The translations under genes and the position numbers were made by a program. From contig JAZOVP010000010.1 of the NCBI GenBank assembly GCA_045658765.1, positions 1-48,506 on the forward strand: a DNA stretch of 48,506 nt, in the 5' to 3' direction. The notes beneath the pieces were generated by a model that did not search any database, was not told the DNA's origin, and worked only from the letters and a program-made list of their open reading frames with translations. Shown here one piece after another: positions 1-48,506 of the stretch (within the stretch, counting starts at the first letter, position 1; the number at the start of each line of letters is the position of its first letter). This DNA comes from Eubacteriales bacterium (lineage in GTDB: Bacteria; Bacillota; Clostridia; Oscillospirales; SIG627).

Positions 1-69
1 TAAGTCAAAAACAACTTATTTAGACGTGCTTATAATAAAATTTGCCGCAAATTTCCCTAAAATACATGT

Positions 70-110
70 TGGTCCTAACTTGACACACTCATGAGCGGAT
101 CGCCCATCGT
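70..110. mobile_element. Putative att junction of an element inserted in spoIVB (element body outside the window)
   Basis: Abrupt switch from AT-rich non-coding DNA (1-90) to spoIVB codons at 91, with the palindrome CTCATGAG (88-95) across the junction. No integrase is visible in the window. Confidence 0.5.
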
Positions 111-219
111 GCAAAACGGCAAACTCATCGGCGCCGTAACCCACGTTCTCATCAGCGATCCCACCCGCGGCTACGGCATTTTCATCGAAAATATGCTCAG
201 CTCTATGCCCGCCGCCTGA
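91..219 (+). pseudogene. spoIVB: 3' fragment (42 codons) of SpoIVB peptidase S55, truncated at the catalytic motif
   Basis: Translates [42 protein letters not shown], the conserved SpoIVB C-terminus. The expected upstream GIVQG is absent and there is an in-frame TAA at 76-78. Confidence 0.88.
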
Positions 220-259
220 AATCCATCTTCTCTTTTTTCTCCTAAAAAGAGAAATTGAA

Positions 260-294
260 AAAAACAACCTCGGCTTTTTTGCGAGGTTGTTTTT
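260..294. terminator. Bidirectional intrinsic terminator, CAACCTCG palindrome family copy 1
   Basis: AAAAACAACCTCG-gcttttttg-CGAGGTTGTTTTT between the convergent spoIVB fragment and araC. Confidence 0.8.
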
Positions 295-297
295 CTT

Positions 298-1059
298 TTA
301 AAAGGTATTGATCAGGGTTTTGGAATAGGTGAGCTTAAATTCTGTGGGGGTGATGCCTTCGTGGTATTTAAAATATTTCAAAAAGTATTTATAATCCTGA
401 AAACCCGCCTTTTGCGCCACCTCGGCAAGGGGCAAGGCATCCTCGAGCAAAAGCTGCTTGATAAAGCCGATCCTTTCGCGGTCGATATAGCTTTTCAAAG
501 ACTTTTTATAAAAGGATTTGAAAATGCGATTCAAATAATCCTCATTATAGCCAAAATGCTGAGCAAGATCCTTCACTTGGATCGCGCGATCGCGATTTGC
601 CTTGATCCAAGCCGATGCCTTTTCCACCATATAATCGCTATCATAAGATAAATTTTCGCAAAAAAGCTCAATCAAAATCAGTCGGGTAAGATAATCCAAA
701 CTCTCCGCGGGCTTGCGATCAATGGTATACGATAAAATCTGCTTGAAAAGAAGAAGCAGGTTATAACTATTTTCAATTTTTAAATGCTTTTTCCCCTCGG
801 GAATTGCCGAAATCCCCGAAAAATGAAGCCAGAAAAACTGCGTGTCGCGGCTTTTTTTGGTGCCAAAATGCCGATTTTTCGGCTCCAGAATCAAAACTTC
901 ATTTTCCCCCAAAGCATATTCCGCGCCGCCCTCATTGAGATACACAAATCCCTTGGTAACAAATAAAATCTCGTATGTTTTTTCTTTGCGATCGGGATGA
1001 CACCATTCATCCCTCGAAATAAATTTTCCGCAGCTAATATGCGTTACGCCTTCAAACAT
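298..1059 (-). CDS. AraC/XylS family transcriptional regulator
   Basis: 253 aa. N-terminal cupin-like domain and C-terminal double HTH (LAQHFGYNEDYLNRIFK; VAQKAGFQDYKYFLKYFKYHEGITPTEF). Confidence 0.92.
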   Translation of the reverse strand: MFEGVTHISCGKFISRDEWCHPDRKEKTYEILFVTKGFVYLNEGGAEYALGENEVLILEPKNRHFGTKKSRDTQFFWLHFSGISAIPEGKKHLKIENSYNLLLLFKQILSYTIDRKPAESLDYLTRLILIELFCENLSYDSDYMVEKASAWIKANRDRAIQVKDLAQHFGYNEDYLNRIFKSFYKKSLKSYIDRERIGFIKQLLLEDALPLAEVAQKAGFQDYKYFLKYFKYHEGITPTEFKLTYSKTLINTF

Positions 1060-1064
1060 AGTCG

Positions 1065-1131
1065 GATTTTCACCCCTAATCTACTGATTTTCGAGTTGTT
1101 TGAACCCCCGTTCTTTTCTATAATCATTATA
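1065..1131. promoter_or_regulatory. Overlapping divergent promoters with a putative AraC operator
   Basis: Plus strand: TTGTTT(1096)-17-TATAAT(1119). Minus strand: TATAAT at 1126-1131. GATTTTC direct repeat at 1065 and 1086, 21 bp apart. Confidence 0.5.
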
Positions 1132-1178
1132 TAGAACCCGCGCAAAAATTACAAGAGCAAGTTTTCGGAGGAAAGAAA

Positions 1179-2963
1179 ATGAAAAATCTTTTTTACACCG
1201 CCACGGCGCTCAACAACGGATTTTGGAAGTATTACGAAACCCTCAATCGCACCGTTACCGTGAAAGCAGTATACGATCGCTTCAAGGAAACAGGGCGCTT
1301 CGATGCCTTAAAATGCAACTGGCGTGAGGGCATGGAACATCAGCCGCACGTATATTGGGATTCCGATATTGTGAAATGGATGGAAGGCGCCGCCTACCTT
1401 CTGAAAACAAGCCCCGATCCCGAGCTTGAAAAAATCGTGGATGAATTGATTGATACCATCGCCAAAAATCAGCGCGAAGACGGCTATTTTAATTCCTATT
1501 TTCTTTCGGTTGCCCCCTCTAAAATTTTCTCCGATCGGAATGAACACGAGCTTTACTGCATCGGCCACATGATCGAATGTGCCATCGCCTACCACCGAGC
1601 CACCGGCAAGGATAAGCTCCTTTTGGTGGTGAAAAAAGCGGTGGATCTGATTTATAAAGTTTTTGTGGAAGAAGAAAGCGCGGGCTTTGTTACCCCCGGG
1701 CATGAAGAAATCGAACTTGCCCTTTTAAAGCTTTATCTTTATGAAGGAAATCAAAAGCATTTATCCTTAGCGCAGTTTTTCATTGATCAAAGAGGCGCAA
1801 ACGAAAAAGATTCTATGAAATCAGATCAGGTGCAGAGCGCCGAGCCCGTGCGCGAGATCACCGAAGCGGTGGGCCATAGTGTGAGAGCGGGCTATTTATA
1901 TACCGCCATGGCAATGCTCGGAAAAATCACGGGAGATCAGGCGCTTTTAGATGCCTGTCATCGCGTGTATGAAAACATCACCAATTTCAAAATGAGCATC
2001 ACCGGCGGCATCGGCGCGGATCACAACGGCGAAAGATTCACCTATGCCTATGATCTTCCCAACCGCGAAATCTACAACGAAACCTGCGCCGCCATTTCCC
2101 TTGCCATGTTTGCAGGCGAAATGCAGGAGCTTGCCCCCGATTCCAAATATGCCGATCTGATCGAGCGCATCTATTATAATGCCTTCCTTTCGGGCATATC
2201 CATCGGCGGCGATGAATTCTTCTATACCAATCCCCTCGAAATCGATCGCAAAAAGCATAAAAGAAAAGCTTGGCAGCCCATTTATCGCAGAGTGAAAGTT
2301 TTTGATTGTTCTTGCTGCCCGCCGAATGTGGTGCGTATGCTTGCCACCATTCCGCGCTATGCCCATTCCAAAGAAGGCAATTCCATTTGGTGCCATCAAT
2401 TCTTCCCCGGCACCACCGAATTTGAAATCGGCGGCGAAAAAGCCACCCTCACCCTGAAAACCGAATATCCCACCAATGGCAAACTCTGCTTCACCTATCA
2501 CGGCAAAAGCGCCAAAATCTATGTGCGCATTCCCGATTGGTGCATCGAATTTGAAGGCGAAACCGAAAACGGCTATGCCAAATTCGAAGTGGAAAACGGT
2601 GCAAATTTCGAAATTGATCTGCCCTTGAAGCGCCATATCATCGAATCCAATCCCGCCGTGCAAGATAATGCAGGCCGCTTTGCCATCACCTACGGGCCTT
2701 TTGTTTACTGCATGGAAAGCATCGACAACGGCGAAAACCTGCGCGACATCACCTTAATCGAAAATGCCCCCTTTGAAATCAAAATCGAAGGCAATCCCGC
2801 CGTGCCCGTGCTCTATATCCCCGCAGAAAGAAGAAAGGCATCCGATCGCCTTTATTCCATCAAATCCGAGGAAAGAGAATCCTTCACCGCGCGCCTGATT
2901 CCTTATTTTTCCTTTGCCAACCGCGAAGAAGCCGATATGCTCATCTGGACAATGGTAAAATAA
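1179..2963 (+). CDS. Glycoside hydrolase family 127 (beta-L-arabinofuranosidase-like, DUF1680)
   Basis: 594 aa with motifs WDSD, HELY, GHEEIELAL, GHSVRAGY, YNETCA and CSCCPPN. RBS GGAGG. No obvious signal peptide. Confidence 0.9.
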   Translation: MKNLFYTATALNNGFWKYYETLNRTVTVKAVYDRFKETGRFDALKCNWREGMEHQPHVYWDSDIVKWMEGAAYLLKTSPDPELEKIVDELIDTIAKNQREDGYFNSYFLSVAPSKIFSDRNEHELYCIGHMIECAIAYHRATGKDKLLLVVKKAVDLIYKVFVEEESAGFVTPGHEEIELALLKLYLYEGNQKHLSLAQFFIDQRGANEKDSMKSDQVQSAEPVREITEAVGHSVRAGYLYTAMAMLGKITGDQALLDACHRVYENITNFKMSITGGIGADHNGERFTYAYDLPNREIYNETCAAISLAMFAGEMQELAPDSKYADLIERIYYNAFLSGISIGGDEFFYTNPLEIDRKKHKRKAWQPIYRRVKVFDCSCCPPNVVRMLATIPRYAHSKEGNSIWCHQFFPGTTEFEIGGEKATLTLKTEYPTNGKLCFTYHGKSAKIYVRIPDWCIEFEGETENGYAKFEVENGANFEIDLPLKRHIIESNPAVQDNAGRFAITYGPFVYCMESIDNGENLRDITLIENAPFEIKIEGNPAVPVLYIPAERRKASDRLYSIKSEERESFTARLIPYFSFANREEADMLIWTMVK

Positions 2964-3005
2964 TCTGCTTTTCCCTCTCCCCCGCCCTTGGGTTTTGAAA
3001 ACATA

Positions 3006-3034
3006 TTGCATTCCATCCTTTTTTGCGATACAAT
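3006..3034 (+). promoter_or_regulatory. sigma-A-type promoter of the small ORF
   Basis: TTGCAT-17 bp-TACAAT. Confidence 0.6.
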
Positions 3035-3059
3035 AAGAAAAAAGCTCGGAGGATGAAAA

Positions 3060-3239
3060 ATGGCAAAAAACAATCGTTTTATCAAAACCTATTCTCAAGG
3101 GGGTTTTAGCCCCATGGAAATTTGGGTGGATGCAGAAACCGGTGTTCATTATCTTTATCACCCGTCGGGCTATGGCGGGGGACTCACCGTTTTGCTCGGT
3201 GCCGACGGAAAACCCGTGATCAAGCCCGTGGAACAATAA
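3060..3239 (+). CDS. Small protein, DUF6440-like (59 aa, not in the ORF track)
   Basis: MAKNNRFIKTYSQGGFSPMEIWVDAETGVHYLYHPSGYGGGLTVLLGADGKPVIKPVEQ*. RBS GGAGG at 3048, with its own promoter and terminator. Confidence 0.8.
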   Translation: MAKNNRFIKTYSQGGFSPMEIWVDAETGVHYLYHPSGYGGGLTVLLGADGKPVIKPVEQ

Positions 3240-3258
3240 TTTCTTTTCAAAAATCTAA

Positions 3259-3292
3259 AAAAGCAACCTCAGCAAAAGCGGAGGTTGCTTTT
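3259..3292 (+). terminator. Intrinsic terminator, palindrome family copy 2 (variant)
   Basis: AAAAGCAACCTC-agcaaaagcg-GAGGTTGCTTTT. Confidence 0.75.
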
Positions 3293-3307
3293 CTTTTTCT
3301 TTGGCAT

Positions 3308-3342
3308 AAAAAAATGCCCAAGCACCCGAGGGTGCTTGGACA
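3308..3342 (-). terminator. gap terminator
   Basis: CCAAGCACCC/GGGTGCTTGG stem followed by a T7 tract on the minus strand. Confidence 0.75.
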
Positions 3343-3361
3343 CATAAAAGCTTTGTATTTC

Positions 3362-4369
3362 TTAGATTTCTGCGAAATACTTGATGGTGCGAACCATCTG
3401 GCTGGTGTAGGAGTTTTCGTTGTCGTACCAAGAAACAACCTGTACCTGATAGGTATCGTCATCAATCTTAGCAACCATGGTCTGGGTAGCGTCGAAGATG
3501 GAACCAGCGGTAGCGCCGATGATATCGGAAGAAACGATTTCGTCGGTGTTGTATTCGAAGGATTCGGTAGCAGCAGCTTTCATAGCAGCGTTGATGCCTT
3601 CAACAGTAACATCCTTGCCCTTAACCACAGCGATCAGAATGGTGGTAGATCCGGTGGGGGTGGGGATTCTCTGTGCAGCGCCGATGAGCTTGCCGTTGAG
3701 TTCGGGGATAACAAGGCCGATTGCCTTTGCAGCACCGGTGGAGTTGGGAACAATGTTCACAGCGCCGGCTCTTGCTCTGCGGAAGTCGCCTTTTCTGTGG
3801 GGACCGTCGAGGATCATCTGGTCGCCGGTGTATGCGTGAACGGTGGTCATGATACCGCTCTGGATGGGACCGAAATCATTGAGTGCCTTTGCCATGGGAG
3901 CAAGGCAGTTGGTGGTGCAGGAAGCTGCGGAAATTACGGTGTCATCCTTGGTGAGGATGTTGTGGTTTACATTGTAAACAACGGTGGGAAGATCGTTGCC
4001 TGCGGGAGCAGAGATAACAACCTTCTTTGCGCCAGCGGTGATGTGAGCGCTTGCCTTTGCCTTGGAGGTATAGAAACCGGTGCATTCGAGAACAACGTCA
4101 ACACCGTATTCGCCCCAGGGAAGCTTGGAAGCATCGGGCTCTGCATAGATTTTGATTTCTTTTCCATCAACGATGATGGAGTTTTCGGTAGCTTCAACAG
4201 TCTTGTTGTAGCGGCCCTGAGCAGAGTCGTATTTGAGAAGGTGAGCGAGCATTTTGGGGTTGGTGAGGTCGTTGATGGCAACTACTTCGTAGCCTTCAGC
4301 AGCGAACATCTGGCGGAACGCAAGACGGCCGATACGACCAAAACCGTTAATGGCAACTTTTACAGACAT
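3362..4369 (-). CDS. gap: Glyceraldehyde-3-phosphate dehydrogenase, type I
   Basis: INGFGRIGR, catalytic [13 protein letters not shown]. Confidence 0.98.
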
Positions 4370-4416
4370 TTTGGTATCTCCTTTATGTTAAAAATTTAAT
4401 TTTTTTACCAAACATT

Positions 4417-4445
4417 AGTATAGTATATTTTTCCAAAGAATACAA
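4417..4445 (-). promoter_or_regulatory. sigma-A-type promoter of gap
   Basis: TTGTAT-17-TATACT on the minus strand. Confidence 0.55.
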
Positions 4446-4472
4446 GAGAAAATTTAAATTTTTTCATTTTTG

Positions 4473-5252
4473 TTACATTTGGAAAAACCGAAGGGCATTT
4501 TCCCTTGTGATTTGGATCATTTCATCAGTGGAAACCCCGTGAATCTCGGCAAGACGAGCCGCGGTGGCAAAAGCAAAATCCGATCGGTTTCTTTTCCCGC
4601 GATACGGCACAGGCGCAAGATACGGCGCATCGGTTTCGATCAAAAGCCGATCGAGCGGCACCACCGCCGCCGCTTCGGGCACAATCGAAGCATTTTTGAA
4701 GGTTAGGGTGCCCGAAAATGAAATGTGCCATCCCATTTTCACATACTGCCTTGCCATTTCCTTCGAGCCCGAAAACGAGTGCATCACACCCTTCACATCG
4801 GGGAATTTGCGCACAATATCGAAAACATCGCCATGGGCATCGCGATCGTGAATGCAAACAGGATATCCCGTTTCGCGCGAGAGCTCCATCAGGCGGCAAA
4901 ACACATCCTTTTGCACCTCGCGGGGGGCATTTTCATATTTATAATCCAGCCCAATCTCGCCAATGGCAACCGCCTTCGGATGGCAAAGCATTTCTTTGAG
5001 CGCGGGAATCGAATGTTCATCGAAGGTATGCGCATCCTGCGGATGAATGCCAACTGCCGCATAGAAAAGATCATACCGATCGGCAAGATCAAGGCAAATG
5101 CGGCTGGTGGGAATATCGCATCCGATATTCACCACATATTCCACCCCAACAGGGCAGATTTCGCTTTTTTCGCGAAGGCATTTCACCACCTCGTCAAGAT
5201 CCTCGGCAAAGCGCGGATCATCGTAATGCGCGTGGGAATCAAAAAGCCCCAT
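4473..5252 (-). CDS. tatD: TatD family deoxyribonuclease
   Basis: DSHAH, GIHP, GEIGLDY, ETDAPYL. Overlaps the metG stop by 1 nt, the conserved metG-tatD order in Bacillota. Confidence 0.95.
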   Translation of the reverse strand: MGLFDSHAHYDDPRFAEDLDEVVKCLREKSEICPVGVEYVVNIGCDIPTSRICLDLADRYDLFYAAVGIHPQDAHTFDEHSIPALKEMLCHPKAVAIGEIGLDYKYENAPREVQKDVFCRLMELSRETGYPVCIHDRDAHGDVFDIVRKFPDVKGVMHSFSGSKEMARQYVKMGWHISFSGTLTFKNASIVPEAAAVVPLDRLLIETDAPYLAPVPYRGKRNRSDFAFATAARLAEIHGVSTDEMIQITRENALRFFQM

Positions 5253-7213
5253 TATCCAACCACTGCGCCCGCAGGCGTTTCGGGATCAAGCGTGATAAGG
5301 CGCACCACCCCATCGGCTTCGGTGGAAAGAATCATACCGTGGGATTCCAGCCCCATCATCTTGCGGGGCAGAAGATTTTTCACCACAATAATCTTTTTGC
5401 CAATCAGTTCGGCAGGTTCATAATATTTTGCAATGCCCGAAAGCACTTGGCGCTCTTCCGTGCCAAGATCAAGGCGGAAGCGAAGCAGCTTTTCGCTCTT
5501 TTCCACCTTTTCGCATTCCAGCACCTCGGCACACACAAGATCGATCTTCATAAAGTCATCGAAGGTGCAGGGCTCTTTCGGAGCGGCGGGAGAAGCTTCT
5601 TTTGCTTTTTTGGCTTCTTTTTCAGCTTTTTTCTTTGCTTTTTCTTTTGCCTCGAGCTCTTTGATTAAAGCATCGCCGTCGATTCTTGCAAAAAGCGGCT
5701 GGCAAGCAGAAACTTCAAATGCCTCAAAAAGGCCAAACGGAGCGGTAACCCCATCAAAATTGCTTGCCGCACCCTCGCCCATCAAAAGCGCAATTTTTTC
5801 TGCGGTTTCGGGCATAAAGGGAGTGAGCATCACGCCAATGCGGCGAATCGCCTCCAAAAGATTATAAAGCACCTCTTCAAGGCGGCCCTTTTGGCTTTCG
5901 TCTTTGGCAAGCGCCCAAGGCATGGTTTCATCAATATACTTATTGCATCTCTTTGCAAAATCCATCACGGCATTCACACTATCGCCGATATGAAGAGTAT
6001 CAATTCCCTCCCCAAGAGCGGCAAAGGTTTTTTTCTCGCAAGCAATCAAATCCAAATCGATCGGATCGGTAAATTCGGCGGGCTTTTTCACCTTGCCGTC
6101 AAAATATTTCACCGCCATCGCAACACTGCGGCTCACAAGGTTTCCGAGGGTATTGGCAAGATCGGCATTGAATTTTGCGATCATGGCTTCATAGGTGATC
6201 GAGCCATCCTGCGCGAAGGGAATTTCGGAAAGAAGATAGTATCTCACCGCATCCACTCCAAAAATTTCGGCAAGTTCATCCGCATAAAGCACATTGCCTT
6301 TGGATTTGCTCATTTTATCTTCGCCAACAAGCACCCAAGGATGCCCCAGCACGCGCTTGGGCAAAGGCAGATCGAGCGCCATCAAAAGAATGGGCCAATA
6401 AATCGTGTGGAAGCGCACAATATCCTTTCCGATCACGTGCAAATCTGCAGGCCAATAGCGTTCAAAATTCTCGCCGCTTCCATCGGGATGATAGCCGAGC
6501 GCGGTGATATAATTCGAAAGCGCATCAATCCAAACATAAATCACATGGCGAGGATCATCCTTCACCTTCACGCCCCAAGAGAAGGTGGAGCGGGAAACGC
6601 AAAGATCGGCAAGGCCGGGCTTAATAAAATTATTGATCATTTCCGCCTTGCGGGAAAGCGGAGCAAAAAATTCGGGATTTTCTTCATAATACTGCACAAG
6701 GCGATCGGCGTATTTGGAAAGGCGAAGGAAGTATGCCTCCTCCTTAGCATCCACGCAAGGTCTGCCGCAATCGGGGCAAAGCCCGCCCTCTTTTAATTGG
6801 CTGGCAGTGAAAAACGATTCGCAAGGCACGCAGTATTTGCCCTCGTATTCGCCCTTATAAATATCGCCCTTTTCCAAAAGGCGCTGGAAAATACGCTCCA
6901 CTGAGGCCTCGTGATCGGCATCGGTGGTGCGGATAAAACGATCGTAAGAAATATTCATGCAATCCCAAACCGCTTTGATCTCGGCGGCAATGCGATCCAC
7001 ATATTCCTTCGGGGTATCCCCCGCTTCCTTTGCAAGCTCCTCGATCTTCTGACCGTGCTCATCGCTTCCTGTGAGATAAAACACATCAAATCCCATCATT
7101 CGCTTGAATCTTGCAATCGCATCGGCAAGCACAGGATCATACACATTTCCAATATGGGGCTTGCGCGAAGTATAGGCAATCGCGGTGGTGATATAGAATT
7201 TTTCTTTTTGCAT
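5252..7213 (-). CDS. metG: Methionine--tRNA ligase
   Basis: HIGN and KMSKS motifs, Zn knuckle CVPC/CPDC, C-terminal tRNA-binding domain. Confidence 0.98.
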   Translation of the reverse strand: MQKEKFYITTAIAYTSRKPHIGNVYDPVLADAIARFKRMMGFDVFYLTGSDEHGQKIEELAKEAGDTPKEYVDRIAAEIKAVWDCMNISYDRFIRTTDADHEASVERIFQRLLEKGDIYKGEYEGKYCVPCESFFTASQLKEGGLCPDCGRPCVDAKEEAYFLRLSKYADRLVQYYEENPEFFAPLSRKAEMINNFIKPGLADLCVSRSTFSWGVKVKDDPRHVIYVWIDALSNYITALGYHPDGSGENFERYWPADLHVIGKDIVRFHTIYWPILLMALDLPLPKRVLGHPWVLVGEDKMSKSKGNVLYADELAEIFGVDAVRYYLLSEIPFAQDGSITYEAMIAKFNADLANTLGNLVSRSVAMAVKYFDGKVKKPAEFTDPIDLDLIACEKKTFAALGEGIDTLHIGDSVNAVMDFAKRCNKYIDETMPWALAKDESQKGRLEEVLYNLLEAIRRIGVMLTPFMPETAEKIALLMGEGAASNFDGVTAPFGLFEAFEVSACQPLFARIDGDALIKELEAKEKAKKKAEKEAKKAKEASPAAPKEPCTFDDFMKIDLVCAEVLECEKVEKSEKLLRFRLDLGTEERQVLSGIAKYYEPAELIGKKIIVVKNLLPRKMMGLESHGMILSTEADGVVRLITLDPETPAGAVVG

Positions 7214-7272
7214 TTGGGGACCTCAACTTTCCGAATCCGGACAAATGAGCCCGAATCCACATAATTAGATAC

Positions 7273-7301
7273 ATTATAACCTATTTTTCCCAATCTTTCA
7301 A
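7273..7301 (-). promoter_or_regulatory. sigma-A-type promoter of metG
   Basis: TTGAAA-17-TATAAT on the minus strand. Confidence 0.65.
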
Positions 7302-7310
7302 GGGGTACTA

Positions 7311-7344
7311 AAGAAAACCACCCGAAATTTCGGGTGGTTTTCTT
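7311..7344 (-). terminator. addAB terminator (perfect 34-bp palindrome)
   Basis: AAGAAAACCACCCGAAA|TTTCGGGTGGTTTTCTT directly after the addA stop. Confidence 0.8.
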
Positions 7345-7346
7345 TT

Positions 7347-10300
7347 TTATTCTTCCGGAATTCGAATTGCCTTGCCCAGAGCAAAGGAATAGATCAGCAT
7401 TTCGGAAACTTTTCTTTTGGTGATGGCTTCCACCGCCTTTTGATAAAGGCGCATCTGGGGCGCATGGCGCTCGATCAGAATGGTTTCGCCCGTTTCGGGA
7501 TTCACCCGATCGGTTTTAAAATCAAGAAGCGTGATGGTGCCGTCGGGATTTTCAAAATAGGCATCGATCACCCCTTGCACCAAAACCTCGCCCTCTTTTC
7601 GCATCAGCTCGCGCGCAGGCAAAAACACATTAAAGCGTTTTTCTCTGCAAAGCTTCGGGGAAGATGCCATTCTTTGATAAAGATCGCTTCGAATAAAGGC
7701 AAGCACCTTTTCTTTTTCCACAAGCGCCATCTCCTCTTCGGATAAAAAGCCCCTTTCGGTAAGGCGCAAAAATTCGCGCTCGGGATCGGCAAAAAGCGCG
7801 GCAAAATCGGCAAATTGCATCACCTGATGCGTTGCCGTGCCGATTTTAGCGGCATTTGATTTTAAGGTTCCGTTTTCAAAATCCAAAAGGCGGTGCGGAT
7901 AAAATTCCGTTTCCTCCTCTTCCCGATTCTCGCGCAGAATCTGCGAAACAGAAAGCTTTTTCGGCAAGGTTTCCATTTCATTTTCCTGATATTGAAATTC
8001 CATGCGGGCACGCATTTCGGGGAAAACAGAAGCGCGCATTTCGGCCTTTACGGCATCGTTTTTAAATTCCGTGAAGGGCTCGATCCCCGCAAGGCGAATC
8101 TGAAAACTCCCCTCCTCGGCTTCCCCTCCCGATTCGAGCACCTGCCCAAGCGCAGGGCAATCGCGCAAAGAAAGAAGCAAAAGTGAAAGCGGAGAAGATG
8201 CCTTTCGAATCAAAAGCCGCGAAAGCTCGGGCGAAAAGGGCTCGGGCGATGCCAATAAAAGATCGCGGGAAAGGGTGGCATAGCTTCGGGGATTTGCGGT
8301 TAAAATGAGTTTTTCCGAAGCGCGGGTGAGCGCCACATAAAGCACTCTTTTTTCTTCCTCAAGGGTTTGGCTGTGAATGGCAAGCCGCGCGCCTTTGCGG
8401 GAAAGCGGGCTCACCTTGGCACGACCGCCAAGTCGCAAAACAGGAAACTGCGCGCCGAAGCGTTCGGAAATCAGAAGCGGCGCATATTCATCGCGAAGCT
8501 GGAAGGGCTGCGCCAAAAAGGAAACAAACACCACGGGAAATTCCAGCCCCTTGGATTTATGAATGGTGAAAAGGCGCACGCCGCTGCTCTCTTCGGGACT
8601 TGCCAGATCCTCGGCACTTCTTTCGGCAAGGCGGCAAAATTCGGAAAGCGAGGTTTCCCCAAAGCTCTCTGCGGTTTCCGCCGCCGAAAGGAAGAATTCA
8701 CGCACCTCTTCCCCATCGGAATAAAGCTCCGAAATCGAAAGCGAACGATATAAATAAAAGAGAAAAGCGGGAAGCGAGAGGGTTTTGCTTTTTTCGCGAA
8801 GAAGCGAAAGCTCCCCAAGCGTTTCTCGGCACTTTTCGCGCACCTCGCCCTCCTCGCCGTTTTCGGCAAAGCGGCGCATGGCCGTGTAAAACGGCACTTT
8901 TTTTGCGCCCTTTCGAATGCGGTAAAGCGCATCGGCAGAAAAGCGGAAAACAGGCGAAATCAAAGCACCGAGAAGCGGCACATCCGAGGAAGGATTATCC
9001 AGCGCGGAAAGCAAAGAGGAAACAAAAAGATACTCGCTTTTTTCCTTAAACACCGCATCGGGCGCATCGCCGCAAGGAATCTTTCTTGCCGCAAGTGCTT
9101 CGCGCACCAGCGCGATCTGGCGATGGGTGCGGCAAATCACCGCAATCTCTTCGGGCTGATACTGTTTTCCCTCTTTGCCCGAAAGAATCTTTGCAATTCG
9201 ATCGGCAAGATAGCCCGCTTCGCGGTTTTCATCGCGAATCAGAATTTCTTCATCAAAAGCCCGCTCGGCATCTTCCTCAAGGATTTTTTCCATCAAAACA
9301 AGCTCGGTGCATTCCGAAGGCGCCTTTTCTTTGGAAAACACAAGCGCATCTTCTTTTTTATAAAGCGAATCCCGCGCCGTTTCATCCATCATCACCGCAA
9401 AAATGCGATTCACCAAATCAATAATCGGCTCGGCGCAGCGGAAATTATGGGAAAGAAAGATCTTTTGCATCTCGCCCTCGGGGGCGGGATAAAGCGGGAG
9501 CGAATTTTTATATTCCGAAAAGATCGAGGGCTCTGCACCGCGGAAGCGATAAATGCTCTGCTTGGGATCGCCCACGATGAAAAGATTATCTTTTCTGGTG
9601 ATGCTTCTGAAAATCAAATCCTGAATGCGGTTGGAATCCTGATATTCATCCACAAACACAGCCCCGAGCTCCTCGGTGATCTCCTCGCCGATTGCGGTTT
9701 TCTGCCAAGTGCCGTTTTTCTTTTCGGCAACAAGCAAAAGCGCCATGTTTTCCAAATCCGCATAATCCAAAATCTTCTTTTCGCGCTTTGCCAAATTGAA
9801 TTTTTCTTCGGCTTTTGCGCAAAGAAGATAAAATTCCTTGGTGAGAAAAAGCGCTTCTTCCCATTCTGTTCGCATTTCTTCTTCGGTTTTCTCAAAATGC
9901 TCCTTGCAGAAGGAAATCAGTTCTTTTTTCAGGCGGTTGTGCACCTCGGCAAAGGCGGTTTTGATTTCCGCCTCTTCGGGGGGACACTTTGAAATTCTTG
10001 GCATCGAGGCAGAAAAGCCCTCTTCCAAAAATCTTGCCGCATCCCAAAAAGCACCTTCTTTTAAAAGATCAAGACAATGCGCCAAACAAGCGCTTCTTTC
10101 TTCAAAAAACGGTGCATATTTTTCGCCCACCAGCGAATAAGAAGAAAGCCCTTTTGCCAAAAAATCAAGCGTGGCTTTCCCGCGGGAGAATTCCGCCATC
10201 GCTTCAAGAGCGATCACCTTGCCGGCAGGGGTATCAAAAAAGGATTTTTCCCTTCCGGAAAGTTTTTTTGCCTCAAGAAACGATTCCTCCAAAATCTGCT

Positions 10301-10886
10301 CAAAATGCCCCATCGCATCGGGAATCGAGGAAATTTTATCCAAAAAAGTCAAAACGGTATTCGAAAGCCCCGAAAGGGATCTTGCCGAGCCGAAAATGCG
10401 GCAAAGCGCCTCTCTTTTTTCTTTGTTTTCTTCGGTTTTTTCGCGAAGGAATTCTTCCATCGCCTCTTCCACCGCCTTTTCCCGCAAAAGCGCGATCCGC
10501 GCGGGATCCCCGATAGAGATCTTCCCCGTAAGGCCAAGCGCCTTCGGATATTTTCGGATCAGGGAAAAGCAAAAGGAATGGATGGTGGAAATCTGCGCGC
10601 GCGAAAGGCGCAGAAGCTGGCGGGAAAGATGCTTATTTTCCGGATTTTGTGCCACCCGCTCGGAAAGCGCGGCAAAAAGCTTTTCGGAAAGGGAATTCGC
10701 CGCGGCTTTGGTGAAGGTTACCACCGCAAGGCGCGAAGCGTCGAGCCCATTTTCTTCGGATAAAAGCTCCACCAATCGCTGGGTTAAAACGCTCGTTTTT
10801 CCGCTTCCCGCGGCGGCGCTCACCACCAAGCTTTTTCCTCGGGCTTCAATGGCCATTTTCTGATTTTCGGTCCAGTTTCTTCCCAT
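7347..10886 (-). CDS. addA: ATP-dependent helicase/nuclease subunit A
   Basis: AAAGSGKT, VDEYQD, VGDPKQSIYRFRGA, TIHKSKGLEF, LYVALTRA and C-terminal GVID..LDFKT nuclease. Start is ATG 10886 or GTG 10889. Confidence 0.95.
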   Translation of the reverse strand: MGRNWTENQKMAIEARGKSLVVSAAAGSGKTSVLTQRLVELLSEENGLDASRLAVVTFTKAAANSLSEKLFAALSERVAQNPENKHLSRQLLRLSRAQISTIHSFCFSLIRKYPKALGLTGKISIGDPARIALLREKAVEEAMEEFLREKTEENKEKREALCRIFGSARSLSGLSNTVLTFLDKISSIPDAMGHFEQILEESFLEAKKLSGREKSFFDTPAGKVIALEAMAEFSRGKATLDFLAKGLSSYSLVGEKYAPFFEERSACLAHCLDLLKEGAFWDAARFLEEGFSASMPRISKCPPEEAEIKTAFAEVHNRLKKELISFCKEHFEKTEEEMRTEWEEALFLTKEFYLLCAKAEEKFNLAKREKKILDYADLENMALLLVAEKKNGTWQKTAIGEEITEELGAVFVDEYQDSNRIQDLIFRSITRKDNLFIVGDPKQSIYRFRGAEPSIFSEYKNSLPLYPAPEGEMQKIFLSHNFRCAEPIIDLVNRIFAVMMDETARDSLYKKEDALVFSKEKAPSECTELVLMEKILEEDAERAFDEEILIRDENREAGYLADRIAKILSGKEGKQYQPEEIAVICRTHRQIALVREALAARKIPCGDAPDAVFKEKSEYLFVSSLLSALDNPSSDVPLLGALISPVFRFSADALYRIRKGAKKVPFYTAMRRFAENGEEGEVREKCRETLGELSLLREKSKTLSLPAFLFYLYRSLSISELYSDGEEVREFFLSAAETAESFGETSLSEFCRLAERSAEDLASPEESSGVRLFTIHKSKGLEFPVVFVSFLAQPFQLRDEYAPLLISERFGAQFPVLRLGGRAKVSPLSRKGARLAIHSQTLEEEKRVLYVALTRASEKLILTANPRSYATLSRDLLLASPEPFSPELSRLLIRKASSPLSLLLLSLRDCPALGQVLESGGEAEEGSFQIRLAGIEPFTEFKNDAVKAEMRASVFPEMRARMEFQYQENEMETLPKKLSVSQILRENREEEETEFYPHRLLDFENGTLKSNAAKIGTATHQVMQFADFAALFADPEREFLRLTERGFLSEEEMALVEKEKVLAFIRSDLYQRMASSPKLCREKRFNVFLPARELMRKEGEVLVQGVIDAYFENPDGTITLLDFKTDRVNPETGETILIERHAPQMRLYQKAVEAITKRKVSEMLIYSFALGKAIRIPEE

Positions 10887-13800
10887 CACGCTTCCTCCTT
10901 CCCAAAAAGTTCTTCCTTTGCAATCGAGGCGCGATATGCCCTGCGATCACATTCTTTTCTTTTGCAAAGCGGCAAATATTCACAGTAAAGGCAAGGATCG
11001 ATTTTTTTGCCCTTCGAATAAAGCGGCGCGGCTTCAATGCGCCCTTTCTTCAATTCTTCCGCAAGACGGGCAAAATCCCGCTCCACCTTTTCCTTCAAGC
11101 GCCCAATCTGCGCCATGGAAACAAGATTTGCCGCGCTGGAAGAGCGGCTCTTTCCCCAAGCCACAGGCAAAAATTCGCCCATTCCCTCAGGATCCTGCGC
11201 CGCAAGAAGCTCGGGATCGGAAACCAAAAGCCCCTTGCGCGAAAGCGAGAAAAAGGGATCGTTTTCCACTTTTTCCAAATCCTCGCGCGTATCGCAAGAA
11301 ATGGCATCCTCAAGCCCGTTTAAATAAATCACGCCTGCGGGCAAGGGAGAAATCTTTTTATTTTGATATTCAAAGCCCTCGTTCCAAAGCGCAAAAAGAT
11401 ATAAAAGCATCTGCAAATCGAGCCCGTTTGCCACATTCGTAAGCGAAAAATCATGGCCGCCCGTTTTATAATCCACCACGCGCACATATTCTTTTCCGTT
11501 TTTGCCCTGATAAAGATCCACGCGGTCGATTTCGCCGTAAAGGCAAAGATTTTTTCCGTCGGCAAGCGGAATTTGATAAGCGCCCGATAATTCGGAAAGC
11601 GATTTTTCAAAAAAGATCGGTCTGAATTCGGAAACCGCAAATTCCTTTTGCAAATTCTTAAGAAGCAAAAGGCAGCTTTTCGTGAGGATCGAGAATAAAT
11701 ATTCCGCCCGCGCATCCGAAATCTCGCCAAGCTCCGCAACCGCCTGACGAACCGCCGTTTCGTTTTCTTCTTTCAATTCCTTCGGGGTAAGCGAAGGCAG
11801 ATCCTTTTTCTTTTGGGAAAGCGAAAGGAGCACAAGCTCCATCACGCGATGCACAAAAGAGCCCGCAATGTTTGCCCCCACTTCTGCCTTCCCGCGCGCT
11901 TTTGCTTCCAAAAGATAGCGCGAAAAATAAGAAAATCGGCAAAGGGAATATTTTTCGAGCCGTGAATACACCATATTCACATCGGCACCCTCATAGGGCT
12001 TTTCTTCCGAAAGGAAAAATTCCTTGCCCGAAAAGGCCTTGCCCGCCGAAGCGGAAAGCACCCGATCGTGATATTCGGGATCCGAAAGGAAATATTCCTG
12101 CAAATTTTTCTGCTCTTCGGTATCCTTGCCAAGATTCTTCAAAAAATAGGAAAACACTTCCTCTTTGGTGGAGGGAATCGCTGTTTTCGAAGAGAAACTT
12201 TCTATTTCAAGCTTCGGAAAGAGCGCCAGCACTCTTTTTCCGATCACGCTCAAAGCACCGTTTTCCGTGCCGCTTTCGGCAGTGGTAAACGATAAAATAA
12301 GCTCCTTTTCGGCAAACGAGGCGGCAAGATAAAAATAAAAATATTCATCCGTAAGATTCTCTTCCCCGCCGGGGAGAGAAAATCCAAGCTCGGAAAGGAA
12401 AGCGCGCTCTTTTTTGGGGAAAATACCCCCGATCGGCTCGGGCGCGGGGAATACCCCGTGATTGAGCCCCAAAAGGAAAATGTATTTTGCTCCCGCAGGG
12501 CGCGAAAAGGAAACTCTGCCCACCTGCACGCGATCTTCCGAAGGCGGAAGCGCACCGGGGAGCGAAGCGGAAAGGGCAAGATTTAAAAGCTCCAAAAAGC
12601 GAGAAGCGGAGCTTTCTTTTTCGCCAAGCGCTCTGCCAAAAGAGGAAAGCGCGCCAAGAAGCGAATTCCAATGCGAAAGCACCTCGCCCGCCTTTTCAAA
12701 ATCGCCTTTTTCTTTGGCGCTTTGAATGGCAAAAGAAATTTCTCTTTCCGCACCGATTTTCGCCAGAAACTCCACAATCGCAGAAATCTTTTCTGCGTTT
12801 TTCGCAGAACAAAGCCCCTCGGAAAGGGCGCGAAGGGGCGCAAAATATTTTTCTTTTGCCGCGTTCACCTGCGCCAAAACGGCCTTTTCGCTTTCGCGCA
12901 GTTCAAAATACCCCTCGGGGTTCATGCAAAACGGCTCGGGCGAAAGCATTTTTTTGCCGTTTAAGCTCCAAGTGGAAACATATTGCTCCAAAAGGAAAAT
13001 TTCTTCCTCATCACCCGAAAATACCCCGTATTTCAGATAATTTCTCACATCCTCCTCACCCGCTTTTCCAAGCGCAATGCGAGCGCCCAAAAGCACCGTT
13101 TTGGCAAGGGGAGTATTCAGAAGCGCCTTTTTGGAATCAAGGAAGGTGGGAATCCCTTTTTCTTCAAAGGTGAGGGCAAGATTCTCTTCTCCCGCACCAT
13201 CGCGGGAAAGCACCGCAATCTCTTTCCATCGGGCACCCTCGCGCACAAGGCGAAGGCATTCCGAAGCCACCATCAAGGCCTCCTCCGAAGCCGAGGCGCA
13301 GGAAATCATGCGAAGCCCCTCGGGCTTTTCGGAAAACGCTTTGTTTCCGTTTAAAAGATTTTCTTTCAAAAAGCCAAGGGAAGTTTTTTCTTCTTCAAAA
13401 GGAATTTCAATATCAAAAGAAGGCACCGAAATCTCCTTCGCGGCGCGCAAAATGCGCGAAGCCGAGCGAAGCGGAAGCGAAAAAAGCTCGGGCTCGGATT
13501 TTTTTGCGGCGAAAGTGATGTATACCTCTTCTGCCTGCAGAAGGATTCTTTGAATCAATTTCTCCTGAGGCACGGTGAAATCCCAAAAGCCATCAATCAA
13601 AACCGTGCTCCCCGCAAAAAAGGGATAGGATTCCAAAATCCGCGCAAGGCGCTCGGGCTCTTCTTCAGGATCGGAAAAGCGCTCGCCCATCGCATCAAAA
13701 AAAGCAGCGGATAATTTTGCCGTTTGAGCCAGCTTTTCGCGGAATTCCAAACCAAAGTTTTCGCTTTCGGCAAGGCGCGAAAGGGTTTTGGCATTCAGCC

Positions 13801-14185
13801 CCGCGCGCGAGAGCTCGGCAAGATGAGAAGATAATTCCGTGATCGAATCGGCATCGCTTTTCAAATCCAAAAGAGCGCAATTTTCTTTCACTTCTTCCAC
13901 ACATTCGGAAAGGAGCATTTTCTTTTCGGCATCGCCGATGCACTTTTTGCTCAAAAGCCCGTATTCGCGAAGAACCACATTCGGCAATCGCGAAAAATTG
14001 CAAATTTCCACCCCTTCATTCGATTCGGGGCCAAGGCGCAAAAGAACTTCTTTTTCCACACTCGCCGATTCCTGCTCAGGCACCACAAAATAAACCTTTT
14101 TTCCCTGCAAAAAGGCCTCTTTTGCTTTTTGAAACAAAAGTTCCCGTTTCCCTGCCCCCACCGGCGCGATCACGCGATAAAGCAT
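10886..14185 (-). CDS. addB: ATP-dependent helicase/nuclease subunit B
   Basis: Degenerate Walker A (GAGK), PD-(D/E)XK nuclease (GEIDRVD..VDYKTG) and Fe-S staple cysteines (LCRFSYF..CLYCEYLPLC). Coupled to addA. Confidence 0.92.
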   Translation of the reverse strand: MLYRVIAPVGAGKRELLFQKAKEAFLQGKKVYFVVPEQESASVEKEVLLRLGPESNEGVEICNFSRLPNVVLREYGLLSKKCIGDAEKKMLLSECVEEVKENCALLDLKSDADSITELSSHLAELSRAGLNAKTLSRLAESENFGLEFREKLAQTAKLSAAFFDAMGERFSDPEEEPERLARILESYPFFAGSTVLIDGFWDFTVPQEKLIQRILLQAEEVYITFAAKKSEPELFSLPLRSASRILRAAKEISVPSFDIEIPFEEEKTSLGFLKENLLNGNKAFSEKPEGLRMISCASASEEALMVASECLRLVREGARWKEIAVLSRDGAGEENLALTFEEKGIPTFLDSKKALLNTPLAKTVLLGARIALGKAGEEDVRNYLKYGVFSGDEEEIFLLEQYVSTWSLNGKKMLSPEPFCMNPEGYFELRESEKAVLAQVNAAKEKYFAPLRALSEGLCSAKNAEKISAIVEFLAKIGAEREISFAIQSAKEKGDFEKAGEVLSHWNSLLGALSSFGRALGEKESSASRFLELLNLALSASLPGALPPSEDRVQVGRVSFSRPAGAKYIFLLGLNHGVFPAPEPIGGIFPKKERAFLSELGFSLPGGEENLTDEYFYFYLAASFAEKELILSFTTAESGTENGALSVIGKRVLALFPKLEIESFSSKTAIPSTKEEVFSYFLKNLGKDTEEQKNLQEYFLSDPEYHDRVLSASAGKAFSGKEFFLSEEKPYEGADVNMVYSRLEKYSLCRFSYFSRYLLEAKARGKAEVGANIAGSFVHRVMELVLLSLSQKKKDLPSLTPKELKEENETAVRQAVAELGEISDARAEYLFSILTKSCLLLLKNLQKEFAVSEFRPIFFEKSLSELSGAYQIPLADGKNLCLYGEIDRVDLYQGKNGKEYVRVVDYKTGGHDFSLTNVANGLDLQMLLYLFALWNEGFEYQNKKISPLPAGVIYLNGLEDAISCDTREDLEKVENDPFFSLSRKGLLVSDPELLAAQDPEGMGEFLPVAWGKSRSSSAANLVSMAQIGRLKEKVERDFARLAEELKKGRIEAAPLYSKGKKIDPCLYCEYLPLCKRKECDRRAYRASIAKEELFGKEEA

Positions 14186-14314
14186 CTTCTCTTCCGTCCT
14201 CTCTGTTTTTTTATCATTTTAGCAAATCACTTGTCCCAAAAACGGGACTGAACTTGCAGAAAATCTCTTTTTTCTTTCTTTTATCATACAATAAACCCGA
14301 AAAAAAAGCAACCA

Positions 14315-14346
14315 AAACAAAAGCAGTCGGCAATAAAGCCGACTGC
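14315..14346 (-). terminator. Terminator after the VIT1 gene
   Basis: GCAGTCGGC/GCCGACTGC stem, then TTTTGTTTT on the minus strand. Confidence 0.7.
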
Positions 14347-14366
14347 AAGCAAATTTCCCTTTTCTT

Positions 14367-15248
14367 TTAAATCTCAACTCCCAAAAACTGCTTTGCCAAA
14401 AGGCCAACCACAAACGAAATCACCGCCACGCTCAAGCTGATGCCCGCCATTTCAAAAAAGCGCGAGCCGAAGGGCTGATCCTGCGCGATGGAGGTATAGA
14501 AGGTGAATCCTGCAATGATGGCAATGATAATCGCAAGCATGGTAAGAAGCGCGGGCAAATAAGCACTCGCACCGAAAAGCAAATAAGGAAGCACCATCAA
14601 AACAACCGTAACAAGATAGGCAAAGCCCGTATAGCAGCAGGCCTTCACCGCATCTTTTCTGCCTTCGCTTTTGGCAGATAAAAATTCGCTCGATGCCATG
14701 GAAAAGGTGGCAGAAATGCCAACAATCAGCCCCGAAAGCGCAACCTGACGGGTGTTTTGCATGGCAAATGTAAAGCCAACAATACTGCCCGTGAGTTCCA
14801 CCAGAGCATCCGAAAGCCCAAGCACCATACTGCCCACATAGCGAAGCGATTCTTCATCCAGCATTTCAAGCAGTGCCGCTTCGTGCGCCGCTTCATCGGC
14901 ACGGATTTTTTTGCTCTCTTCCACTTCTTTTTCCAAAAGCGCATATTCTTCCTGCGCGCCTTCTTCGCCCTTTTCCATCCATTTCACGGCAAACGTGAAG
15001 CCAAGGGTGCGCGCAAGCGCGGTATACCAAAAGATTTTCAGGCGATTCGGCTTTTTCTCTTCGCCCGTATAGCTTTTCCAAATTTCATAATGCGCCTTTT
15101 CCTCGGCGGCAAGGCGAAGAAGGGTTTCTTTATTTTTCTCGCCTTTGGCAAATTTTGCAATGTTTTTATAAATGATGCTCTCGTTGAGTTCATTCTGCTG
15201 CATTTTGCGAATGATCTTGAGCGCCGCTTCCGATCGTATTTTTTTCAT
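14367..15248 (-). CDS. VIT1/CCC1 transporter family protein with N-terminal rubrerythrin/ferritin-like domain
   Basis: E..Y and EEKAH / DEAAH diiron-like motifs. Membrane domain with VLGLSDALVE and SMASSEFLS. Confidence 0.88.
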   Translation of the reverse strand: MKKIRSEAALKIIRKMQQNELNESIIYKNIAKFAKGEKNKETLLRLAAEEKAHYEIWKSYTGEEKKPNRLKIFWYTALARTLGFTFAVKWMEKGEEGAQEEYALLEKEVEESKKIRADEAAHEAALLEMLDEESLRYVGSMVLGLSDALVELTGSIVGFTFAMQNTRQVALSGLIVGISATFSMASSEFLSAKSEGRKDAVKACCYTGFAYLVTVVLMVLPYLLFGASAYLPALLTMLAIIIAIIAGFTFYTSIAQDQPFGSRFFEMAGISLSVAVISFVVGLLAKQFLGVEI

Positions 15249-16258
15249 TGTTTCTCTCCTGAAATTAAATTTTCAAAGCCAAATTTTTCTGCGGTTTTAT
15301 CTCTGCAATCAATCAAATCAACCCTTGCCTCTTCATCGGCATAAATCTCGGCAGGACTTGCAAAAACGCAATCCGAAAATTGCATCGCCGTTTTTCCGAG
15401 CGCTTCAATCTTCACCCCGCCGCCAATGCGAAAGCCCGAAAAATCAATGCCTTTGCAGTTTTCGGCAATGATTTTTCCCCCGCCAAGCTGGCAAGCGGAA
15501 AAATGATATCCGATGGTAACCCTGCGAAGCTCAATCGCGGTTCCGTGATTTCCTCCACTATGCTGGAAGGTGCATCCGACCACCGTGCCGTGGCCGTGAT
15601 TGGGCGACTTTTTTTCGCTGTTGTCGATCAAAAAGCCGATGGTATTTCCATCAAACGAGCAAGCGGAAAACACATTGTTGCCCCCGTTGTTGATACAGCC
15701 GTAAAGGTTGCGGGTGGTATGGATATTGGTGAATTTATGGAATTCGCTGAAATACGCAATATTCAGCCCCGCGCCGCATCCGTGAATCCGCATATTGGTG
15801 GCCGAAATCGAGCAGTCGATGTTGTATCCCGTGCCGATGCAGGTGATCCCGCCGCCCGAGAACTTTTGAATAAAAAGATCGGAAAGAAGAATATCCTGAT
15901 CTGCCGCCTTTCGATCCGCCGGATCATCCTCGCCCAAAAAGCAAATGCCATGGCGAGTGCCAACTTCGGTGGGACGGGGAAATTCTCCTTCATGCCCCGT
16001 AAAGGCAAGATTTTTCACCGTGCACCGAGTGGAAAGTTCCACTGCCGCGCCTTCTTCCACTTCAGGCAAAAGCACAATCTCGCTCGCCGCACCAAGCCCG
16101 AAAATCGAAGTGCCCGCGGGCATTTTGATCCCCGAAACATAAAATTTTCCCGTGCCGAGCAAGGCGGCTTTATGATCGGAAAGCAATTTTTCAATTTCTT
16201 TGCTTCGATCGGTTTGATCTCCTGTGGAAGCAAGAAAATAAGGAAACATCGAATTCAT
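15245..16258 (-). CDS. Right-handed parallel beta-helix (pectin lyase-like) protein, paralog A
   Basis: 337 aa from the ATG after RBS GGAGG. N-terminal GDQTDRS..I..LL and Gly/Asn/Cys-rich coil repeats. The fold call is an inference. Confidence 0.65.
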   Translation of the reverse strand: MNSMFPYFLASTGDQTDRSKEIEKLLSDHKAALLGTGKFYVSGIKMPAGTSIFGLGAASEIVLLPEVEEGAAVELSTRCTVKNLAFTGHEGEFPRPTEVGTRHGICFLGEDDPADRKAADQDILLSDLFIQKFSGGGITCIGTGYNIDCSISATNMRIHGCGAGLNIAYFSEFHKFTNIHTTRNLYGCINNGGNNVFSACSFDGNTIGFLIDNSEKKSPNHGHGTVVGCTFQHSGGNHGTAIELRRVTIGYHFSACQLGGGKIIAENCKGIDFSGFRIGGGVKIEALGKTAMQFSDCVFASPAEIYADEEARVDLIDCRDKTAEKFGFENLISGEKQ

Positions 16259-16285
16259 TTTTCTTTTCCTCCGAGCATTTTTTTC

Positions 16286-16314
16286 ATTGTAACCCAAATC
16301 CCCTCTCAATGCAA
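16286..16314 (-). promoter_or_regulatory. sigma-A-type promoter of paralog A and the VIT1 gene
   Basis: TTGCAT-17-TACAAT on the minus strand. Confidence 0.6.
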
Positions 16315-16371
16315 CAAAAAAGCACATTTTTCCCCAAATTTTGCATAAAAATCCCCCGCAAAGAAAAAAAG

Positions 16372-16401
16372 AAAAGAGGCCTTTTTGAAAAGACCTCTTT
16401 T
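16372..16401 (-). terminator. Terminator between the two paralogs
   Basis: AAAAGAGG..CCTCTTTT stem followed by T tracts on the minus strand. Confidence 0.65.
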
Positions 16402-16405
16402 TGCT

Positions 16406-17398
16406 TTAATTTCCGAATTCAATTGTTTCGCCGTAGCGATCATGGCACCCGATCGCCAAAAGGCGCGCCTCTTGATCAAGGGTAATTTCGGGCGGGAAGG
16501 CAAAAATGCAATCGGTGAATCTCACAAGCCCCTTGCCCGATACCGAAATCGGTATCACTCCGCAGGAATTCAAATTTGCAAATTGCACCCCGCGGCACTT
16601 TTGGCAGATAATCTTCGATCCGCCCATCTGGCACGCGGAAAACACAAAGCCCGAATCCACCCCAAGAAGCATAATGCCGATGCCCTCATTGAAATCGGAA
16701 TGATTGAAGGTGCATCCGATCGCGCTTCCGTGGGCAAAATTATGGGATTGCTTTTGGCTGTTGTCCATCAAAAAGCCGATTTTGTTTCGATCAAAGGAGC
16801 ATCCCGAAAACACATTGTTGCCCCCGTTGTTGATACAGCCGAAATGATTCCAAGTGCAATAAATATTGGAAAATTTATGGTATTCGCTAAAGCGGGAAAG
16901 ATTCAGCCCCGCCCCGCAATAGGAAATGCGAATGTTGTTTCCTGCAATCGAGGCATCGGTGGAATATCCCGTATCGAGCCCCGTGATGCCGCCGCCCGAG
17001 AACTTTTGAATAAAAAGATCGGAAAGGATCACGCGGGTAATATCTTCCCCTTTGATTCCGGGAATTTGCTTGCCCAAAAATCCGATGCCGTGGCGAGTGC
17101 CAAGCTTTTCGGGAATGGGAAATTCTCCTTCTGCCCCCGTGATGGCAAGATGGCTTACCGTGCAAGAAGAGCCGAGGGTGATGGCATATCCTTCTTTCAC
17201 CTCATCGAGCAAAATGATTTCGCTCGCCGCACCAAAGCCAAAAAGAGCGGTGGCATCGGGCATTTTGATCCCCGAAACATAAAATTTTCCCGTGCCGAGC
17301 ATCACCGCGCCATGGGAAATCAGCGCCGTTTCAATTTCGGCACTCCGATCGGTTTGATCGCCCGTGGCAAAAAGCAGATAAGGATTTTTTTGTTCCAT
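16406..17398 (-). CDS. Right-handed parallel beta-helix (pectin lyase-like) protein, paralog B
   Basis: 330 aa from the ATG after GGAGG. Colinear paralog of 15245-16258 (shared LGTGKFYVSGIKMP, LSDLFIQKFSGGGIT, GCINNGGNNVFS). Confidence 0.65.
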   Translation of the reverse strand: MEQKNPYLLFATGDQTDRSAEIETALISHGAVMLGTGKFYVSGIKMPDATALFGFGAASEIILLDEVKEGYAITLGSSCTVSHLAITGAEGEFPIPEKLGTRHGIGFLGKQIPGIKGEDITRVILSDLFIQKFSGGGITGLDTGYSTDASIAGNNIRISYCGAGLNLSRFSEYHKFSNIYCTWNHFGCINNGGNNVFSGCSFDRNKIGFLMDNSQKQSHNFAHGSAIGCTFNHSDFNEGIGIMLLGVDSGFVFSACQMGGSKIICQKCRGVQFANLNSCGVIPISVSGKGLVRFTDCIFAFPPEITLDQEARLLAIGCHDRYGETIEFGN

Positions 17399-17426
17399 AA
17401 AGCCCTCCCAAAGATTCTCTTTTTTT

Positions 17427-17455
17427 ATTCTAGCGTATCGATCGCGCCTTTGCAA
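17427..17455 (-). promoter_or_regulatory. sigma-A-type promoter of paralog B
   Basis: TTGCAA-17-TAGAAT on the minus strand. Confidence 0.55.
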
Positions 17456-17474
17456 GAACTTTCGGGAAAACAAA

Positions 17475-17505
17475 AAAACAACCTCGGAAAATCCGAGGTT
17501 GTTTT
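17475..17505 (-). terminator. thrS terminator, palindrome family copy 3
   Basis: AAAACAACCTCGGA-aaa-TCCGAGGTTGTTTT. Confidence 0.8.
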
Positions 17506-17509
17506 CTTA

Positions 17510-19288
17510 TTACTTTTGCTTCTTTTCGGTTACCACATCAGATAAAATCGCTTCGAATTCCGCAAGGGAAATCGCGCCCAGATCTTCGCCCGAACGGTGG
17601 CGCACGGAAACGGTTTTATTTTCCATATCCTTATCGCCCAAAATGATCATATAAGGCACTTTTTCCATCTGCGCACCGCGGATCTTATAGCGAAGGGTGT
17701 TCTGCGAATCATCCACACTCACGCGATATTTTTTCGCGGCAAGCTCTTTTCTGATTTCTTCGGCATATTCAAGCGCGCGATCGGTGATCGGCAGAATACG
17801 AACCTGCTCGGGCGCCATCCAAGTGGGAAGCGCACCTGCGAATTTTTCGATGAGATATGCCAAGGTTCTTTCATAGCAGCCAAGGGAAGTGCGGTGAATA
17901 ATATAAGGAAGCTTTTTCTGACCGTCGGAATCAATATAAGTCATGCCGAATTTTTCTGCAAGGAGCATATCGATCTGAATGGTAACAATGGTATCTTCCT
18001 TGCCAAACACATTTTTATATTGAATATCGAGCTTGGGCCCGTAGAAGGCGGCTTCGTCGATTCCGATTTCGTATTTCACCCCAAGATCATCGAGGATCTT
18101 GCCCATAATCGCCTGCGCTTCTTCCCACTGCTCGGCAGAGCCTTCATACTTTTTGGAATTATTCGGATCCCACTGCGAAAAACGGAAGGTGCAGTTTTCC
18201 AAAAGGCCAACCGTTTCAAGGAAATATTTGGAAAGGGAAAGGCATCCCTCAAATTCCTTTGCAAGCTGATCGGGGCGAAGCACCAAGTGGCCCTCGGAAA
18301 TGGTGAATTGGCGCACGCGAATCAAGCCGTGCATTTCGCCGGAATCCTCGTTGCGGAAAAGGGTGGAGGTTTCGCCGAGGCGCATCGGAAGATCGCGATA
18401 GCTTCTTGCTTCGTTTAAATATACCTGATACTGGAAGGGGCAAGTCATCGGACGAAGCGCCAAGCACTCTTTTTCTTCATCCATCGGATCGCCCAAAATA
18501 AACATGCCGTCGCGGTAATGATCCCAGTGGCCCGAAATGCGATAAAGATCGCGCTTTGCCATGAGAGGGGTTTTGGTTAAAAGATAGCCGTTTTGCTCTT
18601 CCATATCTTCCACCCATCTCTGCAAAAGCTGAATCACTCTCGCGCCCTTGGGAAGAAGCACGGGAAGGCCCTGACCGATGGAATCTACCGTGGTGAAAAA
18701 GCCAAGCTCGCGGCCGAGTTTATTGTGATCGCGCTTTCTTGCTTCTTCGCGCGCGGTAAGGAAAGCATCGAGCTCTTCCTTCTTTTGGAAGGAAATGCCG
18801 TAAATTCTTTGCAGCATTTTATTTTTTTCATCGCCGCGCCAATAAGCGCCCGTGGCGGAAAGAAGCTTGATTGCATTTCCCTTCACTCTGCCCGTGGAAT
18901 CAAGATGCGGGCCGGCGCAAAGATCGGTGAATTCCCCTTGCTTATAAAAGGAAATTTCCTCGCCCTCGGGAAGATCCTCGATCAATTCCACCTTATAGGG
19001 CTCTTCTGCCATCAGCGAAAGGGCTTCGGCTTTGGGAAGCACAAAACGCTCCAAAGGAAGCTTTTCCTTGCAGATTTTTTTCATTTCCGCTTCGATTTCT
19101 TCCAAATCTTCGGAAGAGATCGAGCGATCCAGATCAATGTCGTAATACCAGCCCTCTTTGGTTGCGGGGCCGATGGCAAGTTTTACCTGCGGGAATTTTC
19201 TTTTGATCGCCTGCGCCATAATATGGGAGCAAGTGTGCCAATAACGGTGCTTGAATTCCGGATTTTCAAAAGAATATTCGTTTTCCAT
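17510..19288 (-). CDS. thrS: Threonine--tRNA ligase (lacks the N-terminal TGS domain)
   Basis: Editing motifs HTCSH and DLCAGPH, plus RDHNKLG, LRPMTCP, AFYGPKLD. RBS GGAGG favours ATG 19288. Confidence 0.98.
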   Translation of the reverse strand: MENEYSFENPEFKHRYWHTCSHIMAQAIKRKFPQVKLAIGPATKEGWYYDIDLDRSISSEDLEEIEAEMKKICKEKLPLERFVLPKAEALSLMAEEPYKVELIEDLPEGEEISFYKQGEFTDLCAGPHLDSTGRVKGNAIKLLSATGAYWRGDEKNKMLQRIYGISFQKKEELDAFLTAREEARKRDHNKLGRELGFFTTVDSIGQGLPVLLPKGARVIQLLQRWVEDMEEQNGYLLTKTPLMAKRDLYRISGHWDHYRDGMFILGDPMDEEKECLALRPMTCPFQYQVYLNEARSYRDLPMRLGETSTLFRNEDSGEMHGLIRVRQFTISEGHLVLRPDQLAKEFEGCLSLSKYFLETVGLLENCTFRFSQWDPNNSKKYEGSAEQWEEAQAIMGKILDDLGVKYEIGIDEAAFYGPKLDIQYKNVFGKEDTIVTIQIDMLLAEKFGMTYIDSDGQKKLPYIIHRTSLGCYERTLAYLIEKFAGALPTWMAPEQVRILPITDRALEYAEEIRKELAAKKYRVSVDDSQNTLRYKIRGAQMEKVPYMIILGDKDMENKTVSVRHRSGEDLGAISLAEFEAILSDVVTEKKQK

Positions 19289-19300
19289 AATTTCCTCCAT

Positions 19301-19528
19301 AAAAAAATCCCATCCCCGACGTTTTGTCAGGGGTGGGATAAAAATATCTCACGGTTCCACCCTGCTTATAGGTTTCCCTATCGCTTTTCACGGCAGTAAC
19401 GGGCCTACCCGATCGGCTCTTCACCGATGGCTCCGAGGTGGTGGCAACGAGGCAAACAGAAAGGAATTTTCAGCCGCGATTCCTTCTCTCTGGCAGTTCT
19501 TAATCGAAGTCGTGTCCTCTTCAACGCT
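19301..19528 (-). ncRNA. T-box riboswitch leader (Thr)
   Basis: Minus strand: stem I with AGAGA and GCTGA motifs, specifier ACC (19440-19442), T-box AGCAGGGTGGAACCGTG, then terminator ATCCCACCCCTGAC..GTCGGGGATGGGAT plus a T tract. Confidence 0.93.
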
Positions 19529-19535
19529 TTTTTTC

Positions 19536-19564
19536 ATCATATCATATTTCTCTTTTTCTGTCAA
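19536..19564 (-). promoter_or_regulatory. sigma-A promoter of thrS
   Basis: TTGACA-17-(TGn)TATGAT. Confidence 0.75.
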
Positions 19565-19723
19565 CCGAAAAGCGCCGCGCGGCAAAAAAGAAAATTTTGT
19601 TAAAAAAATTTGTCGAAATTTTGAAAAAAGGGTTGGAATTTGAAAAAAGATGTGATAAAATACTTGGCAGTAGGGCAAAAATGCTTTTGCCTTCCAAAAC
19701 AAATTCTATGGAGGAAACTTTCT

Positions 19724-21109
19724 ATGGAGAAAAAACTCGTTTACGACATTCACGACAAGCCGAAATTCGGCGCCATGCTCATCTTTGCTTTTCAGCAGGT
19801 GCTTGCCATTCTGGCCGCCACCATTTTGGTTCCCGCCATCGTTGGCAACGAAATGAGCCAATCTGCTGCTCTGTTTGGCGCAGGTATCGGCACTTTGGTT
19901 TATCAGCTCTTCACCAAATTCCGCAGCCCCGTGTTCCTCGGCTCTTCCTTTGCCTTCATCGGTTCTATGCTCGCGGCATTCGGCGGTGCTGTTTCCGCTT
20001 CAGCGGGCTATGCAGGTTTGATTCTCGGTGCCACCTTTGCAGGCCTTGTTTATGTGGTAATTGCAATCATCGTTAAATTTGCCGGCGTGAATTGGATCAA
20101 TAAGTTGATGCCCCTTGTTGTTATTGGTCCCACCGTTGCTCTCATTGGTCTTTCTTTGGCTGTTAATGCGGTAGGAGATCTCACCACCGGTAAGGTAATG
20201 GTTGAAAAAGTTGAGCAAGTCATTCAAGACGGCGCAATCGTTGAAAAGATTTCCATGGTTTCCGGATGCAGCCCCTATGTTGCTTTGATCTGCGGTCTTG
20301 TTACCTTGTTTTCCATCTTTGTTGTTTCTGTTTACGGCAAAAAGATGGCAAAGCTTATTCCCTTTATCATCGGCATCCTCATCGGCTATGCGGTTGCTTC
20401 TGTTTTCACCGTAATCGGTATTATCACCGACAATGCGGCTCTTCAGGTAATCAATTTTGCCGCATTCAAGGATATGCAAATCTTTGCAATTCCCGATTTC
20501 ACCTTTATCGAAGCGATCAAGGGTGTTAAGGCCATTGACGCTTCCTTCATCGCAACCATTGCAGTGGCTTATGTGCCCGTGGCTTTCGTGGTATTTGCTG
20601 AGCACATCGCAGACCATAAAAACCTTTCCTCCATCATCGATAAGGATCTTCTCGAAGATCCCGGTCTGCACCGCACCCTTCTGGGCGACGGTGTTGGCTC
20701 CATCGCAGGCGCACTCTTCGGCGGCTGCCCCAACACCACCTACGGCGAAAGCGTTGGCTGTGTGGCAATTACCCGCAACGCATCGGTAATCACCATCACC
20801 ACCGCTGCCATTATGAGCATCGTTATCTCCTTCTTTGGCCCCTTCGTTACTTTCCTCTCTTCCATTCCCAACTGTGTGATGGGCGGTGTTTGCGTGGCAC
20901 TTTACGGCTTTATCGCAGTATCCGGTTTGAAGATGATCCAGAAAGTGGATCTTAACGACAGCAGAAACCTCTTCGTGGTTTCTTCCATTCTCATCCCCGG
21001 TATCGGTGGATTGAGCATTTCCTTCGGTAAGATCACCATCACCACCATCGCTTGTGCTCTTATTCTCGGTATCATCACCAACATCATTTTAAACAGAAAG
21101 AACGCATAA
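19724..21109 (+). CDS. uraA: Uracil/xanthine permease (NCS2 family)
   Basis: PVFLGSSFAFI, EHIADH, PNTTYGE. RBS GGAGG before ATG 19724. Adjacent to upp. Confidence 0.9.
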   Translation: MEKKLVYDIHDKPKFGAMLIFAFQQVLAILAATILVPAIVGNEMSQSAALFGAGIGTLVYQLFTKFRSPVFLGSSFAFIGSMLAAFGGAVSASAGYAGLILGATFAGLVYVVIAIIVKFAGVNWINKLMPLVVIGPTVALIGLSLAVNAVGDLTTGKVMVEKVEQVIQDGAIVEKISMVSGCSPYVALICGLVTLFSIFVVSVYGKKMAKLIPFIIGILIGYAVASVFTVIGIITDNAALQVINFAAFKDMQIFAIPDFTFIEAIKGVKAIDASFIATIAVAYVPVAFVVFAEHIADHKNLSSIIDKDLLEDPGLHRTLLGDGVGSIAGALFGGCPNTTYGESVGCVAITRNASVITITTAAIMSIVISFFGPFVTFLSSIPNCVMGGVCVALYGFIAVSGLKMIQKVDLNDSRNLFVVSSILIPGIGGLSISFGKITITTIACALILGIITNIILNRKNA

Positions 21110-21110
21110 A

Positions 21111-21752
21111 ATGAAGCAATATCAAAACGTAACCATTTTCAATCATCCTCTGGTCAATCATAAAATCGCCATTCTGCGCGATGAAAAAACCAGCATGAAG
21201 GAATTCCGCGAGCTCGTGGAAGAAATCACCACCCTCATGACCTTTGAGTGCCTTCGCGAGGGCGTGCCCACCACCAAAAAGGAAGTGAAAACTCCTCTGG
21301 AAACCTGCACTCAGGAAGTGATCAAGGATAATGCCATCGTGATCGTGCCCATTTTAAGAGCCGGTCTTGGCATGGTAAACGGAATCCATGTTCTCTTCCC
21401 CTCTGCAAGAGTGGGTCATATCGGTCTTTACCGCAATGAAGAAACCCTCGAGCCCTGCGAATATTATTGCAAGCTTCCCGAAGGAATCGAAGATAAGCTC
21501 GTGCTTGTGGTCGATCCCATGCTCGCCACCGGCGGCAGTGCTTGCGATGCCATCTTAAAGCTCAAGGAAAAGGGCTGTAAAAACATTAAGTTTATGGCTG
21601 TGATCGGCGCTCCCGAAGGCGTGAGCCGCGTGGCAGAAGAGCACCCCGATGTGCAAATCTTCGTTTCCACCCTCGATCGCTGTCTCAATGAAAACGGCTA
21701 TATCCTTCCCGGTCTCGGCGATGCGGGCGACCGCCTCTTCGGCACCAAATAA
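21111..21752 (+). CDS. upp: Uracil phosphoribosyltransferase
   Basis: PILRAGLGM, DPMLATGGS, GYILPGLGDAGDRLFGTK. Confidence 0.98.
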   Translation: MKQYQNVTIFNHPLVNHKIAILRDEKTSMKEFRELVEEITTLMTFECLREGVPTTKKEVKTPLETCTQEVIKDNAIVIVPILRAGLGMVNGIHVLFPSARVGHIGLYRNEETLEPCEYYCKLPEGIEDKLVLVVDPMLATGGSACDAILKLKEKGCKNIKFMAVIGAPEGVSRVAEEHPDVQIFVSTLDRCLNENGYILPGLGDAGDRLFGTK

Positions 21753-21757
21753 AAAAC

Positions 21758-21790
21758 AAAACAACCTCGGATTTTCCGAGGTTGTTTTTT
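21758..21790. terminator. Bidirectional terminator, palindrome family copy 4
   Basis: AAAACAACCTCGGA-ttt-TCCGAGGTTGTTTT between convergent genes. Confidence 0.8.
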
Positions 21791-21800
21791 TCTTTTCTTT

Positions 21801-22340
21801 TTATTTTTCAAATTGAATTTCCACTAAAATCTCGTTTCGCTCGGTGAGGGTGCCGCGAATCTCCACCGAATAGTCCACAAAAAAGCGGCATCCCGATTCG
21901 TCAAAATTTGTTTCGAGCTTATGGGTTTGCAATACCACCGCAGGCACTCCGCCTTCCGCGCCGTAATCGCAAAGGTGGCGGCGCCCCTCTTCAAACACCA
22001 TGCAGGTTCGCATCTGCCCGCTTCGAAGCAGAATCAGCATCCCCGTGGCAGAAAGGCAAAAGGTGGTGAGGCAACCCTCAAGCCCCGTGATCTCGGAATC
22101 TTCATAGCTTGCGCGAAACGAGCCGTCTTCTTCAAAGGAATAAACGCCGCGCGTGGTGAGCACGGAATGGCCGTTTTCCCGCGCATCGGGAATTTGCATT
22201 TGATCGGATTCTTCAAACTCTTCAAAAAGAAAATCGTCTAAAAAATCTTCCTCAGCGGGGAGATTGTTTTGCGGTAAAAATGCCTCTGCCATATGGAAAA
22301 GTCGAGTGCTTTTCACACGGATTTCACACGGTTTTTTCAT
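21801..22340 (-). CDS. DUF1934 (YwiB-like) domain protein
   Basis: SYEDSEITGLEGCLTT..LLRSG..MVFEEGRRH.C.Y pattern with an acidic N-terminal insert. Confidence 0.7.
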   Translation of the reverse strand: MKKPCEIRVKSTRLFHMAEAFLPQNNLPAEEDFLDDFLFEEFEESDQMQIPDARENGHSVLTTRGVYSFEEDGSFRASYEDSEITGLEGCLTTFCLSATGMLILLRSGQMRTCMVFEEGRRHLCDYGAEGGVPAVVLQTHKLETNFDESGCRFFVDYSVEIRGTLTERNEILVEIQFEK

Positions 22341-22370
22341 TTTTCCTCCCCCTTTTTCTCAAACACGGAA

Positions 22371-22437
22371 AGCATAGCACGATTTGGGCAAAAAGTCAAT
22401 GAAATCGGTTGAAAAAAAAGCGGCTTTGTGATATACT
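22371..22437. promoter_or_regulatory. Back-to-back sigma-A promoters (DUF1934 and topB operon)
   Basis: Minus strand: TTGACT-17-TATGCT (22399-22371). Plus strand: TTGAAA-17-(TGn)TATACT (22409-22437). Confidence 0.6.
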
Positions 22438-22473
22438 GACTTTGTATAAAAAAATCTTGAAAGGAGCCCGAAT

Positions 22474-24567
22474 ATGATCCTCATCATCGCAGAAAAACCC
22501 TCTCTTGCGCGCAATATCGCTTCTGCAATCGGCTCCTTCCAAAAAAGAAAAGGGTATTTGGAGGGGCAGGATTATCTGATCACCTGGGCATTCGGCCATC
22601 TCTTTTCCCTTTGCGATATTGAAGATTATACCGGCAAAACCGAAAGCGGCAAGTGGAGCATGGAAAATTTGCCGTGCTTTCCCGAAGAATTTCGCTTCTC
22701 GCTCAAGCACGATAAAGAAGGCAAGGTGGATGCGGGAGTGCGCGAGCAATTTGAAACGGTAAAAGCCCTCTGCCACCGCGAAGATGTTTTGTCCATCGTG
22801 AATGCGGGCGACGCGGATCGCGAGGGTGAAATCATCGTGCGCCTGATTTTAAAGCATGCGGGCGAAGTGAATAAGCCCCTTTTGCGCCTTTGGCTCCCCG
22901 ATCAAACTCCCGAAACCGTGCGAAGCGCGCTTTCCGATCTTTTGCCCGAAGAAAATTATGATCTTCTCGCCTCCGAGGGCTTTGCCCGCACTTATATCGA
23001 TTGGCTCTACGGTGTGAACCTCACCCGCTTTGCCACCTTAAAAAGCGGCACCCTCCTGCGCGTGGGCAGAGTGATCGTGCCGATTGTGAAAGCCATTTAC
23101 GATCGCGATATGGCAATCGAAAATTTCAAGCCCGAAATCTATTATGCCGTTTGCGGCAAAACCGAAGGCGAAGACGGGGTGGAAGTGCAGAGCAAAAAGA
23201 AATTTTCGGCCGCAGAAAAAGAAAAAGCCGAAAAGTATGCCGCCCTTCTGAAAGCCCAAACCTGCACCGTCAAAAGCAAAAAAAGCAAAAAAGATAAATT
23301 AAATCCGGGCAAACTCTATTCCCTTTCCAAGCTCCAAAACGCCCTCGGAAAAAAATATAAAATGCCGATGGACGATTCGATTCGCATTGTGCAATCCCTT
23401 TATGAAAAAGGGTATCTCACCTATCCCCGCACCAATTCCGAATATCTTGCCACCGCCGAGAAAGATAAAATGAAAACCATCATCAAAAATCTTTCCGAAA
23501 TCGGCTATCCCGTGGAATTCAAAGATAAAAAAACCATTTTCGACGATAGCAAAATCGAATCCCATTCCGCCCTCACCCCCACCTTCAAAATTCCCGCCAA
23601 GGAAGCGCTTTCCGAGGAAGAAAAGAAGGTTTATCAAATGGTGCTTCGCCGCTTCGTTGCCGTTTTCTGCTCGGAAGAGTGCCTCTGCCAAAAAACCGAG
23701 CTTGTGATCGCGGCGGGCGAGGTGGAAGAATTCACTTTAAAGGGCACGGTGATTCTGGAGAAGGGCTGGACCCGCTTCGACGATGCCACCCGAAACGATA
23801 AAATCCTTCCCGATTTCAAGGAAGGCGATGCCGTGCCGATGGAATTTTCGGTGAAAGAAAAAGAAACCACTCCCCCCAAGCACTATACCATCGAAACCTT
23901 GAATAATTATCTGAAAAACCCCTTCCGCGAAGAAAAGCAAAAAGCCGATGACGAAGAAATCGACGATGCGGAAGAATACCGCGCCATGTTTGAAGGGCTC
24001 GAGCTCGGCACCGAAGCCACCCGCACGGGCATCATTGAAAATGCGCGAAACTCAAAGTATATTCAGCTCAAAAAAGATGTGTATACCATTCTGCCCGATG
24101 GCAAATATTTAATCGAGCAGCTTTCCCTGATGGGAATTTCCATGGATAAATATAAAACCGCCACCACCGGCAAAGCCCTCAAGCAGGTTTTCCGCGGCAA
24201 CATCGGCATTTCGGATGCCGTTGGCATTGCGAAAGAAGAAATTTTATCCGTTTTCGATTCGGGAAAAGAAGGATCGCAATCCGATATCGGCTTTTTTGGC
24301 GATGCCGTTGGCACCTGCCCCCTTTGCGGGAATGAGGTGGTGAAAGGAAAATATTCCTATGGCTGTCGCGGCTATAAAGAAGGGTGCAAATTCCGCATCA
24401 ATCTTTCCATCTGCTCGCGCGCCATCCCCATCCACCAAGCAAGAAAGCTCCTTTCGGAAGGCAAAACCGATCTGATCGAGGGCTTTGTTTCCCCCCGCAC
24501 GGGAAATTTTTTCTCCGCCTGTCTTCGTCTGGAAAACGGAAAAGCCGTTTTTGATTTTTCCAAATAG
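22474..24567 (+). CDS. topB: Type IA DNA topoisomerase (topoisomerase III)
   Basis: IAEKPS, DADREGE, active-site TYPRT, LGTEATR, C-terminal CPLCG..YGC..CKF repeat. Confidence 0.9.
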   Translation: MILIIAEKPSLARNIASAIGSFQKRKGYLEGQDYLITWAFGHLFSLCDIEDYTGKTESGKWSMENLPCFPEEFRFSLKHDKEGKVDAGVREQFETVKALCHREDVLSIVNAGDADREGEIIVRLILKHAGEVNKPLLRLWLPDQTPETVRSALSDLLPEENYDLLASEGFARTYIDWLYGVNLTRFATLKSGTLLRVGRVIVPIVKAIYDRDMAIENFKPEIYYAVCGKTEGEDGVEVQSKKKFSAAEKEKAEKYAALLKAQTCTVKSKKSKKDKLNPGKLYSLSKLQNALGKKYKMPMDDSIRIVQSLYEKGYLTYPRTNSEYLATAEKDKMKTIIKNLSEIGYPVEFKDKKTIFDDSKIESHSALTPTFKIPAKEALSEEEKKVYQMVLRRFVAVFCSEECLCQKTELVIAAGEVEEFTLKGTVILEKGWTRFDDATRNDKILPDFKEGDAVPMEFSVKEKETTPPKHYTIETLNNYLKNPFREEKQKADDEEIDDAEEYRAMFEGLELGTEATRTGIIENARNSKYIQLKKDVYTILPDGKYLIEQLSLMGISMDKYKTATTGKALKQVFRGNIGISDAVGIAKEEILSVFDSGKEGSQSDIGFFGDAVGTCPLCGNEVVKGKYSYGCRGYKEGCKFRINLSICSRAIPIHQARKLLSEGKTDLIEGFVSPRTGNFFSACLRLENGKAVFDFSK

Positions 24568-24579
24568 AAAGGATTTTTT

Positions 24580-25692
24580 ATGATTTATTTTGATAATTCC
24601 GCCTCCTCCCCTCTTTCCGAAGAGGCAAAAAAGGCGCTGTTTGCCGAAGCGGAATTGTTTGCCAATCCCTCGTCGCTCCATTCCCTTGGCTTTGAATCTG
24701 AAAAAAGAATGAAAAAAGCGCGGGAAGAAGTGGCAAAATCCCTCGGCGCTCTTCCCGAGGAAATCATTTTCACCTCGGGCGGCACCGAAGCCGATAACCT
24801 TGCCATTTTCGGCGCGGCGCGCAAAATGCGCCGCCGAGGCAAAAAAATCCTCTCCTCCGATTCCGAGCATCCCGCAGTGGAAAAATGCCTTCAGGAACTC
24901 GAAAAAGAGGGCTTTGAAGTGGTGCGCCTTTCCACCAAAGGCGGTGCCCTCTCGCTCAAAGAAATCGAAACCGCAGCCGATGAAACCACCATTCTTGCCG
25001 CCGTGATGCACACAAACAACGAAACCGGCGCCGTTTACGATATTGCCTCCCTTTCCCGCATTGTCAAACAAAAAAATCCAGAAGCCATCGTGTTTTCCGA
25101 TTTGGTGCAAGGGTATTTAAAAACCCCGCTTTCCCCCAAAGCGCTCGGGCTTGATTTGGCAAGTCTTTCTTCCCATAAAATCAATGGCCCCAAGGGAGTG
25201 GGTGCGCTCTATATCAGAAAAGGGCTGAATCTTCCCCCCGTCCTCTTCGGCGGCGGGCAAGAAAAAGGGCTTCGCTCGGGCACGGAAAATCTTCTTGGAA
25301 TCGCTTCCTTCGGCACCGCCGCGCGCCTTGGATGCGAAAACCTTGCAGAAAATATAAAAAAAATGAATTCCATCCGCGAATTCATTTTAAAACATCTTGC
25401 CGATCATCCGAAGATTCATTTCAATCTCCCGCAAAATCCCTCCTGCCATATTTTATCTATGCAGGTGGAAGGTTTTCGAAGCGAAGTTTTGCTTCATTCC
25501 CTCTCGGCAAAAAATATTTTCATCTCCTCGGGCAGTGCCTGCTCCTCTCATAGCGGCAAAAGCCCCGTGCTCAAAAATTTCGGGCTCAATCCCAAAGAAG
25601 CAGATTCCACCGTTCGGCTTTCCTTCTCTCCGCTCAATACCATAGAAGAAGCTCAGGAATTCTGCCAAGTTTTGAAAGATATGGTAAAGTAA
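24580..25692 (+). CDS. iscS: Cysteine desulfurase (IscS/NifZ-like, ThiI-associated)
   Basis: YFDNSA, TSGGTEADN, PLP-binding SSHK, catalytic SSGSACSS. Confidence 0.92.
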   Translation: MIYFDNSASSPLSEEAKKALFAEAELFANPSSLHSLGFESEKRMKKAREEVAKSLGALPEEIIFTSGGTEADNLAIFGAARKMRRRGKKILSSDSEHPAVEKCLQELEKEGFEVVRLSTKGGALSLKEIETAADETTILAAVMHTNNETGAVYDIASLSRIVKQKNPEAIVFSDLVQGYLKTPLSPKALGLDLASLSSHKINGPKGVGALYIRKGLNLPPVLFGGGQEKGLRSGTENLLGIASFGTAARLGCENLAENIKKMNSIREFILKHLADHPKIHFNLPQNPSCHILSMQVEGFRSEVLLHSLSAKNIFISSGSACSSHSGKSPVLKNFGLNPKEADSTVRLSFSPLNTIEEAQEFCQVLKDMVK

Positions 25693-25693
25693 T

Positions 25694-26875
25694 ATGGAAA
25701 AAAGATCAATCCTCTTAAAGTATGGCGAGCTCATCTTAAAAGGTGCCAATAAAAGCTATTTCGATGCCATGCTCTTAAAGCAAATCCGCAGAAAACTCGC
25801 ACCCCTCGGGGAATTTCACGTGTTTTCTTCGCAGTCCACCGTGTTTGTGGAATCTGAAGACGATGCCTTGCTGGATCTTGCGCTTCCCGAAGTGCAAAAG
25901 GTGTTTGGCATTGTGAGCGTTTCCATTGCGTGGCGCGTGGAAAAAAATATGCCCGCCATTTTGGAAGCGGTGAAAGAAAAAATCGCCCCCACCCTCATCG
26001 GAGCCAAAAGCTTTAAAGCCGATGCCCGAAGAAGCGATAAAAAATTCCCTTTCAAATCGCCCGAAATCAGCCGTGAGGTTGGCGGGGTCATTCTTTCCAC
26101 CTTAAAGAAAAATGCCCCCAAGGTGGATGTTCATCATCCCGAAGAGGTGGTTTGGGTGGAAATCCGCGAAGATTTTGCCTATGTTCACTCCAAAAAGCTC
26201 CCCGGCGCGGGCGGTATGCCCTATGGCACCTCGGGCAGAGCCCTGCTTCTTCTTTCGGGCGGAATCGATTCCCCCGTGGCGGGATTCCGCATGGCAAAGC
26301 GCGGCGCTTTTATCGATGCGCTCCATTTTGAATCCTTCCCCTATACCTCCGAACGAGCCAAAGAAAAAGTGGTGGATCTTGCCAGAAAGCTCTGCGAATA
26401 TACCGATACCATCAATTTCGCTTCCATTCGTATGACCGAAATTCAGCTTCAAATGCAAGAAAACTGCCGCGAAGAATATTTCACCATCCTTCTTCGCCGC
26501 AGTATGATGCGCCTTGCCTGCCGCGTGGCAGAAAGGCAAAAATGCGGTGCTCTTGTAACCGGCGAAAGCTTGGGTCAGGTGGCAAGCCAAACCATGCACG
26601 CCCTCCACTGCACCGACCATGCCTCCACCCTTCCCATTTTCCGCCCCTTAATCGGAATGGATAAGGAAGAAATCGTGCGCACCAGCCGCGAAATCGATTG
26701 CTTTGAAACCTCGATTCTGCCCTTCGAAGATTGCTGCACCGTGTTTACCCCTCGTCATCCCAAGCTCAATCCCAAAATCGAAGAGGTGCTCGAGGAAGAA
26801 GCCAAAATCGATTTTCCCGCACTGGAAGAAAAAGCATTCTCCGAGATTGAATTTTTCCGCGTAGATCGCGCATAA
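25694..26875 (+). CDS. thiI: tRNA 4-thiouridine(8) synthase
   Basis: THUMP domain, PP-loop SGGIDS, GESLGQVASQT, EDCCTVF. No rhodanese domain. Confidence 0.97.
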   Translation: MEKRSILLKYGELILKGANKSYFDAMLLKQIRRKLAPLGEFHVFSSQSTVFVESEDDALLDLALPEVQKVFGIVSVSIAWRVEKNMPAILEAVKEKIAPTLIGAKSFKADARRSDKKFPFKSPEISREVGGVILSTLKKNAPKVDVHHPEEVVWVEIREDFAYVHSKKLPGAGGMPYGTSGRALLLLSGGIDSPVAGFRMAKRGAFIDALHFESFPYTSERAKEKVVDLARKLCEYTDTINFASIRMTEIQLQMQENCREEYFTILLRRSMMRLACRVAERQKCGALVTGESLGQVASQTMHALHCTDHASTLPIFRPLIGMDKEEIVRTSREIDCFETSILPFEDCCTVFTPRHPKLNPKIEEVLEEEAKIDFPALEEKAFSEIEFFRVDRA

Positions 26876-26887
26876 GAAAGGAAAAAA

Positions 26888-28357
26888 ATGAAAAAGCAAA
26901 GCGTGTTTTCCGCCCTGATCAAAACATTGGGATATGTGCTTCTTTTTTGGGGCGCGCAAATTGCCGCCTCCCTTCTTTCCGAGCTTGTGATTTTATTCCG
27001 CGCAGGCATGGAAGGAGTCAGTTCGGGCGCGATCATCCACCAAAGCATTCAAACCGCGCTGTATTCCGTAACCTATGAAATGATGTTTCTTTCCGCCATT
27101 CTTTTTGCCGCGATCGTGCATCTGATTCATAAAGGAAAAGCGTTTTCCCCTTTCAAGCCCAAAAATCTTTCCGCCAAAGCCGTTTTCGGGGTGATTCTGC
27201 TCGGATTCGGATGCTTTTGGCTTGCCAATCAGCTCATCTCGCTCTCCTCGCTCATTCCCGCAGTGAGAACTTCGCAAAATGAATATATGGATCAGCACGA
27301 AGCAATCCTCCAAGCAGGCACCTCCTTTCTTTTCGAACTGCTCTATACCTGCATCGGCGCGCCCATCATCGAAGAGTGGCTTTGCCGCGGGCTCATTCAA
27401 AACACCCTCAAAAAAAGCATGCGCCCCGCCTTTGCAATTCTTCTTTCGGGAATTCTTTTCTCCCTGATCCACGGCAATCTTTATCAGATCGTGTTCACCC
27501 TTCCGCTGGGCATCCTTCTTTCCTTCCTCGCCCATCGCTTCGGCACGATTTTGCCCTCGGTTCTTTTGCACTCCGCCTTTAATTTTGCAAATTATCCCGT
27601 GCGGCTCGGGCTTTATCTTGGCTATTCCGAAAACGATACCGCCACCCTCTTTCTCGCCTTTGCCGCCATGCTCTTTTATGCCCTGTCGCTCCCGCTCGGC
27701 ATGATTCTCATTCGTCGGGCACTGCCCAAAACCAAAGGGCAAGAAAATAAAATCCAATCCGAAGGAGATTCTATGGCTTCCCCCGAATTTATGATCGTGG
27801 GTCTTGGCAACCCCGATGCCAAATATCAAAAAAATCGCCACAACTGCGGATTTTTGGCAATCGATGCCATTGCAGAAAATGCTTCCGCCCCCATCCGCAA
27901 TCTTCGCTTTTCCGCACTCACGGGCGAGGCGATGATCGGCGGAAAGAAAGTGCTTCTTTTAAAACCGCAAACCTATATGAACCTTTCGGGAAAAGCGGTT
28001 TCGGAAGCCGCCCGATTCTATAAAATCCCGCCCGAAAAAATTCTTGTTTTGTTTGACGATATCAGCTTCGCCCCCGGCATTTTCCGCATCCGCGCCTCGG
28101 GCTCCGCAGGCGGGCACAACGGAATCAAAAGCATCATCTCTTCCCTTTCTTCCGATGCCTTCCCGCGCGTGAAAATCGGGGTGGGAAATCCCCCCGAGGG
28201 ATGGGAGCTGATGAATTGGGTGCTCGGCAATCCTTCCGCGGAAGACGAAGCCAAAATCCGCGCCACCTTCTCCGATGTGGTGAAAACCGCAGAGCTTTTT
28301 GTGGATGGCAAAATTGATCTTGCCGCCCAAAGCTTCAACGGAAAAATGCACGGATAA
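26888..28357 (+). CDS. pth: Fusion of CPBP (CAAX/Abi) intramembrane metalloprotease and peptidyl-tRNA hydrolase
   Basis: aa 1-~280 are hydrophobic with EEWLCRG, FSLIH and HSAFN. aa 296-489 are Pth with VGLGNP, NRHNCGF, KPQTYMNLSG and GGHNGIKS. No stop codon between them. Confidence 0.9.
   Translation: MKKQSVFSALIKTLGYVLLFWGAQIAASLLSELVILFRAGMEGVSSGAIIHQSIQTALYSVTYEMMFLSAILFAAIVHLIHKGKAFSPFKPKNLSAKAVFGVILLGFGCFWLANQLISLSSLIPAVRTSQNEYMDQHEAILQAGTSFLFELLYTCIGAPIIEEWLCRGLIQNTLKKSMRPAFAILLSGILFSLIHGNLYQIVFTLPLGILLSFLAHRFGTILPSVLLHSAFNFANYPVRLGLYLGYSENDTATLFLAFAAMLFYALSLPLGMILIRRALPKTKGQENKIQSEGDSMASPEFMIVGLGNPDAKYQKNRHNCGFLAIDAIAENASAPIRNLRFSALTGEAMIGGKKVLLLKPQTYMNLSGKAVSEAARFYKIPPEKILVLFDDISFAPGIFRIRASGSAGGHNGIKSIISSLSSDAFPRVKIGVGNPPEGWELMNWVLGNPSAEDEAKIRATFSDVVKTAELFVDGKIDLAAQSFNGKMHG
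27773..28357 (+). CDS. pth: Probable in-frame internal start producing stand-alone Pth (194 aa)
   Basis: AAGGAG (27762-27767) lies 5 nt before an in-frame ATG that begins MASPEFMIVGLGNP, the normal Pth N-terminus position. Confidence 0.7.
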   Translation: MASPEFMIVGLGNPDAKYQKNRHNCGFLAIDAIAENASAPIRNLRFSALTGEAMIGGKKVLLLKPQTYMNLSGKAVSEAARFYKIPPEKILVLFDDISFAPGIFRIRASGSAGGHNGIKSIISSLSSDAFPRVKIGVGNPPEGWELMNWVLGNPSAEDEAKIRATFSDVVKTAELFVDGKIDLAAQSFNGKMHG

Positions 28358-28367
28358 ATAAAAAATG

Positions 28368-28403
28368 AAACAACCTCGGCTATTTTGCCGAGGTTGTTTT
28401 TTT
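28368..28403 (+). terminator. Terminator, palindrome family copy 5
   Basis: AAACAACCTCGGC-tatttt-GCCGAGGTTGTTT followed by a T tract. Confidence 0.8.
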
Positions 28404-28413
28404 CTTGTATTGC

Positions 28414-28578
28414 TTTTCAAAACCTAAAGTTTTCTTTGCTCACTTTTTTGCAATGTAAATTGGGATTGATTTTTAAAATCCAAAGTTTTCTTTGCCCACT
28501 TTTTTGCAAAGTGAATTGGCACTGATTTTTAAAACCTAAAATTTTCTTTGCCTACTTTCTTTTTTAAAAGAAAGTAGG
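28414..28578. repeat. 56-bp tandem repeat (about 2.7 degenerate copies) ending in a 28-bp palindrome
   Basis: Units start at 28419, 28475 and 28531 (AAAAyCyAAArTTTTCTTTGCyyACTTT..). The last unit runs into CCTACTTTCTTTT-tt-AAAAGAAAGTAGG (28551-28578), abutting the ddl stop. Confidence 0.85.
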
Positions 28579-29508
28579 TTATTTTTGGAGTGCCAGATCC
28601 ACAAGCGCTTCGCAAAGCTCGGGAAACGAAATGCCAACACTTCTCGCCGCATCGGGGAATAAGCTGAGCGAGGTCATTCCGGGGGAGGTATTGATTTCGA
28701 TCACAAAAGGATCGCCCTTTTCATCGAGCATCAAATCCACCCGCGCGTGCCCGCGGCATCCCGTGGCAAGATAGGCCTCTTTGGCAAGTAAAATCGCCTT
28801 TTCTTCCTGCTCGGGCTGAATTCTTGCAGGCAGAATGTGGTGGCTCTGACCGGGGGTGTATTTGGATTCATAATCATAAAATTGCCCTTCGGAAACAATT
28901 TCAATCACGGGCAAAGTTTGGATGATTTCATTTCCCATCACCGGAACAGTAAGCTCCGTGCCGGCAAGGAATTTTTCCGCCAAAATCAAATTTCCATAGG
29001 AAAAAAGTTCTTCGAGGGCATCTTTTGTTTTGGTTTGATCGCGCAGAATCACCGTGCCGATACTGCTTCCCTGCAAGGGAGATTTCAAAACAAGCGGAAG
29101 CCCAAGGGAATCGATCGCCCGAAGAAGCGCCTTTTCGGGTTCGCTCTCCTTTTCAATCACCAAAAATTCGGGAGTAGAAACCGCCGAAGCCGCAAGCACC
29201 TTTTTGGTCATAATCTTATCCATGCAAATCGCACTTGCTAAAACACCGGGGCCCGTATAAGGGATTTCAAGAAGATCGAGAAGCCCTTGAATCGAACCGT
29301 CTTCCCCGCCCTTTCCATGGAGCGCGATAAACACCGCATCGGGCGAAAGAGAGGCAATTTTGGAAAGATTCTCTTTTTGCGGATCGAGTTGGCTCACGCG
29401 TGCAAATTTTTCTCCAAGCGCCTCGGCAACCGCCGCGCCGCTTCGGAGGGAAACCTCGCGTTCGGTGCTATTCCCGCCCGAAAGAACCAAAATATGTTCG
29501 TTTCTCAT
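28579..29508 (-). CDS. ddl: D-alanine--D-alanine ligase
   Basis: GGNSTEREVSLRSG, LHGKGGEDG, GSSIG, YDYESKY, EINTSPG. Start set at the ATG after AGAGGA. Confidence 0.96.
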   Translation of the reverse strand: MRNEHILVLSGGNSTEREVSLRSGAAVAEALGEKFARVSQLDPQKENLSKIASLSPDAVFIALHGKGGEDGSIQGLLDLLEIPYTGPGVLASAICMDKIMTKKVLAASAVSTPEFLVIEKESEPEKALLRAIDSLGLPLVLKSPLQGSSIGTVILRDQTKTKDALEELFSYGNLILAEKFLAGTELTVPVMGNEIIQTLPVIEIVSEGQFYDYESKYTPGQSHHILPARIQPEQEEKAILLAKEAYLATGCRGHARVDLMLDEKGDPFVIEINTSPGMTSLSLFPDAARSVGISFPELCEALVDLALQK

Positions 29509-29564
29509 AAAAAATCCTCTTTGTGTTTTTCCATAGGATATGTTTTTTTCTTCGCTTCGTGAAT

Positions 29565-30194
29565 TCAAAGCGATGCCGCTTGGGAAAAAAATTCCCTCTT
29601 TTCAGCATAAACCTTCGGCAAAAAATCGCGCAAAAACAAGGCAAATGCCTTGCAAGATCGCTTCAAAAAGGCATCCACAAGCGCATCGGTGAAAATTTCC
29701 GATTCGGGCAAAATCTGGGTGGTATGCCAAGTGGCATTGAATTCCAAAAATGCGCGAATATCCTCTTCGGGAAAGGAAATTGTGCCCTGAAAGGGCTCGG
29801 GATTCCGAAGGCGCGCCCAAACTTCTTTTGCCCATTGGCTTCTCTGCGCCACTCGATTTCCCGCGCGTGCGAGCTCTTTTCGGTAATCCAAAAACCAATT
29901 TTCCTCGCCGTGGCTCTTGCGATGGGCTTTTTGGGGGCCGTTATCCCATAAATAATCAAGATATAAGTGAAAAAGCACCCCGAAATCAAAATCAAGCGAT
30001 AAATCAAGAGAAGATGCAAATTCAATCAGCTTTTCGAGCCGATTTTCGGGGGGCACATCGCGAAAATGCACCTTATCTTTCTTTTCGCGGCAGGAATCAA
30101 GGCAATCGGGCAAAATACACCCAAGCAAAAAAGAATCCGAATGCAAAGGAATCAGTTGCCATCCTGCGGCAAGGTGCATCATCGTGGCAGGCAT
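29565..30194 (-). CDS. Zinc-dependent phospholipase C/P1-nuclease-like hypothetical protein
   Basis: MP..MMHL, FLLGCILPD, H(F), G..FHLYLDYLW pattern of metal ligands. Confidence 0.55.
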   Translation of the reverse strand: MPATMMHLAAGWQLIPLHSDSFLLGCILPDCLDSCREKKDKVHFRDVPPENRLEKLIEFASSLDLSLDFDFGVLFHLYLDYLWDNGPQKAHRKSHGEENWFLDYRKELARAGNRVAQRSQWAKEVWARLRNPEPFQGTISFPEEDIRAFLEFNATWHTTQILPESEIFTDALVDAFLKRSCKAFALFLRDFLPKVYAEKREFFSQAASL

Positions 30195-30201
30195 AAAAAC
30201 C

Positions 30202-30687
30202 TCATTTCCATAAAATCTTTTTGGAAGCTAAACTTTTTTTCACAAAATAGCCAAATCCGCCCGCCGAAATCACTTCGCCCACCAAAATCGAGAAAAAGAG
30301 GAATAAAAATCCCGAATCCCGAAAGCCATAGGCAAAATATAAAACAGGCGGCACAATCAAGGCATTGGCAAGAATGGGCGGCAAAAACGGCAAAAACTTT
30401 TTCTTTCGAAAAAAGCGCGTGCCGATTGCGCCGAGGAAGGTGGCAAAGGTGCCAAAAATCACATCAATCCAAATTCCGCCGCAAAGAATATTGGCCAAAA
30501 AACAGCCAATCGTCAGCCCCGGCACCGCCGCCGCGGAAAACACGGGCAAAATGCAAAGTGCTTCGGAAAACCGAAGTTCAAAGGGGCCGATGGCAAGTCC
30601 GAGCGAGGCGGATAAAAGGGTGAGTGCCGCATAAAGCGCGGCGATGATTGCGCCCAAAGTAAGCGAGCGCAGGGAATTGCGTTTCAT
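30202..30687 (-). CDS. queT: QueT family queuosine-precursor transporter (ECF S-component)
   Basis: AIIAALYAALT, (Q/E)LRFSEAL, GLTIGCFLAN, DVIFGT. preQ1 riboswitch directly upstream. Confidence 0.92.
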   Translation of the reverse strand: MKRNSLRSLTLGAIIAALYAALTLLSASLGLAIGPFELRFSEALCILPVFSAAAVPGLTIGCFLANILCGGIWIDVIFGTFATFLGAIGTRFFRKKKFLPFLPPILANALIVPPVLYFAYGFRDSGFLFLFFSILVGEVISAGGFGYFVKKSLASKKILWK

Positions 30688-30695
30688 TTTTCATT

Positions 30696-30737
30696 CTCCT
30701 TAGTTTTGTTTTGAGTGAGGATGGTTTCGAACTCACT
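30696..30737 (-). ncRNA. preQ1 class I riboswitch
   Basis: AGUGAG-UUCGAAACCAUC-CUCACU-CAAAACAAAACUAAGGAG: P1 stem, UUCG..CCAUC loop, A-rich tail ending ACUA that overlaps the queT Shine-Dalgarno. Confidence 0.9.
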
Positions 30738-30743
30738 TTATCT

Positions 30744-30953
30744 TCAGTGCTTCTCTTTCAGAAGCGGCTCAATCGAGCCATCTTCATTCTGAATATCAAT
30801 TCTTCCGAGCGCCGCCAAGGTGCTGCGGCGAAAATCCTCGATATATTCCTTGCGAAGCGCTGCCTGTTCTTCTTTTTCCGCTTCGGTGAGCCCCTCGGGG
30901 GTTTTCGATTTGCGGGCAAGAACATTGATGCGATCGATCTTTTCTTTGGTCAT
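30744..30953 (-). CDS. DUF896 (YnzC/UPF0291) family protein
   Basis: KIDRINVLARK..GLTEAEKEEQAALRKEYIEDFR. Confidence 0.9.
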   Translation of the reverse strand: MTKEKIDRINVLARKSKTPEGLTEAEKEEQAALRKEYIEDFRRSTLAALGRIDIQNEDGSIEPLLKEKH

Positions 30954-32461
30954 TTCAAAAACTCCTTCAGAGGAGCAAGATCAAGCGCGTTTTCTTCTTT
31001 CAAAAGATCAAATAATTTTTCGGCAATCACTTTGCATCCGCCGAAAATATTGGATTCCACATTCAAAGGCATCACGGGATCGTGCACGGAAAGGCGCAAA
31101 AGGAACCAACCATCGCCCTCGCCTTCGCCGAATGCGATACGCACTCCTTCAAAGCTATCATCGGCAACTGCCCAGCCGTTTTCTTTGCCTTTTTCTTCCA
31201 GCTTTGCAAGAATGGCTTCGCCAACAGGGCGAAAATCGGCTTCGGTAATATCAAAGCGAAGCTCGATGGATTCTTTCGGTTCGGCAAGATCGGCAATGAG
31301 TTCCACCAAATCTCTGCCCTCTTTTTTCATCTTTGCCGCGGCAATCAGAATACGGGTGGCAAGATAAGCCCCGTCATCAAGGAAGTAATTCTCGCGCAGA
31401 GCCGCGTGGCCGCTGGTTTCAATAGCAAGAGGAGTATTGATTCCGGCTTGGTTCATTTCAATCGCCTTATTGATCACGTTTTTATAGCCGCGCTTAAAGC
31501 GAAGGTGAGTGCCTCCGAGATTTTCTTCAATAAAGGTTTTCAGTCCCGAGGAAGTGATCGAGTCGGTTACCACCGCGCCCCCTTCGTTGCCCTCAAGTGC
31601 AATCACGGAAGCCAGCGCCACAAGGCGGTTGCGGTTGATTTCGCGACCCGTGGAATCCACGCATCCTGCGCGATCCACATCGGTATCAAAAATAATACCA
31701 AGATCCGCGCCGCTTCTCTTCACTGCAGAGCATGCAAATTCCATCGCGGTTTTATTTTCGGGATTGGGAATATGATTCGGGAAAGAACCGTCGGGCTCCA
31801 GAAATTCCGAGCCATCGGTATTGGCACCCAAGGGCTTCAATACCTTTTCCACATAAAATCCGCCCGCGCCGTTGCCGGCATCCACGGTAACATGGAAGCC
31901 CTCAAGCGCTTTTTCGCCACCGCCAACGCCATCGATAATCAGTTTTCTGAGGCGTGCGGCATAGGTGGTCATATAATCCACTTCTTCGCTTTTGCCGCCC
32001 TCGGCATTGGGAGCAAATTTTTCTTCTTGGCAAAGGGTGAGAATCTCTTTGATGTCGTTTCCTTCCAAACCGCCCGTGGGAAGGAAGAATTTCAGTCCGT
32101 TGCGGTTCCAAGGATGATGGGATGCGGTGATTTGAATGGCGGCATCGGTTTTCAGATCCACCGTGGTCATAAACATCGCGGGAGTGGAAGCAAGCCCGCA
32201 AAGGAGCACGTGATTTCCCTTTTCCATAAGCACTTTTTCCAAAATTGCCATAATGCGAGGGCCGGAAAGGCGGCTATCTCTGCCAATGGCAATCAGATTT
32301 TCGGTTTTGCCCGTTTTCTTTTGCAGCCAAAGCGCAAAGGAAGCGGCAATTTTTTCAATAATTTCATCGGTCAGATCCACATTCTGGCCTTCCACGCCCT
32401 CAAGCGCCACACCGCGGATATCGGTTCCGCTCTTTAAATGTTTCCAAGGATTTGTAAGCAT
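30950..32461 (-). CDS. Phosphomannomutase/phosphoglucomutase
   Basis: SGTDIRG, phosphoserine loop TASHHP, FDTDVDR, ETSGH. RBS spacing favours ATG 32461 (alternative 32467). Confidence 0.93.
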   Translation of the reverse strand: MLTNPWKHLKSGTDIRGVALEGVEGQNVDLTDEIIEKIAASFALWLQKKTGKTENLIAIGRDSRLSGPRIMAILEKVLMEKGNHVLLCGLASTPAMFMTTVDLKTDAAIQITASHHPWNRNGLKFFLPTGGLEGNDIKEILTLCQEEKFAPNAEGGKSEEVDYMTTYAARLRKLIIDGVGGGEKALEGFHVTVDAGNGAGGFYVEKVLKPLGANTDGSEFLEPDGSFPNHIPNPENKTAMEFACSAVKRSGADLGIIFDTDVDRAGCVDSTGREINRNRLVALASVIALEGNEGGAVVTDSITSSGLKTFIEENLGGTHLRFKRGYKNVINKAIEMNQAGINTPLAIETSGHAALRENYFLDDGAYLATRILIAAAKMKKEGRDLVELIADLAEPKESIELRFDITEADFRPVGEAILAKLEEKGKENGWAVADDSFEGVRIAFGEGEGDGWFLLRLSVHDPVMPLNVESNIFGGCKVIAEKLFDLLKEENALDLAPLKEFLK

Positions 32462-32478
32462 ATTCATTCCTCCAAAGT

Positions 32479-35031
32479 TTAGTCGATGGGCTGGTCTTCC
32501 AGCGCTCTCATTTTATATTCGGTAAAAAATTGCTCGGTCCAAAGCACTTCGCGCGGCTTTGCGCCCGCAAACGGACCAACCACATTCATTTCCGCCATAA
32601 AATCAATCAGTTTTGCGGCTCTTGCATAACCAACCGAAAGCTTTCTCTGCAAAAGCGAGGTGGAAACTTTCTTTTCGGTTACTGCAATATAAATTGCCTT
32701 CTCAAGCAGCGGATCCTTATCGGCAAAAAGCCCTCCGCCTGCCGCATCGTCTTCCTCGTCGAAAAATCCGCCTTTTTTCTTCTCGCCGCATTTTTGCGCT
32801 TCGCGCTCAATCAAATTCGAAACCGATTCATCGTAAGATGCCCCTCTGCGGGCGCGAATATAATCGCAAACCGATTCCACTTCCGAATCCGAAACAAAGC
32901 ATCCCTGCACGCGCAAGGGCTTCGAAGAGCCAACGGGCGCATAAAGCATATCGCCCTTGCCGAGCAGTTTTTCCGCACCCATAATATCAATGATCGTGCG
33001 GCTATCCACTTGGCTGGCAACCGTGCAGGCAATTCTGGAAGGCACATTCGCCTTAATTAAACCGGTGATAACATCCACCGAAGGTCTTTGGGTACCGATC
33101 ACAAGGTGAAGCCCTGCGGCTCTTGCTTTCTGGGCAAGGCGGCAAATGCTCGTTTCCACTTCGGCCTTGGCGGTCATCATCAAATCCGCAAGCTCATCAA
33201 TGATAATCACAATGTGGCTCATGTGGCGGCGATCGGGATCGTTTTTGGTTACTTCATTATAGCCCTTAATATCGCGCACGCCAACTTCCTCAAGCTCAAT
33301 AAAGCGGCGCTCCATTTCAATCACAGCCCAGTTCAGCGCACCCGCGGCCTTTTTGGCATCGCTCACCACCGGCACAATCAAATGCGGAATTCCGTTGTAT
33401 TTGCTCATTTCCACCTTTTTCGGGTCGATGAGAATCATTTGCACTTCTTCGGGGGTGGCGCGGTATAAAATACTCACGATCAAAGAGTTTAAGCACACGG
33501 ATTTACCCATACCCGTGGCACCCGCAATCAGAATATGCGGCATTTTGGCAAGATCACAGAAAATCGAATTGCCCGCCACATCTTTTCCAAGACAGCAGTT
33601 CAATTTCGAAGCACTGTTCATAAATTCGCTCTTTTCAATCAGCTCGCGCACGAATACCGTTTCTCTTTCCTTATTCGGCACTTCAATCCCCACTGCCTCT
33701 TTTCCGGGAATGGGCGCTTCAATGCGCACTCCGCCCGCCGCCATGGCAAGCGCAATGTCATCCGTTAGATTCACAATCGAGCGAACTCTCACCCCTCTTT
33801 GGGGCTGAAGCTCATATCGGGTTACCGCGGGGCCTTTTGCAATCCCCGTTACCGTGGTTTTCACTCCAAAGCTGGAAAGACATTCCACCAATTTATTCGC
33901 CGTGCCTTCCTGCTCGCTTCTGCTTCCGGGATCGGCGGGAGGAGCGGCTTGAAGGAGGGATACGGTGGGGAAAGAATATTCCTCTTCTTTTTCTTCTCCT
34001 TCAAAATCGAGTTCGGTGGTTTCGGCGGGAATCTGCTCGCCGTATTTTTCTTCCAGTGCGGCGCGCGTTTCTGCTTCGGCGGCGGCAAAATCGCCGTTGA
34101 ATTCAGCATTTTCGGCATAAACCTTCGGCACCGGCTCGGAATCCATTTCCTCGATCGGCATAAATTCTCTTGCCTCGGCTTCTTCGGCGGCGGCAAGTGC
34201 CTCGGCCGCGGCAGCGGCCTCTTCTTCATAGGGAAGGCGAATGGCAAGCTCATCATCCGAAATCAGATCGCTCGGCGCTTCTTCGGTTACCGGCTCACCG
34301 CTTTCCAAATTCGCCGCACATTTGCCCTTTTTCTTTTTCTTTTCCGCGCGGAATTCTTCATTTCCTTCCGCGGCGCGAAGCTCTGCCAATCTCTGGCGCT
34401 CTTCTTCTCTTTGTTCACGGGCGCTCTGCCGGCGGTCAAGCCGATCCTCGCGCTCTTCTTTCCATTTTTCAATCAAAGGATAAATCACCGCGCGAATCAG
34501 ATCCGCAGGGGTTTTTCCGAATAAAAACGTGGTGAAAACAATCACCGCAATCAAAGCAATCACGGGCGCAAAAATCCCCACCACTGCATCGAGCAGGGCA
34601 TAAAGGGTGCCGCCAATGAGGCCGCCGGTTTGAAATTTGATTCCTCCCGAAAAATTCTGATCGGGAAGGAAGGTGGGTTCTTTTCCGGAAAACATTCCGC
34701 AAATCACCCCTAAAAATGCCATATCGGCAAAGGAAAACCAAAATTTATAAAGATAGCTTCCCGCTTCTAAATCTCTTTTATAAAAAACAGCGTGGAGCAA
34801 AAGAAAAATCGGGCACGCATAGGCACCAACGGAAAAAAGCCCCGCAAGCAGGGTGCTGATATTTCCCAAAAATCCGAGTTTTTCTTTGCCCAAAAGGAAG
34901 CATAGCCCCAAAAAGAGGGCAATCAGCCCCAAAATATAGGGCATCAAAATATGAATCGCGCGGTCTTCTGCCCTTGGCCTTCTTTTTAAATCCTTCGGGC
35001 TTCTTTTCGCAGTTCTTTTTCTTTGTGCCAT
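32479..35031 (-). CDS. ftsK: DNA translocase FtsK/SpoIIIE
   Basis: N-terminal TM segments, GATGMGKS, IIDELADLMM, TQRPSVDVITG, gamma domain LLQRKLSVGYARAA. Confidence 0.96.
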   Translation of the reverse strand: MAQRKRTAKRSPKDLKRRPRAEDRAIHILMPYILGLIALFLGLCFLLGKEKLGFLGNISTLLAGLFSVGAYACPIFLLLHAVFYKRDLEAGSYLYKFWFSFADMAFLGVICGMFSGKEPTFLPDQNFSGGIKFQTGGLIGGTLYALLDAVVGIFAPVIALIAVIVFTTFLFGKTPADLIRAVIYPLIEKWKEEREDRLDRRQSAREQREEERQRLAELRAAEGNEEFRAEKKKKKGKCAANLESGEPVTEEAPSDLISDDELAIRLPYEEEAAAAAEALAAAEEAEAREFMPIEEMDSEPVPKVYAENAEFNGDFAAAEAETRAALEEKYGEQIPAETTELDFEGEEKEEEYSFPTVSLLQAAPPADPGSRSEQEGTANKLVECLSSFGVKTTVTGIAKGPAVTRYELQPQRGVRVRSIVNLTDDIALAMAAGGVRIEAPIPGKEAVGIEVPNKERETVFVRELIEKSEFMNSASKLNCCLGKDVAGNSIFCDLAKMPHILIAGATGMGKSVCLNSLIVSILYRATPEEVQMILIDPKKVEMSKYNGIPHLIVPVVSDAKKAAGALNWAVIEMERRFIELEEVGVRDIKGYNEVTKNDPDRRHMSHIVIIIDELADLMMTAKAEVETSICRLAQKARAAGLHLVIGTQRPSVDVITGLIKANVPSRIACTVASQVDSRTIIDIMGAEKLLGKGDMLYAPVGSSKPLRVQGCFVSDSEVESVCDYIRARRGASYDESVSNLIEREAQKCGEKKKGGFFDEEDDAAGGGLFADKDPLLEKAIYIAVTEKKVSTSLLQRKLSVGYARAAKLIDFMAEMNVVGPFAGAKPREVLWTEQFFTEYKMRALEDQPID

Positions 35032-35366
35032 TAAAATTCCTCCGATGATTTGGCAGTCAGGCGGATCAAAAGATCCGTGTCGTCCGGTTGAATTCCGGTG
35101 AGCGCCGCTTTGTTGCGCACCGTCTCACCGCATTTTTTGCATTTATATAAAATCACAAAGCCCTTTTTCGGATGAGGGCTCGCCGCCACAGGCACCAATT
35201 CCCCTCGGCAGGGATTGGCGCGATCTCCCGGGAAAAGATCCACATGAAGCGAATGAAGGCAAAACGGGCAGTGATCGCGACTGGTTACTTCATTCGGAAG
35301 CACTTCTTTTTGGCAGTGCGCGCAAAGAAAGCCGCTATCGTTTTTCCGAAACCGTTTTTCTTCCAT
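35031..35366 (-). CDS. RNHCP domain protein
   Basis: F.CAHC..V, RDHCPFCLHSLHVD..PGDRA..C, CKKCG. Start at the ATG after GAGGAG. Confidence 0.88.
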   Translation of the reverse strand: MEEKRFRKNDSGFLCAHCQKEVLPNEVTSRDHCPFCLHSLHVDLFPGDRANPCRGELVPVAASPHPKKGFVILYKCKKCGETVRNKAALTGIQPDDTDLLIRLTAKSSEEF

Positions 35367-35376
35367 TCCAATCTCC

Positions 35377-35874
35377 TCATTCTTGCCAAGCGATCGCAAT
35401 CAGGTGCTTTCCGATCGTTTGATATTCGATCCGAAATTTTTTTCCGGCATAAAAGGCAAAATTTTCGCGCACCGAAATCTTTTTCAGTGCCGAAATTCCC
35501 TCTCCGCCAATTTTGGAAACCGCTTCCTTGGCGGTCCAAATTCTGGAAAAGGGCTCCTTTTTTTCTTCGGAATCAAAATATTTTTCTGCAATTTTTTCGC
35601 GATACGGCAAATTCTCTTCTTCCGCATCAATCCCAATGGGAAACGGCGCAAAAACCGCCGCGAAAAAAGAGCCCGCGTGAGTTACCGAAAGATGATGCGC
35701 CATCGAGGAAAACACGGGCTTTCCGCTCTCTTGATACCGCACTTCTTCCGCTTTTTTGCCGATGCGGGAAAAATAATCCGCCGAGGCGGCAAGAGTGAGC
35801 GCTTTCGACTCCTCTCTTGCATCGCCTCGGAGAGATTGAGTGAAAAGATAAAAATTATTCTTCACTCTCGTCAT
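35377..35874 (-). CDS. 4'-phosphopantetheinyl transferase superfamily protein (short Sfp-like)
   Basis: [24 protein letters not shown]. Start uncertain, overlapping the gyrA end. Confidence 0.8.
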
Positions 35875-38431
35875 TTTCTTCTTCGGGAATTTCATCCGAA
35901 TCGGCTTCGATTTCCGCAAGATCGGGCACTTCTTCGCCTTCGATCATCACTTCGCCCGATTCCACCGCCGCTTCGGCTTCTTTTTCCAATTCGTCATCTC
36001 CGGTTACTCTTTGGAACGAGGTCAAGGTTTCGCCCTCTTCGGTGCGAATCACCCAAATACCGCTCGCGCCTCTGCCAACCTTGGAAATATCGGCGGCGTG
36101 CACGCGGATCATCTTGCCGTTGGAAGCAATCAGAAGCAAATCGTCGTCTTCGGTAACCGCAGAAATACCAACCAGCTTTTCGCCCGCCTTACCGCCGAGC
36201 GCCTGGCACTTCATACCCTTACCGCCGCGGTGCTTGGCGGCAAAGGAATCAAAGTCGCTTCGTTTGCCAACCCCGTTGTCGGTCATGGTAACAAGATCTC
36301 TTTCTTCGCCTTCGCTGCGAATCGCAACCGCGCCGCAAACATCTTCGTTTTCGGCAAGGCGCATTGCGCGCACACCGCGCGCGGTTCTGCCCATCAGGCG
36401 AATTTCATCTTCATGGAAACGAACAGCAAGACCATTTGTGGCAGCCACAAAAAGATCGCCCTCGCCCTCGGTTTTATTCACATATAAAAGCTCATCGCCT
36501 TCGGCAAGCGTGATCGCCTTCACCCCATCTCTTCTCACATGGCGGAAGAGTTTTAAAGGAGTGCGCTTCACAAAGCCCTTTTTCGTAACAAACGATAAAA
36601 TTTCCTCGGTGGCAAGCTTTTGCACCGAAAGATAAGCCGTGATCTTTTCGTTTTCTTTTAAGTTGAGCACATTCACAAGGTTCGTGCCCTTGGCATTTCT
36701 GCCTGCTTCGGGAATTTCATAGCACTTCTTCACATAAAGTCGGCCTTGATTCGAGAAGAAGAACACAAAATTATGGCTATGGCTCACAAAAAGATCGCGA
36801 ATCGAATCTTCTTCTTTGGTGGTAAGCGCTCTCATGCCCTTGCCGCCCGCTCTTTGCGCTTCGTAATCCGAAAGGCGCTGACGCTTGATATAGCCCGCAT
36901 GGGTGATGGTAACCACCGCCTTGTGCTTTTCAATCAAATCTTCCAGCACAATATCATCTGCCGCCTGCTCAATGGTGGTTCTTCTTTCATCGCCGAATTT
37001 TCTGCGAATTTCGGAAAGCTCTTCCTTGAGCACTGCAAGCAATTTTTCTTTATCCGACAAAATGGCGCGGAGTTCTTCGCAAAGCTTCTGCTTTTCTGCC
37101 ATTTCTTCCAGAATCTTTTCAATTTCAAGTCCCGCAAGTCGACCGAGCGGCATTTCCACAATCGCCTGACCCTGCGCATCGGAAAGAGCAAATCTTTCAA
37201 TCAGGGCAGCTTTTGCTTCTGCCACGGTTTTATGGCTTCTGATAATGCGAATCACTTCTTCGATATTGTCGATCGCAATTTTATAGCCCTCCAGAATATG
37301 AAGGCGAGCAAGTGCTTTCTTCAGATCAAATTCGCATCTTCTGGAAGTAACCTCTTCTTGGTGCTTGAGATAGTATTTGAGCATCTGCTTCAGGGAAAGG
37401 GTTTTGGGCTCGCCGTTCACAAGGGCAAGCATATTCATCGCAAAGGTTTCCTGAAGGCGGGAATATTTATAAAGAAGATTGAGCACCACTTCGCGGTTGG
37501 CATCGTGGCGAAGCTCGATCACAATGCGAATCTTGCCCTTGCAGCTTTCATCGCGCAGATCCACAATTCCCTCAATTCTCTTATCCTTCACCAGATCCGC
37601 AATGCCGCGAACCAAATCGGATTTATTCACCTGATAAGGAATCTCGTCCACAATAATGCACTCGCGCTTGCCATGGGTTTCAAAATGGGTGCGGCTGCGC
37701 ATCAGCACCTTGCCTCGACCGGTCAAATATGCCTGCTCAATGCCGTTGGTGCCGTAAATCTTTGCCGCGGTGGGGAAATCCGGACCTTTCACAAAGGTCA
37801 TCAATTCTCTCACTTCCGCTTCGGGGTGATCCATCAGATAAATCACCGCATCGATCACTTCGCAAAGGTTATGAGGCGGGATATTCGTTGCCATACCCAC
37901 CGCAATACCAACACTTCCGTTGCAAAGCAAATTCGGGAAGCGGCTGGGAAGCACTGTGGGCTCTTTTAATTTGTTGTCGAAGTTGGGCACAAAATCCACA
38001 ACATCTTTTTCAATATCCTGAAGCATGGAATTGGCCATTTTTGCCATTCTTGCTTCGGTATAACGGTAAGCGGCGGCGCCGTCGCCGTCGATATTACCGA
38101 AGTTTCCGTGGCCTTCCACCAAAGGATAGCGCATGGAAAAGCTCTGCGCCAAGCGCACCATCGCATCATACACCGCGCTGTCGCCGTGGGGATGGTAATG
38201 ACCGAGCACATTACCCACCGTGGTTGCAGATTTACGGAAGGGCTTATCGCTCGTGAGCTTGTCTTCATACATTGCATAAAGAATTCTGCGGTGAACGGGC
38301 TTTAAACCGTCGCGAACATCGGGCAGAGCGCGCCCAACAATCACGCTCATCGAATAATCGATATAGCTTTTTTTGATTTCTTTTACAATGTCAACATTTT
38401 CAATTTTTTGTCCGGATAAATTCAATTCCAT
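35855..38431 (-). CDS. gyrA: DNA gyrase subunit A
   Basis: HPHGDS, catalytic AAYRYTE, GyrA-box QRAGGKG, acidic tail. Confidence 0.98.
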
Positions 38432-38466
38432 TGTATGGATTTCCTTTCTTTCGGCAAAACACTCCT

Positions 38467-38668
38467 TGTTTCACAAACAGCGTTTCACAGCAAATCGGGA
38501 TGCTTTTTTTCCACTTTTTCACGGTGGAACTTTTTTGGTTTTTTTTGGTAATGCCTTTTCATTCGGGGCATTTTCGGTTTTTTCTCTTGTGGATTTATTT
38601 CTTCACACCTTGTGGAAAACTTTTTTTCAAAAGCAAAGTTTCACACATTTTCCACAGGGTTTTCCACA
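38467..38668. promoter_or_regulatory. DnaA-box cluster in the gyrB-gyrA spacer
   Basis: Perfect TTWTNCACA at 38611 (reverse), 38648 and 38660. One-mismatch boxes at 38467, 38507, 38515 and 38599. Two-mismatch boxes at 38481, 38588 and 38637. Confidence 0.75.
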
Positions 38669-38669
38669 A

Positions 38670-41007
<2,338 letters not shown>

Positions 41008-41011
<4 letters not shown>

Positions 41012-42096
41012 CGCGAAAATTCTCCCTTTTCTACCCGAATTTTTCGATCCACAAAGTGGAATTCATTTTCATCGGTGCCCGTTAGAATCACTTGCTTGCC
41101 CAAAAGGCCGCCCGTGATATATTCCCTTCGGGTTTCATCCAGTTCACTCAAAACATCGTCGAGCAAATAAACCGGATCTTGCCCGGTCATTTCTTTGGAA
41201 ATTTCCCCTTCGGAAATTTTCAGTGCCAAAACCGCACTTCTCTGCTGACCTTGCGAGGCAAAGGATTTTGCCGAATAGGAATTGATTTTAATTTCCAAAT
41301 CATCCCGATGAATTCCTTTTCCCGTAAAGCCGTATTTTTGATCCGTGCGAAATGCTTCCTTCAATGCTTTTTTATAAAGCGCGGCCATTTCCTCTCGGCT
41401 CATATTTTCCCGATAAACATCGGATTCATAAGAAAGAAAAAGTGTTTCATTTCCAATCTTTTCAAAATGAATCGGCGCTTTCTGGGATAAAAGGCGAATA
41501 TAATCGGCGCGAATACAAGCAATCTTCACACTCACTTCCGCAAGGCGCTCATTCCAAACTTCAAAAAGCTCCTCCGGAATATGTTTTTTCATGCTCTGCT
41601 TTAAAAGCGAGGCCCTTTGCGCTTCCACTTTATTGAATTCATTTAATAGCGAAGCGTAATACGGGCGAAGCTGGCAGATCGCGCTATCAATAAAACTGCG
41701 CCGTTTTGCGGGGCCGTCTTTGATGAGTCCCAAATGCTCGGGGCAAAAAAGAACCACGCGAAAAAGCCCCAAAAAATCACTGAGCTTGGTGAGCTTTACG
41801 CCGTTTTTATAAATTGCCTTGCCCAAATTCTGATCCAGATCCATTTTCAGTTCAAAGGGAAGCCCCTCGCCCGAAACCTGAATCACAACCTGCGCCTTTT
41901 TTTCCCCGTGGCCAATCATTTCCCGAAAGCGGGAAACGCGAAAACTCTTTCCGCAGGCAAGCAGAAAAATGGCTTCCACAAGGTTTGTTTTCCCTTGCGC
42001 GTTTTTGCCCAAAAGCACATTCGTGCCCTTATAAAAATCCACTGCTGCAGAATCAATATTCCGAAAATGCTTAACTTCGATTCGATCCAGTACCAT
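41008..42096 (-). CDS. recF: DNA replication/repair protein RecF
   Basis: GKNAQGKTN, HRDDL, SQGQQRS, LLDDVLSELD. Confidence 0.97.
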
Positions 42097-43214
42097 CAGT
42101 TCAGTCGCATCGGCACAACCATGTAATAAAATGCGCTCGTGTTTGCACTGGTGATCGCCATTCCCGAAAGCGGGGAATTCAGATCAAACATCACTTCTTC
42201 TTCTCCGCAAGCGGCTGCACCGCGCAGGGCATCCAATAAAAATTTATTATTAAAGCCCACCAGCATTTCGCCGCCCTCCACCGTGCAAAAGATCTCTTCA
42301 TCAATCTTTCCGTTTGAGGTGGTGCATTTGATTTGCAGTCCATCGGCAGTTACCTGCAGGCGAATCGGGCTTTTTGCTCTTTCATCAATGAGCAGTGCGC
42401 ATCTCTCAAAGCATCCGATCGCATCCGAAAGATTCACCTTCACTCTGGTTAAAAATTCCTTCGGCAACGATTTGGAATAATCAATATATTCTCCATCCAC
42501 ATAGCGCGAGAAGAAATAAAAATCTTCAAAAGCAAAAATAATATGTCTTCTGGCAAGCTCAATGCGAATCTGGGTGTCGTCGTCATCCAAAAGGCGAATC
42601 AATTCTTGCAAGGTTTTTGCCGGCACCACAAAGCGCACATCTTTTGTGAGCCCGCGAATTCCCTCTTCCTCGCGAATGGCAATTCGATAGCCATCGCAAC
42701 CGCAAAGGCGAAGCTTTTCGCCAAAGGATTCAAAGAGCACACCCGTTAAAATCGGTTTTAAATCAATGTTTGCACAAGCAAAGATCACCTGCTGAAGCAT
42801 TTTCTTCAAGGTTCCCTGCTCGATCACAAATTTATCATCGCCCGCAAGAAGAGGCATCGAGGGGAAAAGATCGCCCGACATTCCCAAAATTTCAAATTTT
42901 GCACTTCCCGAAGAAATGGTGGTAACAAAATTGGCATCGCTCGAAATGGAAACCGTGCCATCGGGCAAAGCGCGAATCATAGAAGAAAGCTTAATCGCAT
43001 CCAAAAGAATGGCGCCCTCTTCCAAAATTTCAGCTTCAAACGAAGTTTTCACCCCTTTGGTGGTATCAAAGGAAGTAACACTGATTTTATTTTCTTCTTT
43101 TTCCGTTTTCAAATAAAGGCAAGAAAGCGCGGCATTCGCACTTCTCGATGCCGTTGCACAAAGACAAGGCGCAATCGAATCCAAAACGGTTTTTTTGTCG
43201 GCTCGGATGAACAT
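42096..43214 (-). CDS. dnaN: DNA polymerase III beta clamp
   Basis: 372 aa, ILTGVLF, DGYRIA, GFNNKFLLDAL, C-terminal VVPMRL. Downstream of dnaA. Confidence 0.96.
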   Translation of the reverse strand: MFIRADKKTVLDSIAPCLCATASRSANAALSCLYLKTEKEENKISVTSFDTTKGVKTSFEAEILEEGAILLDAIKLSSMIRALPDGTVSISSDANFVTTISSGSAKFEILGMSGDLFPSMPLLAGDDKFVIEQGTLKKMLQQVIFACANIDLKPILTGVLFESFGEKLRLCGCDGYRIAIREEEGIRGLTKDVRFVVPAKTLQELIRLLDDDDTQIRIELARRHIIFAFEDFYFFSRYVDGEYIDYSKSLPKEFLTRVKVNLSDAIGCFERCALLIDERAKSPIRLQVTADGLQIKCTTSNGKIDEEIFCTVEGGEMLVGFNNKFLLDALRGAAACGEEEVMFDLNSPLSGMAITSANTSAFYYMVVPMRLN

Positions 43215-43461
43215 AATTTTTTCTCCTCAACAAAAATGATTTATTTTCTTTTTTAAAATTTATTTCGTTGTATTCGTAGTGGCGGTGAATTCTGTGAAAA
43301 ACTCAAAAGATCAAGCTCTGATCGGGAAAAATCGCTTTTTTTTATTCGTTTGATCCTTGTGAAAAATCAAAACGTTTTCCCCGCTTTTCTTTTCGTGTTT
43401 TTTCGCTCTTTTTTTTCCACAAAAAACCCACAGGAAGTTCACAGCAAATCCTGTGAAAAAA
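43215..43461. other. Replication origin oriC (dnaA-dnaN spacer)
   Basis: Perfect TTWTNCACA boxes at 43293, 43358 and 43452 (reverse) and 43413. On the minus strand the 43293 box is followed by a degenerate box, GC, trio-like CCA CTA CGA ATA CAA CGA and an AT-rich tract (Bacillus-type unwinding layout). Confidence 0.8.
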
Positions 43462-44907
43462 TCAGTCGCGGATCTCGCGGATCAGGCGGGTGATTTCTTC
43501 CTCGAAGGCAGGATTATCCTCAATTTTCTTTTCCACATTCTTAATCGCAGATAAAATAGTGGAATGATCCTGCGAAAAATACCGCGCAATTTCCACCGAA
43601 GAAAGCTCGGTGAGCTCGTGCGAAATATAAATGGAAACATGCCGCGCAATCACAATGTTTGCCTGACGGCGTTTTCCCGTAAGATCTTGAATTTTCACCT
43701 GATAGCGTTCGCATACCTTATCAAAGATCTTTTCCATCACACTATCGGCGCTCTTTTTGGGCACCAAATCGTGGATGCAGGTTTTGGCAAGTTCCAGATC
43801 AATTTCTTTGCCCAGAATGGTGGAATATCCGTGCAGGCGCTTAATCACGCCCTCAAGCTGACGAACACTCGATTTCATTTGATTTGCAAGATATAAAAGC
43901 ACCCCGTCGGGAATGGTGAGCCCCATTGCCTCTGCCTTGCTTGCGGCAATGGCAATTCGAAGCTCAAGCTCGGGCGGCTGAATATCTACCGTGAGTCCCG
44001 ATTCAAATCGGGTGCGAAGCCGATCTTCCAGATGCTTGAGTTCATGAGGGGGTCTGTCGCTGGTGATGATAATTTGCTTATGCTGCTGATAAAGCGCATC
44101 AAAGGTGTGGAAAAATTCTTGCTGGGTGGTTTCTTTTCCCGCAATAAACTGAATATCGTCGAGCAAAAGCACATCGCAGTTGCGATAGCGCTCTCTGAAA
44201 TACCGCATCGGCTTTTTTTGAATCAAACGATCGATCAGTTCGTTTGTGAAATCTTCCCCACGCACATATTGAATTCGCTTGGAAGGATTATGCTTTAAAA
44301 TTTCATTCGAGATGGCAAAAAGCAGATGCGTTTTGCCCATTCCAGAAGGCGAATAAAGGAAAAGCGGATTCCAGCCCTCTGCCGGATTTTTGGCAACCGC
44401 CATACAAGCATCGTGCGCCATGCGGTTGGTATCGCCCACAATAAAGTTTTCAAAGGTATAATCTGCGCCGTATTCAGAAGGAATTTCGGATTTGATGCTC
44501 GTGCCGAGCGGTTCCTCCACTTGCTTTTTTTCTTCTTCGGTTAAAGGAGTTTCCTCTTTGATTCTTTCATCGATGATTTCGTTTGTGAGCGCTCCTTCGG
44601 GAAGAAGACCTTTGGAAATGTGAAGCGCGATTGCTTCGGGAATGGCTTTATGAATATCGCGGGAGAAAATCACAATTTCAACCCTTGCACCCAAAATTTC
44701 AAAAATCACATTCTGCAGGTGCTTGTAATACATATTGAAAACGAATTTTCCCTTGTATTCCTCTTTGGCGGATATGTATGCGTAGTTATCGGTTAATTCT
44801 TCCAGTTCCAATTCCTGAAACCAAATGCTAAACGTTGCGGCGGTAAAAGTACCCGAAGATTTGATATGCTTGAGTACATGCCCCCAAATCTCTTTGTTTG
44901 CGTTCAT
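43462..44907 (-). CDS. dnaA: Chromosomal replication initiator DnaA
   Basis: YTFENFIVG, GMGKTHL, LLLDDIQF, RLRTRF, DHSTIL. Confidence 0.98.
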   Translation of the reverse strand: MNANKEIWGHVLKHIKSSGTFTAATFSIWFQELELEELTDNYAYISAKEEYKGKFVFNMYYKHLQNVIFEILGARVEIVIFSRDIHKAIPEAIALHISKGLLPEGALTNEIIDERIKEETPLTEEEKKQVEEPLGTSIKSEIPSEYGADYTFENFIVGDTNRMAHDACMAVAKNPAEGWNPLFLYSPSGMGKTHLLFAISNEILKHNPSKRIQYVRGEDFTNELIDRLIQKKPMRYFRERYRNCDVLLLDDIQFIAGKETTQQEFFHTFDALYQQHKQIIITSDRPPHELKHLEDRLRTRFESGLTVDIQPPELELRIAIAASKAEAMGLTIPDGVLLYLANQMKSSVRQLEGVIKRLHGYSTILGKEIDLELAKTCIHDLVPKKSADSVMEKIFDKVCERYQVKIQDLTGKRRQANIVIARHVSIYISHELTELSSVEIARYFSQDHSTILSAIKNVEKKIEDNPAFEEEITRLIREIRD

Positions 44908-45099
44908 ATTTGCTCCAATTCTTTTTTATTTTTGGCGAAAAGATCCTCTTGGTTTGGCACCAAATCAATTTTGAGCCCTCTTTTTTGGCAGGATCTTTTT
45001 TCATTCCTTGCCGCCCAATGCGGCTTTTATTGCGGCAAATTTGCCGATCCGCGCCGTTTTTTTGCGCGGCAAGTGAGTATACTTATAATAATATATAAT

Positions 45100-45128
45100 A
45101 TTATAATCTATACTGTGGAAAATTTCAA
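45100..45128 (-). promoter_or_regulatory. dnaA promoter with an embedded DnaA box
   Basis: TTGAAA-17-TATAAT. The spacer begins with TTTTCCACA (45114-45122). Confidence 0.75.
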
Positions 45129-45253
45129 GGGGTTTTTCCCGATCTGGCAGTGTATGTCAGTTTCCTTTCCCCAAAAACTTAAAAAAATTTACAAAATGTT
45201 AAAATTTATCAGGCCCAAAAAAGGAATTTCCGATGCCTTTTTCCTCCAAAAAG

Positions 45254-45284
45254 AAAAAAACAACCTCGGTTAAATCCGAGGTTG
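45254..45284 (-). terminator. Terminator, palindrome family copy 6
   Basis: CAACCTCGG-ttaaat-CCGAGGTTG with T7 following on the minus strand. Confidence 0.75.
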
Positions 45285-45311
45285 CAATTCTTTTGAAAAT
45301 GAAAAATATCC

Positions 45312-45653
45312 TTATTTTTTTTCTTTTGCGATGAAAACTTTATATTTTTTTCCTTCTTTTTTTGCATGCTCAATCACAAATTTTGTTCCTCGGGAAACCC
45401 CGTCCCAAAAGATCAAAATAAGATCGGCATATTCAATAATCTGAAGATTTCGTTTTAAAGGAGCCCCTTTTCCAAAGGCATCGTAATCGGGCAAAAATTC
45501 GGTTAGAATCAGATTCTTTTCCTTTGCAAAAAATCTTGCGCAGGTATCAATTCCGCGCGCCCCTCCCGAAACAATTTCGGTGCATTCCGCGGGAATATAA
45601 TCTTCCAAATTCGAAACCTTCAAGCTCCTCGAGCCCACAATTGCAACTTTCAT
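45312..45653 (-). CDS. SLOG superfamily protein (YspA/DUF2493-like)
   Basis: MKVAIVGSR, IVSGGARGID, APLKRN, FWDG.SRGT. 113 aa from the ATG after GAAGGG. Confidence 0.8.
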   Translation of the reverse strand: MKVAIVGSRSLKVSNLEDYIPAECTEIVSGGARGIDTCARFFAKEKNLILTEFLPDYDAFGKGAPLKRNLQIIEYADLILIFWDGVSRGTKFVIEHAKKEGKKYKVFIAKEKK

Positions 45654-45682
45654 TTTTTTCCCTTCTTTGAAACGGTGAAAAG

Positions 45683-45712
45683 GAAAAGCGGCTGAATCAA
45701 TAGCCGCTTTTC
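45683..45712 (-). terminator. Stem-loop after glnA
   Basis: GAAAAGCGGCT/AGCCGCTTTTC. Confidence 0.65.
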
Positions 45713-45718
45713 GGTGGT

Positions 45719-47803
45719 TTATTTCACACTGTATAAAATTTCGGAATAGGTGGGGAAGGGCCAATCTTCGCGCGGAATCATGCCTTCCAAAGTATCCACC
45801 ACCTCGCGCAATAAAGCCATCTTTTCAAAGATCACTTCTCTTGCAAAGAGGGCGCTTTCCAGTGTTTCGGTGATTTTTTTGGATTTTTTCATCGCCTGTT
45901 CCAAATCGTTTAAGCGGCGATAGAATTTTTCGCCCAAATCACTTGCCTGATCGATCAGATCCTTTTCCATCAAAGCATAAACCTTCATTTCCTTTTTGAG
46001 CTTATATTCTTCAAGAAGGAATTTCTGGTAGCCAATCACGGCAGGCATAATATCTTTTTTGCAAAGATCGATCATGGTGAGCGCTTCCACGTGAGTGGTT
46101 TTGGTATAGTTTTCAAGAAGCACTTCTTTTCGGGAGGTGAGCTCGGTTTCGGAAAGAACCTTGTGCTTTTCGAAAATGCGAATGTTCTTTTCATCGGTAT
46201 AATGCGGCAGTGCTTCCACGGTGGTGGCATAGTTTTCAAGTCCGCGCTTTGCCGCTTCGATGCGCCATTCTTCGGAATAGTTGTTTCCGCCGTAAATAAT
46301 GCGGCTGTGCTTGATTAAGGTATCGTGAATGAGCTTATTCAGATCACTTGCAAAATCATCGCTTTTTTCCAAAACATCCGAAAATTCCGAAAATGCTTCT
46401 GCCACAATGGTATTCAGGATCATATTCGGGCAGGCAATCGAGCAGGAAGATCCGGGCATACGGAATTCAAATTTATTGCCCGTGAAGGCAAAGGGCGAGG
46501 TGCGGTTGCGATCGGTGCTGTCGAGCGGGAGCTCGGGAAGCACGGAAGCGCCGATATTCAGGCGAGTGGCAGGGCGATCCTCGGGCTTTTCGCCAAGCAT
46601 AATATCTTTTAAAATATTTTCAAGTTCCGTGCCCAAAAAGATCGAAAGCACTGCGGGAGGAGCTTCATCGCCGCCCAAGCGGTGATCGTTTGCCGCCCCC
46701 GAAACCGAAATGCGCAAAAGATCCTGATTTTCATCCACCGCCTTGATGATCGCGGTGAGAATCAATAAAAAGAGCGCGTTTTGAGAAGGGGTTTTCCCCG
46801 GTTTCAAAAGATTTTTGCCAGAGCAGGTGGAAAGCGACCAGTTGTTGTGTTTTCCGCTGCCGTTGATTCCTGCAAAGGGCTTTTCGTGAAGAAGGCATGC
46901 AAGCCCGTGGCGAGCGGCAATCTTCTTCATCATTTCCATGGTGAGCTGATTGTGATCGGTGGCAATATTCACCGTGGCAAAAATGGGCGCAAGCTCGTGC
47001 TGCGCGGGTGCCACTTCGTTGTGCTCGGTATTGGCAAGGATTCCAAGCTTCCAAAGCTCTTCATCCAGTTCTTTCATAAATGCGTGCACGCGGGGCTTGA
47101 TCTGGCCGTAGTAGTGATCGTCCATCTCCTGCCCTTTGGGCGGGCGAGCGCCGAAAAGAGTGCGGCCGCAAGAAACAAGATCCGGTCTCTTGCACCACAT
47201 TTCATCATCAATCAGAAAATATTCCTGCTCTGCACCAACATTCACAAAAACTCTTTCTTCTTCCATTCCAAAGAGCTTCAAAAGGCGGCGCGCTTCGCGA
47301 TCAATCGCCTCGTGCGAACGCAGAAGAGGGGTTTTCTTATCCAAGCTTTCTCCGCGGAAGGAGCAGAATGCGGTGGGAATGCAAAGGGTTTTATCTTTAA
47401 TGAAGGCATAGGAAGTGGGATCCCAAGCGGAATATCCTCTTGCCTCGAAGGTGGCTCTGAGCCCGCCCGAGGGGAAGGAAGAGGCATCTGCCTCGCCTGC
47501 GATCAGATTCTTGCCCGAAAATTCCATCACCACTTGGCTATCACTCACAGGGCGCACAAACGAATCGTGCTTTTCTGCGGTGGTGCCGGTGAGCGGCTGA
47601 AACCAATGGGTAAAATGGGTGGCGCCTTGCGAGAGCGCCCAATCGCGCATCCCTTTTGCCACTTCATCGGCAATATGGGGATCGAGCTTTTCTCCTTTGG
47701 TTGCGGTGTTTTTTAAAGAAAGATAAATTTCCTCCGGCAAGTGCTTTTTCATCATTTCATCATTGAAAACGCGAGTGCCGAAAATTTCAGGTACGTTGAT
47801 CAT
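45719..47803 (-). CDS. glnA: Glutamine synthetase type III
   Basis: 694 aa, HWFQPLT..AEKHD, FEARGY..WD, HNEVAP.QHE, GSGKHNNWS, DRNRTSPFAFTGNKFEFR. Confidence 0.96.
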   Translation of the reverse strand: MINVPEIFGTRVFNDEMMKKHLPEEIYLSLKNTATKGEKLDPHIADEVAKGMRDWALSQGATHFTHWFQPLTGTTAEKHDSFVRPVSDSQVVMEFSGKNLIAGEADASSFPSGGLRATFEARGYSAWDPTSYAFIKDKTLCIPTAFCSFRGESLDKKTPLLRSHEAIDREARRLLKLFGMEEERVFVNVGAEQEYFLIDDEMWCKRPDLVSCGRTLFGARPPKGQEMDDHYYGQIKPRVHAFMKELDEELWKLGILANTEHNEVAPAQHELAPIFATVNIATDHNQLTMEMMKKIAARHGLACLLHEKPFAGINGSGKHNNWSLSTCSGKNLLKPGKTPSQNALFLLILTAIIKAVDENQDLLRISVSGAANDHRLGGDEAPPAVLSIFLGTELENILKDIMLGEKPEDRPATRLNIGASVLPELPLDSTDRNRTSPFAFTGNKFEFRMPGSSCSIACPNMILNTIVAEAFSEFSDVLEKSDDFASDLNKLIHDTLIKHSRIIYGGNNYSEEWRIEAAKRGLENYATTVEALPHYTDEKNIRIFEKHKVLSETELTSRKEVLLENYTKTTHVEALTMIDLCKKDIMPAVIGYQKFLLEEYKLKKEMKVYALMEKDLIDQASDLGEKFYRRLNDLEQAMKKSKKITETLESALFAREVIFEKMALLREVVDTLEGMIPREDWPFPTYSEILYSVK

Positions 47804-47824
47804 AATTATCCTTTTCTTTTTGTT

Positions 47825-48313
47825 TTAATAGCCCATGGTTCCGAGGGAATCATCGTTTTCCACCCAATCGGAAACCAAAATGGTGCGGTATTCTTCTTTG
47901 CTGTCGCGGATCACAACTTTTTCAATGCCGGCATTGATCACCATGCGTTTGCACATTTGGCACGAGGAGGAATTGGCAACATATTCGCCCGTTTTCACAT
48001 CGAGCCCGCAAAGATACATCGTGGCGCCGATCATTTGCTCGCGGGAGGCATTGATGATGGCATTTTGCTCTGCATGAACACTGCGGCAAAGCTCATATCG
48101 CTCTCCGCGCGGAATATTCATTTTTTCGCGCAGGCAGAAATTCAAATCACAGCAGTTTTTTCTGCCGCGGGGTGCACCCACATATCCCGTGGAAACAATC
48201 ACATCGTTTTTCACAATGATCGCCCCGTATTTTTTGCGAAGGCAGGTGCCGCGCTCCGCAACGGTTTGCGCAATATCAAGATAATAGTTTTCTTTGGAAG
48301 TGCGATTTGCCAT
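47825..48313 (-). CDS. dCMP deaminase family (ComEB-like)
   Basis: TCLR, STGYVGAP, HAEQNA, CQMC zinc motifs. Confidence 0.92.
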   Translation of the reverse strand: MANRTSKENYYLDIAQTVAERGTCLRKKYGAIIVKNDVIVSTGYVGAPRGRKNCCDLNFCLREKMNIPRGERYELCRSVHAEQNAIINASREQMIGATMYLCGLDVKTGEYVANSSSCQMCKRMVINAGIEKVVIRDSKEEYRTILVSDWVENDDSLGTMGY

Positions 48314-48345
48314 AAAAAACCCTCTCTTTGCATATAATTAACCTC

Positions 48346-48374
48346 ATTATATCAAAATGAATAAAAAAAGTCTA
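48346..48374 (-). promoter_or_regulatory. sigma-A-type promoter of the deaminase-glnA unit
   Basis: TAGACT-17-(TGn)TATAAT. Confidence 0.6.
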
Positions 48375-48444
48375 TACTTTTGTCGTTTTTTTCCCACCAA
48401 AAGCGAAAAAAGAAGAGAAAAAAAGCTAAAAAATGGAACCGAGT

Positions 48445-48503
48445 GGGACAGATGCTGTTTGTTGCCAAATTCCAAAGGAATTTGAAACAAACGTGTCTGT
48501 CCC
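48445..48503. repeat. Long imperfect inverted repeat at the window end
   Basis: GGGACAGA..GTTTGTT..CAAATTCC-aaa-GGAATTTG..AACAAAC..TCTGTCCC. Confidence 0.7.
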
Positions 48504-48506
48504 CGA

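Follow-up and report, generated by a model that had tools for sequence, protein, structure and literature searches.

A recurrent att-type junction at the active-site codons of spoIVB in gut Clostridia

The first 219 bases of the window, by which we mean the whole stretch of 48,506 nt that was analyzed, most probably represent an attR-type junction of a gene cassette that is docked in the active-site codons of the sporulation gene spoIVB and supplies a spare 3' end of that gene. The feature is real and recurrent, its reading as an att site is right, and relatives exist in which spoIVB is split. At the level of sequence, the junction recurs behind a conserved arm, this genome has an intact spoIVB with a duplicated 3' end, and relatives contain tandem arrays of recombinase-less units, elements bearing large serine recombinases (LSRs) at the same arm, and cassette interiors that are nearly identical across species.

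The junction in the window and the intact gene

Base 1 of the window is base 1 of contig C10, in an assembly of 198 contigs (1.5 Mb, 83% complete). The open reading frame at positions 91 to 219 (+) is a spoIVB 3' end that opens at the Met of the motif GMSGSP. Its product of 42 residues matched Pfam Peptidase_S55 (PF05580) over model positions 175 to 210 with 68.6 bits, the cut-off being 25. The preceding DNA, positions 1 to 90, is unrelated and AT-rich, with an in-frame TAA at 76 to 78 and no second copy in the 198 contigs, where the best hits were chance matches of 17 nt or less. Folding of the sequence downstream revealed two hairpins at 228 to 294 (+), at -28.8 kcal/mol and z = -4.46, of which the second is followed by a U-run; the displaced fragment thus closes with a normal stop and a terminator, which it shares with a convergent AraC-family gene. 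A simple terminator scan missed these hairpins, and an Rfam search of positions 1 to 400 returned only hairpin- or terminator-type matches below threshold. An earlier note on this DNA had described a clean spoIVB 3' end, running from the Met of GMSGSP to a normal stop and terminator, behind unrelated AT-rich sequence with a stop codon, and this description holds.

According to the proposed reading, the window would begin with the end of the cassette interior, continue through a recombinase arm and a crossover dinucleotide, and then enter the chromosome's former spoIVB 3' end. The presumed interior is represented by its last 66 bases (positions 1 to 66), which are AT-rich, noncoding, unique in the assembly, and cut by the contig end. 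An A-rich stretch preceding the arm is weakly conserved among junctions, and an exact scan of metagenome contigs with positions 21 to 66 gave 0 matches. The arm, a putative P half-site of 25 nt (TGTTGGTCCTAACTTGACACACTCA), occupies positions 67 to 91 (+); it is conserved at the junctions of relatives and has its sole copy in this assembly here. The likely crossover dinucleotide is the TG at 92 to 93 (+), the second and third bases of the Met codon in G-M-S-G-S-P, as placed by comparison with the junctions of relatives in which the gene is split. The displaced 3' end, referred to here as B', extends from the AGC codon of the motif Ser to the TGA stop (94 to 219, +). We take this Ser to be the catalytic residue, as in Bacillus subtilis SpoIVB. 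The earlier note had also pointed to CTCATGAG at the junction. It does lie there, at 88 to 95, with CTCGTGAG elsewhere. However, the A at 91 belongs to the arm and is a G in most relatives, so the palindrome is incidental, the exchange point being the TG.

The displaced 3' end at 94 to 219 is probably not expressed, judging from its surroundings: no Shine-Dalgarno-like sequence precedes its ATG, and the TAA at 76 to 78 is in frame. Some displaced copies in relatives contain stops or have a Cys codon in place of the Ser.

A complete spoIVB is present on another contig of the same genome, C157. It encodes 426 amino acids with PDZ and S55 domains (PF05580, 267 bits) and the motif GGIVQGMSGSP, with no stops. 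Positions 91 to 197 (+) of the window form a direct repeat of 107 nt that is identical at 107 of 107 positions to the 3' part of this gene (C157, 305 to 411, -). Upstream of the repeat, C157 carries the spoIVB 5' part, whereas the window carries unrelated DNA. Beyond it the tails differ, reading SSMPAA* in the window and ETAQRVTEEQKLKEAS* on C157, where a terminator comes next and then a convergent AraC-family gene truncated by the contig end. The spoIVB 3' end is therefore present twice in this genome, as a working copy and as a displaced one.

The earlier note had proposed two ways of understanding the junction: either spoIVB is split and needs rebuilding, or the element brought a replacement 3' end and used the active-site codons as a landing pad. 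It had suggested looking for the 5' part of the gene, which is found on C157 and continues into an alternative MSGSP tail. The intact gene, the identical 107 nt, and the different tail behind them argue that the element brought a replacement 3' end. The split-gene reading does not describe this genome, since its 426-amino-acid spoIVB is whole; the insertion lies in the 3' part of a conserved gene whose reading frame was kept. As the cassette interior between C157 and C10 is absent from the assembly and the two contigs are not joined by sequence, their position on either side of one cassette is our inference. For the AraC fragment that terminates C157, a 70% relative was found in another locus (L071), in a different layout, and the N-terminal part of the fragment had no match on the other contigs of the bin.

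The genes upstream of spoIVB, for a 194-amino-acid membrane protein and a 445-amino-acid protein (C157, 1617 to 3604; loci L012 to L036 in relatives), are syntenic across the genus. Downstream of spoIVB everything differs, and the variable region begins exactly at the spoIVB 3' end.

To the right of the window junction, the flank at 298 to 2963 consists of an AraC-family regulator gene (298 to 1059, -) and a GH127 beta-L-arabinofuranosidase-like gene (1179 to 2963, +), as assigned by Pfam. Its gene make-up is cassette-like. No arm or fragment was detected behind it in positions 2940 to 3400, nor elsewhere in the assembly beyond the window junction, and for this reason the flank was not placed in the array. 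It showed no synteny with the DNA downstream of spoIVB in 10 regions from nine same-genus genomes. In the same 10 regions (seven fragment-free), no decayed arms or fragments were found beside spoIVB. The hairpin at 249 to 299 (AAAAACAACCTCG..CGAGGTTGTTTTT) has 13 more matches of 77 to 89% identity across the assembly, at C10 positions 17474, 21755, 28353, and 45253 and on contigs C5, C117, C122, C134, C137, and C157. This family may represent either a common kind of terminator or a small repeat.

Recurrence of the breakpoint and split genes in relatives

The C157 protein was compared with 41 genomes, namely, this genome (G000) and 40 relatives. spoIVB was found in 40 of them, and seven of the 41, including this one, gave extra short matches starting at residue 373 to 375. 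A Pfam search of 51 genomes of the family recovered 20 fragments that start at position 175 or 176 of the PF05580 model, distributed over 14 genomes. On nine contigs such fragments lay on the same strand as the full spoIVB and 3' of it. The fetched loci captured 32 sites, 13 intact genes and 19 displaced fragments. These fragments had been found by protein homology, and 18 of the 19 are preceded by the arm, 25 to 27 nt with the consensus TGTTG(G/T)(T/C)CC..TTGACA..CTC(G/A)TG. The sole fragment without it (G018:C5, locus L037, near 3301, -) starts at the same Ser codon, ..ATTACAACAGA|AGCGGC, and may stem from another type of element or from a deletion.

A pattern scan through 185,579 species, each represented by one genome, returned 102 stretches, and the figures given here derive from the 80 that were listed. 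Arm and fragment occurred together in at least 75 cases (75 of the 82 matches within the listed stretches), all of them in Clostridia: Oscillospiraceae, Congzhengia, Ructibacterium, Flavonifractor, Dysosmobacter, and others, one cultured isolate among them. The remaining seven listed matches fell in other phyla by chance. At 85 distinct junctions, the information content of the arm is 1.5 to 2.0 bits per position, compared with about 0.3 bits in the preceding DNA, and the fragment displays a coding pattern with free third positions. Part of the arm is fixed by the scan pattern itself, which accounts for some of the arm's conservation in the large scan; the homology-based sample (18 of 19) is the unbiased one. 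Among 49 further arm-bearing genomes, 43 have an intact spoIVB followed by up to four fragments; in three (G079, G081, and G090) the gene ends at residue 375 to 377, and another three gave an ambiguous picture.

This recurrence, which the earlier note had proposed to look for in other genomes, bears on whether the junction could be an assembly artifact that joins unrelated DNA to a piece of spoIVB. The junction does lie at a contig end of a 198-contig metagenome-assembled genome, and the repeat is about the size of a read. However, the 25 bases before the break match a motif that recurs at this point across many independent assemblies, and some displaced fragments lie in the middle of contigs of 80 to 380 kb. 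Mid-contig junctions in independent assemblies make a chimeric contig end unlikely, and we consider this explanation hardly credible. The same recurrence upholds the earlier proposal of a right att site whose element lies to the left of the window, with positions 67 to 91 as the conserved arm. Of the findings that the note had named as refuting its view, the lack of a 5' part, of a recombinase, and of recurrence are all contradicted, as the 5' part exists, relatives have recombinases beside the site, and the breakpoint recurs.

Plasmid and phage collections yielded matches in one Subdoligranulum replicon and in three virome scaffolds labeled "UNVERIFIED Bacteriophage sp.", one of which contains an intact spoIVB. 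Another of these three scaffolds, MT836038.1 (L191), carries an LSR triplet A-B-C followed by arm and spoIVB fragment at 1007 to 5863; rather than a phage, it seems to be bacterial DNA that includes one end of a conjugative element. As both this record and the scaffold with the intact gene look bacterial, neither is evidence of a free circular form. A search for sequencing runs containing the window found only two gut metagenome runs, with 8% of the sampled words, which gave, over window positions 1 to 3000, short contigs with spoIVB of other organisms. Gut metagenome contigs that match the fragment, with loose ends at window position 96, extend leftward into another arm variant, ..CCTACTCGACAACAGCATG, which suggests more site diversity in animal gut samples.

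Using phmmer, LSR genes were detected directly before the arm and on the same strand at 5 of 73 loci; a sixth locus has another LSR in the vicinity. Four genomes with such loci and a cultured isolate (G067 to G071) were followed up. In all five, spoIVB matches only to residue 376 or 377 and the 3' fragment is on another contig. The split 5' part reads ..GGIVQGM and then enters element DNA, with a stop 13 codons on. Together with G079, G081, and G090, a truly split spoIVB is thus found in eight relatives, and an intact SpoIVA gene is present in 5 of 5 of G067 to G071. The left junction of the split gene contains a 25-nt arm ending in GGGACAACA, which is an imperfect inverted copy of the right arm, agreeing with it at 16 of 25 mirrored positions, and TGTTGTCCC occurs at the outer ends of both arms. 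In four of the five split genomes TG is the only sequence common to the left and right junctions; in G067 the common core is ATGTCCG. These junctions suggest an attP of 25 + TG + 25 (52 bp) and a crossover within the codon for Met, which immediately precedes that of the motif Ser. The layout of about 50 bp, with two imperfect inverted half-sites and a 2-bp crossover, was found in split-gene relatives, and the window has its right arm.

In loci L168/L169 and L170 to L177, the right arm contains TTGACA, 7 nt ahead of the TG, and the left arm contains TATAAT, 9 nt past it. Because the two hexamers are on opposite arms, a consensus -35/-10 pair with a spacing of 18 nt would form in the excised circle alone. 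The circle joint resembles a promoter created at the junction and directed into the conjugation genes. A further reading of the arm, as an integron attC-like hairpin, had been prompted by paired changes in L059 (TGTTAT..ATAACA). It was dropped, since the commonest variant, ..GACATCA, breaks the pairing of TGTTGTC with GACAACA and the mirrored left arm explains the arm better.

The elements at this site in G067 to G071 are conjugative, with TrbL, TraG/VirB4-like, and DUF6100 genes. They carry two or three LSR paralogues with a DUF4368 tail, in the order A-B(-C), before attR. An LSR gene lies next to the site in G037 and in G067 to G071, and the G037 recombinase is nearest to group B, at 35 to 38% identity. 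The earlier note had asked whether a recombinase is adjacent. In relatives one is, at the 5 of 73 loci and in G037, but this 83%-complete assembly contains no LSR related to the att-linked ones. The sole LSR of the bin, on contig C38, is 22 to 30% identical to them, and the cassette of this genome is unassembled.

Such conjugative elements, found at the site in 5 of 5 followed genomes, raise the question of whether positions 1 to 90 could be the right end of one that splits spoIVB in part of the population, with C157 stemming from an element-free strain or from element-free cells, in which case the two contigs would not form a single array. C157 and C10 both stop near the repeat, as expected where strains differ. 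However, past the repeat C157 shows a nonsyntenic, cassette-like start, with its tail, terminator, and convergent AraC gene. The arm variant of the window, TGTTGGTCCTA.., is that of the recombinase-less arrays in G004, G003, G013, G063, and G037, whereas four of the five conjugative elements have the arm TGTTGTCCCATA.. and that of G067 reads ..CTAC... Moreover, the bin contains neither a copy of the left-hand arm (arm') nor a related LSR. We regard this explanation as quite improbable and favor a docked cassette.

Cassette units and their proposed movement

In relatives, one to four small recombinase-less units follow spoIVB, each closing in arm and fragment. Up to four fragments occur in a row, for example in G101:C15, so that tandem units are bounded by repeats of the target 3' end. 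Twenty units bounded on both sides were annotated, from G003, G004, G013, G023, G037, G044, G047, G050, G059, G063, and G101. Nineteen of these have no Pfam match to a recombinase, integrase, or transposase, and the same number have no LSR gene next to the site. The 15 units with measured ends are 2.2 to 6.1 kb long. Nearly all units encode one regulator (of the AraC, LysR, DeoR, IclR, AsnC, SorC, or HTH-BadF/G type) along with one to four enzymes or transporters, mostly catabolic. The enzymes include a glycyl-radical enzyme and its activase, FAD oxidoreductases, Fe- and Zn-dependent alcohol dehydrogenases, aldolases, aminotransferases, ornithine cyclodeaminase, and glycoside hydrolases.

The twentieth unit, an 11-kb island in G037, differs from these; it is a recombinase-bearing member with the arm-TG-B' layout, in which a gene for a 594-amino-acid LSR comes first, 16 nt past the spoIVB stop, and a replacement 3' end is supplied. 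This gene is on the spoIVB strand, and the 16-nt gap (L031, G037:C14, 1945 to 1961) leaves no room for a hairpin. The arrangement hints that the LSR could be cotranscribed with spoIVB and, hence, expressed in the forespore. The first unit of the G080:C65 array (L188, 4155 to 6518) is noncatabolic, with Fic/DOC, DUF4417, and DUF6883 genes, and behind the array lies an AAA_21 (AbiEii-like) gene; the site thus also accepts defense-like or toxin-antitoxin-like cargo. A tail-switching or shufflon reading of the repeats was dropped, given their direct orientation and the shortness and lack of conservation of the tails.

In our proposed mechanism, the docking site would be the attB of an LSR family aimed at the spoIVB codons for G-M-S-G-S-P. 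A circle carrying arm-TG-B' that crossed over at the TG would leave the spoIVB 5' part, TG, the circle's own B' with its tail, the cassette genes, the arm, TG, and finally the old B' with the old tail. Integration of such a circle would produce exactly C157 followed by C10. The working gene on C157 would then consist of the 5' part, TG, and the cassette's 3' end with a new tail and terminator, followed by the convergent AraC-family gene, and the cassette-borne copy would now serve instead of the old spoIVB 3' end. As the working gene would again be a complete attB, more units could enter beside spoIVB and push older ones outward. Recombinase-less arm-TG-B' cassettes might enter and leave the regenerated attB with the help of an LSR acting in trans, like ccr-less SCC elements at rlmH, and gene conversion or homologous recombination would homogenize the repeats afterwards. 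This would mean that an LSR recombines the arm-TG-B' site, formally an attR, with attB. We know of no canonical LSR that recombines attR with attB in the absence of a directionality factor.

One unit, encoding a LysR regulator, a Zn-dehydrogenase, an aminotransferase, and a glycine-transporter-like protein, occurs at different ranks in different arrays, second in G080 and first in G093 and G059, which is consistent with stacking next to spoIVB. Over about 4.1 kb its interior is 98 to 100% identical between G080 and G093, which are two species, and about 86% identical to that in G059. Between G080 and G093, the spoIVB 5' parts and the distal flanks gave no alignment. This near identity in two species and at different ranks is the one indirect sign of mobilization in trans, which we infer by analogy.

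The ends of the unit behave differently from its interior. Its first 200 nt or so (its own spoIVB 3' end and tail) are 68 to 84% alike between species, and its last 130 nt or so together with the arm are 83 to 87% alike. With ends at 68 to 87% and an interior at 98 to 100%, homologous exchange or conversion at the repeats fits as well as or better than transfer from TG to TG. The main rival is that homologous exchange moves the cassettes by itself. The arms would then be relics of one old LSR integration, and the spoIVB 3' repeat would serve as portable homology, with Campbell-type or double-crossover recombination spreading and stacking the cassettes and no site-specific step. The B' copies point the same way, in that copies within one genome are often far more alike (54 to 99% identity, median 81%) than copies between genomes (median 69.5%, maximum 90.5%). 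The most alike are the pair in this genome, at 99% over the first 105 nt and 107/107 over window positions 91 to 197. In addition, most arrays have no nearby LSR, and in G023, with at least four fragments, no LSR match was detected at all. Gene conversion or homologous exchange does act on the repeats, to judge by these identities, and homologous exchange alone may move cassettes. However, several observations speak against recombination by homology alone: nearly every junction retains a 25-nt noncoding arm with freely variable DNA in front of it, all fragments begin at the same codon, and the LSR-bearing island of G037 has exactly the same arm-TG-B' layout. As a complete explanation, we judge exchange by homology alone to be unlikely and retain site-specific docking followed by homogenization of the repeats.

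Relation to known systems and significance

The nearest analogue is SCC, including SCCmec and the ccr-less pseudo-SCC elements, which use CcrAB or CcrC at rlmH/orfX in staphylococci. Both systems use a serine-recombinase site within the 3' region of a conserved gene and restore its frame, and both have paralogous sets of recombinases and tandem stacks in which many units have no recombinase and are separated by direct repeats of the target 3' end. Unlike SCC, the site described here lies in a sporulation protease gene, cut at the catalytic motif about 125 nt before the stop, in gut Clostridia; its cargo is mostly catabolic and self-regulated, its repeat is far longer than SCC repeats, and mobilization in trans is presumed by us.

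Elements that intervene in sporulation genes include skin in sigK, SPbeta in spsM, gin in gerE, vfbin, and vrin. In B. subtilis, the spoIVB product is made in the forespore. According to PMC4191935, the described intervening elements lie in mother-cell genes and their excision is confined to the mother cell. The spoIVB site resembles skin, SPbeta, and gin in its LSRs, in having a sporulation gene as the target, and in the real split in eight relatives. However, those elements occupy mother-cell genes, whereas spoIVB is a forespore gene and is unsplit in this genome.

Like integrons, the spoIVB arrays have a fixed dock beside a resident gene and a row of recombinase-less cassettes, each ending in a recombination site, and the same cassette appears at different ranks in different genomes. 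Unlike integrons, they have no IntI, attC hairpin, or common promoter, and consist of multigene units with their own regulators, separated by a coding repeat of about 125 nt. No Phage_integrase-type match was found among 121 open reading frames scanned around the arrays, and the repeat appears, from its sequence, to combine a protein-binding-type arm with coding sequence. tRNA and tmRNA islands and the tycheposons of Prochlorococcus are similar in that the element carries a copy of the target 3' end and partial target repeats separate arrays, but they use tyrosine recombinases and RNA genes, compared with a serine recombinase and a protein-coding active site here. Tn5397 (TndX) and Tn4451 (TnpX) resemble the elements of the relatives in pairing conjugation genes with DUF4368-tailed LSRs; the latter elements differ in having two or three LSR paralogues in fixed order A-B-C by attR and a single conserved protein-coding target. 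A full-text literature search on spoIVB as an integration site, judged partly by title, found no paper on this site among the hits listed.

The site appears to be a widespread hotspot in uncultured gut Clostridia, where species stack and trade ready-made, regulated catabolic modules, among them glycyl-radical enzymes with activases, glycoside hydrolases, dehydrogenases, and aminotransferases. It also provides a natural set of serine-recombinase att sites, with a protein-coding attB and an attP that can be defined, by our reading, at 52 bp. The relatives with a split gene, one cultured isolate among them, are organisms in which it can be tested whether a sporulation gene that acts in the forespore can be interrupted and yet used. 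We advance only tentatively the wider view that the catalytic codons of spoIVB anchor a cassette platform run by LSRs and, in addition, that the parent conjugative elements, which split this checkpoint protease gene in species that retain sporulation genes, would have to be excised in the forespore, the germ-line compartment, for the cell to sporulate, to be reintegrated on germination or lost. If this were true, gut Clostridia would possess an integron- or SCC-like system for trading self-regulated catabolic modules between species, and the split gene would represent a heritable or reversible developmental rearrangement, unlike the cases that are restricted to the mother cell.

Follow-up and report, generated by a model that had tools for sequence, protein, structure and literature searches.

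Peptidyl-tRNA hydrolase (Pth), without which most bacteria cannot live, is regarded as a small, free cytoplasmic enzyme. What, then, is to be made of a gene that encodes Pth as the carboxyl-terminal domain of a membrane protein, and does a cell that carries such a gene still have a free form of the enzyme? The locus considered here lies in a contig of 48,506 nucleotides from an Eubacteriales bacterium (JAZOVP010000010.1, assembly GCA_045658765.1), the whole of which we call the window, where a single open reading frame of 489 aa with an ATG start occupies 26888..28357 of the forward strand. A preliminary description made from the letters of the window had read this frame as a CPBP intramembrane protease fused to Pth, with an internal ribosome-binding site giving rise to a second, soluble isoform. 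Below we consider how far this reading holds, and what else the locus might mean.

The fusion gene and its two halves

Both halves of the frame score well above the thresholds of their families. Pfam matched the Rce1-like family PF02517 at aa 146-233 (E 1.5e-20, 73.7 bits against a cut-off of 22.4) and the family PF01195 (Pept_tRNA_hydro) at aa 302-484 (E 1.6e-63, 214.3 bits against a cut-off of 27), the latter profile being covered end to end (positions 1-183 of 183), and the NCBIfam pth model TIGR00447 gave 185.1 bits against a cut-off of 100. The two Pfam families occur together in 66 of 86 matching protein clusters; these 66 come from several data sources and show 38-66% identity. The single CPBP-Pth frame of the preliminary description is thereby borne out, and 26888..28357 is confirmed as a genuine, long-retained fusion gene of a CPBP/Rce1-like intramembrane protease and a complete Pth1. 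The fusion proteins go by the plain database name "aminoacyl-tRNA hydrolase". Coordinates of the features discussed are collected in Table 1.

Table 1. Features of the fusion gene and its surroundings (positions in the window)
Feature	Coordinates	Strand	Details
Class-V aminotransferase / cysteine desulfurase gene	24580..25692	+	370 aa; PF00266 E 3.6e-67; first of the upstream tRNA-thiolation pair
thiI	25694..26875	+	393 aa; PF02568 E 6.9e-67, plus THUMP and ThiI_fer; stop 12 nt before fusion start
Primary RBS AAAGGA and primary ATG (26888-26890)	26877..26890	+	SD duplex -5.9 kcal/mol
CPBP / Rce1-like intramembrane protease domain	26888..27733	+	aa 1-282; 8 predicted TM helices; PF02517
CPBP motif 1, EEWLCR (EExxxR)	27371..27388	+	aa 162-167; E162, E163, R167 invariant in 43 fused proteins
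CPBP motif 2, FSLIH (FxxxH)	27458..27472	+	aa 191-195; F191, H195 invariant in 43 fused proteins
CPBP motif 3, HSAFN (HxxxN/D)	27569..27583	+	aa 228-232; H228, N232 invariant in 43 fused proteins
Cytoplasmic linker (predicted)	27716..27772	+	aa 277-295 (~19 residues); basic at start, disordered; pLDDT below 50 for aa 283-296
Internal Shine-Dalgarno (SD) GAAGGAG (AAGGAG at 27762-27767)	27761..27767	+	5 nt before internal ATG; duplex -9.3 kcal/mol
Internal in-frame start ATG, M296 (codon 296)	27773..27775	+	start of ancestral stand-alone pth
Pth1 domain and stop codon	27773..28357	+	aa 296-489, 194 aa; PF01195, TIGR00447
Two-way intrinsic terminator	28367..28400	.	14-bp stem, T runs both sides; between fusion gene and convergent ddl

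The CPBP motifs and the key residues of Pth, which the preliminary description had found intact-looking, turned out to be invariant in an alignment of 43 fused proteins. On the Pth side the invariant residues are N308, H318, N365, D390, D391, H410 and N411, present as the Asn of GLGNP, the His of RHN, the Asn of MNLSG, the Asp of FDD and the His-Asn of GHNG; we take these, from motif context, to be the probable equivalents of the catalytic and substrate-binding residues known by their E. coli numbers. The structure predicted for this domain by AlphaFold (AF2; pLDDT about 90-97) matches S. aureus Pth, 4yly_B, at Z 30.3 (rmsd 1.4 A over 189 residues, 37% identity), and 8axp_A at Z 28.0. No second Pth1 match and no PTH2 match was found in this genome, a fragmented metagenome-type assembly in 198 contigs that is 83% complete and whose missing part could contain another.

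In the CPBP half the predicted glutamic-protease site looks intact. The preliminary description had spoken of CPBP proteins as metalloproteases, a designation that has to be given up, NCBIfam naming them glutamic-type intramembrane proteases. Assignment to a named subfamily was not obtained, five NCBIfam equivalog models giving scores under their cut-offs (MroQ 25.0 against 270, MrtS 39.3 against 130, MrtJ 38.8 against 75, LnsB 16.4 against 240, ABC_perm_CPBP 82.8 against 435). With the whole 489-aa model as query, the best structural matches of aa 4-285 were SpdC, 6u0o_A (Z 10.7, 201 aligned, rmsd 5.2), and MmRce1, 4cad_C (Z 9.1, 192 aligned, rmsd 5.1), scores that helical bundles can reach by chance, the safe level being about Z 13. 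These fold scores being borderline, it is the Pfam score and the motifs that support membership in the family. A sequence search of the PDB with the family profile returned Pth and CRS2 chains and no CPBP chain at E up to 0.01.

The AF2 model (mean pLDDT 92, CPBP helices mostly above 90) has eight long membrane helices followed by a disordered linker, and its pTM of 0.61 indicates no fixed contact between the CPBP and Pth domains. Acidic loops alternate with loops rich in Lys and Arg, both the N-terminus and the stretch following TM8 being basic. From hydropathy, charge and the model together we infer a full-length protein with eight transmembrane helices and both ends inside, which would place Pth in the cytoplasm, where the preliminary description needed the CPBP C-terminus to be.

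That description had also put the gene at the end of an operon with an iscS-thiI pair, and this arrangement holds: the cysteine desulfurase gene, thiI and CPBP-pth are tightly packed with gaps of 1 and 12 nt, CPBP-pth coming last, and the strong terminator follows just past its stop. Directly upstream of CPBP-pth, thiI was found in 16 of the 16 loci of the genus with upstream DNA, as well as at three loci of sister genera.

Distribution and origin of the fused frame

How old is the fusion, and how did it come about? The spread of the PF02517 and PF01195 architecture, which the preliminary description had proposed to trace, proves to be genus-wide. Exactly one Pth match was found in 18 of 20 genomes of the genus, and all 8 high-quality genomes have a match; these matches sit in open frames of 493-566 aa, save two that are cut by contig ends. 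Besides the gene described here, other species of the genus supply 15 complete genes with the same in-frame fusion and 2 that run off the end of a contig. Among 201 genomes of the order, full-length matches are confined to this genus, and in a survey of the family (51 genomes) the CPBP part was present in 18 of the 19 other genomes of the genus. Of 33,404 matches among 1.84 billion representatives, the best 150 include 10 fused representatives, all of this family, and no independent CPBP-Pth fusion from another lineage.

The linker joining the two halves is hypervariable and unalignable among relatives, in which it has 19-94 residues and 17% Pro. In 18 species it ranges from 15 to 90 codons. 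These 570 codons include no in-frame stop, against 14 in each of the other two frames, and every change of linker length among these species preserves the frame, counts that, like all those across the 18 species, are not independent given that the species are related. We favour the view, on this comparative evidence, that the fused reading frame has been kept by selection. A recent loss of the CPBP stop codon, which the preliminary description had offered as an alternative, fails because the fusion goes back as far as the genus itself, with a frame that stays open through linkers that can no longer be aligned; the stop or frameshift that was to be looked for in the linkers of close relatives is found in none of the 18 species. 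As to reads, one public DNA run contained 6% of the sampled sequence words, and no RNA run containing the sequence was found. A 151-nt contig from the DNA run agrees with 27745-27895, a segment that includes the SD-ATG junction, at all but one position. The short contigs of this run cover parts of thiI and Pth and leave 26786-27715 (most of the CPBP part, and the linker bar its last few codons) uncovered, which speaks neither for nor against the upstream part of the linker.

As a separate observation, a 296-aa CPBP-only protein (P0122), 39% identical over aa 1-281, is encoded on a contig of 1460 nt. Either a linker stop in a member of the group or truncation of a longer protein could account for it, and it is thus a possible counter-example.

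The likely antecedent of the fusion is preserved nearby in the phylogeny. Three genomes of two sister genera carry thiI, a stand-alone CPBP gene (254-302 aa) and pth as separate genes, with a gap of 62 nt between CPBP and pth in one genome and, in the remaining two, overlaps of 11 nt and 29 nt. The other families of the order likewise have a separate pth, standing behind glmU-like, prs or fakA-like genes, and no CPBP gene was found among 19 ORFs upstream of it. The abutting or overlapping genes of the sister genera mean that the fusion came from neighbours, and comparison of these loci shows an origin from adjacent CPBP and pth genes in the ancestor of the genus.

The internal start at the Pth boundary

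If pth was once a gene of its own, one might ask what became of its start. The AAGGAG and in-frame ATG that the preliminary description had noticed at the Pth boundary are there, at the positions it gave, and an SD-like sequence precedes the internal start in 18 of 18 species, with AAGGAG exactly in 14. Where the codons could be compared, those of the SD, xAA-GGA, are the same in all 16 cases: Gly is always encoded by GGA, compared with 25% of Gly codons overall in these genes, and the codon before it ends in A in every case, compared with 53% overall. The mean SD duplex energy at the internal sites is -8.6 kcal/mol, compared with -7.2 at the primary starts (n=16) and -2.3 at other codon positions, only 3% of which reach the internal-site median of -8.85 kcal/mol. 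These comparisons suggest that selection has acted on the nucleotide sequence of the internal start. The conserved stretch around it, Gly-Asp/Glu-x-Met-Ala-Ala-Pro-Glu, may owe some of its conservation to demands on the protein, an explanation made less likely by the fixed synonymous codons. Immediately upstream of this start a simple promoter scan turned up nothing convincing.

We consider it fairly probable, at roughly 0.6, that the gene has two products, a membrane-tethered CPBP-Pth and a free Pth. In such a scheme, a CPBP gene and the pth gene following it, already abutting or overlapping downstream of thiI, would have merged into one frame in the ancestor of the genus. The flexible linker of the full-length form would keep the Pth1 domain next to the membrane, on its cytoplasmic side, and the old pth ribosome-binding site and start would survive within the linker, where ribosomes probably also initiate to give a free Pth of 194 residues. 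The apparently sole Pth of the cell would then be divided between a soluble pool, which might serve general peptidyl-tRNA recycling, and a membrane-tethered pool physically coupled to the protease. Of the earlier proposal, an internal ribosome-binding site that gives a second soluble isoform, the working start is supported by comparison (SD, start codon, codon choice and local mRNA structure in the species compared), and the soluble isoform itself would follow from it.

Suppose, however, that only the full-length protein is made, so that the genus lives on membrane-tethered Pth, and that AAGGAG-ATG is kept either because the protein is constrained at the domain boundary or because a translational pause there aids membrane insertion before Pth folds. 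Internal SD-like sequences slow elongating ribosomes, the frame is open in all 18 species as would be expected if the fused protein matters, and the protein sequence that follows the Met (Ala-Ala/Ser-Pro-Glu) is conserved, Ala coming next in 40 of the 43 fused proteins. We nevertheless hold this alternative to be unlikely. Neither a pause nor a protein constraint needs a start codon, yet every one of the 43 fused proteins has M (36), L (4) or V (3) in the start column, and at the DNA level the codon is ATG in 17 of the 18 species, the one Leu being TTG. SD and start are spaced as is usual for translation initiation (5 nt apart in most species, 8 nt in one), the synonymous codons are fixed as described, all 18 species have an mRNA window around the internal start with less structure than the average for the gene, and the site coincides exactly with the start of the stand-alone pth of the sister genera.

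Another alternative accepts the internal start and denies meaning to the fusion: free Pth would come from the internal start, and CPBP would carry a tolerated Pth passenger, the two activities being unrelated. The good preservation of the internal start agrees with such a picture, as do the disordered, hypervariable linker and the lack of a fixed interdomain contact in the AF2 model, and since Pth is joined to quite different partners in other lineages, such fusions seem to arise readily. Were the fused form neutral, however, stops in the linker would be free of cost and expected to be common, and this is not easily reconciled with their absence from the fused frame when both other frames contain them, or with length changes that are all in frame. 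The adjacency of CPBP and pth is moreover older than the fusion, which hints at a functional link between them, and we regard an idle fusion as decidedly unlikely. That the fusion is an assembly or sequencing artefact, or a stop codon lately lost in one genome, is hardly conceivable, for although the assembly is of the fragmented kind that might raise the suspicion, the same architecture recurs in the other species of the genus and in the 66 clusters, and the contig from the public run crosses the junction.

Possible role and relation to known systems

Returning to the two-product reading, what might the tethered form be for? A role in membrane quality control, such as the release and breakdown of aborted nascent membrane proteins that the preliminary description proposed, is speculation. 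One can imagine the tethered isoform as a membrane-proximal unit for the disposal of nascent chains, with the free isoform dealing with ordinary cytoplasmic peptidyl-tRNA. Should synthesis of a membrane protein abort, whether through drop-off or through splitting of the ribosome followed by tailing by RqcH, the Pth domain would sever peptide and tRNA close to the membrane, and the attached glutamic intramembrane protease would clip the half-inserted hydrophobic peptide. We consider this specific scenario very unlikely to be right as it stands; if true, it would be the first bacterial coupling of peptidyl-tRNA hydrolysis to intramembrane proteolysis.

Irrespective of the details, a few aspects of the locus deserve attention. 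A whole genus keeps its apparently sole Pth welded to an active-looking intramembrane protease, apparently with a route to the free form. The locus offers a readable natural case in which an ancestral start appears to be retained as an internal start, bearing on how fusion and dual translation may evolve from overlapping neighbours. It also provides a functional lead for an orphan CPBP protease, pointing to peptidyl-tRNA or nascent chains at a time when Pth is being tied to ribosome-associated quality control. Neither the membrane protease half nor the probable second product can be guessed from the annotation "aminoacyl-tRNA hydrolase". In the literature searched, which included few subscription journals, we found no description of a protease-fused or membrane-bound bacterial Pth and no paper naming both peptidyl-tRNA hydrolase and CPBP. 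Eukaryotes have a membrane-anchored enzyme, Pth2/PTRH2 of the mitochondrial outer membrane, which has the unrelated PTH2 fold.

Compared with stand-alone Pth1 enzymes such as S. aureus Pth (4yly) and B. subtilis SpoVC, the Pth described here has the full profile, the fold and the family-invariant residues, and is likewise the only copy found in its genome; it differs in being the C-terminal domain of a 489-aa membrane protein. Its CPBP partner has the three motifs and a Pfam score above cut-off in common with CPBP/Rce1-like proteins such as MmRce1 (4cad) and SpdC (6u0o).

SpdC is not known to have intact catalytic motifs, unlike the CPBP part of the fusion. An eight-helix membrane fold is predicted for SpdC, as it is for the CPBP part here, and SpdC keeps the soluble hydrolase SagB at the membrane (6u0o). 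In the fusion the partner hydrolase is instead covalently attached and, by prediction, cytoplasmic and of the Pth type, and would act on peptidyl-tRNA. A tethered Pth could plug into ribosome-associated quality control, the sole link between the two being the shared enzyme: in B. subtilis, Pth reportedly frees nascent chains with Ala tails from the 50S subunit (Svetlov et al., as cited in PMC11317155). An RqcH-like gene is present in the genome that carries the fusion.

A precedent for the proposed dual translation is E. coli ArcB, where an in-frame internal start yields ArcB-C, the diffusible C-terminal domain of a membrane-anchored protein, from a site conserved among orthologues, the product having been demonstrated by western blot and Ribo-RET (10.1101/520783). 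The two cases share an SD-like sequence and an in-frame start placed exactly at the domain boundary and conserved in orthologues. They differ in that the second product is proposed here from sequence comparison, and in that CPBP-pth would have inherited its internal start from an essential gene that once stood by itself.

Domain architecture and predicted topology

The single open frame, its three CPBP motifs and the internal Shine-Dalgarno (SD) sequence with an in-frame ATG, all reported in the preliminary description, were found where it had placed them (table below). Pfam recognizes an Rce1-like/CPBP domain (aa 146-233, E 1.5e-20) followed by a complete Pth domain (aa 302-484, profile positions 1-183 of 183, E 1.6e-63), and the NCBIfam model TIGR00447 (pth) gives 185 bits (cut-off 100). 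The fusion gene is the last member of a close-packed gene run, and its stop is directly followed by a terminator, ahead of the convergent ddl, that is common to both genes. The topoisomerase gene, which ends 12 nt ahead of the desulfurase gene, may be the first member of a transcription unit with the desulfurase, thiI and fusion genes. The genome carries one further CPBP gene, unrelated to this one (L057, G000:C142:32204-32461, open frame 324 aa).

Features of the fusion gene, its product and its operon (nt, contig coordinates; aa, fusion protein; K+R and D+E, family averages)
Feature	Position	Strand	Detail
Promoter-like site	22409-22437 nt		extended -10; ahead of topoisomerase gene
Type IA topoisomerase	22474-24567 nt		697 aa; C-terminal Toprim_Crpt zinc-ribbon repeat
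Cysteine desulfurase	24580-25692 nt		upstream of thiI
thiI	25694-26875 nt		directly upstream of fusion gene
CPBP-Pth fusion gene	26888..28357 nt	+	single ORF, 489 aa
Internal SD	27761-27767 nt	+	GAAGGAG
Internal in-frame ATG	27773-27775 nt	+	codon 296
Two-way terminator	28367-28400 nt		perfect 14-bp hairpin; T runs on both strands
CPBP motifs	162-167, 191-195, 228-232 aa		EEWLCR, FSLIH, HSAFN
Eight predicted membrane helices (AlphaFold2)	6-41, 62-80, 96-120, 147-175, 180-194, 198-218, 222-243, 251-278 aa
Two extra helices (AlphaFold2)	48-60, 124-142 aa		in acidic loops
N-terminus			K+R 2.1, D+E 0.2
Loop	41-62 aa		K+R 1.0, D+E 2.9
Loop	82-99 aa		K+R 4.2, D+E 1.0
Loop	125-149 aa		K+R 0.7, D+E 3.6
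Loop	167-180 aa		K+R 3.5, D+E 0.2
Segment after TM8			K+R 3.2, D+E 3.2

The AlphaFold2 model, run with a 43-sequence alignment (43 of the 66 fused clusters described below), has a mean pLDDT of 92 and a pTM of 0.61, with pLDDT below 50 in the linker (aa 283-296); these values point to two confidently predicted domains without a fixed mutual position. In a fold search with the whole model, the Pth domain matched S. aureus Pth with Z 30.3. The best matches of the membrane domain were SpdC (6u0o_A, Z 10.7) and MmRce1 (4cad_C, Z 9.1), the two CPBP-fold entries in the search list, although for a helical bundle such scores alone are indecisive; eight transmembrane segments are likewise predicted for SpdC (PMC5854430). 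The preliminary description had held that the CPBP C-terminus must be cytoplasmic, and by the positive-inside rule both protein ends are predicted inside, so that Pth would face the cytoplasm, where its substrate is.

The internal start

In all 18 species with the junction available, an SD-like sequence (exact AAGGAG in 14, AAGGA in two, GAGGA and GGAGGA in one each) stands at start-site spacing ahead of an ATG (17) or TTG (1). The glycine codon at the SD is GGA in 16 of 16 cases, against 25% in the same genes, and the preceding residue, Lys, Gln or Glu, has an A-ending codon in 16 of 16, against 53% for these amino acids; the conserved pattern lies in the nucleotides. SD:anti-SD duplexes average -8.6 kcal/mol at internal sites versus -7.2 at primary starts (n = 16); the mean over the remaining codon positions is -2.3 kcal/mol, and only 3% of them reach the internal-site median of -8.85. 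In each of the 18, the 40 nt around the internal start show less structure than the gene does on average (mean -3.8 versus -7.7 kcal/mol), partly due to lower G+C. At the start column of the 43 aligned proteins M occurs 36 times, L four and V three, the residues start codons encode when read internally; Ala, which bacterial proteins typically carry in second position, follows in 40 of 43. Taken together, these features are explained most simply by a functioning internal initiation site, and we consider it unlikely that only the tethered form is made. The internal ribosome-binding site of the preliminary description stands as an apparently selected site in 18 of 18 species; that its second isoform is also made, giving a free Pth besides a protease-Pth tethered to the membrane, is probable and is what we infer from comparison.

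Open linker, spread and origin of the fusion

The linker, taken from the last TM helix to the Pth Met, measures 15-90 codons and is unalignable between species, yet all length changes keep the frame. Stops or frameshifts in relatives' linkers, which would have spoken against a genuine fusion in the preliminary description, were sought in the 18 species; 570 codons hold no in-frame stop, against 14 in each of the two alternative frames (+1 and +2). Multiplied together, the chances that the frame remains open, calculated solely from base composition, come to ~2e-10, which, the species being related, is not a true probability. A linker stop would be a simple return to the ancestral two-gene state; that none is seen says, on comparative grounds, that the fused protein is useful and that selection acts on the fused frame; an idle fusion is unlikely. 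A 296-aa CPBP-only protein (P0122, from the representative library; 39% identical to aa 1-281, on a 1460-nt contig) ends a few residues past TM8; whether fragment or family member with a regained stop, it is a possible exception.

In the organism's assembly, which comprises 198 contigs totalling 1.5 Mb and is 83% complete, the fusion gene is the only Pth1 match, and no PTH2 was found. The domain-architecture search proposed earlier returned PF02517 with PF01195 in 66 clusters among the 86 matches to the whole protein (query included; 38-66% identical, 416-563 aa), named, where the source names them, "aminoacyl-tRNA hydrolase [Clostridia bacterium]". With the CPBP half alone as query, all 21 strong matches (again including the query) are fused, and the nearest stand-alone CPBPs reach only about E 1e-5. 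Among the best 150 of 33,404 phmmer matches in 1.84 billion representatives, ten fused proteins and one fragment lead, followed by stand-alone Pth; the other long proteins scanned there are different Pth fusions, with no second CPBP-Pth lineage among them. In other lineages Pth is joined to other partners (P0112, P0139, P0230, P0186), namely an N-terminal CDP-glycerol glycerophosphotransferase (599 aa) or a C-terminal beta-lactamase-like PF00144 domain (465-579 aa), both cell-envelope enzymes.

In a sample of 201 genomes from 30 families of the order, full-length matches are restricted to g1, the genus of this organism; outside g1 the Pth part alone matches. Within the family sample (51 genomes), the CPBP part was found in 18 of 19 other g1 genomes; in 15 it belongs to an open frame 493-566 aa long, and in three the gene is cut by contig ends. 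Pth occurs once in 18 of 20 g1 genomes, all eight high-quality ones included, always within a fused-length frame; of the other two, one has a contig stopping just past the CPBP part and one is 85% complete. That the fusion is an artefact or, as had also been proposed, a recent stop-codon loss is contradicted by the 66 fused clusters, the fused frame across g1 and the linker kept open in 18 species, and its probability is practically negligible.

In three genomes of two sister genera, thiI, a stand-alone CPBP gene and pth are separate and consecutive: a 254-aa CPBP is followed by a 62-nt gap and pth (L052), CPBP (1471-2328) shares 11 nt with pth (2318-2884), which is read in another frame (L053), or the two ORF ends overlap by 29 nt (L051). 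Directly upstream of the CPBP part or gene lies thiI, in 16 of 16 g1 loci having upstream DNA and in these three. In the order's other families, the 19 ORFs scanned ahead of pth on its own strand comprised six GlmU-like hexapeptide, five FakA-like, two Prs, four of other families and two without family, with no CPBP among them. The comparison therefore places a single fusion event in the g1 ancestor, between genes that were neighbours beforehand, and the internal ATG is the former pth start. Across related g1 loci (L033-L050 vs 25694-28357), ThiI is 67-86% identical to its counterpart here, the adjacent CPBP part 31-50% and the whole fusion protein 38-66%; the fusion gene evolves much faster than its operon neighbour.

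Possible role and known parallels

In ribosome-associated quality control of B. subtilis, Pth was recently reported to release nascent chains with Ala tails (Svetlov et al., cited in PMC11317155). An RqcH-like gene is present in the organism's genome. A Pth held at the membrane beside an intramembrane protease might perhaps free and clip aborted membrane-protein chains, a speculative role to which we give little credence.

Neither domain is new, nor is internal initiation as a principle. In the literature searched we found no description of the CPBP-Pth combination, fixed as a genus's sole Pth, or of a traceable path by which overlapping genes became a fusion with probably two products. The finding concerns one uncultured genus, and its support is comparative. 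E. coli arcB offers a close precedent: it has a conserved internal in-frame start at a domain boundary, shown by Ribo-RET and western blot, from which the C-terminal domain of a membrane-anchored kinase is made in diffusible form (10.1101/520783).
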